This document shows positions 1 through 64,000 of a DNA stretch of 64,000 nt, in pieces; positions within the stretch are counted from its first letter, which is position 1; each line of letters starts with the position of its first letter. The stretch comes from Escherichia coli (GTDB lineage Bacteria > Pseudomonadota > Gammaproteobacteria > Enterobacterales > Enterobacteriaceae), in assembly GCF_003334335.1 (NCBI RefSeq), contig NZ_QOWQ01000020.1; one strand, written 5' to 3'. A program made the position numbers and the translations under genes. The notes under the pieces were generated by a model. That model was given only the letters and a program-made list of their open reading frames with translations, made no database searches and had not been told where the DNA came from.

Positions 1-10340: not shown

Positions 10341-10451
10341 AGATGCCGGATGCGGCGTAAACGCCCTATCCGGCCTACATGACGTTGCAATTTATTGAAT
10401 CTGAATGATTTTTTAGGCCAAATAAGGTGCGCAGCACCGCATCCGGCAACG
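10341..10451. repeat. BIME: two inverted REP units between yigE and uvrD
   Basis: gatgccggatgcggcgtaaacgccctatccggcctac and inverted taggccaaataaggtgcgcagcaccgcatccggcaacg, the latter abutting the uvrD stop. Confidence 0.8.
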
Positions 10452-12614
10452 TTACACCGACTCCAGCCGGGCGTATGCCGCCACCAGCCATTTAATACCC
10501 TGGCCCTGAAATGCCACCTGCAAACGGCTATGCTCACCGCTGCCTTCCATATTGACAATGGTGCCTTCACCAAACTTAGCGTGGCGTACGCGCTGGCCGA
10601 GCTTGTAGCCGCTGTCGTTCTCGACCATCGGCGTACCCATCCGCTGATGGCTGACCGGGCGGCTTACCGTGGCGCGCAGGCGCACCTCTTCCACACACTC
10701 TTCCGGCAGCTCGCCGATAAAGCGCGACGGGCGATGGTAAACCTCTTTACCATACAGACGGCGGGTTTCCGCGTAGGTCAGCGTCAGTTTCTGCATCGCG
10801 CGGGTTACGCCAACGTAGGCCAGACGGCGTTCTTCTTCCAGACGCCCGCCTTCATCCAGCGACATCTGGCTTGGGAACATGCCCTCTTCCATACCAACGA
10901 TAAACACCTGCGGGAACTCCAGGCCTTTCGCCGAGTGTAGCGTCATCAACTGCACCGCATCCTGCCAGGTATCCGCCTGCCCTTCACCTGCTTCCAGTGC
11001 CGCATGGGAGAGGAACGCCTGCAGCGGCATTAAATCTTCGTCTTCTTCGTTGTAGCTGAACTGGCGCGTTGCCGTCACCAGTTCCTCTAAGTTTTCGATA
11101 CGCGTCTGACCTTTTTCGCCCTTCTCCTGCTCATACATGGTACGCAGGCCGGAGTCTTTAATTACCCGGTCAGTCTGTACATGCAGCGGCATATCGGCAG
11201 TTTCCTGCGCTAAGGCGTCGATTAATTCCATAAATCGCTGCAAGGCGCTGGCAGCTCGCCCGGCGAGGGCTTTTTCCTGCAACAGCTCACGACATGCCTG
11301 CCAGAGTGTTAACTGGCGATCGCGCGATGTCTGACGTACCACGTCCAGCGTCCGGTCACCAATACCCCGCGTTGGCGTATTCACCACACGCTCAAAGGCC
11401 GCGTCGTCGTTGCGGTTGGCAATCAGGCGCAGATACGAGAGCGCATCTTTGATTTCCTGGCGTTCGAAGAAGCGCATCCCGCCGTAAATACGGTACGGCA
11501 TACTGGCCTGCAATAACGCCTCTTCGAGCACCCGCGACTGGGCGTTGCTGCGGTAGAGAATGGCGCACTCGGCAAGCGCTCCGCCGTTGTCCTGCCAGGT
11601 TTTGATGCGGTTAACCACAAAACGCGCTTCATCGAGTTCGTTAAAAGCGCAATAGAGGGAAATAGGCTCACCGTCCGCGCCATCGGTCCACAGTTTTTTA
11701 CCCAGACGCCCGTTATTGTTTTCAATCAGGGCGTTAGCGGCGCTCAGAATATTGCTGGTAGAGCGGTAGTTTTGCTCCAGACGAATAGTTTCGGCACCGG
11801 GGAAATCATTAAGGAAACGCTGAATATTCTCCACCTGCGCCCCGCGCCAGCCGTAGATTGACTGGTCGTCATCACCGACGATCATCACTTTGCCGGTGTC
11901 GCCCGCCAGCAGGCGGATCCACGCGTACTGAATGTTGTTGGTATCCTGGAATTCGTCCACCAGGATATTGGTAAAACGTTCGCGGTAGTGTTGCAGGATA
12001 TGCGGCTTGTTAAGCCACAACTCGTGAGCGCGCAGCAGCAGCTCGGCGAAGTCCACCAGGCCCGCGCGGTCACACGCTTCCTGATACGCCTGATACACCT
12101 TCTGCCAGGTCTGCTCCACCGGATTACCGTAGCTTTGAATATGATGCGGACGCAGGCCTTCATCTTTCTGGCTGTTGATGTACCACATTGCCTGCCGCGG
12201 CGGCCACTGCTTCTCGTCGAGGTTCATGGCTTTGATCAGACGCTTAAGCAGGCGTAGCTGGTCTTCACTGTCGAGGATCTGGAAATCCTGCGGCAGATTG
12301 GCGTCCATATGGTGCGCACGCAGCAAACGGTGCGCCAGCCCGTGGAAGGTGCCGACCCACATACCGCCCTGGCTCGTGCCCATCAGTTGCCCGATACGAT
12401 GACGCATCTCCGCCGCCGCTTTGTTGGTAAACGTCACCGCCATAATCGAGTATGGCGAGCAGTTTTCCACGCTCATCAACCAGGCGATACGATGCACCAG
12501 TACGCGCGTCTTACCACTGCCCGCGCCCGCCAGCACCAGAAGGTTGCTGCGTGGCGCGGCCACCGCTTCGCGCTGTTTGTCATTAAGGCTGTCGAGCAGG
12601 TAAGAAACGTCCAT
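10452..12614 (-). CDS. uvrD: DNA helicase II UvrD
   Basis: Track ORF 783 aa; known 720-aa protein starts MDVSYLLDSLNDKQREAV (ATG 12612-12614); GAGSGKT Walker A. Confidence 0.97.
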   Translation of the reverse strand: MDVSYLLDSLNDKQREAVAAPRSNLLVLAGAGSGKTRVLVHRIAWLMSVENCSPYSIMAVTFTNKAAAEMRHRIGQLMGTSQGGMWVGTFHGLAHRLLRAHHMDANLPQDFQILDSEDQLRLLKRLIKAMNLDEKQWPPRQAMWYINSQKDEGLRPHHIQSYGNPVEQTWQKVYQAYQEACDRAGLVDFAELLLRAHELWLNKPHILQHYRERFTNILVDEFQDTNNIQYAWIRLLAGDTGKVMIVGDDDQSIYGWRGAQVENIQRFLNDFPGAETIRLEQNYRSTSNILSAANALIENNNGRLGKKLWTDGADGEPISLYCAFNELDEARFVVNRIKTWQDNGGALAECAILYRSNAQSRVLEEALLQASMPYRIYGGMRFFERQEIKDALSYLRLIANRNDDAAFERVVNTPTRGIGDRTLDVVRQTSRDRQLTLWQACRELLQEKALAGRAASALQRFMELIDALAQETADMPLHVQTDRVIKDSGLRTMYEQEKGEKGQTRIENLEELVTATRQFSYNEEDEDLMPLQAFLSHAALEAGEGQADTWQDAVQLMTLHSAKGLEFPQVFIVGMEEGMFPSQMSLDEGGRLEEERRLAYVGVTRAMQKLTLTYAETRRLYGKEVYHRPSRFIGELPEECVEEVRLRATVSRPVSHQRMGTPMVENDSGYKLGQRVRHAKFGEGTIVNMEGSGEHSRLQVAFQGQGIKWLVAAYARLESV

Positions 12615-12672
12615 TGGCACCGCCGCGTAAAAATAGGTTGGGCGGAGAAGCGCAACGCCCTCCGCCAAAAAG

Positions 12673-12688
12673 CTGGGTATATATACAG
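12673..12688 (-). promoter_or_regulatory. LexA (SOS) box in uvrD promoter
   Basis: Minus strand CTGTATATATACCCAG fits CTGT-N8-ACAG, ~60 bp upstream of uvrD ATG. Confidence 0.75.
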
Positions 12689-12697
12689 ATTTGCTGA

Positions 12698-13414
12698 TTA
12701 TATCAGCGAGGTCAGAGATGCCAACCGGGAAATTTCCAGATGCGGCAGTAAACGGCTGTCCCAGGTTTGCATCAGATCGCCATTTTCCGGTCTGATCCAA
12801 CAAGCCTGCATTCCGCTGCGAATTGCCCCACCCACGTCAGTGGTGAGATCGTCCCCAACATGTAAGATCTCGCCGATCGGCACGTTGAGTTTTTCCGCAG
12901 CCAAAAAGTACATATCGCTGAACGGTTTTGAGCGCCCGTGCGGGCCAGCGCGCAGCACAAACTCAAAATAATCCCCCAAACCAAACAGCTCCGGCTGGGC
13001 GTTACCGTTGGTGATCGCCACCAGCGGCCATTTCTTCGCCAGCTGTTTTAAGGTGTCGTGAGTTTGCTGCGGGACGTCGATTCGGCTGCGCCATTTGGCA
13101 AAGTTGATCATTGCTGCGTGTGCGCCTGCACTGGCTTCTTCGGCACTCAGCCCGGCGTCGAGCATCGCTTGTTCAATCGAACGAAAACGCCAGCGCGTCA
13201 CGTCGTGATAAATCTCGGGTTCCGCTTCCCGTACCGCCTGGCGCAGGCGTTGCAGATCTTCATTCTGGAAGCTGCGCAGCGCCGGATGATAATTTTGCAC
13301 AAAGGTAAGCGCCTCTCGCTCGGTGCGCAAAATCACCGGACGGTTATCGTAAAGGGTATCATCCAGGTCAAAGGTGAGCGCCGAGATGCGCCCCAAAGGC
13401 CGGTAAAAACGCAT
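12698..13414 (-). CDS. yigB: HAD-family FMN/5-amino-6-ribitylamino-uracil phosphate phosphatase YigB
   Basis: 238-aa ORF, DxD motif (FDLDDTLYD); start overlaps xerC stop (TAATG). Confidence 0.93.
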
Positions 13415-14310
13415 TATTTCCCCCGTTTGGCGCGTGGATGCGCCGCATCGTACACCGAGGCAAGGTGTTGAAAATCAAGATGAGTATAGATTTGCGTGGT
13501 GGAGAGGTTGGCATGACCCAGCAGCTCCTGCACACCACGAAGATCGCCGCTCGACTCCAGCATATGCGTGGCGAACGAGTGACGTAATTTATGCGGATGA
13601 ACGTGATTATTCAGCCCTTGTTTTATGCCCCATTCGGCAAAGCGTTTCTGCACATTACGCGCGGAGATACGCTTGCCCAGTTTCGACAGAAAAAGCGCGT
13701 CGTCTTCGCTACCAAACAGGTCGCGCAAATCAAGCCAGTGCTCAATCCACGCCACAGCGTTGCGACCAATCGGCAGGCGGCGCTCTTTGCAGCCTTTCCC
13801 CATAACCCACACTTCACCAGACTCCAGGTCGAGGTGTTTAATATCCAGCCCCACCAGCTCAGAAAGACGCAGACCCGCGCCGTACATCACTTCCAGCATT
13901 GCACGGTCGCGTACAGCGAGGGGATCATTGATATCAATATCCAGCAGCCGATTCATATCGTCGACGTCGATGTTTTTCGGCAGATGACGCGGCGCTTTCG
14001 GTGCCGAAACACCTTTCGCCGGGTTAGCTTTGAGTTCGTTCTGGCTGACCAGCCAGTCAAAAAAGCTACGTAGCGCAGAAAGCCGTAACGCCAGACTTGC
14101 TGCTCCCAGCCCTTTACGGCGACTGCGTACAGCAAAATTGCGCACCATCGTCACATCACATTGCTGCCAGCTTTGCAGGCCGTTTTCGCTGGCAAAATTG
14201 ATGATCGCCTCAAGCTGACGCTGGTAGTTAAGCAGGGTTATCGGGCTAAGCTGGCGCTCCACGCTCAGATAACGTAGGTAGCGTTCTACATCGGTGTGTA
14301 AATCGGTCAT
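13414..14310 (-). CDS. xerC: site-specific tyrosine recombinase XerC (chromosome dimer resolution)
   Basis: 298-aa [36 protein letters not shown]; catalytic RHSFATHML...[15 protein letters not shown]. Confidence 0.96.
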
Positions 14311-15014
14311 ACGCGTTCAATCCAACGCTCCAGAAGCTCCGGCAACATCAGCGCAATTTCATGAAGTAACTGCGTTCCTTGCCCTTGTTGATAGTGACTG
14401 GCATCGCGACTGGTAAACAGCACGACACCCAAATCAGCATCGCTTCCCAGCATCGACATCGCCACCGATCCCACCGCTTTCGCTTCCGGTAGCACCACCA
14501 GCAGCTCTGGTCCGTTAAGCGGCCCAAGATAGTGCTGTTCCTGCCCCAAACGCTGAATACGCAGCGGTTCGAAAGACTGACGGCTTAATGCCAGATGAGT
14601 GTGGTTCGACGGCGCACCTAAGCGCCAGCGATCCGGAAACAGGCGCAGACTCGCACCTGCCAGGCCGAGATCGCGCGCCCAGCGGTGAAAGCGCATCAGC
14701 ATATCGTCGAGACTGCTGGCGGCGGTGAGACTGCGCTGCAGGTAGAGTAGGCGATAAAACAGGCCTTCGTTGGCGATAGCCTGTTCCATCAACAGCGCCA
14801 TGTTCTCTTCCAGAACATGAATATGATTACGTGCGCGGGCCATGTGCCACTCGACCAACGAAACGGTGCCGCGTACCGGATGCGGCACACGTATCGCTTC
14901 TACTGCGCGCGCATTACGGATAAAAAACTCAGGATTTTTAATCAGATAATCGACAACCGCCCGGTCATCAAGCTCCGTGAGTGTTTCCTGCAGTTCTTCC
15001 CCTGGTTGCTTCAT
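14307..15014 (-). CDS. yigA: DUF484-family protein YigA, function unknown
   Basis: 235-aa ORF; 4-nt overlaps with dapF and xerC. Confidence 0.92.
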
Positions 15015-15835
15015 AGATGAATAAATCCGTCGTAGACATGTACCGCCGGGCCAGTCATATATAACGGGTGACCCGGACCTTTCCAGGCGATATCAAGACG
15101 ACCGCCGGGGAGTTCCACGCGTACTTCTTCGGCCAGCAAACCTTGCTGAATCCCTACTGCAACCGCCGCACACGCGCCGCTGCCGCAGGCCTGGGTTTCT
15201 CCTGCCCCACGCTCATAAACGCGTAAACGAATATGCTCGCGCTTAACCACTTGCATAAAACCGATATTGGCGCGCTCCGGAAAACGCTCGTGGCTTTCCA
15301 GAACAGGACCAAGCGTTTCTACCGCCGCGGTATCGACATCATCGACCTGAATCACGCAATGCGGATTTCCCATCGACACCACGCCGCATAAGATTGTCTG
15401 CTCGGCGGCGCGCATAATATAGGTCTTTTCCGCTTTGTTAGCGCGAAACGGCACGGCGGAAGGTTCGAAGTTGGGTTCGCCCATATTTACGCGGACCAGA
15501 TCATCATCGGTGACGGTCAGAACCATCCGCCCGTTGGCGGTGCTGACGCGGATATCACGCTTATTGGTCAGTCCTTTCAGACGCACAAAACGGGCAAAGC
15601 AGCGCGCACCGTTGCCGCACTGCGCCACTTCACTGCCATCAGCATTGAAAATGCGATAGTGAAAATCCAGTTCAGGATCATACGGCGGCTCAACCACCAG
15701 CAGTTGGTCAAACCCTACCCCCAGGTGCCGATCAGCCAGGCGACGAATCAGCTCCGGTGAAAAAAAGACATTCTGCGTTACCGCGTCGACGACCATAAAA
15801 TCGTTGCCAAGGCCATGCATTTTCGAGAACTGCAT
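15011..15835 (-). CDS. dapF: diaminopimelate epimerase
   Basis: Track ORF 275 aa; known protein starts [17 protein letters not shown] (second Met). Confidence 0.95.
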
Positions 15836-15871
15836 CATTTACTCCAATCACGCGGGTACAGAAACTGACTT

Positions 15872-16075
15872 TTAGTAATTCACCTGGGATGGACCATCGC
15901 CAGTGGCGCGATCGTTTTTATCCGGCACCGTGGATTGCGTTTGCGTCTCTACCGGTTTGGTCGGCGGCGGTGCGTTTTTATCTGCAGGCGGGAAATAGAG
16001 CGGACCTTTCAGACCGCAGCCCGTCAGGCTGAAGAGAGTAAGTAATACAGTGAGTGCCTTAAACACGTTTTTCAT
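15872..16075 (-). CDS. lptM: small lipoprotein LptM (YifL)
   Basis: 67-aa ORF with lipobox MKNVFKALTVLLTLFSLTGC. Confidence 0.9.
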   Translation of the reverse strand: MKNVFKALTVLLTLFSLTGCGLKGPLYFPPADKNAPPPTKPVETQTQSTVPDKNDRATGDGPSQVNY

Positions 16076-16537
16076 TATGGATTGCCTGTAAAGTTCATCG
16101 CTTTCTGCTTTCTATCATCGCAGGAGAAGACGTAAAAGCAAGCGTTTAGCGACTCTTTATGAAGTCTGAAAAGTGAGGAAATGCTGCGAGTATAACGCTT
16201 ACTCGTGGGGATTTATGTTTTGCTGGTAGTTTCGTGATCGGCACCTCGCGCCAGGATGGCTTTATGCACTATCGCAATGTGGTTTGTTTGTTGTCTTTTT
16301 TAGTTCCGTCAGCGTGAGGATGCTCGCTCGGTAAACCTGATCATAATGTTTACCAGAAACAGGGAAAGACGTGGTGTAACTGCGCCCTAATGAAGAGACA
16401 AATCTTTCGCTACACAGAGACATCATTATTCCGGTGACGGATGAATCGTGCCGGAACGCAGCCGCAGAGGTGCAAACTTTGAAGCCCTGACCCCATGCCG
16501 CTATACTGCCGCCATCACTTAAAAACAGGATACAACA

Positions 16538-16858
16538 ATGAACGACAGTGAATTTCATCGCCTGGCTGATCAACTCTGGCTGACCATTGAAGAACGCCTG
16601 GACGACTGGGATGGCGACAGCGATATCGACTGCGAAATCAACGGCGGCGTACTGACCATTACCTTTGAGAATGGCAGCAAAATCATTATCAACCGCCAGG
16701 AGCCGCTGCACCAGGTATGGCTGGCAACCAAACAGGGCGGCTACCATTTTGACCTGAAAGGCGATGAGTGGATTTGTGATCGCAGCGGCGAAACCTTCTG
16801 GGATTTGCTGGAACAGGCGGCGACGCAGCAGGCGGGTGAAACAGTCAGTTTCCGCTAA
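16538..16858 (+). CDS. cyaY: frataxin homologue CyaY
   Basis: 106-aa [36 protein letters not shown]. Confidence 0.95.
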
Positions 16859-16897
16859 GATTGCATGCCGGATAAGCCTCGCTTTCCGGCACGTTCA

Positions 16898-19444
16898 TCA
16901 CGAAAAATATTGCTGTAATAGCGGCGTATCGTGATCCTGATTGGCAGGCGGCATGTTACCGATAGATTTTGTGCGGAACGGAATCACCTGTTCACGACCA
17001 TCAACCTTCACAATCTGATAGAACTGCGGCAGGTTGAAGTTGATGAAGCTTGAGCCGTAGGTAAAACGGTCATGCGATGACGAGTAGAAGCGACTGACGT
17101 CACGTACCAGCTCCTCTTTGCTGCCTTCGCAGTGGTGATATACCTCAACCCGGTTGCTTTCGTCGAGAATGTAGATATTAAAGCCATTCTCGTCTTGCGT
17201 TTCTTCGAAAAAGAACTGGATGATCCCTTCGCTGGCAAAGCCGTCCACCACCGCCGGTAATTTGACGTGATTGGTTTCAACCTGCACTGACAGGCCGTGC
17301 AGTTTGTTATGCGAAATCGCGCCATAAAACTCGATGGCGTTTTCCAGTTTCTGTACCGATACATTCAGGCGTTCGAAGAACAACCCCCAGGTTTGACCAG
17401 AAACGCGCAGCGCCTTGAAACGCCCGGTTTCCTGGCGGGTGCTGGAAAGACGCAATTCAATACACTCAGAAACCAGTTGCTGCACGCGAGTACGAATTAA
17501 GCCGCGCAGATGCTGGCTATAACAGAAGACTTCCACGCTATCTGGCGGTGCGGCGTCCTGATGCATTTTGCCGAGAATAGTTTTCAGGGCTTCGATCATC
17601 GATTGCTCGCCGTTGAAGTGCAGCGTACGCACTTCGTTCCACGAGTTGCGGTACAGCAGGTCAACGCTACCTACCAGGCAATTTTGATTCTCGCCAAAGC
17701 TGAAGACATCCAGCTTACGGAAATCGAAATGCACCACCTGATTGCGGAACGCCGCTGTCGGGTCATATTCCAGGTTAACGATAATCGCCAGATGGCGGAT
17801 CTCACACGGGCTGTAGAGCGCCTTCGGTGTCGGTGCAGGTAAGCGCAGCGGGAAATGGTGCGACACGTCGGCGACCATCTCCTGTAACTTAGGCAAATCG
17901 ACAATGCCGTTACCTTTAATATACAAACGGGTGCGCGAGGTCAGCAGGCCGTTAAACCATGCCCACGCCACCAGTTTATTCAGGTAACGGTTATATTCCA
18001 GCGGCTGATGGCTGATGATCGACTCAATATTTGGCGCGCGGTTATACAGATACCAACCTGAACGGTTAGCCCGGCCCGGCGGCACATAAATAAAGGTCAG
18101 ATTCGGTTCCGAGAGATCGGGTGAAATCTGCGGGTTTACCAGCGTCACTTTACCTGGTAATGCTTCAAACGCGGCATACAGCTTACGCGTCAGCACGCCG
18201 ATATCCTGCGGACTGGCGGAGACGCTAAGGTTATTGCGACGCGCAAAGCGGATCAGATTACGGTAGCTCTGCATCATCGCGTCGAGCAACTCGTTGTGCG
18301 CCTCACGCACCTGATCAATCTTCCAGTTAGCGCGGTTATCGAGCATTGCCAGACGAGCTTCGTCCCAACCCCACTCGCTCACTAACTGGCTCAACACTGC
18401 GCGACGCCAGCCTACGCAGGCGCGTTCACGGCTGAGCTTTTCGCACACTTTTAAATAGAAGCAGCGACGTACTAAATCCAGACGGGTAAAATCTTCAATC
18501 GCCGTCAGGTATTCAGTAACACGCTCCAGCATCATGCAGTATGGATCGAGACCAAACGATACAATCTCGCCGTCGTGCAAACGCTGTTTGATATCTTTCG
18601 CCAGCAGACGTGGGTTCGGGTATTCCCAGGAATAGGCTTCCAGCAGCAGTGTTTTCAGTACCGCTTTGTATGGGGAATCGATACTCTTGTAGAGCTGCCA
18701 AAGGCTGGCACCAAAGTACTCTTCAGCAGAAAGCGAGCTTAAGCCACCGAGATCCAGCCATTCATTTGGCGTCAGCACGCCCTGCGCGTAAAGCGTCATC
18801 ACATAGTCGTCGTAATGCTCTTCTTCGTCGCACGGCACCATATTCCACAGAATACGCTTACCGGCGAGACGCACGGCGGTACGATAAAATTCGTCAAGCA
18901 GCAGTATATGCTGGGTGGAGCCACAATCTTCGCCCCCCAGGCTGCCGCTTTCATTATGACGGAAGCGGTTTTCATCAATCAGGAAGAAGCTGACTTCCAC
19001 ACCCAGCGAGGCGGCCCAGTTTTCCAGCAGGCTACATTTACGTTGTAGCAATTGGCGCTCTTCGCTATCGAGCCAGGATTGATGACAGACCCAGATATCC
19101 AGGTCAGAGGAACAACTTTGCCCTACGGACGAGGTGCTGCCCATGGTGTATACACCAGTAATTGGAAGCTCACCTTTCGGCGGATCCTGTACTGACATTC
19201 CACGATACAGTTCAAGCTCGTTCAGGTAGTGGCGTTGAGTTTCATCAGGCGTGTAAAGGCAAATGCCTTTGGGAACGTTACCATCAAGGTAACCCGGCAT
19301 TAGCGGATGGTGATAGTGCAACAATGTCGGCAGTAGACTGTAGACCTGTTGGAATGCAGGCCCCATAGCAGCAAGCGCGCGATCCACACGCAATTGATTT
19401 ATGGCATCCAGTCTCTGTTTCAGAGTCTCAATATAGAGGTACAA
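16898..19444 (-). CDS. cyaA: class I adenylate cyclase
   Basis: 848-aa ORF (M)[17 protein letters not shown]; start codon is TTG (revcomp of caa at 19442-19444). Confidence 0.97.
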
Positions 19445-19830
19445 GACGTATCGCCTGATTTGCTACCCGTCATGACTGTGATTCCGCCAACATCAACGGT
19501 AACACGCGGCATTCGGGATATTTCGTATGTCAAAGGTAACCGTTACCACTTTTCGCGCCTGGTTTTTTTAGTTTCACGACGAAAAAATGGTCTAAAACGT
19601 GATCAATTTAACACCTTGCTGATTGACCGTAAAGAAAGATGCGCTACATACAAGTGTAGCACCGTTTATTCTCTGTAAATTCCTTATTACAACGGCGTGA
19701 AACGCCTGTCAGGATCCACTGCCAGACCTCATTTTACGGTTTGCGCAGGCGTCTACGTTTCACCACAACACTGACATCACTCTGGCAAGGATGTTAGGAT
19801 GGACCACGGATGATAATGACGGTAACAAGC

Positions 19831-20772
19831 ATGTTAGACAATGTTTTAAGAATTGCCACACGCCAAAGCCCACTTGCACTCTGGCAGGCACACTATGTCA
19901 AAGACAAGTTGATGGCGAGCCATCCGGGCCTGGTCGTTGAACTGGTACCGATGGTGACGCGCGGCGATGTGATTCTTGATACGCCGCTGGCGAAAGTAGG
20001 CGGAAAAGGCTTATTTGTAAAAGAGCTGGAAGTCGCGCTCCTCGAAAATCGCGCCGATATCGCCGTACACTCAATGAAAGATGTGCCGGTTGAATTCCCG
20101 CAAGGTCTGGGACTGGTCACTATTTGTGAGCGTGAAGATCCTCGCGATGCCTTTGTGTCCAATAACTATGACAGTCTGGATGCGTTACCGGCAGGCAGTA
20201 TCGTCGGGACGTCCAGTTTACGTCGCCAGTGCCAACTGGCTGAACGCCGTCCGGATCTGATTATCCGCTCCCTGCGCGGCAACGTCGGCACTCGCCTGAG
20301 CAAACTGGATAACGGCGAATACGATGCCATCATTCTTGCCGTAGCCGGACTAAAACGTTTAGGTCTGGAGTCACGTATTCGCGCCGCGTTGCCACCCGAG
20401 ATTTCTCTTCCGGCGGTAGGACAAGGTGCGGTGGGTATTGAATGCCGCCTTGATGATTCACGCACTCGCGAGCTGCTTGCCGCGCTGAATCACCACGAAA
20501 CTGCACTGCGCGTTACCGCAGAACGCGCCATGAATACCCGTCTCGAAGGCGGATGTCAGGTGCCAATTGGTAGCTACGCCGAGCTTATTGATGGCGAAAT
20601 CTGGCTGCGTGCGCTGGTCGGCGCGCCGGACGGTTCGCAGATTATTCGCGGTGAACGCCGCGGTGCGCCGCAAGATGCCGAACAAATGGGGATTTCGCTG
20701 GCAGAAGAGCTACTGAATAACGGCGCGCGCGAGATCCTCGCTGAAGTCTATAACGGAGACGCCCCGGCATGA
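19831..20772 (+). CDS. hemC: hydroxymethylbilane synthase (porphobilinogen deaminase)
   Basis: Track ORF from 19810; start set at ATG 19831 ([20 protein letters not shown]). Confidence 0.94.
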
Positions 20773-21509
20773 GTATCCTTGTCACCCGCCCGTCTCCCGC
20801 TGGAGAAGAGTTAGTGAGCCGTCTGCGCACACTGGGGCAGGTGGCCTGGCATTTTCCGCTGATTGAGTTTTCTCCGGGTCAACAATTACCGCAACTTGCT
20901 GATCAACTGGCAGCGCTGGGGGAGAGCGATCTGTTGTTTGCCCTCTCGCAACACGCGGTTGCTTTTGCCCAATCACAGCTGCATCAGCAAGATCGTAAAT
21001 GGCCCCGACTACCTGATTATTTCGCCATTGGACGCACCACCGCACTGGCACTACATACCGTAAGCGGACAGAAGATTCTCTACCCGCAGGATCGGGAAAT
21101 CAGCGAAGTCTTGCTACAATTACCTGAATTACAAAATATTGCGGGCAAACGTGCGCTGATATTACGTGGCAATGGTGGTCGTGAGCTAATTGGGGATACC
21201 CTGACGGCGCGCGGTGCTGAGGTCACTTTTTGTGAATGTTATCAACGATGCGCAATCCATTACGATGGTGCAGAAGAAGCGATGCGCTGGCAAGCCCGCG
21301 AGGTGACGATGGTCGTTGTTACCAGCGGTGAAATGTTGCAGCAACTCTGGTCGCTGATCCCACAATGGTATCGTGAGCACTGGTTACTACACTGTCGACT
21401 ATTGGTCGTCAGTGAGCGTTTGGCGAAACTCGCCCGGGAACTGGGCTGGCAAGACATTAAGGTCGCCGATAACGCTGACAACGATGCGCTTTTACGGGCA
21501 TTACAATAA
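20769..21509 (+). CDS. hemD: uroporphyrinogen-III synthase
   Basis: 246-aa ORF overlapping hemC stop (ATGA). Confidence 0.95.
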
Positions 21510-21530
21510 CTCTCATAACAGGAAGCCATA

Positions 21531-22724
21531 ATGACGGAACAAGAAAAAACCTCCGCCGTGGTTGAAGAGACCAGGGAGGCCGTGGACACCACGTCACAAC
21601 CTGTCGCAACAGAAAAAAAGAGTAAGAACAATACCGCATTGATTCTCAGCGCGGTGGCTATCGCTATTGCTCTGGCGGCGGGCATCGGTTTGTATGGCTG
21701 GGGTAAACAACAGGCCGTCAATCAGACCGCCACCAGCGATGCCCTGGCTAACCAACTGACGGCATTGCAAAAAGCCCAGGAGAGCCAAAAAGCCGAGCTG
21801 GAAGGCATTATTAAGCAACAAGCTGCACAACTTAAGCAGGCGAATCGTCAGCAAGAAACGCTGGCAAAACAGTTGGATGAAGTCCAACAAAAGGTCGCCA
21901 CCATTTCCGGCAGCGATGCTAAAACCTGGCTGCTGGCTCAGGCCGATTTTCTGGTGAAACTCGCCGGACGGAAGCTGTGGAGCGATCAGGACGTCACGAC
22001 CGCTGCAGCGTTGCTGAAAAGTGCAGACGCCAGCCTGGCGGATATGAATGACCCGAGTCTGATTACCGTTCGTCGGGCAATTACCGATGATATCGCCAGC
22101 CTTTCTGCAGTATCGCAGGTGGATTATGACGGCATCATCCTTAAGCTTAATCAGCTTTCAAATCAGGTAGATAACCTGCGTCTGGCCGATAATGACAGCG
22201 ATGGTTCGCCGATGGATTCAGACGGTGAAGAGCTTTCCAGTTCCATCAGCGAATGGCGTATCAATCTGCAAAAAAGCTGGCAGAACTTTATGGACAACTT
22301 CATTACGATTCGCCGTCGTGATGACACCGCCGTACCGCTGTTAGCGCCAAATCAGGATATCTATCTGCGCGAAAATATTCGCTCTCGCCTGCTGGTCGCA
22401 GCACAAGCTGTACCGCGTCACCAGGAAGAGACTTATCGCCAGGCGCTGGAGAACGTCTCCACCTGGGTACGTGCTTACTACGATACTGATGATGCCACCA
22501 CCAAAGCGTTCCTCGACGAGGTGGACCAGTTAAGCCAGCAAAATATCTCGATGGATCTTCCGGAAACCCTGCAAAGCCAGGCGATGCTGGAAAAACTGAT
22601 GCAGACTCGCGTGCGTAACCTGCTGGCACAACCGGCAGCGGGGACAACGGAAGCTAAACCTGCACCTGCACCTGCACCTGCACCGCAAGCTGATACTCCG
22701 GCAGCCGCGCCGCAAGGAGAATAA
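21531..22724 (+). CDS. hemX: HemX membrane protein with C-terminal Pro-Ala repeat
   Basis: 397-aa ORF; N-terminal TM segment, coiled-coil region, PAPAPAPAP tail. Confidence 0.92.
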
Positions 22725-22726
22725 CC

Positions 22727-23923
22727 ATGCTAAAAGTGTTATTGCTCTTTGTGTTGCTGATTGCGGGGATCGTGGTTGGCCCGATGATTGCCGGCCATCA
22801 GGGTTATGTGCTGATCCAGACCGACAACTACAATATCGAAACCAGCGTCACGGGCCTGGCGATCATATTGATTCTGGCGATGGTAGTGCTGTTTGCCATT
22901 GAGTGGCTACTGCGGCGGATCTTCCGCACTGGCGCGCACACCCGTGGGTGGTTTGTCGGACGTAAGCGTCGCCGTGCACGTAAGCAGACCGAACAGGCGC
23001 TGCTGAAACTGGCGGAAGGCGATTATCAGCAAGTTGAAAAGCTGATGGCGAAAAATGCCGATCACGCGGAACAACCGGTGGTGAACTATCTACTGGCTGC
23101 CGAAGCCGCGCAACAACGTGGTGATGAAGCACGCGCCAACCAACATCTGGAACGCGCAGCGGAGCTGGCCGGCAACGACACCATTCCGGTAGAAATCACC
23201 CGCGTACGTCTGCAACTGGCCCGTAATGAAAACCATGCTGCACGCCACGGCGTGGATAAGCTGCTGGAAGTTACGCCACGCCATCCGGAAGTATTACGTC
23301 TGGCGGAACAGGCGTATATCCGCACAGGTGCATGGAGTTCGCTGCTGGATATTATCCCATCAATGGCGAAAGCCCATGTTGGTGATGAAGAACATCGTGC
23401 AATGCTGGAACAACAGGCATGGATTGGCCTGATGGATCAGGCGCGTGCCGATAACGGTAGCGAAGGTTTGCGTAACTGGTGGAAAAACCAAAGCCGGAAA
23501 ACGCGTCATCAGGTAGCGTTGCAGGTGGCAATGGCGGAACATCTTATTGAATGTGACGATCATGATACTGCCCAGCAAATTATCATCGATGGCCTGAAAC
23601 GCCAGTACGACGATCGCCTACTGCTGCCGATTCCTCGACTGAAAACAAACAATCCGGAACAGCTGGAAAAAGTGCTGCGCCAGCAAATCAAAAACGTCGG
23701 CGATCGCCCGCTGTTGTGGAGCACACTGGGCCAGTCACTGATGAAGCACGGAGAATGGCAGGAAGCATCGCTCGCCTTCCGCGCAGCGCTGAAACAACGT
23801 CCGGACGCCTACGATTACGCATGGCTTGCCGACGCGCTGGACAGACTGCACAAGCCGGAAGAAGCTGCAGCGATGCGTCGCGACGGTTTGATGTTAACGT
23901 TGCAGAATAACCCGCCACAGTAG
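22727..23923 (+). CDS. hemY: TPR membrane protein HemY
   Basis: 398-aa ORF immediately after hemX. Confidence 0.94.
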   Translation: MLKVLLLFVLLIAGIVVGPMIAGHQGYVLIQTDNYNIETSVTGLAIILILAMVVLFAIEWLLRRIFRTGAHTRGWFVGRKRRRARKQTEQALLKLAEGDYQQVEKLMAKNADHAEQPVVNYLLAAEAAQQRGDEARANQHLERAAELAGNDTIPVEITRVRLQLARNENHAARHGVDKLLEVTPRHPEVLRLAEQAYIRTGAWSSLLDIIPSMAKAHVGDEEHRAMLEQQAWIGLMDQARADNGSEGLRNWWKNQSRKTRHQVALQVAMAEHLIECDDHDTAQQIIIDGLKRQYDDRLLLPIPRLKTNNPEQLEKVLRQQIKNVGDRPLLWSTLGQSLMKHGEWQEASLAFRAALKQRPDAYDYAWLADALDRLHKPEEAAAMRRDGLMLTLQNNPPQ

Positions 23924-23970
23924 TTCCTTCTCACCCGGAGGCAAGCACCTCCGGGGCCTTCCTGATACAT

Positions 23971-24177
23971 AAAAAAACGCCTGCTCTTATTACGGAGCAG
24001 GCGTTAAAACAGGTCTGTATGACAACAAGTGGGTGCTTCACTCAACGTTGTGTCCATGGTGTCTGATGAGGCATAAGCGACATCTGTCAGTGGACGATAA
24101 GCACCGTAAACGGCTCTGCGTCATTCCGGAGTTTATGAGGCACTAAGGCGAACATAAGAGATGGAATGAGCATCTAC
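23971..24177 (-). ncRNA. glmZ: GlmZ (SraJ/RyiA) small regulatory RNA
   Basis: Minus strand begins GTAGATGCTCATTCCATCTC and ends in GC-rich hairpin (AACGCCTGCTCCGTAATAAGAGCAGGCGTT) plus U7; sits in hemY-aslA spacer as known for GlmZ. Confidence 0.85.
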
Positions 24178-24601
24178 TCGTTTATTATGCCACAGAGAAT
24201 CGGGAAATAACATCCCTTAACACTTGTTATGAGATAATTCTGTAATCCTCTTTGCTTCCTGAGTAATAACTTCCTGAGTGAATATTTAACCTGAGCTTGA
24301 TCCTACACATACTTATTATGAATGATAAAATTCATTCAATTAATAACACATATATTAATTGCCGTTAAAACTAAAAACAGCATCAATAATCAACGCGATA
24401 TAATAAACCTGCCTTACATATCAACTGCGCCAGAGGTAGGATTGAAAACGCTCTCCTGATTTTCCAATTCATTTTCTGGATAAATAAATAATTTATTTTT
24501 GTCACTATTATTTATGTAATCATCCTGTCAGGGAGAGGGATCTCAATTATCAATGCTTAATTACGTCATCATTTTGATGACATGAAACCGGAGCATTTTG
24601 C

Positions 24602-26257
24602 ATGGAATTTTCGTTTTCACCCAAACGTCTTGTTGTTGCTGTCGCCGCCGCTCTTCCTCTCATGGCCAGCGCAGCAGATACCCCGTCAACTGCCACCGCA
24701 CGCAAAGGCTTTGCCGGATACGATCACCCAAACCAGTATCTGGTTAAACCGGCGACCACTATTGCCGACAATATGATGCCAGTAATGCAGCATCCGGCGC
24801 AGGATAAAGAAACCCAGCAGAAGCTGGCAGAACTTGAGAAAAAAACCGGTAAGAAACCGAATGTGGTTGTTTTCTTGCTGGACGATGTGGGCTGGATGGA
24901 CGTCGGTTTTAACGGTGGCGGCGTGGCGGTGGGTAACCCTACACCAGATATCGACGCCGTTGCCAGCCAGGGGCTGATTTTAACTTCGGCGTATTCTCAA
25001 CCAAGCTCTTCCCCAACCCGCGCCACCATTCTCACCGGACAATACTCCATCCACCACGGCATTCTGATGCCGCCAATGTACGGGCAACCGGGCGGGCTGC
25101 AAGGGTTAACCACGCTGCCGCAGTTGCTGCACGATCAGGGCTACGTCACTCAGGCCATCGGAAAATGGCATATGGGGGAAAACAAAGAGTCGCAGCCGCA
25201 GAACGTTGGCTTTGATGATTTCCGTGGCTTTAACTCGGTGTCTGATATGTACACCGAATGGCGCGACGTTCACGTCAATCCGGAAGTGGCCCTGAGTCCG
25301 GACCGTTCTGAATACATCAAGCAATTACCGTTCAGCAAAGATGACGTTCATGCGGTGCGCGGCGGCGAACAACAGGCCATTGCCGACATTACGCCGAAAT
25401 ATATGGAAGATCTGGATCAACGCTGGATGGACTATGGCGTTAAGTTCCTCGACAAGATGGCGAAGAGCGATAAACCATTCTTCCTCTACTACGGCACTCG
25501 TGGCTGCCACTTCGATAACTACCCAAATGCGAAATATGCGGGTAGCTCTCCGGCACGCACCTCGTATGGCGACTGCATGGTGGAGATGAACGATGTGTTC
25601 GCTAATCTGTATAAAACACTGGAGAAAAACGGTCAGCTTGATAACACGCTGATCGTCTTTACCTCCGATAACGGACCGGAAGCCGAAGTACCGCCGCACG
25701 GACGCACCCCGTTCCGTGGTGCGAAAGGTTCGACCTGGGAAGGCGGCGTTCGCGTACCGACTTTCGTTTACTGGAAAGGGATGATCCAACCGCGTAAATC
25801 TGACGGTATTGTCGATCTGGCAGATCTCTTCCCTACCGCGCTGGATCTGGCAGGGCATCCTGGAGCGAAAGTGGCGAATTTAGTGCCGAAAACCACCTTT
25901 ATCGATGGTGTGGACCAGACATCCTTCTTCCTGGGAACAAATGGTCAGTCTAACCGTAAGGCCGAGCACTACTTCCTCAACGGTAAACTCGCTGCTGTGC
26001 GTATGGATGAGTTCAAGTATCACGTCCTGATTCAGCAACCTTACGCTTATACCCAGAGCGGATATCAGGGTGGATTCACCGGCACAGTAATGCAAACGGC
26101 GGGATCGTCGGTGTTTAACCTCTACACCGATCCGCAGGAAAGCGACTCCATCGGCGTGCGCCATATTCCGATGGGTGTACCGCTACAGACCGAAATGCAC
26201 GCGTATATGGAGATCCTGAAAAAATATCCACCACGCGCGCAGATTAAATCTGACTAA
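24602..26257 (+). CDS. aslA: arylsulfatase-family enzyme AslA
   Basis: 551-aa ORF with signal peptide [24 protein letters not shown]; sulfatase CxPxR-type motif context ([15 protein letters not shown]). Confidence 0.94.
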
Positions 26258-26285
26258 GCCGGCGCTATCGCTGAGATCTGCCTTT

Positions 26286-26390
<105 letters not shown>

Positions 26391-26415
26391 ATCAACCGCA
26401 GGCGGCCGCCGATTT

Positions 26416-27651
26416 CTACTTACTCACCACCAGCAAATGCGCATGCATAATGTCGCTGGCCGGGCGACCGTGCGCCAGCAAATCAGCCATTGCTTTAAGA
26501 TATGGCGGTAGATGGCGGAAATAACGCTGATACCCGGCACACAAATAATTCAGTCCCGGTTTGCCGCTGGCATCGAGCATGAAGCGGTGTTTCGGGCAGC
26601 CTCCCCAGCACGCTTTTAACACGTTACAACTGCGACACTGCGCCGGTAACTGCTTAAATTTATCTTCACCAAACGCCTGCTGTTGCGGGGAATCGATCAT
26701 TTCTGCAATTGTTTGCTGGTGCATATTCCCCAGCCGATATTGCGGATAAACATAGTGATCACAGGCGTAAACGTCGCCGTTGTGCTCAACAATCACCGAG
26801 CGCCCACAGGTTGGCTGATGATGGCAAACCGCACCCGGCGCACCGACAAAATTGGCAAACGCCCATTCGATATTCATCACGAAAATCTTGCCGACGTCGC
26901 GTTTGATCCAGTGGTCGAATATCGCCACCAGAAACTCACCGAACTCCTCGGGGCGCACCGACCATTCCGTTAGCTCACCCTGAATATCACCAGGCGCATG
27001 TAACTTAAGTCCATCGCGGGCAGTTGTTTCATCAGCCAGGCGCTCGACCACCGGAATAAACTGGATGAATTCGACTCCCGCATCGCACAAAAAATCATAT
27101 ACCTGCAACGGTTGCTGCGCGCTGGTGCGATTAACGCAGACCAGCACGTTATAGTCGACATGATGTTTTTGCAGGAGCGTCAGGGCACGCATCACCAGCT
27201 TATGCGTGGGTCTGCCACCTTTAGTCACGCGATATTGATTGTGGATCTCAGGCGGGCCATCCAGCGATAAACCAACAAGAAAATGATGCTCCGCGAGAAA
27301 CGCGCACCATTCGTCATCCAGCAGCACGCCGTTAGTCTGGAAGCTGTTACTTATCTTCCTGCCAGCACCATATTTCGCCTGTAGCGCTACGGCACGGCGG
27401 TAAAACGCCAGCCCGAGTAGCGTTGGTTCGCCGCCCTGCCAGGTAAAAGCCACTTCGTTTTGCGGTTCGCTGGCAGCGATATAGTGACGGACATACGCTT
27501 CCAGCGTGTCATCGTCCATATGCGTGACTGGCTTTTCGCGGTAAAGGGATTGTTTTTCGAGATAAAAACAGTAGTCACAGTTCAGATTACAATCGGAACC
27601 GCTCGGTTTCGCCATCACATGAAAAGCACGCGTTGGAACCTGTTGCAGCAT
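26416..27651 (-). CDS. aslB: anaerobic sulfatase-maturating enzyme homologue (radical SAM)
   Basis: Track ORF 421 aa; known start MLQQVPTRAFHVMAKPSGSDCNLNCDYCFY (CxxxCxxC radical-SAM motif). Confidence 0.93.
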   Translation of the reverse strand: MLQQVPTRAFHVMAKPSGSDCNLNCDYCFYLEKQSLYREKPVTHMDDDTLEAYVRHYIAASEPQNEVAFTWQGGEPTLLGLAFYRRAVALQAKYGAGRKISNSFQTNGVLLDDEWCAFLAEHHFLVGLSLDGPPEIHNQYRVTKGGRPTHKLVMRALTLLQKHHVDYNVLVCVNRTSAQQPLQVYDFLCDAGVEFIQFIPVVERLADETTARDGLKLHAPGDIQGELTEWSVRPEEFGEFLVAIFDHWIKRDVGKIFVMNIEWAFANFVGAPGAVCHHQPTCGRSVIVEHNGDVYACDHYVYPQYRLGNMHQQTIAEMIDSPQQQAFGEDKFKQLPAQCRSCNVLKACWGGCPKHRFMLDASGKPGLNYLCAGYQRYFRHLPPYLKAMADLLAHGRPASDIMHAHLLVVSK

Positions 27652-27757
27652 GGTCGCTCCTTGCCTGAAGTCATCCTTCAATACGTTAAGGGCGAAATCA
27701 TACCGTGGGGCAATGAGTTATTACGGGCGTTTATTGCGAAGGGAGGGTGACGAAATG

Positions 27758-27789
27758 CACAGAAAACAAAAAACCCCGCCGAAGCGGGG
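27758..27789 (-). terminator. rho-independent terminator ending the argX-hisR-leuT-proM tRNA operon
   Basis: Minus strand AACCCCGC-TTCG-GCGGGGTT followed by TTTTTGTTTT. Confidence 0.75.
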
Positions 27790-27797
27790 TTCAAAAT

Positions 27798-27874
27798 TGG
27801 TCGGCGAGAGAGGATTCGAACCTCCGACCCACTGGTCCCAAACCAGTTGCGCTACCAAGCTGCGCTACTCGCCG
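27798..27874 (-). tRNA. proM: tRNA-Pro (CGG)
   Basis: Reverse complement reads CGGCGAGTAGCGCAGCTTGGTAGCGCAACTGGTTTGGGACCAGTGGGTCGGAGGTTCGAATCCTCTCTCGCCGACCA. Confidence 0.97.
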
Positions 27875-27916
27875 AAATACTGCTTTTTGAATTTTTAGTT
27901 CAATTCTTTAAAGTCG

Positions 27917-28003
27917 TGGTGCGAGGGGGGGGACTTGAACCCCCACGTCCGTAAGGACACTAACACCTGAAGCTAGCGCGTCTACCAATTCCGCCACCTT
28001 CGC
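27917..28003 (-). tRNA. leuT: tRNA-Leu (CAG)
   Basis: 87-nt reverse complement GCGAAGGTGGCGGAATTGGTAGACGCGCTAGCTTCAGGTG...CACCA with long variable arm. Confidence 0.97.
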
Positions 28004-28023
28004 ATTGTCACAACTTCTAATAA

Positions 28024-28100
28024 TGGGGTGGCTAATGGGATTCGAACCCACGACAACTGGAATCACAATCCAGGGCTCTACCAACTGAGCTATAGCCACC
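28024..28100 (-). tRNA. hisR: tRNA-His (GUG)
   Basis: Reverse complement GGTGGCTATAGCTCAGTTGGTAGAGCCCTGGATTGTGATTCCAG...CCCCA. Confidence 0.97.
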
Positions 28101-28157
28101 ACTACAAATCTTGTTACGCGGTATTACTACCACCGCAGCTCAAGCGCCGGGACTAAA

Positions 28158-28234
<77 letters not shown>

Positions 28235-28336
28235 TTAGCGCCGTTTCGGGGGTGGATAATACGGACTTCCCACCCCTCTGTCTAGTCCCTTTTTAAATAA
28301 ATTGCGCGTTTGGTTACGGTTTGTGCGTTTTGCTGC

Positions 28337-29722
28337 TTATTCCTCCAGTTTATGCGCTTTCCCGTGGCGATTAAGGCCAAAAACTTTATAAATCGCCGTC
28401 ACCGCCAGCATAAAGATGATGCCAACAAACAGCGACATACGCGTATCTTCATTAAAGTACATGCCGATCAAAACGCAAATCAGGAATGCCATTGTTACGT
28501 AATTGGCCCACGGGAACAGGATTGAGCGGAACGGATGGCTGGCAATCGCCGCTTTATGTGCACGCCGAAAACGCAGCTGGCTTATCAATATCACAAACCA
28601 TGGCACCATCCCCGGAAGCACGCTGGCACTGTAGACGTAGACAAACACACGCTGCGGATTGGGAATGATGTAGTTCAGGCATGAGCCAATTAGCAGAATA
28701 GCAATAGATACTGCCACACCCGCAACCGGTACGCCGTGACGGGAAACTTTCGCCATTGCCGCCGGTAACTGACGGTTTTTCGCCAGTGCGTAGAGCATAC
28801 GTCCGCAACTGTACATGCCGCTGTTACAGCCAGAGAGCGCAGCCGTCAGCACCACAAAGTTGATAATGCCCGCCGCTGCGGTAATACCGATTTTGGCAAA
28901 AGTCAGTACGAACGGGCTGCCGTTGCTGCCTATTTCATTCCACGGGAAGATGGTGACGATAACGAAAATCGCGCCTACGTAGAAAATCAGGATCCGCCAC
29001 AGCACCTTGCCTACGGCACTGCGCAGCGTCACCTGCGGATTCTTCGCTTCACCGGCAGTAATGCCAATCAGCTCCACGCCCTGGTAGGACGCCACCACAA
29101 TACACAGAGCGGTCAGGAACCCTTTCCAGCCACCCGCAAAGAAACCGCCATGCTCTGTGAGATTGCTAAAACCAATCGACTGCCCTCCATTGCCAAAGCC
29201 AAAGAAAATCACGCCCAGGCCAATGACAATCATCACGATAATCGTGGTGACTTTGATCATCGCGAACCAGAACTCGATTTCGCCGTACAACCGCACCGCC
29301 GCCAGATTCGCCAACGCCACCAGCGCCACTGCGATCAATGCGGGTATCCACTGCGCCATCTCCGGGAACCAGAACTGGACATAAACGCCAATGGCGGTGA
29401 TTTCAGAGATCCCCACCGCCATCCACATAAACCAGTAAGACCAGGCGGTGAGATAGCCAAAGAACGGGCTCATATAACGATGCGCATAAACGGCGAACGA
29501 ACCGGTAACCGGTTCGAGGAACAACATTTCGCCCATTGAACGCATGATGAAAAAGACGAACAGCCCGGCGATGATATAGGCCAACAATACGGATGGCCCG
29601 GCCCATTTCAGGGTACTGGCGGCCCCCATAAACAGGCCGACGCCAATGGTGCCCCCCAGGGCGATGAGTTCGATATGTCGAGCTTCCAGCCCACGCTGTA
29701 GCTCTGGTTTGTTATCTGCCAT
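28337..29722 (-). CDS. yifK: APC-family amino acid permease YifK
   Basis: 461-aa [36 protein letters not shown]. Confidence 0.95.
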
Positions 29723-29853
29723 AAATCCTCGTGTTGTGTTTGCATGCTTTCCGGTGTTACCGGTTATCGTTATGGGTACATCGAGTGTTGCAAATGTTTT
29801 CGTAATTCAGGAGAAATGGCAAATAAAGCATTAAAAATTTGAATGCTTTGTGT

Positions 29854-29894
29854 AATAAAAAAGCAGACAGGCGACGGAGTGACCACTCCGTCGC
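29854..29894 (-). terminator. candidate terminator at the end of the ECA (wec) operon
   Basis: Minus strand GCGACGGAGTGGTCACTCCGTCGC hairpin, 7-nt spacer, then CTTTTTTATT. Confidence 0.45.
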
Positions 29895-29912
29895 TTTACA
29901 AAGAGAGGAAAA

Positions 29913-30653
29913 TCATAGGTTGCCGGTGTAGTGCCAGCGTAAATAACGCAGCAAACGAAGCTGACGCTTAATGCGGCTCGGCTGCGAAAGCAGGCGGTAG
30001 AGCCACTCCAGCCCCAGCGTTTGCCAGATTTTCGGTGCGCGTTTTACGTGACCGGTGAAAACATCGTAAGTCCCGCCAACGCCCATATACAGCGCATCTG
30101 GATGTACCAGACGGCAGTCGCGCATGATGATCTCCTGCTTTGGCGATCCCATCGCAACGGTGACGATTTGCGCACCGCTGGCATGAATGCGTTCAAACAG
30201 CGCCTGACGCTGCTCGGGTTTAAAATAACCATCCTGACTGCCAACGATATTCACATTCCACTGGTTGCGCAGTTTAGCTTCAGTTTGCGCCAGCACTTCA
30301 GGTTTACCGCCCACAAGAAATACCGGCGTCCCTTCTTTGCCTGCGCGCGCCATCAGCTCTTCCCAGAGATCGGCACCGGCAACGCGGGAAACCTGCGCCT
30401 GCGGGTACTTTTTGCGTACTGAACGTACAACGCTGATGCCATCCGCATATTTAAATTCGGCAGCGTTAATTAACTCCCTGACCTCGGCGTTATCTTCAAT
30501 AGTCAGCATTTTTTCAGCATTAATGGCAACCAGCGTTCCCTGCTTAAGCTGCCCGTCAGCAAACAGATAATCGAGGGCGTGCTGCATATCACGCCAACCA
30601 ATCAACTGTAAGCCACGCAGCGTATAGGTTGGTGCCGTGGTGTTGTTATTCAT
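29913..30653 (-). CDS. wecG: UDP-ManNAcA:lipid I N-acetylmannosaminuronosyltransferase (ECA)
   Basis: 246-aa ORF; WecB/TagA/CpsF glycosyltransferase family; position at end of ECA cluster. Confidence 0.93.
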
Positions 30654-30655
30654 TG

Positions 30656-32008
30656 TTATCCTTCAACCTGCGTCCGGAGCGATGATTTTGTACGTTTATG
30701 AATGAGTCCGGCGCTTTCAAAAAGCCAGTACAACAGTTTTGCGATCATCAGACATGCGCCGAAGACCACGATAAAAAAGACCACGCGTGAGACAAACGAA
30801 TCCAGCCCTTCACGCGCCAGCACGATCATATTGAAGATCGCCCCAAAGCAGAAACTGTGCAATATCGCAGCTTTATAGCGATTAGGCTCGCGGTTGCCCA
30901 GCTCATACAGCCAGTCGAACCATTTGATGATCAGACCAACCACGATCGCCCCGAGCGGGATGAACAACGCGCCGCCCATCACCACCAGTGAGCCTATAAG
31001 CGTAGGCGAGATCGCCAGTCCGGAGTGGTTATTCAGCACTTCCCAGGTAAAGTAGTTGGCTGAGTTCAGCACCATACTCGGGCGACCCGGCCACAGCCAG
31101 GAAGGGATAAAGACATAGAAATCGCGGACAATTGGAGCCAGGCCCTGGAAGTCGATGTTGTCGTAGTTCTGCAACAGCAACGCCAGATTCTCCCACGGCG
31201 AGAAGGTGTCGCGAGTGAGATAGAGAAACGTATAGAACGCTTCATCGCCGCTCACATTCATTCCATAGCGTTTTAGTGCCAGCCAGAACATGCCAACAAT
31301 CCCCAGCACGCCCGCCGCCGCCAGCATCCACAACGAAATCCAGCCGCGAATAATGCCAATAAACAGGAAGATAGCGAATGCGATGATGATATTGGCGCGA
31401 GTGCCGCCGACAATCATATAAGTCAGCAAGCCAAAGGCGACCGTGCTGACGAGGAAAAACAGCCACGCTTTGCTGTCCTGGCGCAGAAAGTAGACCACCA
31501 GCATCGCCGGGATGAAAAAGTAAAAGAAGCGTTTTAACGCCACGCCGGAGACTTCACTGGAAAAGATCTGACTGTAGGAGTTAAGCCGGAACAGCAAAAA
31601 GCCGTTGTGCATGAAGAAGATGCCGACGCTTACCAGCGCGATACCCATCAGGATCACCCACGTAAGATTGGTCTCCACGCGGTTCATGGTAAACAGCGGA
31701 CGGCGCGGTACATCAGCAACGCGTTTGCGTAGGCGGGTTTTGTAGGTGACATAGTAAACCGCGTAGAAGCAGCCCGCAGAAAGCAACGCCTGCAACAAGA
31801 TTTCTGGCGGCGCGACACCAACATCAAAGCGAAATACCAGCACGCTGGTCAGCGGGAAGCCGAAGAAAAAGGTGAGCAAAAACAGCAATGAAAAGAAGAC
31901 ATTGAAGTTAAAGCGCACACGGCGAAACTCAAACCAGGTCAGCGTGGCAATAAACAGCGTGCAGAGCAGCCAGACAACAAACAGGCCACTGAATTGCAGC
32001 AGACTCAT
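30656..32008 (-). CDS. wzyE: ECA polymerase
   Basis: 450-aa polytopic membrane ORF. Confidence 0.93.
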
Positions 32009-33084
32009 GCGACCTCCCCGGCGGCAATCGCCAACGCCCGCTGCCAGCCTTGTAGATAGTTAGGGCTAAAGAAGGCAATGGTGTTTTTATCCACCGACGC
32101 CAACTGGCGCTGCGCTTCACGCACAATATCCTCGTTGAGATCGTCGGTAGTAAACAGCACCGGCAAATGTTGTTCCGTCATATCCTGCCAGAACGGATTT
32201 TCCCGGTTAAGCACACAAGGAATGCCCGCCTGAATCAGTAAGCACAGCGTACCAATGCCCTGCTGGCGGGCAAAAATAAAGTAACCAAGATCGCACTGAC
32301 GAAGTAGCGCCAGATAGGCGTCAAATTCCAGTTTTTCGCTCAGAATTTGTAGATTTTCTTCGCTGAATAACTCCAGCCCCGCCTGACGAACTTCCTCAAT
32401 GTACGCTTCGTTATTAGGCGGATATCCCATCGGCACCACCACTTTTACCGTATCGCCAAATTGCTGATGAACGGCGCGCAAGGCAGCAATATGCTCATTG
32501 CTGCGGTCGCCGGAGTTCCCCACCAGAATGGTCATTTTCCCTTCACGTTGCCGATCGTTCGCCATCGTATTGAGCGAAGGGTCCATCCGCGTCGGGAAGA
32601 ACAGCAGTTCGCCCCGCACCTTTGGGTGCGTTTTGGCAAAAAAGCTCAAATCGCCGCGGGTGGCAAATACACAGCCGACTCGCTTTTGCGCCAGGCGACG
32701 TAGTGGGTAAAAAAGCTTATATCTCAAGCCACTGGAAAGCTCATACAGGTCTGCCCCCCAGATATGCCAGAAAAACTGGCTGGGCTTAATGCCACCACTC
32801 AGCAGAGCCAGCCACAGTGTGGGATTGAACTGACCGTGGAAGAAAAAACGCTGCTGACGGTTAGCTTTTGCTTTCGCGATGACCGCTTCCGCCAGCGATT
32901 TTTTCCCAGGGAAAAATTGCACAGAAAGCGCCGGACAGCTATCACTTAAGCCGTCGTCCTTGCCAACAACCATAAACTCGCGCGCGTGCTCGCTCGTCGC
33001 GGCCAGCGCGTCATTGAAAAACCGCAAAACGGTTCGGTTATGGTGAGGGATATCCGATCCCAGTACGTGAATCAGTACAGTCAT
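32005..33084 (-). CDS. wecF: TDP-Fuc4NAc:lipid II 4-alpha-N-acetylfucosaminyltransferase
   Basis: 359-aa ORF, 4-nt overlap with neighbours. Confidence 0.93.
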
Positions 33085-34331
33085 GCCCGCCTACGCCAGA
33101 GTAAAAACACGCCACAACAAAGAGAAAAATAGACGATATAAGTTGCCATATATGCCTGCGCCGCGCCCAGTGCACCATGCGCAGGGATTAGCCAGTGGGC
33201 AAATACCATCAATAAAGTGAACTGGCTGACTTCCGCCAGAATATAAAACCGCAGTGACGCTTTGGCGATCACCAGATAACCAAAGACATAAGCGCCCACT
33301 TTTAACACATCACCCACTAACTGCCAGGCAAAGAGATCGCGCATAGCGGTAAATTTATTCGACAACAGCAGCCAGATAGCAAAATCACGCAGCAGCCAGA
33401 CGGTAAAACTCGCCGCCGCCACTGCCGGTAAGACGAATTTCAGCGATTTAACCACTTCCCGGGTGATATCGCGCTTTTCCGTTAGCCGCGACAACGTGGG
33501 CAGCAAATATACGCTGAACGATGCCGTAATAAATTGCAGGTAGGCATCGGAAATACTGCTCACCCCTTGCCAGATCCCCACCTCATCCCAGCTATACTGC
33601 GCCGCCAGCAGTTTACGCATCATGATGTAAGCAACAGGCAAGGTCACCGACGTAATCAACGCCATGAGCGTAAATTTGCTCAACTGCCCTGCCAGACCGT
33701 TATCCCAGCTGGGTTTCAGATAGCTTAACGGGATGACACCACGTTTGATCAACATGATGGCGGCAGGAATTACCACCAGCGCGGGAATCAGCGCCAGACC
33801 CAGCAACGCCCCTTCATAACCGCCCAAACGGTAACTGACGTAGTACGCGAGAACGCCAATCAAGCTGCCGACAATCAGCGATAACGCATTACCTGCGGCA
33901 TCGCGAAAGCCTTTCATCAGCGCCAGTAACAGGTTGCCCCAGGCGATCCCCATTTGCACCAGCGCCACTAAACGCACCAGCCCCTGATAGTCGGTATTAC
34001 CAAACAATCCCTGGCTGATTGGCGCAGCTGCCAGCACAAAAACCAGCGCCATCAGCGTAGAGAAACCAAGTACCATCGCTGATGAAGTGCCGACCACGCG
34101 GCGCAGCTGTTGCGGATTATCATGGTACTGGGCAACGTATTTGGTTACACCGTTAAAGATGCCAGCCCCGGCAAGCACGCCGAGCACGGTAATCAACTGG
34201 CGGAAATTTGCCGCCAGCCCAAGCCCCGCCGGACCAAATGACACCGCCAGCAACTTACCGACCAGTAACCCGGCACCAATCTTGACCAGTGTACTGGCCG
34301 CCGTCCACAAGGACGCTTTTGCCAACGACAT
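33081..34331 (-). CDS. wzxE: ECA lipid III flippase
   Basis: 416-aa polytopic membrane ORF. Confidence 0.93.
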
Positions 34332-34332
34332 A

Positions 34333-35463
34333 TCAGGAAAAGTAGTTCAACAAAGTCGCAATTACCGTACGCTGATTGACGGGCGACAGGTTGTAGAACA
34401 GCGGCAGGCGCAGCAGGCGCTCGCTCTCTTTGGTGGTGTAGCGATCTTCACCGTGGAACTCACCAAAGTGTTCCCCCGCAGGGCAACCGTGCAGCGGAAT
34501 GTAATGAAACACCGCCATGATTTCCGCTTCTTTCAGAAAGTTAATCAACGCGCTCCGGTCATCAATATCCCGCAGTTTAATGTAGAACATATGCGCGTTC
34601 TGCACGCAGCCATCGGGAATCGACGGCAGCTCGATACGCCCGGCTTTCGCCAGAGGCGCTAACGCATCGTAGTAGTTTTGCCACAGCGCCAGACGTTGCT
34701 GGTTGATACGATCCGCTGCTTCCAGTTGCGCCCACAGGTATGCAGCTTGCAGATCGGACATCAAATAGCTGGAGCCAATATCGCGCCAGGTATATTTATC
34801 GACCTGACCACGGAAGAACTGGCTGCGGTTAGTGCCCTTTTCACGGATGATCTCGGCTCGTTCGATTAACGCTTTATCGTTAATCAGCGTCGCGCCGCCT
34901 TCACCGCCCGCCGTGTAGTTTTTGGTTTCATGGAAGCTAAAGCAGCCAATATGACCAATGGTTCCCAGTGCACGCCCTTTGTAAGTGGACATCACGCCCT
35001 GAGCGGCATCTTCTACCACAAACAAATTATGCTTTTTCGCCAACGCCATAATGGTGTCCATTTCGCAGGCCACACCCGCGTAATGGACCGGCACGATAAC
35101 GCGCGTTTTGTCGGTGATCGCCGCTTCAATCAGCGTTTCGTCGATGTTCATGGTGTCCGGGCGAACATCCACAAAAACGATTTTTGCGCCACGCAGCACA
35201 AAGGCATTGGCGGTGGAGACAAAGGTGTAGCTCGGCATGATCACTTCATCGCCAGGCTGGATATCGAGCAGCAGCGCCGCCATCTCCAGCGAAGCGGTGC
35301 AGGACGGCGTCAGTAACACTTTGGCGCTGCCAAAACGTTGCTCCAGCCACTGCTGGCAGCGACGGGTAAAACCGCCATCGCCACACAGTTTGCCGCTACC
35401 CATTGCCGACTGCATATAGTCGAGTTCGGTTCCCACCACCGGCGGTGCGTTAAATGGAATCAT
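34333..35463 (-). CDS. wecE: dTDP-4-dehydro-6-deoxyglucose aminotransferase (PLP-dependent, DegT family)
   Basis: 376-aa ORF MIPFNAPPVVGTELDYMQSAMGSGKLCGDG. Confidence 0.94.
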   Translation of the reverse strand: MIPFNAPPVVGTELDYMQSAMGSGKLCGDGGFTRRCQQWLEQRFGSAKVLLTPSCTASLEMAALLLDIQPGDEVIMPSYTFVSTANAFVLRGAKIVFVDVRPDTMNIDETLIEAAITDKTRVIVPVHYAGVACEMDTIMALAKKHNLFVVEDAAQGVMSTYKGRALGTIGHIGCFSFHETKNYTAGGEGGATLINDKALIERAEIIREKGTNRSQFFRGQVDKYTWRDIGSSYLMSDLQAAYLWAQLEAADRINQQRLALWQNYYDALAPLAKAGRIELPSIPDGCVQNAHMFYIKLRDIDDRSALINFLKEAEIMAVFHYIPLHGCPAGEHFGEFHGEDRYTTKESERLLRLPLFYNLSPVNQRTVIATLLNYFS

Positions 35464-35467
35464 GTGA

Positions 35468-36142
35468 TCACCTGTATAACCAGTACGCGGTGCTTTCTAC
35501 ATTCGCACCACTTTGTATGTATCGTTTAAGCGCGGCGGTGTTGCCCATTTGGGTCGCCACCCGCAAAGTTGTTTTACCGCGAGCATACGCCCAGTTTAGC
35601 GCCGTTTGCATCAGCTCAGCACCTGCACCGCGTCCAGCCAGCAGGCCAATTCGCGCATCTGTCGCATTGAGTTCCCGTAAAGAGACATAGCCGCGAATAT
35701 CGCCGGACGCCGCACGTAAAATCAGACATTGATGATCAAAGGTGCCGCGCACGGCATTTTCAATCCACTGTGCATAAAAGCGACTGCTGGCGTCAGGCGC
35801 ATACCACGGCGCACGAAAACGGCTTTGCGCAAATGCGGCGCTGGCTAACTGACGTAATGCGGGAATATCGGTCTCTTGTGCCACTACAGCACCGCTATCA
35901 CTGGCATTGTTCACGGGTAGCGCCAAATCAACTTCACCTTCTACCAGGGAGAATCCCAGCTGTTGCAGGGCATCCAGTTCACCCGTATTTGATGCCGCAA
36001 TTTTGGCCTGCACCCGTGACCACGGCGCTAACGCGTCTGGCGTCAGGAGCGGTGCTTCAGACGTAATGCGCACGATGGCGCTGTTAACACCAAAGAAGGC
36101 GTTTTCCCAGGTTAGTGGCTCAATACTGGCGCGGACGGGCAC
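35468..36142 (-). CDS. wecD: dTDP-fucosamine acetyltransferase (GNAT)
   Basis: 224-aa ORF; start overlaps the rffH 3' end by 23 nt. Confidence 0.88.
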
Positions 36143-37001
36143 GAAGTAACTCCAGCAGATATTGGCCGTAGCCAGTTTTCGCTAATGAACTGGCAGCACG
36201 CTTCACACCCTCGTCATCGAGCCAGCCGTTACGCCAGGCAATCTCTTCCAGGCAGGCAATCTTAAAGCCCTGGCGTTTTTCCACCGTCTGTACAAAGGTG
36301 CTGGCTTCAATCAGGCTGTCGTGAGTGCCGGTATCCAGCCAGGCAAATCCGCGCCCGAGCAGTTCAACGGTCAGGTTGCCCGCCTCGAGGTACATCTGGT
36401 TGATGGAGGTAATCTCCAGTTCACCACGCTCCGACGGCTTCACCTGCTTTGCGTACTCCACGACTTTACTGTCGTAGAAATAAAGCCCGGTCACCGCCCA
36501 GTTTGACTTCGGCTGTTTTGGCTTTTCTTCCAGCGAGATAGCGCGGAAATTGTCGTCAAACTCCACCACGCCAAAGCGTTCCGGGTCCATCACCTGATAG
36601 CCAAAAACCGTCGCCCCTTCGGTGCGCGCCGCAACATGACGCAGCTTCGGACTGAAGCCCTGACCGAAGAAGATGTTATCGCCCAGCACCAGACAAGAAG
36701 GTTCACCATTAAGGAAGGTTTCACCGATGATAAAGGCCTGCGCCAGACCGTCCGGGCTGGGCTGTTCGGCATATTCCAGCTGGATACCGAACTCACTACC
36801 ATCGCCCAGCAGGCGCTGGAAATAACCTTTATCTTCCGGCGTAGTGATGATGAGAATTTCGCGGATACCGGCCAGCATCAGCACCGACAGCGGATAGTAA
36901 ATCATTGGCTTATCGTAAATCGGCAACAGTTGCTTCGATACGCCGCGCGTAATCGGATGCAATCGGGTGCCGGAACCGCCCGCCAGGATAATACCTTTCA
37001 T
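36120..37001 (-). CDS. rffH: glucose-1-phosphate thymidylyltransferase
   Basis: 293-aa [21 protein letters not shown] (nucleotidyltransferase signature). Confidence 0.95.
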
Positions 37002-37019
37002 GTTTGCCTCCGCTGAAAA

Positions 37020-38087
37020 TTAGCCTTTCAGACCTAAACGCTCGCCCTGATAGCTGCCGTCCTGCACCTGCTTCCACCAGCTTTCATTCGCCAGATACCA
37101 CTGAACCGTTTTACGCATTCCACTTTCAAAGGTTTCCTGCGGCAGCCAGCCAAGTTCACGGGCAATTTTCGAAGCATCAATGGCATAACGCAGATCATGC
37201 CCCGGACGGTCAGCGACAAAGGTGATCAGGTCACGATAGTGCGCCACGCCGTGCGGCTTGTTCGGAGCCAGTTCTTCCAGCAGCTCGCAAATGGTTTCCA
37301 CAACATCGAGATTCTTACGCTCGTTGTGACCACCAATATTATAGGTTTCACCGACTTTCCCGGTGGTCGCCACGCAATACAGCGCGCGGGCGTGATCTTC
37401 CACATACAGCCAGTCACGGATTTGCTGCCCGTTGCCATATACCGGCAGCGATTTACCCGCCAGCGCGTTGAGGATCATCAGCGGGATCAGTTTTTCCGGA
37501 AAGTGGTAAGGGCCGTAGTTATTCGAGCAGTTGGTGATAAGCGTCGGCAGACCATAGGTCCGCAGCCAGGCGCGCACCAGATGGTCGCTGCTGGCTTTTG
37601 ACGCGGAATAAGGGCTGCTCGGCGCATACGGCGTGGTTTCGGTGAAGAAATCATCCGTCGAGTGCAGGTCACCATATACTTCGTCAGTGGAGATATGATG
37701 AAAACGGAACGCTGATTTTTTATCTTCCGTCAGCGCATTCCAGTAAGCCCGCGCCGCTTCAAGCAATGTATAAGTCCCGACAATGTTGGTTTCAATAAAC
37801 GCTGCCGGGCCGTCAATAGAACGGTCAACATGGCTTTCGGCTGCCAGATGCATGACACAGTCTGGCTGATGCTCAGTGAATACGCGTGCCAGTTCTGCCC
37901 GATCGCAGATATCAACTTTCTCAAAGGCAAAGCGCTCGCTTTGCGCGACCGGTGCCAGCGACATCAGGTTTCCGGCGTAGGTCAGCTTATCGACCACTAC
38001 CACCGCGTCGCTCGTTTCGTTGATGATATAACGCACCAGCGCCGAGCCAATAAACCCGGCACCACCTGTTATCAGAATTTTTCTCAT
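37020..38087 (-). CDS. rffG: dTDP-glucose 4,6-dehydratase
   Basis: 355-aa [23 protein letters not shown] (NAD-binding GxxGxxG). Confidence 0.95.
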
Positions 38088-39349
38088 CAGCGCCAGACTC
38101 CTTTGGCATCGACGACATACTGCTGATGGACATTGTCGCCATTGATAACTTTGAACTGACTATGATCGACCAGCATCACCAGCACGTCTGCCGTTGCCAG
38201 CGCCTCGTCAAGCTGCGCCAGAGTACAAAGCCCGGTCAGTTTTTTCGGCAACTGGTGGATGTTAGGCTCAACAACCAGAGTTTCGCCGCTATGCCACTGG
38301 GCGATCAGTTCAGCGATTTCCATCGCCGGGCTTTCGCGCAGGTCATCAATATTCGGTTTAAACGCCAGACCAAAGCAGGCGATTTTCAGTTCACTGGCGC
38401 GTTTATCGGTAGCCGCCAGGCAATCAGCCACCGCCGCTTTCACCTGATCGATAACCCAGAACGGTTTGTGATCGTTCACTTCGCGCGCGGTACGGATAAG
38501 CCGCGCCTGCTGGGGGTTCTGTGCCACGATAAACCACGGATCAACAGCAATGCAGTGACCGCCCACGCCAGGGCCAGGCTGAAGAATATTAACGCGAGGG
38601 TGACGATTCGCCAGGCGAATCAGTTCCCAGACGTTAATCCCCTGATCGGCACAAATCAGCGACAATTCATTAGCAAAAGCGATATTCACATCGCGGAAGC
38701 TGTTTTCGGTGAGCTTACACATTTCCGCCGTCCGCGAGTTAGTGACGACACACTCACCTTCGAGGAAAATTTTGTACAGTTCGCTGGCGCGGGCCGAACA
38801 AACCGGCGTCATACCACCAATCACGCGATCGTTTTTAATCAGCTCGACCATTACCTGTCCTGGTAACACGCGTTCCGGGCAGTAAGCAATGTTGACGTCC
38901 GCCTGCTCGCCCACCTGCTGCGGGAAAGTGAGATCCGGACGCATCTCTGCTAACCATTCTGCCATCTTCTCGGTTGACCCCACCGGCGAGGTGGATTCAA
39001 GGATCACCAGCGCGCCTTTTTTCAGCACTGGCGCAATGGAGCGAGCAGCCGATTCAACGTAGGTCATATCTGGCTCATGATCGCCCTTAAACGGCGTGGG
39101 TACAGCAATCAGCCAGGCATCCGCTTCAACTGGCGTCGTGCTCGCTCGTAAAAAACCGCCTTCTACGGCAGTTTTTACTACACTCGCCAAATCAGGTTCG
39201 ACGATATGGATTTCGCCACGATTGATGGTATCAACCGCATGTTGGTTGATATCGACACCAATTACCTGTTTTTGCCGTGAGGCAAACGCTGCTGCCGTTG
39301 GCAGCCCGATATAACCCAGTCCGATAACAGAAATGGTCGCAAAACTCAT
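38087..39349 (-). CDS. wecC: UDP-N-acetyl-D-mannosamine dehydrogenase
   Basis: 420-aa [26 protein letters not shown]. Confidence 0.95.
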
Positions 39350-40476
39350 AGTGATATCCGATTATTTTTTAACGCTTCCAGAATGCGAGAGCATGCCTGA
39401 CCATCACCATACGGGTTATGGGCGCGGCTCATAGCTTGATATTCGTTTTCGTCTTTTAAAAGACGCGTCACTTCCTCGACAATTCGCTGCTTATCCGTGC
39501 CTACCAGACGCACCGTACCCGCCGTCACCGCTTCCGGACGCTCAGTGGTATCGCGCATCACCAGCACAGGTTTCCCCAGCGAAGGCGCTTCTTCCTGAAT
39601 GCCGCCTGAGTCGGTCAAAATCAGCCAGGCGTGGTTCATCAGCCAGACAAACGGTAAATACTCCTGGGGATCGATCAGAATGACATTTTTCACATGCCCC
39701 AGAATGCGATTGACCGGCTCTCTGACGTTCGGGTTGAGATGCACCGGATAGACAATCTGGATGTCCTGGTGCGTGGTGGCGATGTCTGCCAGCGCGTGGC
39801 AGATTTCTTCAAAGCCACGACCGAAACTCTCACGCCTGTGACCGGTCACCAGAATCATCTTTTTATCGGGGTCGATAAACGGGTAATTTGCCGCCAGTTC
39901 TGAACGCAGCTTGTCGCTGCTCATCACCTGGTCACGCACCCATAACAGTGCATCAATGACTGTATTACCGGTAATGAAGATTCGGCTATCCGCAACGTTT
40001 TCACGCAGCAAGTTTTGCCGGGAAGTTTCGGTTGGAGAGAAGTGATACATCGCCAGATGCCCGGTCAATGTACGGTTAGCCTCTTCCGGCCACGGCGAAT
40101 AGAGATCGCCCGTGCGCAGACCAGCCTCAACGTGACCAACAGGAATACGCTGATAAAACGCCGCCAGGCTGGTTGCCAGCGTCGTCGTCGTATCGCCGTG
40201 AACCAGCACGACGTCTGGTTTGAACTCGGCAAGAATAGGTTTTAGCCCTTCCAGAATCCGACAGGTTATCTCTGTCAGGCCCTGTCCTGGCTGCATTATG
40301 TTGAGATCGTAGTCAGGTACAATGGAAAAGAGTTTCAGCACCTGATCGAGCATCTCCCGATGCTGCGCAGTGACGCAAACTTTAGCCTCAAAAAAAGGAT
40401 CTTTTGCCAACGCATGCACCAACGGCGCCATCTTGATGGCTTCCGGGCGCGTACCAAATACAGTCAGTACTTTCAC
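39346..40476 (-). CDS. wecB: UDP-N-acetylglucosamine 2-epimerase
   Basis: Track ORF 390 aa; known 376-aa protein starts (M)[17 protein letters not shown] at GTG 40474-40476. Confidence 0.94.
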
Positions 40477-40531
40477 ATCGATTCTCTTCGAATAAGCGGC
40501 GAGCGCCTTTGCGCTCACCGCAGCAGTGTTG

Positions 40532-41578
40532 CTATTTCGAGCAACGGCGGGTTAATGCGACACCAGCCCCGATCAGCCCCCCGACAATGCCCCACATAAT
40601 CATCAGGAAGGCACGACGTGGGCTATCGCGTTTTACCGGTTCTTCCGGCGTACGCAAATAGCGATAGGTCTGAAAACGCGGATCCAGGGTTGGACCAACA
40701 TTCAGGGTGTTTAACATGGCCCGATTCTGATCATAGTCGAGATCAAAGGCCGGACCGACGGCCTGTAAATTTTCCAGTCGAGCCTGAAGCATTGGACGCC
40801 CAAGCAGGAACATTTCTGAATCAGGTAATTCCTCGGCAGGTACATCTGTCGCACTGCGCGAAATATTATGCTGCTCAGCAATTTTCAGCGCCTGCTCAAT
40901 GCTGTTCATCCGGCGGTCGTAGATGGCTTTCGCCACCTCTTCCTGACGCTTCACCTGAGCTTTCATCTGGATGGTACGCGCCGCCCATGCGCCTTTCAGC
41001 TCATCATTCAGATGGCTGGCTGCACGCTGGCTGGCAAAAGCAACATACTGACGTAACAGGTTATTAGCGTCAGGCGCGGTTTCGGCAATAAGCTTCACGC
41101 TGTCATTGACCGCGCGGGTAAAGTCTCCGGGGATAAACTGGATGTTGTTAATCATTTCATCCAGCAACGCCGCATCGGCTTTGCTGTTGCCCACCATCCG
41201 CTGTTTGTAATAGTCGGTTTGCAGCCAGAACTCTCTGCGGGTATCCCACGAGGCCAGTTGCATAACAAACTCTTTATAGGCTTCGTCCATGACCGATGGT
41301 TGGTCGGCAGAAGCCATGTTTGAACGGACATCCAGGTTACGCAAAAATTGCTGCTGCGAGTAATATCCCCCCAGCATATTCACCGTTGGACGATCGGTAA
41401 TCGCCGTCGAGCTCCACTCCTGACGAGCAAAAAACGTATACGCCAGCGCGATTAACGCAAACGCCAGCCCCATGCCAATAATCCATAGCTTCCCAGCCCA
41501 CAAGGTACGAAACAACCCACGAATATCCAGTTCATTTTCAGCGTCTTCGGCCGGTTTCCCAGGCATTGGTTGTGTCAT
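40532..41578 (-). CDS. wzzE: ECA chain-length modulation protein
   Basis: Track ORF 349 aa (MMTQPMPG); second Met taken as start. Confidence 0.93.
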
Positions 41579-41589
41579 CACATCCTCAT

Positions 41590-42693
41590 TTATTTGGTTA
41601 AATTGGGGCTGCCACCACGATTTCTACGCAGTCTGCGTTTTACGCGCTTAATAAAGCGAGCAACTTTCCAGGCACGCTTAATGCAATATCCATAGAGGAA
41701 GAATGCTAGCAAAAAGAGCACCAGCATGACCCACTCCGGGACAAAATGAGAATATTCTGCCAGCACGCCAATGGAAGCGAGCAGTGCTGCGGCAAGGGTA
41801 ATCAGCACAAACGCCTGACGGGAAGTAAACCCGGCACGCATGATCAAATGGTGAATATGCTGACGGTCAGGAGAGAATGGGCTCATGCCTTTACGCAGGC
41901 GACGGTACATAATCGCCACCATATCCATTAGCGGAATGGCGATTATCCACAAAGCGGTAACCGGGCTGATGGGATGGGTTTTGCCCTGGGTCGTTTCGAG
42001 CAGGATCCAGATAACGGTAAAACCAATCAGCGTACTGCCCGCATCACCCATAAAGACTTTGTAGCGGCGACCCAGGATACCAAGGTTAAGCATGATGTAT
42101 GGCAGGATGGCGGCGATCATCGCAAAGCACCAGATTGCGAGGCTGGTTTGCCCGTCGAACCACAAAATCATACCGATTGCTGCAAACGAGACGCAGGACA
42201 ACCCGCCCAGCAAGCCATCAATGCCATCAACCATGTTGAACGCATTAATGGCCGCCCAGACGGCAAATAGCGTCAGGAAGTAACCAAACGGTCCGAGCAC
42301 CATCTCCCAGGAGCCAAAGATATAACCCAGGCTACTGAGATAAAGCTTGCCGAACACCATCATAACAATGCCAACAGCGGCCTGTATGGTGGCACGGATT
42401 TTTACGCTGATATCAAAACGGTCATCCAGCGCGCCAATGAAAACAAGCACACCGGCACAAGCGAGATAGAGAGATGCATGCGGAATATAGTAATCGACAA
42501 TTCCGAACGTGAAGCAAATCCCTGCGTAAACCGAAATCCCCCCAACGAGAGGTATCAATCCCTGGTGACGTTTGCGGAAGTTTGGTTTATCCACTAAACC
42601 GACTTTTTTTGCCACCTTACGGGCAAAAAACAGAAACAGTGTCGTGAATAAAAAAATACTGATGAGATCAGTACTCACTGTCAGTAAATTCAC
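41590..42693 (-). CDS. wecA: UDP-GlcNAc:undecaprenyl-phosphate GlcNAc-1-phosphate transferase
   Basis: 367-aa polytopic ORF MNLLTVSTDLISIFLFTTLFLFFARK. Confidence 0.95.
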   Translation of the reverse strand: MNLLTVSTDLISIFLFTTLFLFFARKVAKKVGLVDKPNFRKRHQGLIPLVGGISVYAGICFTFGIVDYYIPHASLYLACAGVLVFIGALDDRFDISVKIRATIQAAVGIVMMVFGKLYLSSLGYIFGSWEMVLGPFGYFLTLFAVWAAINAFNMVDGIDGLLGGLSCVSFAAIGMILWFDGQTSLAIWCFAMIAAILPYIMLNLGILGRRYKVFMGDAGSTLIGFTVIWILLETTQGKTHPISPVTALWIIAIPLMDMVAIMYRRLRKGMSPFSPDRQHIHHLIMRAGFTSRQAFVLITLAAALLASIGVLAEYSHFVPEWVMLVLFLLAFFLYGYCIKRAWKVARFIKRVKRRLRRNRGGSPNLTK

Positions 42694-42875
42694 AATGCAT
42701 GCTCTCAGAGAAAATTATTAGCAGAAGTATAACCACGAAGACCTTTATTCAGAAGGGAAAGTCCGTTCCAAACCCACCAGTCCTGTGCAAAAATTAACCA
42801 TTTGATATGCAAATTGCATAACATGCCAGCAAATTCCAGGAATTTTCCTAACATCGCCAGCGCGGCATTAAGATT

Positions 42876-42916
42876 ACAGATATAAAAGCAAAACGCCACG
42901 TAAACACGTGGCGTTT
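42876..42916 (-). terminator. rho-independent terminator after rho
   Basis: AAACGCCACGT-AAAC-ACGTGGCGTTT hairpin followed on minus strand by TGCTTTTATATCTG. Confidence 0.7.
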
Positions 42917-42932
42917 TTGGCATAAGACAAAT

Positions 42933-44192
42933 TTATGAGCGTTTCATCATTTCGAAGAAATCGTCATTGGTCTTGGTCATTGCCAGTTTATTAATGAGGA
43001 ATTCCATTGCATCGATTTCGCCCATCGGGTGAATGATTTTGCGCAGGATCCACATTTTCTGCAGTTCTTCCTGAGTCGTGAGCAGCTCTTCTTTACGGGT
43101 ACCAGAACGGTTGTAGTCGATAGCCGGGAAGACGCGTTTTTCAGCGATCTTACGAGAGAGGTGCAGTTCCATGTTGCCTGTACCTTTAAACTCTTCGTAG
43201 ATAACTTCGTCCATTTTAGAACCGGTATCGATAAGCGCCGTCGCGATAATGGTCAGGCTGCCGCCCTCTTCCACGTTACGCGCCGCACCAAAGAAGCGTT
43301 TCGGACGATGCAGGGCGTTGGCATCCACACCACCGGTCAACACTTTACCTGACGCCGGAACAACGGTGTTGTAAGCGCGCGCCAGACGAGTGATGGAGTC
43401 GAGCAGAATGATAACGTCTTTCTTGTGCTCAACCAGGCGTTTGGCCTTCTCGATCACCATTTCCGCAACCTGAACGTGGCGAGATGCGGGTTCGTCAAAG
43501 GTAGAAGCAACAACTTCACCTTTTACCAGACGCTGCATCTCGGTTACTTCTTCCGGACGTTCGTCGATCAGCAGAACCATCAGCACACAATCCGGGTGGT
43601 TGTAAGCAATGCTCTGAGCAATGTTCTGCAGCAGCATGGTTTTACCGGCTTTCGGCGGTGCCACAATCAGACCACGCTGACCACGACCGATAGGTGATGC
43701 CAGATCCAGTACGCGAGCAGTTAAATCTTCAGTAGAACCGTTACCACGTTCCATACGCAGACGAGAGTTTGCGTGCAGCGGGGTTAAGTTCTCAAAGAGG
43801 ATTTTGTTGCGGGCGTTTTCAGGTTTGTCGAAGTTAACTTCGTTAACTTTCAGCAGCGCAAAATAGCGTTCACCTTCTTTCGGCGGGCGAATCTTACCAG
43901 AGATGGTATCACCAGTGCGGAGGTTGAAACGGCGGATTTGGCTAGGGGAAACGTAGATGTCATCAGGACCGGCGAGGTAGGAGCTGTCTGCGGAACGGAG
44001 GAAACCAAATCCATCCTGCAATATCTCCAGTACGCCATCACCAAAGATATCTTCGCCACTCTTTGCGTGCTGCTTCAGGATGGCAAAAATAATGTCCTGC
44101 TTACGCATACGAGCCAGGTTTTCCAGCCCCATATTTTCGCCGAGAGTGATCAGCTCAGAAACCGGCGTATTCTTTAATTCGGTAAGATTCAT
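42933..44192 (-). CDS. rho: transcription termination factor Rho
   Basis: Track ORF 443 aa; known 419-aa protein starts [25 protein letters not shown] (ATG 44190-44192). Confidence 0.98.
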
Positions 44193-44276
44193 AGTGGTGT
44201 GAGTTCTTAAACTTGGGGTAAATCTCGAACTTAATGTTGTGAATGGTATGGCAGGATCATCCATGCCTGTTTACGG

Positions 44277-44378
44277 TCATCGACTCATGTCTTTTCGCTG
44301 CCTGGTCACAGGAGAGTACGCAGAACTGAAACGACAAGACGGATTGAGTGACGAGCCAGAAATCTGTTCACTTCGCAT
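44277..44378 (-). CDS. rhoL: rho operon leader peptide
   Basis: 33-codon minus-strand ORF MRSEQISGSSLNPSCRFSSAYSPVTRQRKDMSR upstream of rho. Confidence 0.8.
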   Translation of the reverse strand: MRSEQISGSSLNPSCRFSSAYSPVTRQRKDMSR

Positions 44379-44518
44379 TTAAGATAAAACGGGAAGCGTT
44401 GGAAATTACAAGATTCAAACTTAATAAGGTATGTTTAATACGAAGTCAACACTAAGTTAGCATGACTCACGCCGGGCGTCCAGTTTTTAGCGACGGGGCA
44501 CCCGAACATGAAATTCCC

Positions 44519-44848
44519 TTACGCCAGGTTAGCGTCGAGGAACTCTTTCAACTGACCTTTAGACAGTGCACCCACTTTGGTTGCCGCCACTTCACCGTTT
44601 TTGAACAGCAGCAGAGTCGGGATACCACGGATGCCATATTTCGGCGCAGTGCCAGGGTTTTGATCGATGTTCAGTTTTGCAACGGTCAGTTTGCCCTGAT
44701 ATTCGTCAGCGATTTCATCCAGAATCGGGGCGATCATTTTGCACGGACCGCACCACTCTGCCCAGAAATCGACGAGGATCGCCCCGTCCGCTTTGAGTAC
44801 ATCCGTGTCAAAACTGTCGTCAGTCAGGTGAATAATTTTATCGCTCAT
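44519..44848 (-). CDS. trxA: thioredoxin 1
   Basis: Track ORF 144 aa; known 109-aa protein starts [18 protein letters not shown] with WCGPC active site (ATG 44846-44848). Confidence 0.98.
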
Positions 44849-44978
44849 ATATAACTCCACAGGAATAAGCCTGGCGTGTTGGTTTCGTTGTTGGTGTAAC
44901 ATTAACCAACTAAAGGTTGACTTTATTTCACCGGATACGCTTTCGTAAAGCAATAGTAAGCTGATATTCTACCACACT

Positions 44979-64000: not shown

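Follow-up and report, generated by a model that had tools for sequence, protein, structure and literature searches.

REP units form the commonest family of intergenic palindromic repeats in Escherichia coli. The BIME-1 class is defined by one y and one z1 REP, present in single copy, with a conserved long linker (L) between them (Ton-Hoang et al. 2012, PMC3333891). These L linkers often carry a site for IHF and sit at the 3' ends of transcription units, as stated in the same article, citing Boccard & Prentki (1993). The BIME-2 class combines z2 and y REPs through a short S linker, occurs in tandem copies and is targeted by gyrase (PMC3333891), and genome-wide gyrase cleavage is enriched in BIME-2 elements (PMC6379681). 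REP sequence is also found in naRNA4 (RF02564), a nucleoid-associated RNA derived from REP325.

An earlier note on the locus described here stated that elements of this kind stabilise upstream mRNA, which is correct as a general statement. According to Dar & Sorek (2018, PMC6061677), Rho terminates transcription downstream, exonucleases trim the transcript back, and the resulting end lies just past a stable stem-loop, which is sometimes a REP. A different mechanism was described by Liang, Rudd and Deutscher (2015), as summarised in PMC12306157, for REPs located less than 16 nt from a stop codon, and it involves ribosome stalling, mRNA cleavage and tmRNA. The same summary states that 260 of 496 identified REPs lie within 15 nt of an upstream stop codon and that these were proposed to serve translational regulation. 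A REP adjoining a stop codon is common, not special.

Anatomy and family of the uvrD BIME

The locus lies in a 64,000-nt stretch of E. coli DNA (contig NZ_QOWQ01000020.1), the whole of which is referred to as the window. Over the yigE-uvrD region, the window and MG1655 K-12 are identical by sequence match, and the verified mapping to NC_000913.3 is reversed, with window position x equal to 4010597 minus the MG1655 coordinate. Two genes converge here: yigE (9541-10305, plus strand), which encodes a protein of the DUF2233/phosphodiester glycosidase family and ends in a TAA at 10303-10305, and uvrD (10452-12614, minus strand), which encodes the 720-aa DNA helicase II and ends in a TAA at 10454-10452, read as TTA on the plus strand. 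The 146-nt intergenic region holds two inverted REP units, REP1 at 10344-10378 and REP2 at 10413-10448, which confirms the earlier reading of a BIME between the two convergent genes. The segment 10341-10451 encloses this BIME with a margin of about 3 nt on each side, and the element sits wholly between both stop codons, i.e., it is extragenic. Two mechanically called open reading frames cross the BIME or run antisense to uvrD, one of 99 aa on the minus strand (10274-10573) and one of 181 aa on the plus strand (10395-10940), and no evidence supporting gene status was seen for either.

REP1, the y-like unit distal to uvrD, reads T-GCCGGATGCGGCG-TAAA-CGCCCTATCCGGC-CTAC on the plus strand, with stem arms at 10345-10357 and 10362-10374 and the tail CTAC at 10375-10378. 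REP2, the degenerate z1-like unit proximal to uvrD, lies on the minus strand and reads, from 10448 to 10413, T-GCCGGATGCGGTG-CTGCG-CACCTTATTTGGC-CTAA, its tail being CTAA and not CTAC. The units are inverted, tail to tail, around a 34-nt L-type linker (10379-10412), whose 15-nt core ATTCAATAAATTGCA (minus strand) is common to a second BIME-1 of the window. REP2 is set off from the uvrD stop codon by 3 nt (10449-10451, minus strand), reading CGT in the uvrD sense. The claim that a REP runs right up to the uvrD stop codon is correct insofar as REP2 adjoins it; the two do not touch, as four bases (CGTT) separate the TAA from the first base of the REP2 stem, or three when the REP is taken to include its conserved flanking T.

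A REP is recognised by three traits: a GC-rich, imperfectly palindromic stretch of some 35 nt, the conserved head GCCGGATGCGG and a mismatch inside the stem; REP1 and REP2, as read from the sequence, both have all three. The inverted repeats detected were I1, of 12 nt and 100% identity, between both heads, I2, which is the REP1 stem, and I3, which joins both tails. With up to two mismatches allowed, the window has 12 occurrences of the 13-mer head GCCGGATGCGGCG, where 4.0 would be expected, and none of 100 shuffles gave as many, which indicates that the REP units here are not a product of chance. REPs conserve a GTAG/CTAC tetranucleotide at the tail, a tag needed by the REP-associated transposase. 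Since the orthologous REP2 ends in CTAC in three other Escherichia loci (L007, L008 and L009), the K-12 REP2 with its CTAA is a decayed copy. In its tail arm (10413-10424), the stem also carries two C-to-T changes (TTATTTGG, versus TTATCCGG in other Escherichia).

By its sequence, the uvrD element is an ordinary single-copy BIME-1, in the order z1-like REP2, L linker, y-like REP1, and it is the 34-nt L-type linker between the inverted REPs that places it in this class. It shares with BIME-1 (RIB/RIP) elements the tail-to-tail arrangement of two inverted REPs (presumably one y-like and one z1-like), the L linker of about 34 nt with an IHF-like core, the single copy and the position at the 3' end of a transcription unit. 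It differs from them in the degenerate REP2 of the K-12 type, with CTAA for CTAC and the two stem changes, and in an L linker that aligns slightly better when inverted. The second BIME-1 of the window (26284-26392), ordered y / L / z1-like, is identical to the uvrD BIME at 91 of 115 positions in co-linear comparison. REP1 matches the y-like unit of this comparator at 33/38 positions, and REP2 matches its other unit at 29/38 and the y unit at 28/37; the assignment of REP1 to y and of REP2 to z1 is presumed from this one comparator (26284-26392). Between the L linkers of both elements, the inverted alignment (26/35) is slightly better than the co-linear one (24/38), which probably reflects the quasi-palindromic L sequence, and no further BIME-1 that could serve as an orientation comparator was present in an additional 50 kb of K-12.

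The 111-nt element has at least 40 matching places in each of 5300 records, and all 5426 E. coli genomes match it. In 4787 genomes, at least 80% of the 111-nt query is covered at some place, so that the entire REP-linker-REP architecture, and not single REPs only, represents a dispersed family. A 401-nt query of the locus itself aligns end to end in 3012 genomes.

Within the linker, an IHF-consensus-like core, ATTCAATAAATTG (10388-10400, minus strand), agrees with WATCAANNNNTTR at 12 of 13 positions, and recurs unchanged at 26331-26343 in the other BIME-1. The bare IHF motif is found in the window at chance level (51 matches versus 48 expected), and it would be the conservation of the core within L, not the count of bare motifs, that matters. 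For an element of the BIME-1 class, the DNA-binding protein to be expected is IHF and not gyrase. The earlier wording, "gyrase or IHF", was accordingly too loose: IHF fits the BIME-1 class, whereas enrichment in gyrase cleavage is a property of BIME-2. With BIME-2, the uvrD BIME has in common its REP units, among them a y-like REP; it departs from BIME-2 in its long L, the lack of a z2 REP and the absence of tandem amplification in any sampled strain. The long L linker, in place of a short S, and the single copy are grounds to reject a reading of the element as a BIME-2 bound by gyrase, and published gyrase supplementary tables hold no entries for uvrD or yigE. An Rfam search of 9000-12000 returned only sub-threshold cross-matches of naRNA4 (RF02564) to the REPs. 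As REP1 scored 44.8 bits against a gathering threshold of 59.5, these matches reflect shared REP sequence and not family membership, and a described Rfam RNA family at this site was dismissed on that ground.

RNA folding and the uvrD transcript end

In the uvrD sense, 170 nt of the region fold in prediction at -71.6 kcal/mol (z = -6.0), and in the yigE sense at -59.6 kcal/mol (z = -3.7). The predicted REP1 hairpin has an energy of -21.4 kcal/mol in the uvrD sense and -21.1 kcal/mol in the yigE sense, and the REP2 hairpin reaches -17.4 kcal/mol in the uvrD sense versus -12.0 kcal/mol in the yigE sense. This asymmetry of REP2 arises because its two C-to-T changes remain as G.U pairs only in uvrD-sense RNA and become mismatches in the yigE sense, a pattern which, in these modelled folds, hints at selection on the uvrD-sense structure. 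The entire BIME can also be folded as one long hairpin of -53.9 kcal/mol in the uvrD sense, and in this fold pairing starts at the first base after the uvrD stop codon.

Neither REP has a U-tract behind it in uvrD-sense RNA; the sequence after REP2 is A6, and that after REP1 is AUCUGCGCC. A scan for the terminator consensus gave a single weak match, located inside REP2, and the Term-seq data of Adams et al. (2021) list no mapped 3' end at that match. An intrinsic (Rho-independent) terminator was rejected on both counts.

Supplementary file 1 of Adams et al. (2021, PMC7815308), in which three growth conditions occupy separate tabs, records a single Term-seq 3' end for the intergenic region, which lies on the uvrD-sense strand. 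This end was re-mapped to the window through its printed flanking sequence, checked against NC_000913.3, and marks the steady-state 3' end of uvrD-sense RNA at 10338-10339 (minus strand; MG1655 4000259 and 4000258, plus strand, two listings with about 1000-1100 reads each). Counted from the uvrD stop codon, this position is 114-116 nt downstream, and it lies beyond the foot of the uvrD-distal REP1 by 6-7 nt, so that the whole BIME belongs to the uvrD 3' UTR. The same listing contains no other intergenic 3' end on either strand, with none at REP2 and none in the yigE sense. The earlier note had embedded the uvrD 3' end in the stop-proximal REP hairpin. This part needs correction, as the end is not in REP2 and falls 2-3 nt outside 10341-10451; it is nevertheless close behind REP1, Term-seq gives no 3' end well outside the REP units, and the idea survives in amended form.

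The published table labels this end "antisense yigE", and its "primary" class requires an end within 50 nt of the ORF end (PMC7815308); the label arose only because the end sits more than 50 nt past the uvrD ORF. The end at 4000258-4000259 should be read as the end of the uvrD mRNA, which users of the table would miss.

Further downstream, a bicyclomycin-sensitive region of Rho termination in the uvrD sense has its best coordinate at MG1655 4000389 (plus strand), i.e., window position 10208 (minus strand), inside antisense yigE, with a Rho score of 3.5 and p = 3e-10 (Adams et al. 2021 Supplementary file 2, PMC7815308). Its peak is about 130 nt downstream of the mapped uvrD 3' end, and since 800-nt windows were used, the region is resolved only to hundreds of nucleotides. 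Directly downstream of the BIME, the 50 nt at 10289-10338 (minus strand) are C-rich and G-poor in the uvrD sense, with 15 C and 6 G, and this composition may be described as rut-like.

Term-seq does not tell true termination from processing. The published data, re-mapped to uvrD, place a discrete end past a stem that lacks a U-tract, with Rho-dependent read-through downstream, which is the pattern of a protective stem-loop. The uvrD hairpin thus resembles the REP stabilisers and protective stem-loops of Rho-terminated transcripts (Dar & Sorek 2018; Peters et al. 2012) both in its end a few nucleotides past the stem and in the C-rich tract and bicyclomycin-sensitive region that follow.

It is probable that the BIME-1 in the uvrD 3' UTR defines and protects the mRNA end after downstream Rho termination and trimming, and that the hairpin, not the REP, is what has been kept. 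RNA polymerase coming from uvrD passes through the BIME, as the published bicyclomycin data show, and Rho appears to end transcription over the next 100-200 nt, inside antisense yigE. On the general model, 3'-to-5' exonucleases would then trim the tail and stall at the very stable BIME stem-loop, and the outcome would be the discrete end 6-7 nt past the REP1 foot that published Term-seq records. In this way, the BIME would set and protect the end of the uvrD message.

BIME and hairpin alleles in Escherichia and other Enterobacteriaceae

The K-12 arrangement with the BIME is present in 3012 of 5426 complete E. coli genomes. In 2413 of the 5426, as well as in Escherichia sp. L007 and L010, an extra 300-aa gene lies between yigE and uvrD (for example at L002:544-1446, L003:577-1479 and L004:572-1474); it is absent from the window, at 10306-10343. 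Its product has the SAM hydroxide adenosyltransferase domains PF01887 and PF20257 and an apparent, putative N-terminal signal peptide. No significant remnant of the extra gene was detected in the 38-nt spacer of K-12: local alignments scored 17-22, and the null distribution had its 95th percentile at 20 and its maximum at 24. A third, rare arrangement occurs in strain 504237 (L087, NZ_CP025862.1), which has the extra gene without yigE, in the order corA - ysgD - extra gene - uvrD.

Genomes with the extra gene have, in place of the BIME, a single hairpin with a perfect stem of 13-14 bp, located 4 or 14 nt downstream of the uvrD stop codon (L002:1447-1500, L003:1480-1523 and L004:1475-1518, likewise L091-L096), and this hairpin has no GTAG tail, stem mismatch, L linker or U-tract. 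Either the BIME (3012) or the hairpin (2413) follows the uvrD stop codon in 5426 of 5426 E. coli genomes, and since both haplotypes have one or the other, a hairpin at this site appears to be the conserved feature. Comparison of REP copy number between strains, which the earlier note had suggested, reveals a single REP pair in every K-12-type allele read (K-12 and L088-L090), as in Escherichia L006-L010; the variation found is the replacement of the BIME by the hairpin. Further Escherichia lineages connect both arrangements: the full BIME, the extra gene and yigE occur together in L007 and L010, and a BIME without the extra gene is found in E. albertii, E. whittamii, L006 and L009, with a linker that is long or short. 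Short-linker BIMEs at uvrD are those of E. albertii, L006 and L010.

The hairpin alleles read, 11 in number, differ at stem position 3, where A-T, C-G and G-C pairs occur and O157 has a G.G mismatch, and the UTI89 hairpin has GAAT/ATTC where others have GGAT/ATCC. The substitutions are double-sided and keep the pairing, with energies of -20 to -30 kcal/mol. Compensatory changes of this type in a perfect DNA palindrome can be produced by selection on the RNA, and they can also come from template-switch homogenisation without RNA selection. The right arm of the hairpin with its flank, CACCGCATCCGGC-ATCAGCACC-TTA, is the REP1 head arm in its native context, and the left arm corresponds to the REP2 head. 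Exactly the hairpin sequence would result from deletion between two repeated arms, the REP2 tail arm CACC|TTATCCGGC and the REP1 head arm CGCC|GCATCCGGC, and it may be inferred that the hairpin is a BIME collapsed by deletion between directly repeated arms.

Beyond E. coli, 80 Enterobacteriaceae loci (L011-L084 included) were compared over the first 160 nt after the uvrD stop codon. In 63 of the 80 species no REP follows uvrD, which argues that the REP itself is dispensable, and in most of these REP-less species a well-conserved sequence (TAACTTTCAGAAAAATATCATTATTTTGTAA...) follows the stop codon. A yigE homologue was found only in six Escherichia loci, the other 74 loci yielding none. The REPs of Citrobacter and Salmonella, which start at distances of 2-24 nt from the uvrD stop codon, were placed there independently. 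The two E. coli haplotypes and the compensatory changes suggest that selection would keep a strong hairpin just after the uvrD stop codon and not the identity of the REP.

Alternative roles and the meaning of the hairpin

A stem this near the stop codon (4 nt) may, in addition, delay ribosomes at termination. A translational throttle, in which a stalled ribosome at the stop-proximal stem would lead to mRNA cleavage and to the tagging and removal of part of the UvrD by tmRNA, and so to a lower yield, is a tentative possibility and would be compatible with a role at the 3' end. The stop-to-stem distance of 4 nt falls inside the 15-nt limit of the stop-proximal REPs of Liang et al. (2015), and pairing of the full BIME begins at the first post-stop base. 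Both E. coli haplotypes keep a hairpin 4 or 14 nt from the stop codon, and there are Citrobacter REPs that begin 2 nt after it, but E. albertii is without a stop-proximal REP head and several Citrobacter have their first REP 24 nt away, so that closeness to the stop codon is not a conserved trait of the genus group. The RepRanger supplements contained no uvrD entry, and the literature covered, in which Liang et al. (2015) was represented by its summary in PMC12306157, yielded nothing specific on uvrD with a BIME or REP, or on stalling at or tmRNA tagging of UvrD.

It is unlikely that the element is a selfish or neutral passenger, spread by the REP-associated transposase or by gene conversion to a permissive site, with the 3' end as a passive by-product. 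Such a history would suit the distribution of REPs after uvrD, which is confined to REP-rich genera (17 of 80 species) and differs in REP type and position, as well as the variable BIME structure at the site among Escherichia species, the loss of the GTAG tail and the decay at two stem positions in K-12 REP2, and the large gene presence/absence polymorphism next to it. A passenger is harder to reconcile with the retention of a strong stem-loop within 4-14 nt of the stop codon in every one of the 5426 E. coli genomes and with the compensatory stem substitutions of the hairpin form. The decay of REP2 is, moreover, limited to changes that preserve uvrD-sense pairing, and the K-12-type BIME is nearly invariant across divergent strains.

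Distinctly unlikely is a role at the level of DNA, in which the BIME-1 (RIB/RIP), with its L linker bent by IHF between convergent units, would serve nucleoid organisation or act as a topological barrier and the effects on RNA would be secondary. The IHF-like core ATTCAATAAATTG, identical in the second BIME-1, and the frequent occurrence of IHF sites in BIME-1 L linkers at transcription-unit 3' ends (PMC3333891) agree with such a role, but the IHF motif by itself is not enriched over chance in the window. In 44% of E. coli genomes only the hairpin is left, without the L linker, and E. albertii, L006 and L010 have short-linker BIMEs instead. As the L linker is lost or replaced across strains, the IHF site is not the conserved feature here.

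Very improbable, finally, is direct termination by the BIME hairpin, as a bidirectional Rho-independent terminator or through Rho-dependent attenuation, with 10338 as the true termination site: a 3' end directly after a very stable hairpin, the weak consensus match inside REP2 and the BIME-associated transcription attenuation reportedly described by Espeli, Moulin and Boccard in 2001 count in its favour, but neither REP1 nor the whole BIME is followed by a U-tract (AUCUGCGCC) and REP2 is followed by A6, no 3' end maps to the terminator-like site, bicyclomycin-sensitive read-through peaks about 130 nt downstream, and no yigE-sense 3' end was detected.

The reading of the BIME as a structure that defines and protects the uvrD mRNA end can be extended, in a form that is itself quite improbable. 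In this extension, selection at the uvrD 3' flank would demand a stop-proximal hairpin, and two interchangeable solutions, BIME-1 and collapsed palindrome, would constitute an old trans-species dimorphism. The dimorphism would be tied to the absence or presence of the gene for a secreted SAM hydroxide adenosyltransferase, and the two forms would give different amounts of UvrD, by way of mRNA stability, stalled ribosomes at the stop codon, or both.

REPs, BIME-1 elements and a protective role at the 3' ends of Rho-terminated mRNAs are already known, and the uvrD 3' end was already contained in a public Term-seq table. The difference between BIME and hairpin is a new detail, yet ordinary pangenome variation, and the significance beyond good annotation is small. 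The site marks a gene presence/absence polymorphism. UvrD is a DNA-repair helicase whose dosage matters, and the two alleles form a natural pair for testing the effects of a stop-proximal hairpin on UvrD. The exchange of the BIME for a plain perfect hairpin in 44% of strains argues that it is the structure, and not the repeat, that is needed by the gene.

Follow-up and report, generated by a model that had tools for sequence, protein, structure and literature searches.

The window, a 64,000-nt stretch of K-12-like Escherichia coli DNA, carries on its minus strand a run of five genes that opens with lptM (yifL; 15872-16075) and ends with yigB (12698-13414). LptM, a small lipoprotein that acts as a maturation chaperone of the LPS translocon, matched NCBIfam NF047847 at 44.5 bits (cut-off 27.7) and is annotated as such in RefSeq. 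It is followed by the diaminopimelate epimerase gene dapF (15011-15835, with the open reading frame extending to 15838; TIGR00652, 348.5 bits, and annotation), by yigA (14307-15014), by xerC (13414-14310), which encodes a 298-aa tyrosine recombinase, and by yigB, whose 238-aa product is a HAD phosphatase (5-amino-6-(5-phospho-D-ribitylamino)uracil phosphatase; NF008018, 494.8 bits, and annotation). DapF, YigB, and LptM each pass their family model, and the recombinase scored 368.2 bits against the XerC model TIGR02224 (cut-off 335.15) and 278.6 bits against the XerD model TIGR02225, under the cut-off of 329.6 for that model. Every one of the 5426 complete E. coli genomes contained the locus. 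The five genes make up the lptM-dapF-yigA-xerC-yigB operon, long known in E. coli and neither new nor unusual; Colloms and coworkers are said to have described it already in 1990. The operon has since been named in the literature, where its products are termed "of diverse functions," and Hu et al. (2009) grouped yigA with lysA, dapF, xerC, argP, yigB, and cyaA by genomic context. The initial annotation, which restated this operon and this context-based association, was placed on positions 13414-15014, an interval that spans xerC plus yigA.

The four genes from dapF to yigB follow one another in the order, and overlap by the 4, 4, and 1 nt, that were first described, as read directly from the sequence. 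At the dapF/yigA junction (15011-15014, minus strand) the TGA stop of dapF lies on the ATG of yigA within an ATGA, a second ATGA stop/start joins yigA to xerC (14307-14310, minus strand), and xerC shares the single nucleotide 13414 with yigB in a TAATG (minus strand). These overlaps are real but ordinary: of the 33 adjacent same-strand gene pairs in the window's first 50 kb, 9 overlap, sharing 4 nt (six pairs), 1 nt (two pairs), or 23 nt (one pair), and the other overlapping pairs there include hemC/hemD and four junctions of the wec cluster. A Shine-Dalgarno site of its own precedes dapF (GGAG), and yigB has one (GGGGGA) inside the 3' end of xerC (13419-13424, minus strand; -10 to -5, -8.6 kcal/mol). 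No well-spaced site was found for yigA, where the best anti-Shine-Dalgarno pairing reaches -3.3 kcal/mol, or for xerC, where the best pairing (GGAG, -6.2 kcal/mol) lies about 22 nt upstream. Because stop-start overlaps coincide with the absence of well-spaced sites at exactly these two genes, translational coupling of yigA and xerC is plausible, and ribosomes arriving from dapF probably translate both, neither having a good ribosome-binding site. The four genes had been proposed to be cotranslated as one unit; such coupling is plausible for yigA and xerC, and yigB has its own site.

The soluble, acidic YigA contains no cysteine and is a stand-alone GAF-domain protein. Its description as a DUF484 protein of 235 aa is borne out by an end-to-end match to Pfam PF04340 (E 4.7e-90, model positions 2-219 of 219) and by a score of 407.6 bits, above the cut-off of 254, against the NCBIfam YigA equivalog model NF008203. 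The AlphaFold2 model (pLDDT 91.2, pTM 0.74), when set against GAF-like folds as had been suggested, contains a GAF domain with the characteristic antiparallel beta-sheet backed by helices at residues 98-235 (14310-14723, minus strand), in which G164, S183, G196, and S202 are conserved. A long helix of 45 residues (residues 53-97; 14724-14858, minus strand), identified from the model and from conservation at R62, A79, and N82, precedes this domain. Conservation and predicted secondary structure delimit an N-terminal module at residues 15-57 (14844-14972, minus strand), composed of three short helices and a beta-hairpin with the family-specific motif YLxxxPDFF...LPHxxxGxVSLVExQ. No part of the DUF484 family is better conserved than this module, which is acidic (median net charge, -3); the family as a whole has a median pI of 5.5. 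A winged-helix DNA binder with a MerR-like layout was considered for the module and rejected because of this acidity and because Pfam gave no helix-turn-helix family for YigA, DUF484 being its sole match. For Salmonella YigA, an in vivo RNA crosslinking assay gave a negative result for RNA binding (bioRxiv 10.1101/466151).

The GAF fold of DUF484 is already known from a structural genomics entry, PDB 3E98, which holds PA5279 of Pseudomonas aeruginosa, the closest solved relative of YigA at only ∼25 to 28% identity. The chains of this entry have ∼175 of 252 residues modelled and probably lack the conserved N-terminal module. The searchable literature yielded no study of the function of yigA, DUF484, or PA5279. 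Sensor GAF domains, such as those of NifA, histidine kinases, phytochromes, PDE2/5, and the N terminus of PtsP/EI-Ntr, are fused to an output domain (a kinase, AAA+, PTS enzyme, cyclase, or phosphodiesterase domain), whereas YigA stands alone, and its sole extra part is the unique 45-residue N-terminal module.

The surroundings of DUF484 in other bacteria were surveyed at 176 loci from gamma- and betaproteobacteria, a taxonomically clumped sample in which each scan contributed the best 80 matches to one seed. Among the matches listed, dapF lies upstream of DUF484 at 166 of 169 assessable loci, and directly so at 95 of 95 mostly gammaproteobacterial and 71 of 74 Burkholderiales-like loci. An XerC-type gene lies downstream, again among the matches listed, at 111 of 156 assessable loci (53 of 95 mostly gammaproteobacterial and 58 of 61 Burkholderiales-like). 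These downstream recombinases have XerC scores far above their XerD scores and occur in Enterobacterales, Pasteurellales, Aeromonadales, Idiomarinaceae, Alteromonadaceae, Ferrimonas, Nitrosococcus, and Burkholderiales-like contigs; the PA5279 gene, too, presumably sits between dapF and xerC (sss). At 42 loci, representing at least 3 to 4 independent lineages among the matches listed, xerC has gone from the block while DUF484 has been kept, remaining between dapF and the HAD gene. In the gammaproteobacterial sample xerC alone was excised, and DUF484 was never parted from dapF. The 4-nt [AG]TGA overlap of dapF and DUF484 recurs at 44 of 90 loci of other bacteria, Nitrosococcus included; the DUF484/xerC junction is variable, lying between about -20 and +41 nt but reaching ∼700 nt in some betaproteobacterial loci. 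A single lineage, represented by loci L139 and L149, has DUF484 without dapF and without xerC. Neither word-index profile searches nor an AFDB50 fold search returned DUF484 outside gamma- and betaproteobacterial relatives.

The more constant neighbour of DUF484 is dapF, and therefore the guilt by association with xerC on which the initial annotation rested its suggestion of a role in chromosome segregation or recombination control is only partly supported. Linkage to xerC in other taxa, the absence of which had been named as evidence against the idea, proved partial: xerC follows DUF484 at most of the assessable loci listed, and has left the block at least 3 to 4 times. The association is also not specific, since the operon carries lptM, (lysA), dapF, and yigB, of unrelated functions, and a role of YigA in chromosome segregation would be a guess. 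The useful new point is one of caution, namely, that context favours dapF at least as strongly as xerC. The block as a whole comprises lptM, (lysA), dapF, DUF484, and xerC, followed by the HAD gene or, in some lineages, hslVU. Firmicutes have the order codV (xerC-like)-clpQ-clpY (hslVU)-codY. CodY carries a C-terminal winged-helix DNA-binding domain and is encoded downstream of hslVU, whereas YigA is acidic, has no helix-turn-helix, and is encoded upstream of xerC; the resemblance between the two is probably coincidental.

We tentatively favour, at a probability of roughly 0.4, the reading that this is the known operon with coupled junctions and that YigA is a GAF sensor adaptor and not a core Xer component. 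From fold and context we infer a mechanism in which YigA would act as a small-molecule-sensing adaptor, binding a ligand in its GAF pocket and contacting a partner protein through the conserved acidic N-terminal module; such a protein would be neither an enzyme nor a nucleic acid binder. YigA would belong to an ancient beta/gammaproteobacterial block, lptM-lysA-dapF-DUF484-xerC-(HAD or hslVU), and would be neither core nor obligatory in Xer recombination, its adjacency to xerC being largely inherited operon structure. Because dapF is the most constant partner in the block, the diaminopimelate/lysine/cell wall precursor branch is no less likely than XerC to be its target. If YigA sensed diaminopimelate or a cell wall metabolite, it would add a regulatory layer to peptidoglycan precursor supply. 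DUF484 belongs to the core of all complete E. coli genomes that were examined and lies between two well-studied genes. Several observations weigh against this reading. Among the matches listed, an XerC-type gene does follow DUF484 at 111 of 156 assessable loci and at nearly all betaproteobacterial ones, and the dapF link could equally reflect operon inertia. A mirror-tree analysis of DapF, YigA, XerC, and YigB in 36 genomes, with UvrD as a control, gave partial correlations of 0.05 to 0.34 overall, and the lowest of all pairs was DapF-YigA (0.05). The lineage of L139 and L149, in which DUF484 has neither dapF nor xerC beside it, also fits poorly.

It is possible, if on the unlikely side, that YigA is functionally unrelated to either neighbour, sensing some unrelated signal within an operon that is a mosaic of housekeeping genes held together for the control of expression level or growth rate. 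The block does mix LPS translocon maturation (lptM), lysine and diaminopimelate synthesis (lysA/dapF), and recombination (xerC) with a riboflavin pathway phosphatase (yigB) and, in some lineages, hslVU, in keeping with the "diverse functions" of the literature. The covariation in the mirror-tree analysis is nonspecific, with no pair-specific signal found for any YigA pair in the 36 genomes, and one lineage has DUF484 without dapF or xerC. YigA is, moreover, the fastest-evolving protein of the block, its E. coli and Alteromonadales sequences being 27% identical compared with 66% for DapF and 51% for XerC. The near-invariant adjacency to dapF and the conserved 4-nt overlap, however, exceed typical operon drift, and in the gammaproteobacterial sample it was only xerC that was excised, DUF484 staying by dapF.

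We regard as distinctly doubtful the proposal that YigA serves as a dedicated accessory protein or regulator of XerC, one that might, for example, restrain or license XerC-first strand exchange or tie Xer recombination to a metabolic signal, with the ATGA overlap providing for stoichiometric synthesis of YigA and XerC. Were YigA to modulate XerC, a textbook recombination system would gain a new regulator. The 4-nt yigA/xerC overlap, the absence of a Shine-Dalgarno site belonging to xerC, and the XerC-type gene found directly downstream at 111 of 156 assessable loci among the matches listed are consistent with such a factor, and the acidic YigA could plausibly bind a basic DNA-binding recombinase. 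Noncatalytic modulators of XerC/XerD of the kind proposed are known in the FtsK gamma domain, ArgR, PepA, ArcA, and XafT, none of which shows a sequence or fold relationship to YigA, for which Pfam gives DUF484 alone. None of them is known to be encoded by a gene of the xerC operon, and both the XerCD-dif/FtsK and the cer/psi reactions have been reconstituted without YigA. The block has repeatedly lost xerC yet kept DUF484, and the junction between the two genes is variable, with interruptions of ∼600 to 700 nt in some loci. A fused-chain AlphaFold2 model, YigA-(GGGGS)6-XerC built from 23 paired rows, did not predict a complex (pTM 0.40), which we count as a weak negative; the N terminus of YigA was not ordered in it, with a pLDDT no better than in YigA alone. 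The YigA-XerC partial correlation of 0.28 equals that of YigA-YigB (0.29) and falls below that of XerC-YigB (0.34). XerC occurs without DUF484 in most bacteria, and Moraxella is reported to have the same operon as lptM-lysA-dapF-xerC without the two extra open reading frames (PMC3735583).

A combination of these ideas, in which DUF484 would be a GAF adaptor that reads the state of diaminopimelate or peptidoglycan precursors and gates dimer resolution by XerC at the division septum, strikes us as very improbable. If DUF484 did bridge both processes, it would constitute a previously unknown checkpoint that makes chromosome segregation in beta- and gammaproteobacteria responsive to the supply of cell wall precursors. 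The idea that YigA is an enzyme on a GAF scaffold, like the free methionine-R-sulfoxide reductase YebR/MsrC, is close to refuted because E. coli YigA has zero cysteines and catalysis by that enzyme needs them; YigA further differs in its N-terminal module and long helix, shares only 13 to 15% identity with these enzymes, and is matched as well by many nonenzymatic GAF domains.

Several other candidates at the locus were set aside. An apparent DapF-DUF484 fusion (P0260, 515 aa, locus L086) most likely arose from a frameshift or an error of assembly, since the +1 frame has a canonical DapF C terminus (...AYRGEVEW*) with its stop overlapping an ATG. The presence of ruvB beside DUF484 at L139 and L149 was not taken as independent evidence for recombination: in L156, a related locus, the entire dapF-DUF484-xerC block has ruvB upstream of it, and the adjacency came from the loss of dapF and xerC. 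PADLOC and PHROGs returned zero matches that would point to a defence or phage origin of YigA, and a mobile-element origin was rejected because the ∼20 matches in the plasmid database were essentially all mislabelled chromosomes. A gSELEX peak between yigA and xerC (PMC8743547) is suggestive of a sigma-54 promoter inside yigA. We rejected this promoter, as the coding strand near the junction has no -24/-12-like motif with ≤2 mismatches; across the whole window such matches occur at chance level.

Finally, xerC in this window carries a private SNP at position 13791 (minus strand) that changes codon AGC to TGC and so replaces Ser174 with Cys; the 61-mer around it had zero exact matches in complete E. 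coli genomes. The substitution lies two residues past Lys172, in the GKGSKER hairpin.

YigA is a full-length DUF484 protein of 235 aa, as initially annotated: PF04340 (DUF484) matches along its whole length with an E value of 4.7e-90, and NF008203 matches with 407.6 bits. Structure prediction, proposed at that stage for comparison with GAF-like folds, yielded a confident AlphaFold2 model (71-sequence alignment; pLDDT 91.2, pTM 0.74) in which an N-terminal module (helices 17-26, 30-33 and 35-40 and a hairpin at 42-52) is followed by a single 45-residue helix (residues 53-97) and a GAF domain (residues about 100-235). Conservation in DUF484 peaks in the N-terminal module (YLxxxPDFF...LPHxxxGxVSLVExQ) rather than in the GAF domain. 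The chains of 3E98, the structure of the Pseudomonas aeruginosa DUF484 protein PA5279, have only about 175 of 252 residues resolved. The family is of modest size: at E ≤ 0.001, 1.84 billion clusters yielded 864 representatives, and all named matches are gamma- or beta-proteobacterial. Because the family is acidic (median pI 5.5, median N-module charge -3) and Salmonella YigA showed no RNA crosslinking in vivo (bioRxiv 10.1101/466151), YigA is unlikely to be a nucleic-acid binder. It contains zero cysteines, which rules out a mechanism of the type used by the GAF-fold free methionine-R-sulfoxide reductase (fRMsr), and searches of PADLOC, PHROGs and a plasmid database led us to reject a plasmid, phage or defence origin. 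No functional study of YigA was found in the literature searched.

The window is E. coli DNA: for a query of 3.6 kb spanning the locus, identity was ≥95% in 5426/5426 complete E. coli genomes and about 100% in K-12 MG1655. All genes of the operon lie on the minus strand, in the order lptM (15872-16075), dapF (15011-15835), yigA (14307-15014), xerC (13414-14310) and yigB (12698-13414), with uvrD next downstream, and the four neighbours of yigA pass the LptM, DapF, XerC and YigB family models, respectively. The overlaps first described are present at each junction, reading ATGA at dapF/yigA (15014..15011), ATGA at yigA/xerC (14310..14307) and TAATG at xerC/yigB, where base 13414 is common to both genes. 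They are not unusual: 9 of the 33 same-strand neighbour pairs within the window's first 50 kb overlap, six by 4 nt. dapF has a GGAG Shine-Dalgarno site and yigB a strong one (GGGGGA at -10..-5); well-spaced sites were found at neither the yigA nor the xerC start, and these two genes would therefore be the likeliest to need termination-reinitiation at their ATGA junctions. The operon was reportedly first described by Colloms et al. in 1990. A genomic-context module already joined yigA with lysA, dapF, xerC, yigB, argP and cyaA (Hu et al. 2009), so the association is known in substance.

We examined synteny in DUF484 loci from other bacteria (L numbers). The first sample held 96 mostly gammaproteobacterial loci: 80 genome loci, the best 80 matches to an Idiomarina-centred alignment, and 14 loci of diverse cluster representatives together with Pasteurella and Aeromonas records. 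dapF lay directly 5' of the DUF484 gene in 95/95 assessable loci, and a XerC-type gene, scoring far higher as XerC than as XerD, directly 3' in 53/95; in 42 loci HAD/yigB followed directly without xerC, and one locus was undetermined. The loci without xerC comprise Colwelliaceae together with L044, L094, L097 and L099. For L044, L097 and L099, the nearest relatives of DapF are found in xerC-bearing genomes, and the L094 DapF is nearest to that of L099, affinities which imply that xerC was lost from the block independently at least three to four times. Among 80 Burkholderiales-like metagenome loci (the best 80 matches to one seed), dapF was 5' in 71 of 74 assessable loci and xerC 3' in 58 of 61 (47 adjacent, 11 after a spacer of 176-713 nt). 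The spacer measures about 600-700 nt in L104, L112, L116, L119, L121, L125, L126, L137 and L180; ORFs in that of L104 matched no NCBIfam model. The 4-nt dapF/DUF484 overlap is kept in 44/90 loci, and the junction between DUF484 and xerC varies. A protein that seemed to join DapF to DUF484 is most likely an artefact of a frameshift or of assembly.

Within the Burkholderiales-like sample, one lineage (L139/L149, metagenome contigs) kept the DUF484 gene with dapF and xerC both missing. There the gene lies 3' of ruvB and a 233-aa ORF, which matched no family, and 5' of a MuiA-family gene in convergent orientation. The 233-aa ORF has homologues 5' of dapF in the related loci L115, L130, L156 and L176. 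The layout is a remnant of the ruvB-X-dapF-DUF484-xerC order present in L156. The literature served as a third sample: in Moraxella catarrhalis the reported gene order is lptM-lysA-dapF-xerC, with the two extra ORFs absent (PMC3735583). The ancestral block was probably lptM-lysA-dapF-DUF484-xerC-(HAD or hslVU). hslV-hslU follows xerC in several proteobacterial lineages (L086, L089/L090, L098). The Firmicutes operon codV(xerC-like)-clpQ-clpY-codY, whose last gene encodes a GAF-domain protein, is alike in combining a xerC-hslVU link and a GAF protein in one operon; the arrangement thus occurs in two phyla.

The initial annotation tied YigA to XerC through guilt by association, an inference that finds partial support. 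The linkage is indeed common and ancient, and it is neither universal nor specific. YigA may alternatively be a XerC-specific regulator; two further analyses, both weak as tests, did not support a specific partnership. In a YigA-(GGGGS)6-XerC single chain (AlphaFold2, 23 paired rows) both parts folded well with a pTM of 0.40, a value that would be expected for independent bodies, and the YigA N terminus gained no confidence over YigA alone. Mirror-tree partial correlations, with UvrD as the control, were 0.28 for YigA-XerC, 0.29 for YigA-YigB, 0.34 for XerC-YigB and 0.05 for DapF-YigA. The logic of genomic context favours dapF at least as strongly as xerC; the function of YigA may also be unrelated to either gene. 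With moderate-to-low confidence, we propose a stand-alone adaptor role for YigA. Made through coupling to dapF, it would sense a ligand with its GAF domain and pass the signal to a protein partner through its conserved acidic N-terminal module, without being an obligatory Xer component.

A gSELEX study placed a peak for RpoN/NtrC between yigA and xerC (PMC8743547); we found no sigma-54-like motif in that region. The uvrD promoter region (12673-12724, minus) is set into the 3' end of the operon, where a near-consensus sigma-70 promoter (TTGGCA-16-TATAAT, upstream TG, 11/12 matches) overlaps the yigB stop codon, with a LexA-box-like palindrome, CTGTATATATACCCAG, just downstream.

Compared with the MG1655 record NZ_CP032667.1, the window is K-12-like and not identical, with 12 SNPs and 3 small insertions. 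The SNP at 13791 (xerC, minus) changes codon 174 from AGC (Ser) in MG1655 to TGC (Cys). Residue 174 belongs to the conserved hairpin GK172GSKER, two positions past Lys172, and is S, N, R, A or G in homologues. A 61-nt query centred on 13791 matched 5410 complete E. coli genomes, none of them exactly (best 98.4%). Ser174Cys may represent a private allele, a mutation that arose in the laboratory or an error in sequencing. The 11 further SNPs are at 17885, 21065, 23872, 28246, 29186, 30414, 32019, 37089, 39718, 49329 and 55805. The insertions are a 12-nt repeat unit, TGCACCTGCACC, in hemX (22673-22684), one T at 60420 and a 2-nt AT inside ilvG (59074-59075), which might restore the reading frame, since K-12 ilvG is frameshifted.

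Two pseudogenes are annotated by RefSeq: a DKNYY-family fragment with a frameshift and an internal stop in the lptM-cyaY gap (16234-16412, plus) and, between rep and ppiC (about 50140-50590, plus), a PemK/MazF-family toxin gene with a frameshift. At 60071-60363 (minus), Rfam gives a 157-bit match to RF02744 ('Soft rot Enterobacteriaceae Rev39 5'UTR'), apparently over the leader region (ilvL/ilvX) of ilvGMEDA. Rfam also matched expected RNA genes and elements: the GlmZ sRNA (23971-24177), the trxA 5'-UTR thermometer (44819-44918), a four-tRNA cluster (27801-28234), and the tRNAs and 5S rRNA of an rrn operon end (63583-63910).

Follow-up and report, generated by a model that had tools for sequence, protein, structure and literature searches.

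The major transcript of cyaA, the adenylate cyclase gene of Escherichia coli, is predicted to begin with a long imperfect hairpin, here called SL1, which on comparative sequence evidence is a genuine, conserved and structure-constrained element located at or very near the 5' end of the mRNA. SL1 appears to be undescribed in searchable sources and is of modest interest. Two short perfect palindromes in the same control region, which an earlier note on this DNA had put forward as candidate regulator sites or RNA structures of the cyaA leader, are not functional units as far as their distribution and conservation can tell. The overall explanation, which we consider probable though by no means assured, is that several layers of control limit cyaA output, that the palindromes are incidental and that SL1 is conserved. 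Carbon catabolite control has cAMP as its master signal, which lends general interest to the means by which adenylate cyclase is kept scarce; what is added here is modest, namely a leader stem-loop that is conserved in structure across Enterobacterales and adjoins the CRP operator.

The DNA analysed (the window) is a stretch of 64,000 nucleotides. A segment of 651 bases around the finding matches many complete E. coli genomes at 100% identity and occurs in 5426 of 5426 complete genomes of the species, whose annotation names the two genes cyaA (for a class I adenylate cyclase) and hemC. The same layout is found in K-12 MG1655, with hemC at 3989825-3990766 and cyaA at 3991153-3993699, and a window position is converted to its MG1655 coordinate as 3991153 + (19444 - window position), a conversion that was checked on two published 3'-end sequences (Adams et al. 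2021), both of which were reproduced to the base. The region is the known, well-studied divergent cyaA/hemC control region of E. coli. The annotated ATG of hemC is at 19831, so that the intergenic region spans 19445-19830 (386 bp); the size and layout given for it in the earlier note are right, both by direct reading and by the K-12 annotation. The features are the following.

16898..19444, minus strand: cyaA coding sequence, 848 aa, from the open reading frame list, its translation and the annotation in 5426 E. coli genomes and K-12
19425..19458, minus strand: translation initiation region, with a weak Shine-Dalgarno AGG, UUG and a predicted 6-bp hairpin
19442..19444, minus strand: TTG (UUG) start codon of cyaA, the first start after an in-frame TAG
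19535..19547, no strand assigned: palindrome 1, GGTAAC-C-GTTACC, at +52..+64 of the P2 mRNA
19542..19598, minus strand: SL1, the 5'-proximal leader stem-loop of the cyaA P2 mRNA, about +1..+57
19598..19613, no strand assigned: CRP-like site TGTTA-AATTGA-TCACG, two mismatches to TGTGA-N6-TCACA
19598..19633, minus strand: cyaA P2 promoter, from hexamers read in the sequence, their invariance and a published oligo
19694..19706, no strand assigned: palindrome 2, GGCGT-GAA-ACGCC, at -96..-108 of P2 and 65-77 bp upstream of the hemC -35-like hexamer
19771-19800, plus strand: hemC promoter-like site CTGACA-18-TAGGAT, TG-extended, from a consensus scan
19771..19830, plus strand: the hemC promoter-like site with a short leader up to the ATG at 19831

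On the minus strand, P2 is made up of the -35 hexamer TTTACG (19633-19628), a 17-bp spacer, a TG (19613-19612) and the -10 hexamer TAAATT (19610-19605). This promoter block is essentially invariant in 78 Enterobacteriaceae sequences, in which the wider block from 19690 to 19575 is almost invariant as well. The start site rests on a cloning oligo of Adams et al. 2021 (eLife, PMC7815308), who cloned the 'entire 5' UTR' of cyaA with the forward oligo GTTTTAGACC..., and the supplement text of Cappable-seq/SMRT-Cappable-seq contains no cyaA entries. The oligo starts GTTTTAGACCATTTTTTCGTCG, which places +1 at the G at 19598 (MG1655 3990999) and gives a P2 leader of 154 nt. The CRP-like site covers both the P2 -10 and the start site and is invariant across genera; the intergenic region has one other match with at most two mismatches, at 19477-19492, and thus two in total. 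To judge from its sequence, the site at 19598-19613 agrees with the negative control that cAMP-CRP is known to exert on cyaA (Aiba 1985, cited in bioRxiv 10.1101/2024.06.10.598332), and a CRP-like site over the -10 and start site is what it shares with the known cAMP-CRP-repressed cya P2 (Aiba 1985; Mori and Aiba 1985, cited in the same preprint). A cAMP-CRP operator in this position would exert negative feedback on cyaA. The CRP-controlled P2 promoter is, like the UUG start, long established. The palindromes are distinct from this CRP site, as palindrome 1 lies 50-65 nt downstream and palindrome 2 about 85-108 bp upstream of it.

In the E. coli leader, the core of SL1 is formed by the pairing of +8..+21 (19591-19578) with +40..+54 (19559-19545). 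In particular, AUUUUUUCGUCG pairs with CGCGAAAAGU around an 18-nt loop, and ACC (+8..+10) pairs with GGU (+52..+54; 19547-19545). Three weak basal pairs, G+1:C+57, U+2:A+56 and U+3:A+55 (AAC, 19544-19542), can be added below the core. The pairing probability is 0.6-0.99 in the core and 0.1-0.3 for the basal pairs, and the minimum free energy (MFE) structure leaves a single-stranded 5' tail of 7 nt. The 5' arm reads UUUUUUCG in E. coli. When 57 distinct Enterobacteriaceae leaders were folded separately, all of them formed the same 5'-end hairpin, and with Serratia-like leaders included an SL1-type long imperfect hairpin was the MFE structure in 64/64 distinct leaders folded singly, the first paired nucleotide being +1 in 22 and +8 in 29 of the 64. 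These 64 leaders contain 56 distinct complementary arm pairs, such as UUUUUUCGUC/GGCGAAAAA and UUUGUC.GUC/GACGACGAA, and the stems of distant relatives are unrelated and yet pair (AUAAGUUGCC/GGCGCUUAU in Serratia, ACCGGC/GCCGGU, UGUCAGC/GCUGACA). Compared with dinucleotide shuffles, the z-scores of SL1 are negative in 57/57 leaders, with a mean of -2.45 and 39 values below -2; E. coli SL1 scores -1.82, while the E. coli leader folded whole (186 nt) is not significant as a whole (z=-0.61).

Covariation was counted after realignment with a covariance model, which fits the alignment to the structure and biases the count upward. In this fitted alignment 84.8% of the cells pair, as against 37-60% for slid partners, 8 of the 17 pairs (22 cells) change on both sides, and the covariation score, structure-fitted as the alignment is, was reached by none of 500 column shuffles. 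In parallel, G.U cells outnumber A.C cells by 74 to 27, which speaks for an RNA of the same sense as cyaA, as opposed to an antisense RNA or a palindrome in the DNA. RNAalifold found no consensus structure on a plain MAFFT alignment of the 57 leaders because a bulged base shifts the register between genera. The SL1 model (R1) detects distant Enterobacterales only weakly (E 0.002-0.1), and these were folded instead and left out of the covariation count. A scan of 19000-20200 against Rfam at E<=10 returned nothing relevant, the sole match being a Tetrahymena snoRNA model at E=8.5. The search of the literature for a described cyaA leader structure found none within its reach, which did not extend to the cya papers of the 1980s-1990s.

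The two palindromes are present where the earlier note had placed them: direct reading and a repeat scan both recover GGTAAC (19535-19540)-C-GTTACC (19542-19547), with perfect arms, and GGCGT (19694-19698)-GAA-ACGCC (19702-19706). Their assignment to the cyaA leader stands for palindrome 1 and falls for palindrome 2, which is upstream of P2. Inverted repeats of this kind occur at chance frequency in the intergenic region. The region has 2 repeats with 6-bp arms and a spacer of 0-10, where dinucleotide shuffles give 1.15 +/- 1.3 (P=0.32), and 5 with 5-bp arms and a loop of 3-8, where they give 2.5 +/- 1.9 (P=0.15), while the background over the whole 64-kb window is 1.9 and 3.5 per 386 nt for the two classes, respectively. 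The word GGCGTNNNACGCC occurs 3 times in the window at no more than one mismatch, with 3.1 occurrences expected. An equally good third repeat, GCTACA-N6-TGTAGC at 19643-19660, is absent from the earlier note. The comparison with CRP and DnaA sites that the note had proposed gave no match for either palindrome: no match to the CRP consensus (TGTGA-N6-TCACA, at most two mismatches) in the intergenic region overlaps them, and the DnaA box (TTWTNCACA, at most one mismatch) is absent from 19445-19830 and, more widely, from between 18849 and 20014. Chance frequency, poor conservation and this lack of CRP or DnaA matches together speak against the proposal that the palindromes are regulator sites or leader RNA structures.

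The perfect 13-mer of palindrome 1 is found in 10 of 96 loci, all of them from E. coli or E. albertii. Relatives have GGTAACGGTTATTTTT or GGTGACGGTTTTTGTT at this site; by genus, the sequence is GGTAACGGTTATTTTTGAC in Citrobacter and Salmonella, GGTGACGGTTTTTGTTGAA in Klebsiella and Raoultella and GGAAACGGGTTTTTTCG in Cedecea. The left arm, GGUAAC (19547-19542), is conserved and is the 3' strand of the SL1 base, and the right arm, GUUACC (19540-19535), results from an Escherichia-specific TT-to-CC change in a U-rich tract. A hairpin formed by the palindrome in the RNA would have a free energy of -3.0 kcal/mol (z=+0.65), and across the 57 leaders its pairs are mostly G.U pairs with the U-run, with partners slid by three columns pairing equally well. 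Partition-function folding gives this hairpin a pairing probability of 0.00 in four E. coli leader contexts, because its GGU is taken by the far stronger conserved stem; as an alternative conformer it was also rejected on its energy, SL1 having about -13.5 kcal/mol. Palindrome 1 would exist, in the explanation that we favour, since its left arm is the SL1 3' strand, to which the adjoining bases became complementary by chance through two T-to-C changes in the U-rich tract of Escherichia, and from these comparisons it is best described as a lineage-specific coincidence adjoining a real conserved structure.

Palindrome 2 lies in the spacer at about 19690-19770, the sole intergenic stretch that lacks conservation between genera; column identity there is mostly 0-0.4, and for the palindrome itself it is 0-0.6. 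The block at 19770-19860, with the hemC promoter-like site and leader, is highly conserved between genera. Within the species, for which 7 E. coli genomes were taken down the identity ranking, 5 of the 13 palindrome 2 positions vary (19697, 19698, 19699, 19702 and 19704), and the common variant, GGCTCAAAGCGCC, disrupts the stem with no compensating change. In 6 of the 7 the cyaA promoter and leader (19445-19690) are free of variation, the only one that differs being the 92%-identity isolate. The most fitting reading of palindrome 2 is that of an inverted repeat that arose by chance in a rapidly evolving spacer, outside the P2 transcript. Papers of the 1980s reportedly describe one or more minor upstream cya promoters (P1), and a weak transcript from such a promoter may run through palindrome 2. 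The earlier note had named location outside any transcript, together with lack of conservation, as what would speak against the palindromes; both are found for palindrome 2 with respect to P2, and one of the two for palindrome 1. Showing that the palindromes are incidental saves the effort of mutagenesis.

Two alternatives concern the DNA. According to one of them, SL1 has no function at the RNA level and is a by-product of constraints imposed on the DNA by, for example, the CRP half-site, the sequence that is transcribed first and A/T tracts. Part of the conservation does belong to the DNA, as the CRP site and the start of SL1 overlap; the transcript is invariant over its first 8-10 nucleotides, which reach into that site, runs of T and of A are promiscuous in their pairing, and the unfitted alignment gave RNAalifold no structure. 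However, a by-product of this kind would hardly leave stems that differ completely between lineages and are nonetheless complementary in 56 arm pairs, nor changes on both sides at 8 pairs, a strong excess of G.U over A.C and negative z-scores in every one of the 57 sequences, and we regard it as quite improbable. According to the other, a dimeric DNA-binding protein regulates cyaA and/or hemC from an operator at one palindrome or at both. They are perfect short inverted repeats within a regulatory intergenic region, the window contains a single exact copy of the 13-mer GGTAACNGTTACC (a word of which 0.03 are expected per 64 kb), and the arms of palindrome 1 are invariant among the sampled E. 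coli and E. albertii. This invariance carries no signal, though, since the whole E. coli leader is equally invariant, and the right arm of palindrome 1 is unconserved outside Escherichia, while palindrome 2 varies even among E. coli. Repeats of this class are at chance frequency, neither palindrome matches the CRP or DnaA consensus, and 6-bp arms with a 1-bp spacer at +52..+64 would be an unusual position for an operator. Operators in these repeats therefore seem very improbable to us, and an Escherichia-specific DNA-binding role for GGTAACCGTTACC is disfavoured.

If SL1 acts as RNA, it probably influences the lifetime of the mRNA, in the manner of 5' stem-loops that impede decay dependent on the 5' end. 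Stabilising stem-loops at 5' termini, of the type of the ompA 5' UTR, were reportedly described by Emory, Bouvet and Belasco in 1992. SL1 is similar to the ompA type in being a predicted hairpin at or near +1 that is conserved in structure but not in sequence and has a variable loop; it differs in being longer and more A/U-rich, and in the 7 unpaired 5' nucleotides predicted for E. coli. For E. coli, the low probability of the basal pairs is a weak point of this reading, since a tail of 7 nt exceeds what classical protection of the 5' end would lead one to expect; in 22 of the 64 leaders, on the other hand, pairing starts at +1. The sequence of the SL1 loop varies between leaders, which makes an aptamer unlikely, and we infer that SL1 is neither a ligand sensor nor a protein operator. 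The main rival to an effect on mRNA lifetime is that SL1 and the U-rich tract that follows it form a leader attenuator or pause site, stopping or slowing P2 transcripts, and that Escherichia weakened the tract by changing UUAUUUUU to UUACCUUU. Most leaders outside Escherichia have a run of 5-7 U within 2-3 nt of the hairpin, for example GG-UUAUUUUUGA in Citrobacter and Salmonella, GGG-UUUUUU in Cedecea and GGG-UUUUUUU in Serratia, and genera with short leaders (about 95-100 nt) keep the tract while lacking the rest of the mid-leader. Against this, the A/U-rich base of SL1, its loop of 18-22 nt and the 2-3 G before the U-run are unlike efficient intrinsic terminators, and the E. coli tract is interrupted (GUUACCUUUGAC). 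Indeed, E. coli SL1 does not have the form of an intrinsic terminator (G+C-rich stem, short loop, U-tract), and a terminator scan flagged only an upstream repeat at 19641-19662. The 3' ends that the published Term-seq table gives at this locus are at 3990701(-), 3991231(+) and 3991346(+), none of them in 3990999-3991152, from the start site to the start codon; with no 3' end in the E. coli 5' UTR and a 5'-UTR-only fusion that is independent of Rho, attenuation or pausing at SL1 is unlikely. We judge it rather unlikely, too, that cyaA translation is tuned by a trans-acting factor that docks on SL1 and/or the U-rich tract, with Hfq plus an sRNA, ribosomal protein S1 and other RNA-binding proteins as the candidates. 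A stem-loop beside a U-rich stretch resembles Hfq-binding modules, which counts for docking, as does the strong nucleotide-level constraint on the initiation region. A post-transcriptional precedent exists in a related family, since the Qrr sRNAs of Vibrio cholerae repress cyaA (Huber et al. 2022, as cited in PMC10335731). The likeness to the enterobacterial leader is limited to post-transcriptional control of the cyaA mRNA, as the Vibrio Qrr system belongs to another family, enterobacteria are not known to have Qrr sRNAs and no homologous leader was shown. The accessible literature yielded no enterobacterial interaction between an sRNA and cyaA, the U-tract is degraded in E. coli, and stem and loop of SL1 vary freely, which means that any sequence-specific recognition must lie outside the stem. 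It is conceivable, and we put it forward tentatively and not as our expectation, that SL1 and the U-rich tract together are an undescribed cis-acting RNA element of Enterobacterales that controls adenylate cyclase post-transcriptionally, through stability, pausing/attenuation or docking, and that was remodelled in Escherichia. If this is true, the remodelling consisted of an interruption of the U-tract, from which palindrome 1 arose, and of about 60 nt inserted in the mid-leader.

The start codon of cyaA is a further level at which output may be limited. An in-frame TAG (19465-19463) lies 7 codons 5' of the TTG with no start codon between them, and no cyaA start is therefore possible further upstream. 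In 77/77 loci of Enterobacteriaceae species whose upstream sequence is readable, the codon is TTG and the N-terminus after it is the same (LYLYIETLK, aligned from codon 1 in the 77 loci), and TTG is kept in 8 more distant Enterobacterales, including Serratia. In 2 of these 8 the gene caller picked an upstream GTG, although the TTG-LYLY/LYFY junction is present. The start at 19442-19444 given in the earlier note is thus confirmed by the reading frame, the upstream TAG and these relatives. The UUG initiation codon of E. coli cyaA is said to have been described by Reddy, Peterkofsky and McKenney in 1985 and by Aiba et al. in 1984, and the cyaA TTG start is a textbook feature that was rediscovered here; gene, codon and the limitation of translation by UUG are the same as in the known case, and there is no difference. 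The view of TTG as a weak initiator, also held in the earlier note, is long known and is borne out by published mutations of UUG to GUG and AUG, which gave UUG:GUG:AUG expression of 1:2:6 (Reddy et al. 1985, as cited in PMC5499595), and the same source reports the UUG of cyaA as conserved in many gammaproteobacteria. Two things are added to the known start: the count of its conservation (77/77, as well as the distant relatives) and the observation that synonymous sites are invariant in codons 1-6.

This invariance extends over the whole translation initiation region. In 78 sequences, 19458-19425 is invariant or nearly so, third positions of codons 1-6 included, unlike codons 7-8, which vary freely. 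The Shine-Dalgarno is AGG only (19456-19454), 9 nt before UUG, and a predicted 6-bp hairpin, GUCUUG (19447-19442) with UUGAGAC (19431-19425), encloses the start codon; it is part of the MFE structure, with -3.5 kcal/mol and a pairing probability of ~0.36. Serratia-like leaders are predicted to form the hairpin as well, one of its G.U pairs being replaced there by G-C through a synonymous change from AUU to AUC. The combination of AGG, UUG and this hairpin fits a deliberately inefficient initiation, as far as the predicted structure is a guide. A long-range pairing of GUUUUAG at the 5' end with CUGAAAC in codons 8-10, also present in the MFE structure, was rejected for want of covariation, as species with GUUUUAA retain CUGAAAC in these codons.

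In the explanation that we favour, repression at P2 would be followed by a 154-nt leader, in which SL1 may set the lifetime of the mRNA by protecting it against 5'-end-dependent decay, and then by a ribosome-binding region with a weak Shine-Dalgarno, UUG and the small hairpin that contains it. Poor translation from this region would expose the early cyaA reading frame to Rho-dependent termination. As a candidate for the post-transcriptional tuning of cyaA, SL1 is simple and open to test, and it may be linked to the premature termination by Rho that has been reported for the gene. That termination, described by Adams et al. 2021 (PMC7815308), concerns the same transcript, the structure of the leader not being described by them; it needs the ORF and not the 5' UTR, as a 5'-UTR-only fusion showed no Rho effect, and that such termination follows poor translation is a general suggestion of theirs and not a demonstration for cyaA. 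The Rho-dependent 3' ends that they report are located at +78 and +193 of the ORF, which correspond to window positions 19366 and 19251.

The beginning of the cyaA coding sequence is constrained at more than the protein level. In codons 1-6 (19425-19444, TTG TAC CTC TAT ATT GAG) 78 Enterobacteriaceae sequences agree at every synonymous position, whereas the third positions of codons 7-8 vary in the same set; this pattern of conservation shows that, over and above the protein, selection acts near the cyaA start on the sequence or structure of the mRNA. Further into the gene, Rho-associated 3' ends have been mapped at MG1655 3991346 and 3991231 (Adams et al. 2021, PMC7815308), positions that by coordinate mapping correspond to 19251 and 19366 on the minus strand of the window. 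A perfect hairpin, AAAGGCA-UU-UGCCUUU, ends 4 nt before the 3' end at 19251 (region 19251-19311), and directly upstream of it lies a further inverted repeat, GGUUACC...GGUAAC, at 19277-19293. This arrangement suggests that the cyaA 3' ends are protected by hairpins following termination or processing.

The middle of the cyaA leader (19460-19524, minus strand) is weakly conserved: a stretch of some 60 nt in E. coli, it is missing from many genera, where the leader measures 95-166 nt. It contains a second CRP-like consensus match at 19477-19492 and a 17-codon upstream reading frame (ATG at 19473), which runs across the cyaA start in a different frame; neither of the two is conserved.

Upstream of P2, the minus-strand cyaA promoter, three elements can be distinguished:

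19641-19662, both strands: inverted repeat GCTACA-N6-TGTAGC, at -45 to -62 relative to P2
19674-19691, plus strand: TyrR-box-like palindrome TGTAAA-N6-aTTACA with one mismatch, TGTAAATTCCTTATTACA
19837-19810, minus strand: promoter-like site CTAACA-16-TATCAT from the promoter scan, directed at cyaA

The inverted repeat nearest to P2 forms an 8-bp stem on the minus strand (GUGCUACA/UGUAGCGC), followed by the T-rich ATCTTTCTTT, which extends into the P2 -35 element. The terminator scan marks it as terminator-like in either orientation; it has a folding energy of -11.1 kcal/mol (z=-3.2) and, in the cross-genus comparison, is kept by most Enterobacteriaceae, with the variant CTACCA/TGGTAG in Cedecea. 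The repeat could serve as a binding site for a transcription factor, or as a terminator shielding P2 from upstream or antisense transcription. Cross-genus conservation of the TyrR-box-like palindrome is limited to the half GAATTTACA (minus strand 19682-19674), and the palindrome might represent a protein site or else a -35 element; TyrR is not known to be linked to cyaA or hemC. The promoter-like site lies across the leader and start codon of hemC, within a highly conserved block. Transcripts predicted from it would start some 205 bp upstream of P2; the site might correspond to a minor cya promoter of the old literature.

A divergent genome labelled E. coli, L082 (NZ_OZ282453.1), has an intergenic identity of only 92%, with a 13-bp deletion (aligned to 19716-19728) and many substitutions confined to the inter-promoter spacer; it possibly belongs to a cryptic Escherichia clade. 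Its C>T substitution at 19541 is the sole change found among the sampled E. coli genomes at the central base of the leader palindrome GGTAAC-C-GTTACC.

Follow-up and report, generated by a model that had tools for sequence, protein, structure and literature searches.

The perfect CCTGCA hexanucleotide tract near the 3' end of hemX in the window (the whole stretch of E. coli DNA that was analysed, 64,000 nucleotides) is the same locus as two published typing markers, CVN014 and EHC-1, and as such is not new. Unit number at this tract differs among E. coli strains, and it does so in whole units that leave the hemX reading frame unchanged. Taken together, the observations are best explained by a known VNTR inside hemX that varies by slippage and whose length is probably near-neutral, an explanation in which we have high confidence. 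The tract and the two genes around it occupy the following positions in the window.

21531-22724, plus strand: hemX coding sequence, 397 aa (open reading frame, NCBIfam NF008173, Pfam PF04375, RefSeq annotation of matching records).
22727-23923, plus strand: hemY coding sequence, with one CVN014 primer site inside it (open reading frame, RefSeq annotation of matching records).
22659-22682, plus strand: four perfect CCTGCA units, the variable tract itself, CVN014 allele 4 (read from the sequence).
22658-22684, plus strand: limits of the unbroken period-6 pattern, ACCTGC in 4.5 copies (Tandem Repeats Finder; 100% matches, score 54).

A hexamer repeat in hemX had been described in an earlier note on this DNA; its four units are confirmed, and the span 22657-22685 given there correctly brackets the periodicity. 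Across 22640-22699 the sequence reads GGGGACAACGGAAGCTAAA, the four CCTGCA units and CCGCAAGCTGAT, with the codons GCT AAA before the tract and CCG CAA after it, and the units encode (Pro-Ala)x4, residues 377-384 of the 397 in HemX. The note had spoken of a PAPAPAPA tail near the hemX 3' end. The location stands, but the tract is not the extreme C-terminus, as 42 nt separate it from the hemX stop codon, and 13 residues plus the stop follow it, including the conserved ...PAAAPQGE end. Among perfect non-trivial hexamer repeats with at least three copies, the CCTGCA run is the only one in the 64 kb window; when the window was simulated 200 times with a second-order Markov model, runs of three copies occurred 0.01 times on average and runs of four not at all. 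The repeat exceeds chance, and its short units lie head to tail as in a VNTR or microsatellite. Elsewhere in the window, the spacer downstream of hemY contains a 15/16-nt unit in 1.9 copies (24255-24284; Tandem Repeats Finder score 53) and a run of three ATAA at 24480.

The open-access papers searched do not give the gene name hemX for CVN014, and the link between this marker and the Pro-Ala tail of HemX was therefore drawn by primer mapping. A full-text literature search that paired hemX with tandem repeats or MLVA returned only an unrelated Salmonella SNP table. All four published primers match the window uniquely and with 0 mismatches.

22635-22654, plus strand: CVN014 primer site, GCAGCRGGGACAACGGAAGC (PMC8143711, Table 1).
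22746-22769, minus strand: CVN014 primer site inside hemY, TCCCCGCAATCAGCAAMACAAAGA (PMC8143711, Table 1).
22611-22630, plus strand: EHC-1 forward primer site, GTGCGTAACCTGCTGGCACA (PMC10062581, S5 Table).
22692-22709, minus strand: EHC-1 reverse primer site, CGCGGCTGCCGGAGTATC (PMC10062581, S5 Table).

Each pair faces inward around the tract, and the number of chance matches expected for the CVN014 primers is 0. In its published definition CVN014 has a 6-bp repeat and an allele number of (PS-111)/6, where PS is the product size (PMC8143711). The CVN014 amplicon in the window is 135 bp, and (135-111)/6 = 4, the number of units counted. The same formula, applied to 18 other tract-retaining loci, gave the integers 1-15 and 18, matching the unit count at every locus; it gave a non-integer for E. 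coli NCTC11023, as expected for a deletion that does not follow the repeat. The tract of the window is thus physically the CVN014 locus, with no difference at the sequence level, and the published allele range agrees with the picture from 5,426 genomes described below. It is likewise the EHC-1 locus, whose amplicon in the window (99 bp) is shorter than that of CVN014 and lies wholly within hemX.

Both markers are in established use. CVN014 belongs to the generic E. coli MLVA schemes GECM-7 and GECM-10, where its source is cited as Lindstedt et al. 2007 (PMC8143711, PMC3407997, PMC5217547, PMC3877011), and EHC-1 to the Japanese 17/18-locus MLVA scheme for EHEC O157, O26 and O111 (PMC10062581). 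In the MLVA literature CVN014 has been credited with the 'largest variation' and, within its scheme, termed 'the most variable locus', descriptions that fit the genome data; to judge by title, the literature on this marker extends to Shigella.

The earlier note had also proposed that the in-frame hexamer tract would vary between strains, and that counting its units over many genomes would decide the matter. The count was made, and the unit number is not constant over hundreds of strains: in the sampled genomes it ranges from 1 to 18, with one further strain that has no tract, and length otherwise moves only in 6-base steps with the frame kept. A 221-nt query spanning the tract found the locus in each of the 5,426 complete genomes of E. 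coli; identity was at least 99% in just 183 of them. The matches spanned 203, 209, 215 and so on up to 281 nt, each equal to 221 plus or minus a multiple of six, and a 104-nt query repeated this pattern, including a span of 188 nt. Identity bands of the shorter query are unusable for counting four-unit alleles, since alleles of seven or more units split into two high-identity pieces that fall in the same bands.

Allele frequencies were taken from two systematic samples of 60 rows each, with unit number read from the match span and checked against the sequence for the fetched loci. These 120 rows fell into 16 length classes, with frequencies that describe the database, biased as it is towards laboratory strains and outbreak clones, and not nature: one row with 0 units, 2 with one, 19 with two, 5 with three, 10 with four, 16 with five, 19 with six, 12 with seven, 11 with eight, 8 with nine, 5 with ten, 5 with eleven, 2 each with twelve, thirteen and fourteen, and one with eighteen. 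The four-unit allele of the window accounts for about 8% of the sampled genomes, and the Simpson diversity of unit number over the 120 rows is about 0.90. Alleles without a tract (1/120) or with a single unit (2/120) are both rare. K-12-type strains have two units, and BL21-type strains six. In copy number that differs among strains, too, the tract is a VNTR.

Nineteen sequences covering every span class were fetched, including one wider locus for gene context. Between their conserved flanks the number of CCTGCA units (1-15 and 18) is the sole length difference, apart from the NCTC11023 deletion, and hemX is annotated as an intact coding sequence of matching length in every record; a unit of two codons leaves the frame untouched whatever the copy number. 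The longest allele seen, 18 units, is a lower bound for the maximum of the collection, as a synthetic 20-unit query ranks matches by flank identity and recovered perfect alleles of up to 15 units while missing the interrupted 18-unit one. An assembly artefact was considered as the cause of the length variation and rejected, since the MLVA papers record the same polymorphism independently, by sizing PCR fragments. In the genome searches the matching places outnumbered the records by four or five, with at most two per genome and one of them on a plasmid, so that the hemX-hemY junction is present twice in a few genomes.

Variation is equally visible inside single clones. O157:H7 genomes carry 5, 6, 8, 12, 13 and 15 units, in agreement with the repeat numbers published for EHC-1 in O157, where the quartiles run from 5 to 12 and vary by clade. 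Among ST131 isolates, single-locus variants usually differ at CVN014, whose alleles there run from 2 to 11 (Naseer et al. 2012, PMC3407997).

Several unusual alleles depart from the simple ladder. The 18-unit allele of strain Res13-Lact-PEA14-20 (NZ_CP062871.1) has the structure (CCTGCA)6 CTTGCA (CCTGCA)4 CTTGCA (CCTGCA)6, and its two variant CTTGCA units, encoding Leu-Ala, stand exactly five units apart, which suggests that the allele arose through duplication of a five-unit block and not through single-unit steps. In NCTC11023 (NZ_LS483297.1) an in-frame deletion of 39 nt, aligned to window positions 22659-22697, takes away the whole Pro-Ala tract and, beyond it, five further codons (PQADT), and hemX is still annotated as intact. 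The same strain has a SNP in a CVN014 primer site; together with the deletion, this leads one to expect an off-ladder or failed CVN014 result. The three-unit allele of strain 2013C-4830 (NZ_CP027325.1) ends in a CCTGTA unit (Pro-Val). Interruptions of this kind usually stabilise a microsatellite. Two proteins were noted as well. One HemX of 485 aa from ENA (P0001) is 88 aa longer than that of the window and has the interrupted tract PAPAPAPTPAPAPAP; its extra length probably sits at the N-terminus. Another, of 435 aa from JGI (P0112), has a tail that runs out of frame after ...AQPAAAPA and continues across the hemY region, for which a frameshift or a sequencing error is the probable cause.

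The perfection of the units, the steps of whole units, the variation within clones and the signature of block duplication make replication slippage the most likely mechanism, to judge from the allele pattern. Nascent and template strands would misalign by whole units during replication, each event gaining or losing 6 bases, that is, one Pro-Ala pair, and occasionally several units would shift together. As the unit is two codons long, the frame would be kept, and both HemX and the product of the abutting downstream hemY would still be made. Folding predictions for a 10-unit tract as single-stranded DNA gave hairpins with self-complementary TGCA cores as their stems, at -11.3 kcal/mol (z-score -4.4) for one strand and -13.7 kcal/mol (z-score -3.0) for the other; slipped intermediates could be stabilised by such structures. 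Phase-variable contingency loci also mutate at a high rate through slipped-strand mispairing of short tandem repeats, the process proposed here for the hemX tract. Those loci, however, switch genes on and off, whereas the hemX unit is 6 bases long, the frame is unchanged and all alleles seen are intact. A phase-variation switch was accordingly rejected, the 6-nt unit lying inside the coding sequence and the fetched alleles leaving hemX intact.

The host protein is a member of the HemX family: it scores 719 bits against NCBIfam NF008173 (cutoff 313) and matches Pfam PF04375 with E = 3.7e-108 over residues 130-363, so that the tract (residues 377-384) falls beyond the domain. Only 2 nt separate the hemX stop from the hemY start. 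The best RefSeq match to the 221-nt query, at 100% identity over its length, is E. coli O157:H16 98-3133, in whose annotated record the gene order is cyaA, then hemC-hemD-hemX-hemY, then aslA. RefSeq and NCBIfam name the product 'uroporphyrinogen-III C-methyltransferase'; the Pfam scan of HemX found no methyltransferase domain, only the HemX domain and weak coiled-coil-like matches, and the name looks like a legacy label and not a demonstrated activity. HemX has been described in one preprint as a distant homologue of Mic60 (10.1101/2022.06.14.496148). The Keio deletion of hemX is viable, and HemX is therefore dispensable; the deletion strain is less sensitive to gentamicin (PMC12282077). From its composition and the single N-terminal hydrophobic segment of the protein, the tail of HemX is predicted to be disordered and periplasmic.

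A protein search gave HemX homologues of at least 82% identity, a shallow alignment; these are conserved up to ...RVRNLLAQP and again at the final ...PA(A/T)APQGE, and the stretch between varies by genus. At the position of the tract, Salmonella has TVSTAAPATQTDA, with no Pro-Ala run, and Citrobacter species have short, differing P/A runs. In C. sedlakii the number of AAP units is variable, giving proteins of 394, 397 and 400 aa, which would make it, judging by the protein sequences, a separate case of repeat polymorphism outside Escherichia; P0024, P0014/P0015 and P0027/P0029 of this species differ by whole AAP units. HemX tails of the C. gillenii/freundii type contain PAPAPAPAP runs. These differences of sequence and length between genera, together with the loss of the tract in NCTC11023, point to a tail under weak constraint. 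Since the tail differs between genera, can be deleted whole and lies after the conserved domain, tract length is probably near-neutral, and changes in it would accumulate fast in this Pro/Ala/Thr-rich stretch, even within single clones.

Two other accounts of the length polymorphism in E. coli have to be set against slippage with near-neutral length. Length differences might derive mainly from homologous recombination, with hemX alleles imported between lineages and not changed locally by slippage; E. coli does recombine, and the flanking variants QADT/QGDT and AAG/AVG accompany some alleles. Yet O157:H7 genomes whose flanks are 99.7% identical differ by up to 10 units, MLVA profiles of ST131 isolates differ at CVN014 only (PMC3407997), and the differences are always whole numbers of identical units, all of which leaves an origin mainly by recombination very improbable. 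In the other account tract length would be functionally tuned: the Pro-Ala stretch would serve the HemX tail as a stiff spacer whose lengths are selected by lineage, so that variation is adaptive and not neutral. How far the tail of this Mic60-like inner-membrane protein reaches, or how stiff it is, would then depend on the number of Pro-Ala pairs, with lengths selected in each lineage. If this were true, CVN014 would be a functional tuning knob and more than a typing marker.

Some P/A-rich stretch with a ...PAAAPQGE end is indeed kept in Escherichia, Citrobacter and Salmonella, and loss of hemX has a phenotype, the lower gentamicin sensitivity cited above (PMC12282077). In the present data, however, the argument for tuning comes solely from how seldom tract-less and one-unit alleles occur (3 of 120 rows), a scarcity that may stem from mutation dynamics or from a degree of selection to retain a spacer. 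Sixteen length classes coexist in a broad distribution, length varies widely within single clones, a strain exists in which the whole tract is deleted, other genera lack the repeat at this position, the tract lies outside the conserved HemX domain, and the literature examined reports no link between length and phenotype. We therefore regard functional tuning as improbable, and its specific form, in which pair number sets the reach or stiffness of the tail, as slightly more improbable still. Pro-Ala low-complexity linkers do occur in bacterial envelope proteins, for example at the OmpA hinge, and in the E2 lipoyl-domain linkers. The HemX tract resembles them in being an alternating Pro-Ala stretch outside a folded domain that tolerates changes of length; it differs in joining its domain to a 13-residue end with no second domain, and a linker role for the HemX tail would be putative.

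The repeat also leaves a trace on the opposite strand.

22530-22715, minus strand: open reading frame of 61 aa with a TTG start and the motif RCRCRCRC (from the list of open reading frames; judged not to be a gene).

It is present as the earlier note had described it, and the view taken there, that the repeat creates it and that it is spurious, holds. One could suppose instead that it encodes a real Arg-Cys-repeat peptide and that the repeat matters on the minus strand, as the frame is open in all 19 alleles. This openness is automatic, because the reverse complement of the unit, TGCAGG, contains no stop codon in any frame, and each CCTGCA unit simply adds 2 aa, so that the length of the peptide would shift from strain to strain. 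The frame also starts at TTG and is contained entirely in hemX, NCBIfam has no match for it, and none of the RefSeq records inspected annotates it. An antisense gene was rejected on these grounds as a mechanical open reading frame, and a functional peptide here is extremely improbable.

When E. coli, EHEC O157 and ST131 included, is to be typed quickly by PCR, few markers are as informative as the CVN014/EHC-1 tract. Public-health laboratories already type E. coli with it, and recognising the tract in the window adds nothing new as a discovery. The additions made here are small: an explicit link between CVN014/EHC-1 and the Pro-Ala tail of HemX, and a census over complete genomes with 1-18 units and one deletion allele. 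The link between marker and gene, together with the census, could aid in-silico MLVA from assemblies. For annotators the locus calls for caution, as its repeat creates a false antisense open reading frame, and the length of HemX itself differs between strains through the number of units.

Follow-up and report, generated by a model that had tools for sequence, protein, structure and literature searches.

The small RNA (sRNA) GlmZ belongs to a textbook system of post-transcriptional control, in which an sRNA, the RNase adaptor RapZ and the decoy sRNA GlmY couple glmS translation to the availability of the envelope precursor GlcN6P. It also contributes to intrinsic resistance to GlmS inhibitors. 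The primary transcript of GlmZ is 207 nt long (PMC4152352). Its contact with RapZ, as resolved by cryoEM, involves the first stem-loop, SL1 (PMC9841335), while a lateral bulge in the second, SL2, determines recognition by RapZ/RNase E (PMC4737144, PMC9841335). The published pairing site on glmS spans positions -41..-19 and is contacted by 15 pairing nucleotides located between SL2 and SL3, as validated by compensatory mutations (PMC4152352). The decoy GlmY shares 66% identity with GlmZ (PMC4737144). In Gram-positive bacteria, the glmS ribozyme riboswitch (RF00234) serves the same purpose, namely GlcN6P feedback on glmS (PMC4152352).

A sigma-54 promoter activated by GlrR drives glmZ in most genera, overlapped in Salmonella and some others by a sigma-70 promoter (PMC3045617). 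Escherichia and Klebsiella transcribe glmZ only from an unregulated sigma-70 promoter (PMC3045617). The Escherichia gene has a single constitutive promoter of this type, for which mutation of either hexamer abolishes or drastically reduces expression and which does not require the sequence upstream of -40; in contrast to Yersinia or Salmonella, E. coli expresses glmZ without the involvement of GlrR or sigma-54 (PMC3045617). The convergent arrangement of hemCDXY and glmZ is also found in other genera (PMC3045617).

The locus described here lies in a 64,000-nucleotide stretch of E. coli DNA, the whole of which is referred to as the window. The minus-strand element from 24177 to 23971 is almost certainly the gene for GlmZ (formerly SraJ/RyiA), a trans-acting, Hfq-dependent sRNA of Enterobacterales. 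A scan of the whole window with Rfam 15 matched the GlmZ_SraJ covariance model (RF00083) to 23971..24177 on the minus strand, scoring 218.4 bits where the gathering threshold is 60 (E 3.4e-56). This match extends from end to end of the model (positions 1-214 of 214) and is the top Rfam match in the window. Together with its flanks, the sRNA (397 bases in all) shares 100% identity with E. coli K-12 MG1655, and window position 24177 corresponds to NC_000913.3 position 3986432, the first annotated base of ncRNA glmZ (b4456, 'small regulatory RNA GlmZ'). Of 5426 complete E. coli genomes, 5425 carry the 207 bases at an identity of at least 99%, the median copy number being one. On the minus strand, the 207-nt element opens with GTAGATGCTCATTCCATCTC and closes with AACGCCTGCTCCGTAATAAGAGCAGGCGTTTTTTT; its nucleotides are numbered such that sRNA nt n is window position 24178 - n. 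Its components and neighbours are as follows.

23971..24177, minus strand: glmZ, full-length primary transcript of 207 nt (RF00083; 5′ end of and identity to MG1655 b4456).
24184..24213, minus strand: sigma-70 promoter, with a -35 element ATGTTA at 24208..24213, a 15-nt spacer and an extended -10 element tggCATAAT at 24184..24192 (published motif).
24113..24177, minus strand: SL1, sRNA nt 1-65, contacted by RapZ (Rfam structure and minimum free energy (MFE) fold; contact from PMC9841335).
24032..24105, minus strand: SL2, sRNA nt 73-146, central stem-loop with a lateral bulge (Rfam structure; role from PMC4737144, PMC9841335).
24006..24031, minus strand: single-stranded region of 26 nt, sRNA nt 147-172, comprising the glmS pairing site, the Hfq contact and the RNase E site (pairing scan; cleavage and Hfq contact from the literature).
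23971..24005, minus strand: SL3, intrinsic terminator and U tail, with the stem at 23976..24005 and seven T at 23971..23977 (terminator scan; inverted repeat I2).
22727..23923, plus strand: hemY, the convergent downstream neighbour and a synteny marker, not part of the sRNA (NCBIfam NF008017, 830 bits).
24602..26257, plus strand: aslA, the divergent upstream neighbour, given for context only (RefSeq arylsulfatase AslA in an identical stretch).

An earlier, sequence-only reading of this DNA had identified the element as GlmZ, at its known locus in the hemY-aslA spacer, and had described it as about 207 nt long, on the minus strand and ending in a GC hairpin followed by U7. Its proposal stands in each of these respects, from the length, which agrees with the literature, to the position of the element between the end of hemY at 23923 and the start of aslA at 24602; in MG1655, glmZ is likewise found between aslA and hemY. 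The two checks that it had suggested, a covariance scan with the Rfam GlmZ family and a comparison with an annotated E. coli glmZ, correspond to the RF00083 match and to the 397 identical bases with a shared 5′ end. None of the tests run gave a result that contradicts the identification.

Since GlmY and GlmZ are grouped in one Rfam clan (CL00011), in which a lower-scoring overlapping match was suppressed at this locus, the element could conceivably be the paralogous decoy GlmY, or a GlmY-like copy, that acts through the sequestration of RapZ and not through base pairing with glmS. The two sRNAs are 61.5% identical, and a motif in the 3′ arm of SL2 (AACGTTGAGTGANGCNCC), picked as specific to GlmZ, also matched a GlmY in Erwinia endophytica. 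Within the clan, GlmZ is nevertheless the best match at the present locus, at 218 bits, while the GlmY model claims the true glmY locus of MG1655, which lies between glrK and purL. The element adjoins hemY and not glrK. It further carries a 26-nt single-stranded region with the glmS-complementary GUUGUC...GACCUGU, whereas GlmY lacks most of that stretch (its alignment has gaps at CAG, CCUGUUU and one other base). Based on clan competition, the glmS-complementary stretch and the hemY context, we rejected a GlmY identity, which we regard as exceedingly improbable; 23971..24177 does not belong to the GlmY_tke1 family (RF00128). The Erwinia sequence (L061:9556-9718) is itself a GlmY by RF00128, with 122.5 bits, and illustrates how close the SL2 arms of the paralogues are.

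Both hemY and aslA are located on the plus strand, with glmZ between them on the minus strand. The genes hemD, hemX and hemY are found at 20769..23923 on the plus strand, hemY being preceded by hemX and hemD. On the other side, the gene after aslA is aslB, which encodes a sulfatase maturase and is read from the opposite strand. The aslA product in the window gave only sub-threshold matches to sulfatase families, and its name is taken from the RefSeq annotation of the identical stretch. The strain is an E. coli other than MG1655 itself: over the 7-kb stretch from aslB to hemC, two positions are mismatched and hemX has a repeat expansion of 12 bp. This expansion affects a hexanucleotide tandem repeat in hemX, a plus-strand gene, at 22658..22686 (GGTGCA on the minus strand), which has two units more than in MG1655. 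The extra bases, at approximately 22673..22684, result in a HemX of 397 aa here compared with 393 aa in K-12, and they represent the only indel in 7 kb of sequence that is otherwise 99.97% identical to that of MG1655.

In some E. coli strains, an IS1 element is present in the spacer between aslA and glmZ (for example NZ_CP068041.1, with an IS1 transposase CDS at 401..1098 of the locus). The insertion corresponds to approximately 24500..24600 of the window, near the start of aslA and more than 300 bp upstream of the glmZ +1. As the glmZ promoter needs only 40 bp, the likely effect of IS1 is on aslA and not on glmZ.

Additional Rfam matches in the window, all above threshold, include Rev39_5p_UTR at 60071..60363 on the minus strand (157 bits), which by its position is probably the ilv operon leader, and the TrxA 5′ UTR thermometer at 44819..44918 on the minus strand (78.8 bits). 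Four tRNAs are clustered upstream of aslB (27801..28234, minus strand), and the end of the window holds a 5S rRNA and two tRNAs (63583..63910, minus strand).

The published promoter motif, ATGTTA-N15-tggCATAAT, has a single exact match in the window and was not matched in any of 100 shuffles. The +1 G of glmZ is situated 7 nt after the -10 hexamer. A generic sigma-70 promoter scan did not report the glmZ promoter, because its -35 element matches at only three of six positions. Further upstream, a 10-nt sequence (ACTCAGGAAG on the minus strand) occurs as a tandem direct repeat spaced 15 nt apart at 24255..24279, that is, 78-102 nt upstream of the +1. Given that the glmZ promoter dispenses with sequences upstream of -40, this repeat may relate to aslA.

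At the other end of the element, SL3 consists of AACGCCTGCTC-CGTAATAA-GAGCAGGCGTT, and leads into a T run of seven T in all. It forms an 11-bp perfect hairpin with seven G-C pairs and an 8-nt loop, occupies sRNA nt 173-202 ahead of the U tail, and was the sole terminator-like site reported by the terminator scan in 23700..24700. A repeat finder also returned its arms as inverted repeat I2 (11 nt, 100% complementary).

The element ends 48 bp from the stop codon of the convergent hemY gene, and there is a separate GC hairpin between the two. Both observations would suit a structured intergenic spacer that serves merely as the terminator region of hemCDXY, or as a cis or antisense element for aslA, with no role in trans. 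The T run is however on the minus strand, so that the transcript terminated here is the sRNA rather than that of hemY. The element is served by a promoter of its own, validated by experiment (PMC3045617), and does not overlap the coding sequence of either aslA or hemY. In addition, what lies upstream of glmZ differs from genus to genus but the sRNA is retained; in Raoultella and Proteus, tRNA genes occupy this position (PMC3045617). Excluded by the validated promoter and the polarity of the T run, and contradicted by published genetics, the spacer explanation has a probability that we consider negligible, and GlmZ is retained as the identity of the element.

The additional hairpin is found at 23934..23955, between the hemY stop codon (23921..23923) and the 3′ end of glmZ. 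It is a perfect, GC-rich hairpin of 8 bp, CCCGGAGG-CAAGCA-CCTCCGGG, with a free energy of -17.4 kcal/mol. No T run follows it on either strand, which is why it was not reported by the terminator scan. It may mark the end of the hemCDXY transcript or form a barrier between the convergent transcripts.

The 207-nt RNA folds with -60.8 kcal/mol, compared with -46.9 ± 4.2 kcal/mol for dinucleotide shuffles (z = -3.3), and one of 200 shuffles was as good. To examine conservation, representative bacterial and archaeal genomes were scanned once with the SL2 3′-arm motif mentioned above, which yielded 120 loci. A GlmZ homologue was detectable by BLASTN in 100 of these, in genera that include Enterobacter, Citrobacter, Salmonella, Kosakonia, Serratia, Yersinia, Pectobacterium, Brenneria, Proteus, Providencia and Morganella, and a convergent hemY homologue is located immediately downstream in most of the 100 Enterobacterales GlmZ loci. 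The other 20 motif loci, in which BLASTN detected no GlmZ, are mostly in unrelated phyla and for the most part look like chance matches; the Erwinia endophytica GlmY is one of the 20.

We aligned 35 Enterobacterales homologues with the window sequence using MAFFT. In these 36 sequences, nt 129-146, save nt 141 and 144, are invariant by construction, as they were fixed by the search pattern. Overall, 88.5% of the cells in the Rfam consensus structure are paired. With SL1 in the register of the MFE fold, thirteen pairs show changes on both sides, a number that was reached by none of 500 shuffles. The basal helix of SL1 is paired in 100% of cells, and pair 13/53 in SL1 is U-A in 30 sequences and C-G in six. 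The helices of SL2 are 94-100% paired; here, pair 78/141 is U-A in 23 sequences and C-G in 13. In the terminator, seven of the 11 pairs show compensatory changes across genera. Within the pairing region, GACCUG (nt 163-168), which was unconstrained by the search pattern, is invariant in all 36 sequences.

When the Rfam consensus was applied directly to the MAFFT alignment, only 26% of cells in the apical helix of SL1 were paired, and pair 14/53 was formed in only six of the 36 sequences. The SL1 register taken from the MFE fold gave 94.7% of cells paired, compared with 35-42% when the partners were slid by one to three columns. In the apical part of SL1 (24134..24165, nt 13-45), the RF00083 pairs 19-22/40-44 and 14/53 are thus mostly unpaired across the alignment, while a register shifted by one (13-15/51-53 and 21-25/41-45) is 99-100% paired. 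The annotated structure of RF00083 may be slightly mis-registered in apical SL1, or the mapping onto the MAFFT alignment may exaggerate the effect.

Full-length GlmZ is also recognised by Rfam in Yersinia, Raoultella and Proteus. The GlmZ of Raoultella ornithinolytica (L072:2825-3084) is 260 nt long because approximately 53 nt are inserted into the apical loop of its SL2. Of three Yersinia sequences, two (Y. artesiana and Y. rohdei; L008:450-673 and L067:6422-6646) have an insertion of approximately 15 nt in the SL1 loop. The Raoultella sequence (199.7 bits) and the Yersinia sequence at L008 (209 bits) both match the Rfam model end to end. In Raoultella and Proteus, a tRNA cluster is found upstream of glmZ in place of aslA.

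The same alignment bears on the coding potential of the element. No ORF of at least 40 aa in the ORF list of the window overlaps it, in line with the earlier statement that this is not a protein gene. Five ORFs of 26-37 aa do overlap it, and the AUG at nt 5-7 is invariant in 36 of 36 Enterobacterales sequences. It could therefore be asked whether a small protein is produced instead of, or besides, the sRNA, the candidate being a 28-codon ORF from this AUG (24087..24173, minus strand). However, the AUG lies inside the invariant SL1 basal helix, which accounts for its conservation, and the frame that follows is not conserved, with lengths of 9 to 62 codons (most commonly 12) in 35 of the 36 sequences and no stop codon in the remaining one. 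Alignment indels are not multiples of three, and substitutions are compensatory for RNA pairing. Only GUAG lies 5′ of the AUG, which leaves no room for a Shine-Dalgarno sequence. We rejected the small-ORF explanation based on the variable frame length and the lack of space for a ribosome-binding site. That a small protein is made here, or that GlmZ is a dual-function sRNA also translated from the AUG at nt 5, is very unlikely.

As glmS, rapZ, hfq, rne and glmY are located outside the window, the glmU-glmS spacer of MG1655 was used as the target for pairing analyses. Every 26-nt window of GlmZ was scanned against glmS positions -60..+6, and the two RNAs were also cofolded. The top GlmZ window, nt 149-170 (24008..24029; CUUGUUGUCAUACAGACCUGUU), pairs with glmS -41..-21 through 15 bp in two blocks (8 + 7) at -19.2 kcal/mol, and this computed duplex coincides with the published site. 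Sixteen of 2000 shuffled single-stranded regions were as good; shuffling in the scripted tests was by mononucleotide. Duplex energy is not discriminating, with GlmY SL1 windows reaching -23.5 kcal/mol through long (19-nt) internal loops; a full-length RNAduplex comparison of GlmZ with the whole glmU-glmS spacer gave duplexes spanning the molecules, with shuffles scoring better. For this reason, the pairing argument rests on positional agreement with the published site.

When the glmS leader was folded alone, positions -41..-21 formed the 5′ half of a hairpin, the 3′ half of which covers the ribosome-binding region. Cofolding with the 3′ part of GlmZ moves these nucleotides into a duplex with the sRNA and frees the ribosome-binding stretch from pairing. 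Among the homologues, GlmZ of the Morganellaceae (Providencia, Moellerella, Morganella and Proteus; L009, L021, L046, L049 and L064; columns 226..231 of alignment A2) lacks the UGUU within the upstream half of the glmS pairing site. The same sequences keep GUC...GACCUG, and the glmS leaders of Morganellaceae presumably differ to match the altered pairing site.

The function of GlmZ has been established experimentally for an E. coli sequence identical to the one in the window (PMC4152352, PMC4737144, PMC9841335, PMC7073468), and on the basis of this identity the element would be expected to act in Hfq-dependent activation of glmS, to be cleaved by RNase E under the guidance of RapZ, and to be counteracted by GlmY. 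Transcription of the minus strand from the constitutive sigma-70 promoter to the intrinsic terminator would produce the 207-nt RNA. With Hfq bound to the single-stranded region and the U tail, this RNA is predicted to pair with the 5′ half of the glmS leader hairpin and to open it (PMC4152352, PMC4737144). Opening of the hairpin would increase glmS translation and stabilise the mRNA, such that the level of GlcN6P synthase would rise. When GlcN6P is ample, a RapZ tetramer would bind SL1 and SL2 and present the single-stranded region to RNase E (PMC4737144, PMC9841335), whose cut at approximately nt 151 (approximately window position 24027) would remove the pairing site (PMC4737144). When GlcN6P is scarce, the homologous decoy GlmY would accumulate and sequester RapZ, which would allow full-length GlmZ to accumulate (PMC7073468).

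The discovery of GlmZ at this locus adds no new biology, and its practical value lies in annotation. In the 15 listed PGAP-annotated E. coli records, nothing is annotated over the 207 bases of glmZ, and the earlier remark that ORF-based annotation would miss the element was a fair one. The MG1655 record, for its part, stops just before the terminator hairpin and is 35 nt too short (23971..24005 in the window, NC_000913.3 3986604..3986638). With PGAP records that have no feature here and a K-12 gene drawn 35 nt short, a pass with covariance models is therefore needed to label the locus correctly.

Among the known systems to which the locus can be compared, the glmS ribozyme is an unrelated, cis-acting and self-cleaving RNA in the glmS leader, which differs in mechanism and is not a relative of GlmZ. 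GlmY (Tke1/SroF, RF00128) is a homologue from the same clan, whose SL1 and SL2 resemble those of GlmZ and bind RapZ. Its identity to GlmZ is 61.5% here by global alignment, and its single-stranded region is short (12 nt) and without glmS complementarity. The GlmZ sRNAs of Salmonella, Yersinia and other Enterobacterales have a common fold, the invariant GACCUG and a convergent hemY. All defining features of the GlmZ family that are accessible in silico were found at this locus, namely the model score, identity to b4456, architecture, glmS complementarity, position next to hemY, and promoter. With K-12 GlmZ (b4456), the element shares the same sequence, 5′ end, promoter motif, three-stem-loop architecture, glmS pairing site, terminator and hemY-aslA position. 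The sRNA itself does not differ, although the glmZ feature in the MG1655 RefSeq record is drawn at 172 nt compared with the 207 nt supported by the terminator and the literature. The GlmZ encoded here is already known and has been thoroughly characterised, including by cryoEM; it is canonical and shows no departure from the K-12 reference.

Follow-up and report, generated by a model that had tools for sequence, protein, structure and literature searches.

A 23-nucleotide overlap between rffH and wecD in the Escherichia coli ECA operon is ancient within Enterobacteriaceae

Does the Escherichia coli gene wecD begin inside the gene that precedes it? The initial annotation of a 64,000-nt stretch of E. 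coli DNA (hereafter the window; positions refer to it unless another locus is named) had reported that wecD starts 23 nt inside the 3′ end of rffH, out of frame, at 36120–36142, and had left two readings side by side: that wecD initiates inside rffH, or that its true start is a downstream codon that removes the overlap. Here we present a comparative analysis of this junction. The survey took one genome per species and comprised 80 Enterobacteriaceae loci, in which WecD is 64–94% identical to the query. The 46 loci of the overlap type, together with the window, form a set of 47 distinct sequences, to which all counts out of 47 refer.

The minus strand of the window carries the ECA operon, 3′ of trxA-rhoL-rho, as judged from its open reading frames (ORFs) and from the RefSeq gene order (wecA-wzzE-wecB-wecC-rffG-rffH-rffC-rffA-wzxE-rffT-wzyE-wecG), with which the window ORFs agree. 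The operon is transcribed as a single mRNA of 12 kb (PMC4332155). rffH, a paralogue of rmlA2/rfbA that RefSeq names rfbA, is an ORF with an ATG start at 36120–37001 (minus strand) and encodes a glucose-1-phosphate thymidylyltransferase of 293 aa; its product scores 534.3 bits against the family model TIGR01207 rmlA (cutoff 360.65; residues 2–286) and is matched over residues 1–293 by PDB 1MC3. wecD (also known as rffC) is an ORF with a GTG start at 35468–36142 (minus strand), the same coordinates as those of the RefSeq rffC, and specifies 224 aa. It lies inside the wec/rff cluster, immediately 5′ of the aminotransferase gene wecE/rffA. Its product scores 357.6 bits against the equivalog model NF008212 (cutoff 219), residues 1–224 covering profile positions 1–231 of 232. 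PDB entries 2FS5 and 2FT0 match residues 2–224 with two substitutions (A79V and S119G), and residue Y208 is invariant in alignment A1. From its family score, structure match and gene position, the product is predicted to be WecD/RffC, the dTDP-4-amino-4,6-dideoxy-D-galactose (dTDP-fucosamine) acetyltransferase. Acetyl-CoA-dependent N-acetylation of dTDP-Fuc4N has been reported for the K-12 WecD enzyme (PMC7439462).

The overlap at 36120–36142 (minus strand) follows directly from the ORF coordinates and was confirmed by the RefSeq gene pair and by a published table of K-12 gene spacings, in which the rffH-rffC distance is −23 (PMC10666635 Table S2). On the rffH side it contains the end of codon 287, codons 288–293 and the TGA stop; on the wecD side it contains codons 1–7 and two bases of codon 8, with the rffH stop (36120–36122, minus strand) embedded in wecD codons 7–8 (ATT GAG). 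wecD is one base out of frame, such that codon position 2 of rffH is codon position 1 of wecD. RefSeq strain 720632 has the same rffH/wecD pair, and 1 kb across its junction is identical to the window. The K-12 pair rffH (b3789)-rffC/wecD (b3790; UniProt WECD_ECOLI) is likewise the same locus, with 224 aa, a 23-nt overlap and the same operon order, and the window differs from it only by strain-level substitutions. By contrast, the statement of the initial annotation that most ECA genes overlap by 1–4 nt was too strong: by RefSeq coordinates, only 4 of the 11 junctions do so (wecB/wecC, −4; wecC/rffG, −1; wzxE/rffT, −4; rffT/wzyE, −4), the remainder being gaps of 1, 2, 4, 11, 18 and 55 nt and the −23 of rffH/wecD. 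Like the NTGA (−4) and TGATG (−1) overlaps of this operon, rffH/wecD joins co-directional genes on one transcript. However, it has 23 nt in common, with seven codons of each protein dual-coded, and its upstream stop lies about 20 nt 3′ of the downstream start instead of on it.

The wecD frame opens 39 nt before the GTG, being closed 13 codons upstream by an in-frame TAG (36182–36184, minus strand), and no ATG, GTG or TTG lies between the two. The GTG (36140–36142, minus strand) is the first ATG, GTG or TTG after that stop, and the TAG makes any longer form of WecD impossible in this strain. It consists of the last two bases of the rffH codon for Arg287 (CGT) and the first base of that for Ala288 (GCC). 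Seven nucleotides 5′ of it (positions −11 to −8), a Shine-Dalgarno-like GGAG is found within the rffH codons CTG-GAG (36150–36153, minus strand). The next in-frame start candidates are wecD codons 24 and 44, both GTG. In our reading, translation of wecD begins at the GTG at 36142–36140, inside rffH, and yields the 224-aa protein, with the GGAG in the final rffH codons as its ribosome-binding site and 23 nt serving both proteins; we put the probability of this at roughly 0.93. The location would also explain the choice of start codon: GTG is used instead of ATG because the start is contained in the Arg codon CGT of RffH, and since it is embedded in CGT-GCC (Arg287-Ala288), an ATG would need a change of an RffH residue. 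A natural E. coli RffH variant, HEL5802324.1, which ends in LLELLHARPRQY, carries such a change, R287H; by codon logic (CGT to CAT), the wecD GTG start becomes ATG.

Among the 80 species-level loci, the overlap is exactly 23 nt in 46, with wecD starting at GTG in 45 and at ATG in one (Intestinirhabdus), so that all 47 distinct overlap-type sequences have a start codon at wecD position 1 (46 GTG and one ATG). The same overlap was found in L084, a locus outside the 80-locus set whose WecD is 53% identical to the query. The recurrence of this geometry in 46 of 80 loci and in L084 shows that the overlap is not a chance ORF artefact. Conservation of the GTG could come partly from Arg287 and Ala288 of RffH, as only its middle T is free in rffH. 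That T is a synonymous rffH site (the third base of the Arg codon), yet none of the 47 sequences departs from it. In the GGAG, the first G (−11), also an rffH third-codon position (Leu), is equally invariant in all 47 and is one of only three invariant sites among the 49 rffH third positions 5′ of the GTG. The complete GGAG is present in 41 of the 47 sequences, the other six having GGAT, and the rffH stop is TGA in 44 and TAA in three. Within the species, 5,211 of 5,426 complete E. coli genomes are at least 99% identical over the 60 nt that surround the junction. The overlap is thus real and ancient within Enterobacteriaceae, and it agrees with the current reference annotation. About 2% of complete E. 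coli genomes (118–121 of 5,426) are without an intact match to the junction region. In one E. coli locus (L088; strain LB19b, NZ_CM196076.1), an internal deletion at 3259–3846 fuses a truncated wecD and a truncated wecE, both annotated as pseudogenes.

The pattern of variation inside the overlap differs from that on either side. All seven wecD third positions within it are invariant in the 47 sequences, versus 1 of 38 downstream (Fisher’s test, P = 2 × 10−7), and three of the seven rffH third positions are invariant, versus 3 of 49 upstream (P = 0.02). The changes that do occur in the overlap are silent in RffH and alter WecD residues 2, 3, 4 and 6 (P/L/H/R, V/A, R/H/L and S/N, respectively); WecD A5 and I7 are fixed among overlap-type sequences. 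RffH can be aligned with TIGR01207 and with RmlA crystal structures no further than residue 286–287. As the conserved RmlA core ends there, the overlap codes for a seven-residue tail, RARPRQY, outside the core and for WecD residues 1–7. Although outside the core, the tail ARPRQY (residues 288–293; 36120–36140, minus strand) is invariant at the protein level in the 47 sequences. Both genes thus constrain the 23 nt that they have in common, the synonymous sites of each being frozen by the other.

Conservation of WecD extends well beyond the overlap. Cross-species alignment of WecD N termini, one of the checks that the initial annotation had proposed, revealed conservation upstream of both V24 and V44 and supports the 224-aa start. 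In alignment A1, residues A5, L10, W12, E13, F16, F17, S21, A22, R25, L33, L38 and R43 are invariant across genera. Nucleotide diversity at codon positions 1, 2 and 3 is 0.19, 0.18 and 0.51, respectively, for wecD codons 9–23 and 0.37, 0.29 and 0.56 for codons 24–43; by this measure, the codons that directly follow the rffH stop vary as would be expected of coding sequence. We also searched for distant relatives among representatives of 50%-identity clusters. Full-length relatives, 31–56% identical, align from residue 1–12 of the WecD query, and the motif W-[DE]-x-x-F-F (W12–F17 in E. coli) lies mostly 7–14 residues from their N terminus, most often at residue 12. The N-terminal part of WecD has been described as an extra domain of 70 residues (PMC4363471), and in the 2FT0 structure a partial GNAT domain at the N terminus, made up of residues 3–69 and 219–224, is ordered (PMC4964394). 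Translation from V24 or V44 would split this domain. The crystallized protein was a tagged recombinant construct, and the structure thus proves that residues 3–69 fold, not where translation starts in the cell.

An intact rffH in front of wecD is missing from 34 of the 80 loci. When all 80 are counted, wecD begins at the same aligned codon in 70 and within one codon of it in 78. In the 34 rffH-less loci, where the Arg codon no longer restricts the choice, the commonest start codon is ATG (16), followed by GTG (11) and TTG (seven). In 13 of them the wecD start overlaps the wecC stop as NTGA and in three as TGATG; in the others it follows a short spacer. In Citrobacter amalonaticus (L015, about 2470–2510), only rffH is missing: rffG ends in TAA, and after 4 nt comes the wecD GTG, in its usual place in the alignment. 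Both rffG and rffH are lacking in other Citrobacter species, as well as in Enterobacter, Leclercia and Kosakonia species, where wecD is joined to wecC by NTGA or TGATG. The ECA-cluster paralogues of rmlA and rmlB appear to have been lost several times.

How would ribosomes reach a start that lies inside another gene? The most likely route would be initiation on the polycistronic ECA mRNA, directed to the GTG by the Shine-Dalgarno sequence. We infer this because the GGAG is conserved and because loci such as L082 retain GGAG and GTG although no translated ORF reaches either; the L082 arrangement indicates that the start site can work without translation of rffH. Ribosomes finishing rffH would probably assist modestly, by unfolding the mRNA or by local re-initiation, without being strictly required. 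A masking hairpin was not evident in a fold of 140 nt around the junction (36083–36222, minus strand), which has an energy of −43.7 kcal/mol and a z-score of −0.89 against shuffled sequences.

A stricter form of coupling can be envisaged, in which wecD depends entirely on rffH translation: ribosomes would terminate at the TGA, back up by about 20 nt and re-initiate, and the −23 spacing itself would be under selection. The spacing is indeed exactly −23 in all 46 rffH-bearing loci and in L084, and wecD nearly always lies close to whichever gene precedes it (at −4 or −1 from wecC in 16 loci). However, any insertion or deletion in the dual-coding stretch would break both proteins, and a fixed length of 23 nt thus needs no coupling to explain it. 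In E. coli, the efficiency of re-initiation falls steeply with the distance from stop to start, in experiments in which only positive distances were tested (PMC10666635), and the range given for termination–reinitiation is about −8 to +10 nt (PMC10666635; review PMC12548453), outside which the rffH/wecD spacing of −23 lies. Moreover, in four loci (L082, L026, L037 and L085) the same start is preceded by an untranslated spacer of 27–107 nt, conservation of the Shine-Dalgarno sequence suggests initiation of the ordinary kind, and the fold described above shows no unusual RNA structure at the site. Strict dependence is thus unlikely.

One further observation bears on coupling. In seven loci that lack rffG and rffH (L025, L029, L030, L033, L036, L045 and L055; Klebsiella/Raoultella/Enterobacter-like), an in-frame deletion of rffG-rffH has left a relic ORF of 34 codons, rffG′-′rffH. 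Its start overlaps the wecC stop as NTGA, and it terminates at the same TGA, 23 nt into wecD. It extends from roughly 82 nt 5′ to 23 nt 3′ of the wecD start (which is at about 2501 in these loci; about 1691 in L055), and it is 105 nt long and open in 7 of 7. Its peptide drifts freely: of 25 columns, 19 vary at codon position 1, 20 at position 2 and 21 at position 3. Retention of such an ORF would favour strict coupling, and one could suppose that the −23 geometry is functional, with a ribosome that ends 23 nt past the wecD start loading wecD, and that the relic has been kept as a relay from wecC to wecD. However, in a simple neutral simulation the openness of the relic in five lineages was not significant (P = 0.18), which counts against strict coupling and because of which we record the relay as a lead and not as a finding; we consider it somewhat more doubtful still than strict coupling.

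The two downstream GTGs remain to be considered. Codon 24 (36071–36073, minus strand), from which a protein of 201 aa would be made, is a start-type codon in 21 of the 47 sequences and is GTT, GTC, GTA, CTG, GCG or ATA elsewhere; the 201-aa form is recorded only in automated Logan/ENA gene calls. Codon 44 (36011–36013, minus strand), the old 181-aa start, is GTG or TTG in 32 of the 47 and GTA in 12. It is from this codon that the shorter protein mentioned in the initial annotation derives, and that remark was correct: a 181-aa form starting at V44 is found in early Shigella and E. coli accessions (AAN45301.2, AAP18897.1, ABB68264.1, ADE89987.1 and UniRef B7MGK0_ECO45), whereas UniProt WECD_ECOLI and RefSeq give the 224-aa sequence. 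The old RffC has the gene and frame of the window, and its 181 residues are identical to the C-terminal 181 of the window protein, but a start at codon 44 abolishes the overlap and drops 43 conserved residues of the N-terminal domain. The family model TIGR02382 wecD_rffC (191 positions) matches only WecD residues 44–224 (35468–36013, minus strand) and was evidently built on this obsolete start call.

Production of two proteins from one gene, with a shorter isoform from V24 or V44 besides the 224-aa protein from the GTG at 36142, is very improbable. In-frame internal starts do occur in other E. coli genes (PMC9825163), and codon 44 is GTG in 31 of the 47 sequences. However, the internal GTGs are not conserved, and without residues 1–43 the protein would have lost half of its N-terminal domain. 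Among the alternative starts tabulated by INRI-seq (Table S3, which reaches to about +150 nt and includes a Ribo-RET column), there is no in-frame wecD start at +69 or +129. The only wecD entry is a weak in vitro out-of-frame CTG peak at −13 (6.6 CPM), which we treat as uninformative because similar −13/−14 entries are present for many genes.

The reading that survives least well is that the overlap is an annotation artefact, with the true start at codon 44 or codon 24 and an untranslated spacer before it: both GTGs exist in the window, several Shigella and E. coli genomes were deposited with the 181-aa form, TIGR02382 begins at residue 44, and the N-terminomics and ribosome-profiling supplements searched gave no direct native N terminus or initiating-ribosome signal for wecD (those of TRAINSPOTTER, of Giess et al. 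and of an mBio 2024 riboproteogenomics paper mention none of wecD, rffC and rffH), but this reading is hardly tenable, as the alternatives to a start-type codon at positions 24 and 44 are plain synonymous variants, in Kluyvera georgiana (L031) codon 1 is followed by no further start-type codon until about codon 54, residues 1–43 combine amino-acid conservation with an excess of third-position variation, W12-E13-x-x-F16-F17 is a hallmark of the family, and truncation would split the folded domain of residues 3–69. The locus thus lacks the signature of a mis-called start, its N-terminal extension being conserved and its downstream GTGs not. Of the two readings left by the initial annotation, the downstream start, which would abolish the overlap, is rejected on these grounds and on that of the solved structure, and initiation inside rffH is strongly supported by the conserved GTG and GGAG, the conserved residues 1–43 and the N-terminal domain. 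It is the 181-aa annotation that is the wrong start call.

Two other starts were considered and set aside. A longer WecD of 233–234 aa appears in some S. bongori and Raoultella records, from an ATG 27 nt upstream. This ATG exists only where the rffH Tyr codon is TAT (18 of the 47 sequences); E. coli lacks it, and its TAG blocks the frame. A non-canonical start at the ATT of codon 7 is unnecessary, since two things account for the conservation of this codon: the Tyr and stop codons of rffH, and a hydrophobic residue at WecD position 7 (I, V or L where the genes do not overlap).

This analysis shows directly where wecD starts, that this start is conserved and that the common bases are under constraint from both genes. 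The 224-aa start and the 23-nt overlap were already known, from RefSeq, UniProt, PDB entries and the published spacing table. What is added here is comparative evidence for the long WecD, and the recognition of the 181-aa records and of TIGR02382 as fossils of a wrong start call. The importance beyond annotation hygiene is small; as an illustration of dual-coding constraint the locus is small and clean. It might also be used to test how initiation works at a start about 20 nt 5′ of the preceding stop, outside the range studied for termination–reinitiation.

Several minor observations were made on the records and on the rest of the window. The 90%-identity protein cluster that holds WecD (224 aa) also contains ordinary 293-aa RffH proteins, its representative included. 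No RffH–WecD fusion was seen among the cluster members read, and the mixture probably arose in clustering, as an artefact connected with the gene overlap. In the same operon, the ORFs of wecB (39346–40518; GTG, 390 aa) and wzzE (40532–41581; GTG, 349 aa) exceed in length those called by RefSeq (376 aa, start at 40476, and 348 aa, start at 41578, respectively). Elsewhere on the minus strand are the GlmZ sRNA (23971–24177), a tRNA cluster for Pro, Leu, His and Arg (27798–28234), the TrxA 5′ UTR thermometer (44819–44918), a match to Rfam RF02744 (Rev39 5′ UTR; 60071–60363) and, at 63580–63910, tRNA-Trp, tRNA-Asp and 5S rRNA at the end of an rrn operon. On the plus strand, an ORF of 551 aa (24602–26257) is presumably aslA of the K-12 map. 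The otherwise closely matching RefSeq strain 720632 has only a short partial pseudogene between hemY and aslB; with the 551-aa ORF in the window, this indicates that the locus varies between strains.

Follow-up and report, generated by a model that had tools for sequence, protein, structure and literature searches.

The rhoL open reading frame within the conserved leader of the Escherichia coli rho gene

The 33-codon rhoL open reading frame (ORF) of Escherichia coli lies inside the ~222-nt rhoL–rho leader, and in our assessment the attenuation of rho quite likely rests on conserved RNA elements of this leader, with the encoded peptide probably not being the functional unit. Since the nucleotides are conserved without third-position bias and with some compensatory pair changes, the constraint looks to act at the level of RNA. 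The feature itself is the annotated E. coli rhoL, which is ordinary and already known; mildly new is the comparative evidence, obtained from a small sample.

Identity and surroundings of the rhoL ORF

In the window, the stretch of 64,000 nucleotides of E. coli DNA that was analysed, the ORF listing gives an ORF of 33 codons at 44277–44378 on the minus strand (44378->44277), with an ATG start and a TGA stop, whose product is MRSEQISGSSLNPSCRFSSAYSPVTRQRKDMSR. The first-pass annotation had reported a 33-codon ORF with the same peptide at exactly this place, leaving its strand unstated. A reading of the interval on the plus strand was discarded, its translation having an internal stop. The TGA codon occupies 44279–44277 and the rho ATG is at 44192, with 84 nt counted between them, in agreement with the earlier estimate of ~85 nt upstream of rho; the two ORFs share one reading frame, the distance from ATG to ATG being 186 nt. 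rhoL sits between trxA (44848->44519) and rho (44192->42933; 419 aa), immediately upstream of rho and on the same strand as both, the position expected of RhoL; wecA (42693->41590) is also on the minus strand, and rhlB is divergent on the plus strand. RefSeq, which also lists the rhoL and rho coding sequences, gives the gene order trxA–rhoL–rho–wecA, with rhoL in the same position as the ORF in the window.

RefSeq has the identical peptide, WP_001295255.1 ("rho operon leader peptide RhoL"), at the syntenic position, and an exact-sequence look-up led to LPRH_ECOLI under the same name. The named members of its protein cluster come only from Escherichia or Shigella (E. coli, Shigella, E. ruysiae, and E. 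fergusonii). The NCBIfam equivalog NF007433/PRK09979 (RhoL) aligned residues 1–33 with profile positions 1–33 at 95.2 bits (E = 1.5e-27), against a curated cut-off of 85 bits for the whole-protein HMM score. Since the peptide thus matches RhoL, both by this score and by exact identity to WP_001295255.1, the proposal that the ORF is RhoL stands and the feature is rhoL. It shows no difference from rhoL of E. coli K-12 (b3782, EG12428; UniProt LPRH_ECOLI; WP_001295255.1), having the same 33 aa, DNA, strand, and position relative to trxA and rho. A 411-nt stretch around the ORF showed 100% identity to E. coli chromosomes, and each of 5426 complete E. coli genomes (5426 of 5426) contains it, with the ORF annotated as rhoL; the 102-nt ORF alone has at least 99% identity in 5340 of them and 95–99% in the other 86. 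In the E. coli genomes inspected, the ORF is unbroken and the whole leader nearly invariant. It is identifiable because of its exact match to annotated RhoL, its length being no more than chance gives: a complete ATG-initiated ORF of at least 33 codons arose in 4449 of 20000 shuffles (22%) of the 255-nt leader, and the window holds 313 ATG ORFs of at least 33 codons in six frames.

A sigma-70 promoter for rhoL–rho is found on the minus strand, with a −35 hexamer TTGACT (44449–44444), a 17-nt spacer, and a −10 hexamer TATTAA (44426–44421). This reading agrees with a genomic SELEX study, which gives TTGACT-17-TATTAA as the constitutive rhoL–rho promoter in the trxA>rhoL spacer (PMC3946193). Both hexamers are kept in the relatives included in the leader alignment. 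A consensus promoter scan missed this promoter because its −10 hexamer ends in A. Transcription would start at about 44414–44416, giving a leader of ~222 nt; the rho start codon is thus preceded, as in an attenuator, by a dedicated promoter and a long transcribed leader whose start site is a predicted one.

Two RNA 3′ ends mapped by Term-seq (Adams et al. 2021, PMC7815308 supplement) fall in this region. One, at K-12 position 3966322, was found in two conditions and corresponds by arithmetic to 44287 (minus strand), inside rhoL, 91 nt from the rhoL start and 95 nt before the rho ATG. The other, at K-12 position 3966142, is the trxA RNA 3′ end, 275 nt upstream of the rho ATG (~44467). It lies at the edge of a trxA 3′ hairpin (44467–44512, minus strand; −22.4 kcal/mol for the fold of 44455–44522), which has no U-tract and is therefore not a canonical intrinsic terminator. 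No intrinsic terminator, that is, a G+C-rich hairpin with a U-tract, was found in 44100–44980 on either strand. At the foot of the trxA hairpin, just upstream of the −35 hexamer of the rho promoter, is the box CTGGACGCCCGG (44483–44472, minus strand), which is almost invariant in the aligned Enterobacteriaceae leaders while its flanks vary, and directly after which the mapped trxA 3′ end follows. Upstream of trxA, the TrxA 5′ UTR thermometer (Rfam RF02773) was matched at 44819–44918 (minus strand) with 78.8 bits against a gathering score of 58. Four Enterobacteriaceae loci (L084, L088, L089, and L092) carry an extra insertion of ~90 nt (~1831–1920) with a long inverted repeat right after the trxA stop codon, their trxA–rho spacer being 418 nt.

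Structure and conservation of the leader RNA

The folded leader contains two hairpins that together take up most of the rhoL ORF. In hairpin 1 (44369–44398, minus strand), the rhoL AUG (44378–44376) and codons 2–4 are paired; its folding energy is −10.0 kcal/mol (z = −4.3), and none of 200 shuffled sequences folded as well. Two of its pairs are doubly changed across species (UA to CG and GC to AU), and the probability that the rhoL AUG is unpaired in the ensemble of the leader is 0.01. Hairpin 2 (44274–44358, minus strand) is a long imperfect stem-loop formed by rhoL codons 7–34 (−26 kcal/mol, z = −1.7), and in Enterobacteriaceae no other part of the rhoL region is as conserved; the RNA 3′ end at 44287 is two nt past its inner stem. 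In the consensus fold of eight species, five pairs in helices 3 and 5 of hairpin 2 are changed on both sides, and the C:G pair at fold positions 10/85 is replaced by U:A in E. albertii. The most divergent E. coli strain has four differences, all of them in the arms of hairpin 2; they alter the peptide (S9L, S32R, and R33stop) and leave the stem still pairable.

The consensus fold of the eight species retains hairpins 1 and 2, with 94% of its cells paired. Both partners have changed in seven pairs; the shuffled control has a mean of 3.5 such pairs and reaches seven in 2 of 500 shuffles. This control covers only eight related sequences and is not to be read as a probability. Covariation gives modest support for hairpins 1 and 2, which is suggestive, not conclusive. 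The folding energy of the whole leader is unremarkable (z = −1.3), and by energy alone only hairpin 1 stands out. In a search with Rfam covariance models, no family matched the leader (44193–44420) even at E ≤ 1. We regard a weak match of the fluoride riboswitch within rho (14.9 bits, gathering score 34, E = 0.33) as a chance hit.

No Shine-Dalgarno sequence precedes the rhoL ATG, the best duplex with the 3′ end of 16S rRNA having a ΔG of +1.2 kcal/mol, which is weaker than for any of the 48 long ORFs of the window and for 93% of random 20-mers. Neither of the two signals of translation initiation considered here, a Shine-Dalgarno sequence and an accessible start codon, was therefore found for rhoL. 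The match of rho itself is also very weak (ΔG −1.4); since rho is nevertheless well expressed, the missing Shine-Dalgarno sequence of rhoL is not decisive.

To compare relatives, species-representative genomes were scanned with Rho, which gave at least 80 loci, about 14 of Enterobacterales being among the matches listed. These included no named Salmonella, Shigella, or Klebsiella pneumoniae, and Enterobacteriaceae leaders were added by an exact-match look-up of TrxA; the comparison is accordingly a small one, of ~15 Enterobacteriaceae leaders. The trxA–rho synteny holds across Gammaproteobacteria among the loci listed. The rhoL ATG was found only in E. coli, E. albertii, and one E. coli-like assembly, and is GCG, ACG, or missing in nine other Enterobacteriaceae leaders: GCG in Citrobacter werkmanii, Citrobacter sp. 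FP75, "Enterobacter" BIGb0383, and two other assemblies; ACG in three distinct leaders of the 418-nt-spacer type, representing four assemblies; and a gap in Superficieibacter. In leaders without this ATG, gene callers had used ATC, ATA, or ATT as "starts". The stop codon is no more stable. TGA is replaced by TGG in several genomes, with a stop two codons later; a stop occurs one codon earlier in E. albertii, the ACG-type leaders, "Enterobacter" BIGb0383, and one E. coli strain; and Superficieibacter has no stop, the frame reading through into rho. Indels of 1 nt and 5 nt break the frame in "Enterobacter" Ag1 and "Klebsiella" BIGb0407. Within Escherichia, too, the C-terminus of RhoL varies, the peptide having 32 aa in E. 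albertii, E. fergusonii, and one E. coli strain. Start, frame, and stop of rhoL are thus not conserved among relatives that keep the leader. Conceptual translations from Citrobacter FP75, Superficieibacter, and "Enterobacter" BIGb0383 scored 67–75 bits with NF007433, and that from E. albertii 84.4 bits, all below the cut-off.

Despite the unstable start and stop, the core nucleotides of rhoL are almost invariant in Enterobacteriaceae. In a set of 12 sequences, the variable columns at codon positions 1, 2, and 3 numbered 1, 7, and 6 (of 26 each) for rhoL codons 9–34, compared with 12, 1, and 60 (of 109 each) for trxA and 12, 4, and 200 (of 360 each) for the first 1080 nt of rho. Third positions are therefore variable at 23% in the rhoL core against 55–56% in trxA and rho, and first and second positions at 15% against 2–6%. 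The distribution over codon positions in the rhoL core differs from that in trxA and rho (Fisher p = 4e-5) and is not of the coding type; it is the signature of constrained non-coding sequence. Past the promoter, conservation runs on through ~220 nt of transcribed sequence. Outside Enterobacteriaceae, in Yersinia, Photorhabdus, and Acerihabitans, the rhoL part is unalignable, and the 80 nt from the rhoL stop to the rho ATG are highly conserved.

These comparisons lead us to a reading whose chances we put at about even. rhoL would not be a conserved gene; it would be an ORF of Escherichia/Shigella type lying on a leader RNA that is structurally conserved across Enterobacteriaceae, and the 80 nt downstream, with AAACAGGC, CTGCCATACCATTCAC (perhaps a mini-uORF of the form M-T/I-L-P-Y-H-S-x-x), and a C-rich tract, would be conserved in all sampled Enterobacterales. 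In that case, autoregulation of rho would depend on these elements of the RNA, and rhoL would be better labelled as belonging to a structured leader.

Rho-dependent attenuation and the rhoL reading frame

Knowledge of the autogenous attenuation of rho goes back to the 1980s (Barik 1985; Matsumoto 1986; reviewed in PMC6582626): as these studies are cited in later papers (PMC6582626, PMC5499598, PMC12121999, and a preprint of 2026), rho is autoregulated by Rho-dependent premature termination in its 5′ leader. The first-pass annotation had described rhoL as the known leader of this system. The region is indeed the rho 5′ leader with documented autogenous attenuation (PMC6582626, PMC12121999, PMC5499598), whereas "leader peptide" is a label of the annotation; rhoL is listed among the "leader peptides" of EcoCyc (PMC7815308). 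In the accessible literature, the primary papers of 1985 and 1986 aside, we found no evidence that the RhoL peptide or its translation drives or is required for attenuation. In chromatin immunoprecipitation (ChIP) of RNA polymerase (RNAP), occupancy of the rho ORF is below that of the 5′ UTR/rhoL region, and the gap shrinks in the rho R66S mutant (PMC5499598, PMC12121999), where the ratio of RNAP occupancy in rho to that in rhoL is 12-fold higher (PMC12121999), with a similar result in PMC5499598. Tetracycline caused no significant change of RNAP occupancy in rho of wild-type cells (PMC12121999). In Salmonella, the sRNA SraL is described as pairing with the rho leader and counteracting termination (Silva 2019).

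Directly upstream of the rho ATG lies a C-rich, G-poor tract (44186/44193–44260, minus strand; C 27%, G 10–12%, C/G 2.3–2.7), which is conserved across the sampled Enterobacterales and begins only ~15 nt after the rhoL stop codon. By its composition, this tract is a candidate rut site, that is, a region for Rho loading. A further C-rich, G-poor stretch (43901–44005, minus strand; C 38–42%, G 13–18%) lies inside rho at about codons 63–97, and may be regarded as a plausible candidate for an intragenic rut or attenuator region, to which the published loss of RNAP in early rho may be linked.

The course of events that we favor can be put together from these elements. Transcription would start at the TTGACT-17-TATTAA promoter downstream of trxA; in the emerging RNA, hairpin 1 would sequester the rhoL AUG, and hairpin 2 would form from rhoL codons 7–34. 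Rho most likely loads on the unstructured C-rich, G-poor tract that separates the rhoL stop from the rho AUG, and possibly also on the second patch inside rho. As published work shows, transcription is terminated prematurely by Rho in the leader and in the early rho coding region, and excess Rho therefore lowers rho mRNA. The RNA 3′ end at ~44287 may represent a terminated transcript that has been trimmed as far as the inner stem of hairpin 2, and the ATG-initiated rhoL ORF, of Escherichia/Shigella type only, would be a by-product of the conserved structured leader. The published attenuation model concerns the same leader, and the long 5′ UTR, the C-rich, G-poor tract, the leader RNA 3′ end, and the Rho-dependent loss of RNAP all accord with it; in what could be consulted of that model, the peptide is not needed, and several relatives lack the rhoL ATG.

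It is rather unlikely, in our estimate, that rhoL is a truly translated regulatory uORF in which ribosome traffic sets the loading of Rho on the leader. In such a mechanism, which we hold to be similarly improbable, ribosomes would melt hairpin 2 and, on reaching the stop codon, cover or expose the C-rich tract, coupling rho to the translational status of the cell. The annotation as a leader peptide, the short distance from the rhoL stop to the C-rich tract, and the intact ORF in the inspected E. coli genomes are compatible with this mechanism, as is the lack of a good Shine-Dalgarno sequence in rho itself. A Ribo-RET preprint mentions rhoL, without studying it, among small ORFs with an initiation signal at least 3-fold up at low Mg2+ (PMC11429745); this signal under Mg2+ starvation also speaks for the mechanism, and because of it some translation may occur. 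Against it, the AUG has no Shine-Dalgarno sequence and is held in a stable, conserved hairpin, leaders other than those of Escherichia type lack the ATG though the leader sequence and the synteny with rho persist, and the substitutions follow no coding-type pattern; moreover, the absence of a significant tetracycline effect on RNAP occupancy of rho in the wild type (PMC12121999) argues against strong translation sensing. Translation of rhoL, if there is any, is likely to be weak and at most modulatory. The comparison with established uORFs that gate Rho-dependent termination (tnaC–tnaA, mgtL/mgtA, the corA leader, and toiL–topAI in PMC12121999) is instructive. Like rhoL, these are short ORFs in a long leader before a Rho-terminated region, with the stop near a C-rich tract. 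They have, however, demonstrated translation and sensing codons or stalling motifs, and are conserved as ORFs, whereas in rhoL the AUG is sequestered and lacks a Shine-Dalgarno sequence, neither start nor stop is conserved, and the substitutions do not follow a coding pattern. The classical ribosome-mediated attenuators (trpL, hisL, leuL, pheL, and ilvL) are grouped with rhoL as EcoCyc "leader peptides" (PMC7815308), but rhoL, unlike those of the trpL type, has no terminator/antiterminator hairpin with a U-tract, and its peptide has no run of regulatory codons.

Much less probable still is an action of the RhoL peptide in trans as a small protein, for example on RpoS activity or on Rho. [quoted passage not shown] The peptide, furthermore, is not conserved, its C-terminus varying even within Escherichia, and its substitution pattern is not protein-like. 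We give the least credence of all to a pure chance frame unrelated to regulation, in which only promoter or other DNA-level signals would be conserved. ORFs of this length do arise commonly by chance, as the shuffled leaders showed, but the conservation continues past the promoter for ~220 nt of transcribed sequence, the compensatory pair changes support an RNA structure, a mapped RNA 3′ end lies inside rhoL, and the literature places Rho-dependent attenuation in this very leader.

Under the preferred reading, in which conserved leader RNA elements carry the attenuation, the label "leader peptide" probably overstates the role of the ORF. An ORF that is not conserved as a coding unit on an RNA that is conserved bears on the actual wiring of Rho homeostasis, and on whether the phenotypes of "rhoL" mutants reflect the peptide or an altered function of the rho leader. 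It also calls for caution, in that annotations as "leader peptide" are not evidence of translation-coupled control.

Short reading frames around the rho start codon

Between the rhoL stop and the rho ATG, the invariant AAACAGGC box and a small hairpin 3 (44267–44250) were located by alignment and folding at 44250–44272 (minus strand). This segment includes an ATG at 44264, which is in frame with rho and 72 nt upstream of its start; use of this ATG would add 24 residues to Rho, and the ORF listing starts rho there. It is conserved in most sampled Enterobacteriaceae, the frame being broken by indels of 1–2 nt in some. The same candidate N-terminal extension of 24 residues has been noted in annotations of uropathogenic E. 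coli in a review of 2025 (PMC12258240).

A candidate mini-uORF of nine codons is found at 44231–44260 on the minus strand (ATG ATC CTG CCA TAC CAT TCA CAA CAT TAA, encoding MILPYHSQH). The invariant AAACAGGC box comes before it, AGG stands 5 nt ahead of its ATG, and it overlaps the invariant C-rich motif CTGCCATACCATTCAC; because of this overlap, it may simply be a rut element. The mini-uORF is intact in 8 of 13 non-Escherichia loci of Enterobacterales, seven times as a nine-codon ATG ORF and once via an upstream ATG. Citrobacter werkmanii, Superficieibacter, both Enterobacter-named genomes, Yersinia, and Photorhabdus share its frame and stop, as does Acerihabitans via the upstream ATG. Of the genomes that retain the leader, Citrobacter FP75 has it in disrupted form and "Klebsiella" BIGb0407 lacks it; three reduced symbiont genomes are without the CTGCCATACCATTCAC nucleotide motif.

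A short ATG ORF (MITSFLYESD or similar) was also noticed in 11 Pseudomonas loci, where it spans positions −20 to +14 relative to the rho ATG and runs out of frame over the rho start. It probably reflects conserved nucleotides around the start codon only.
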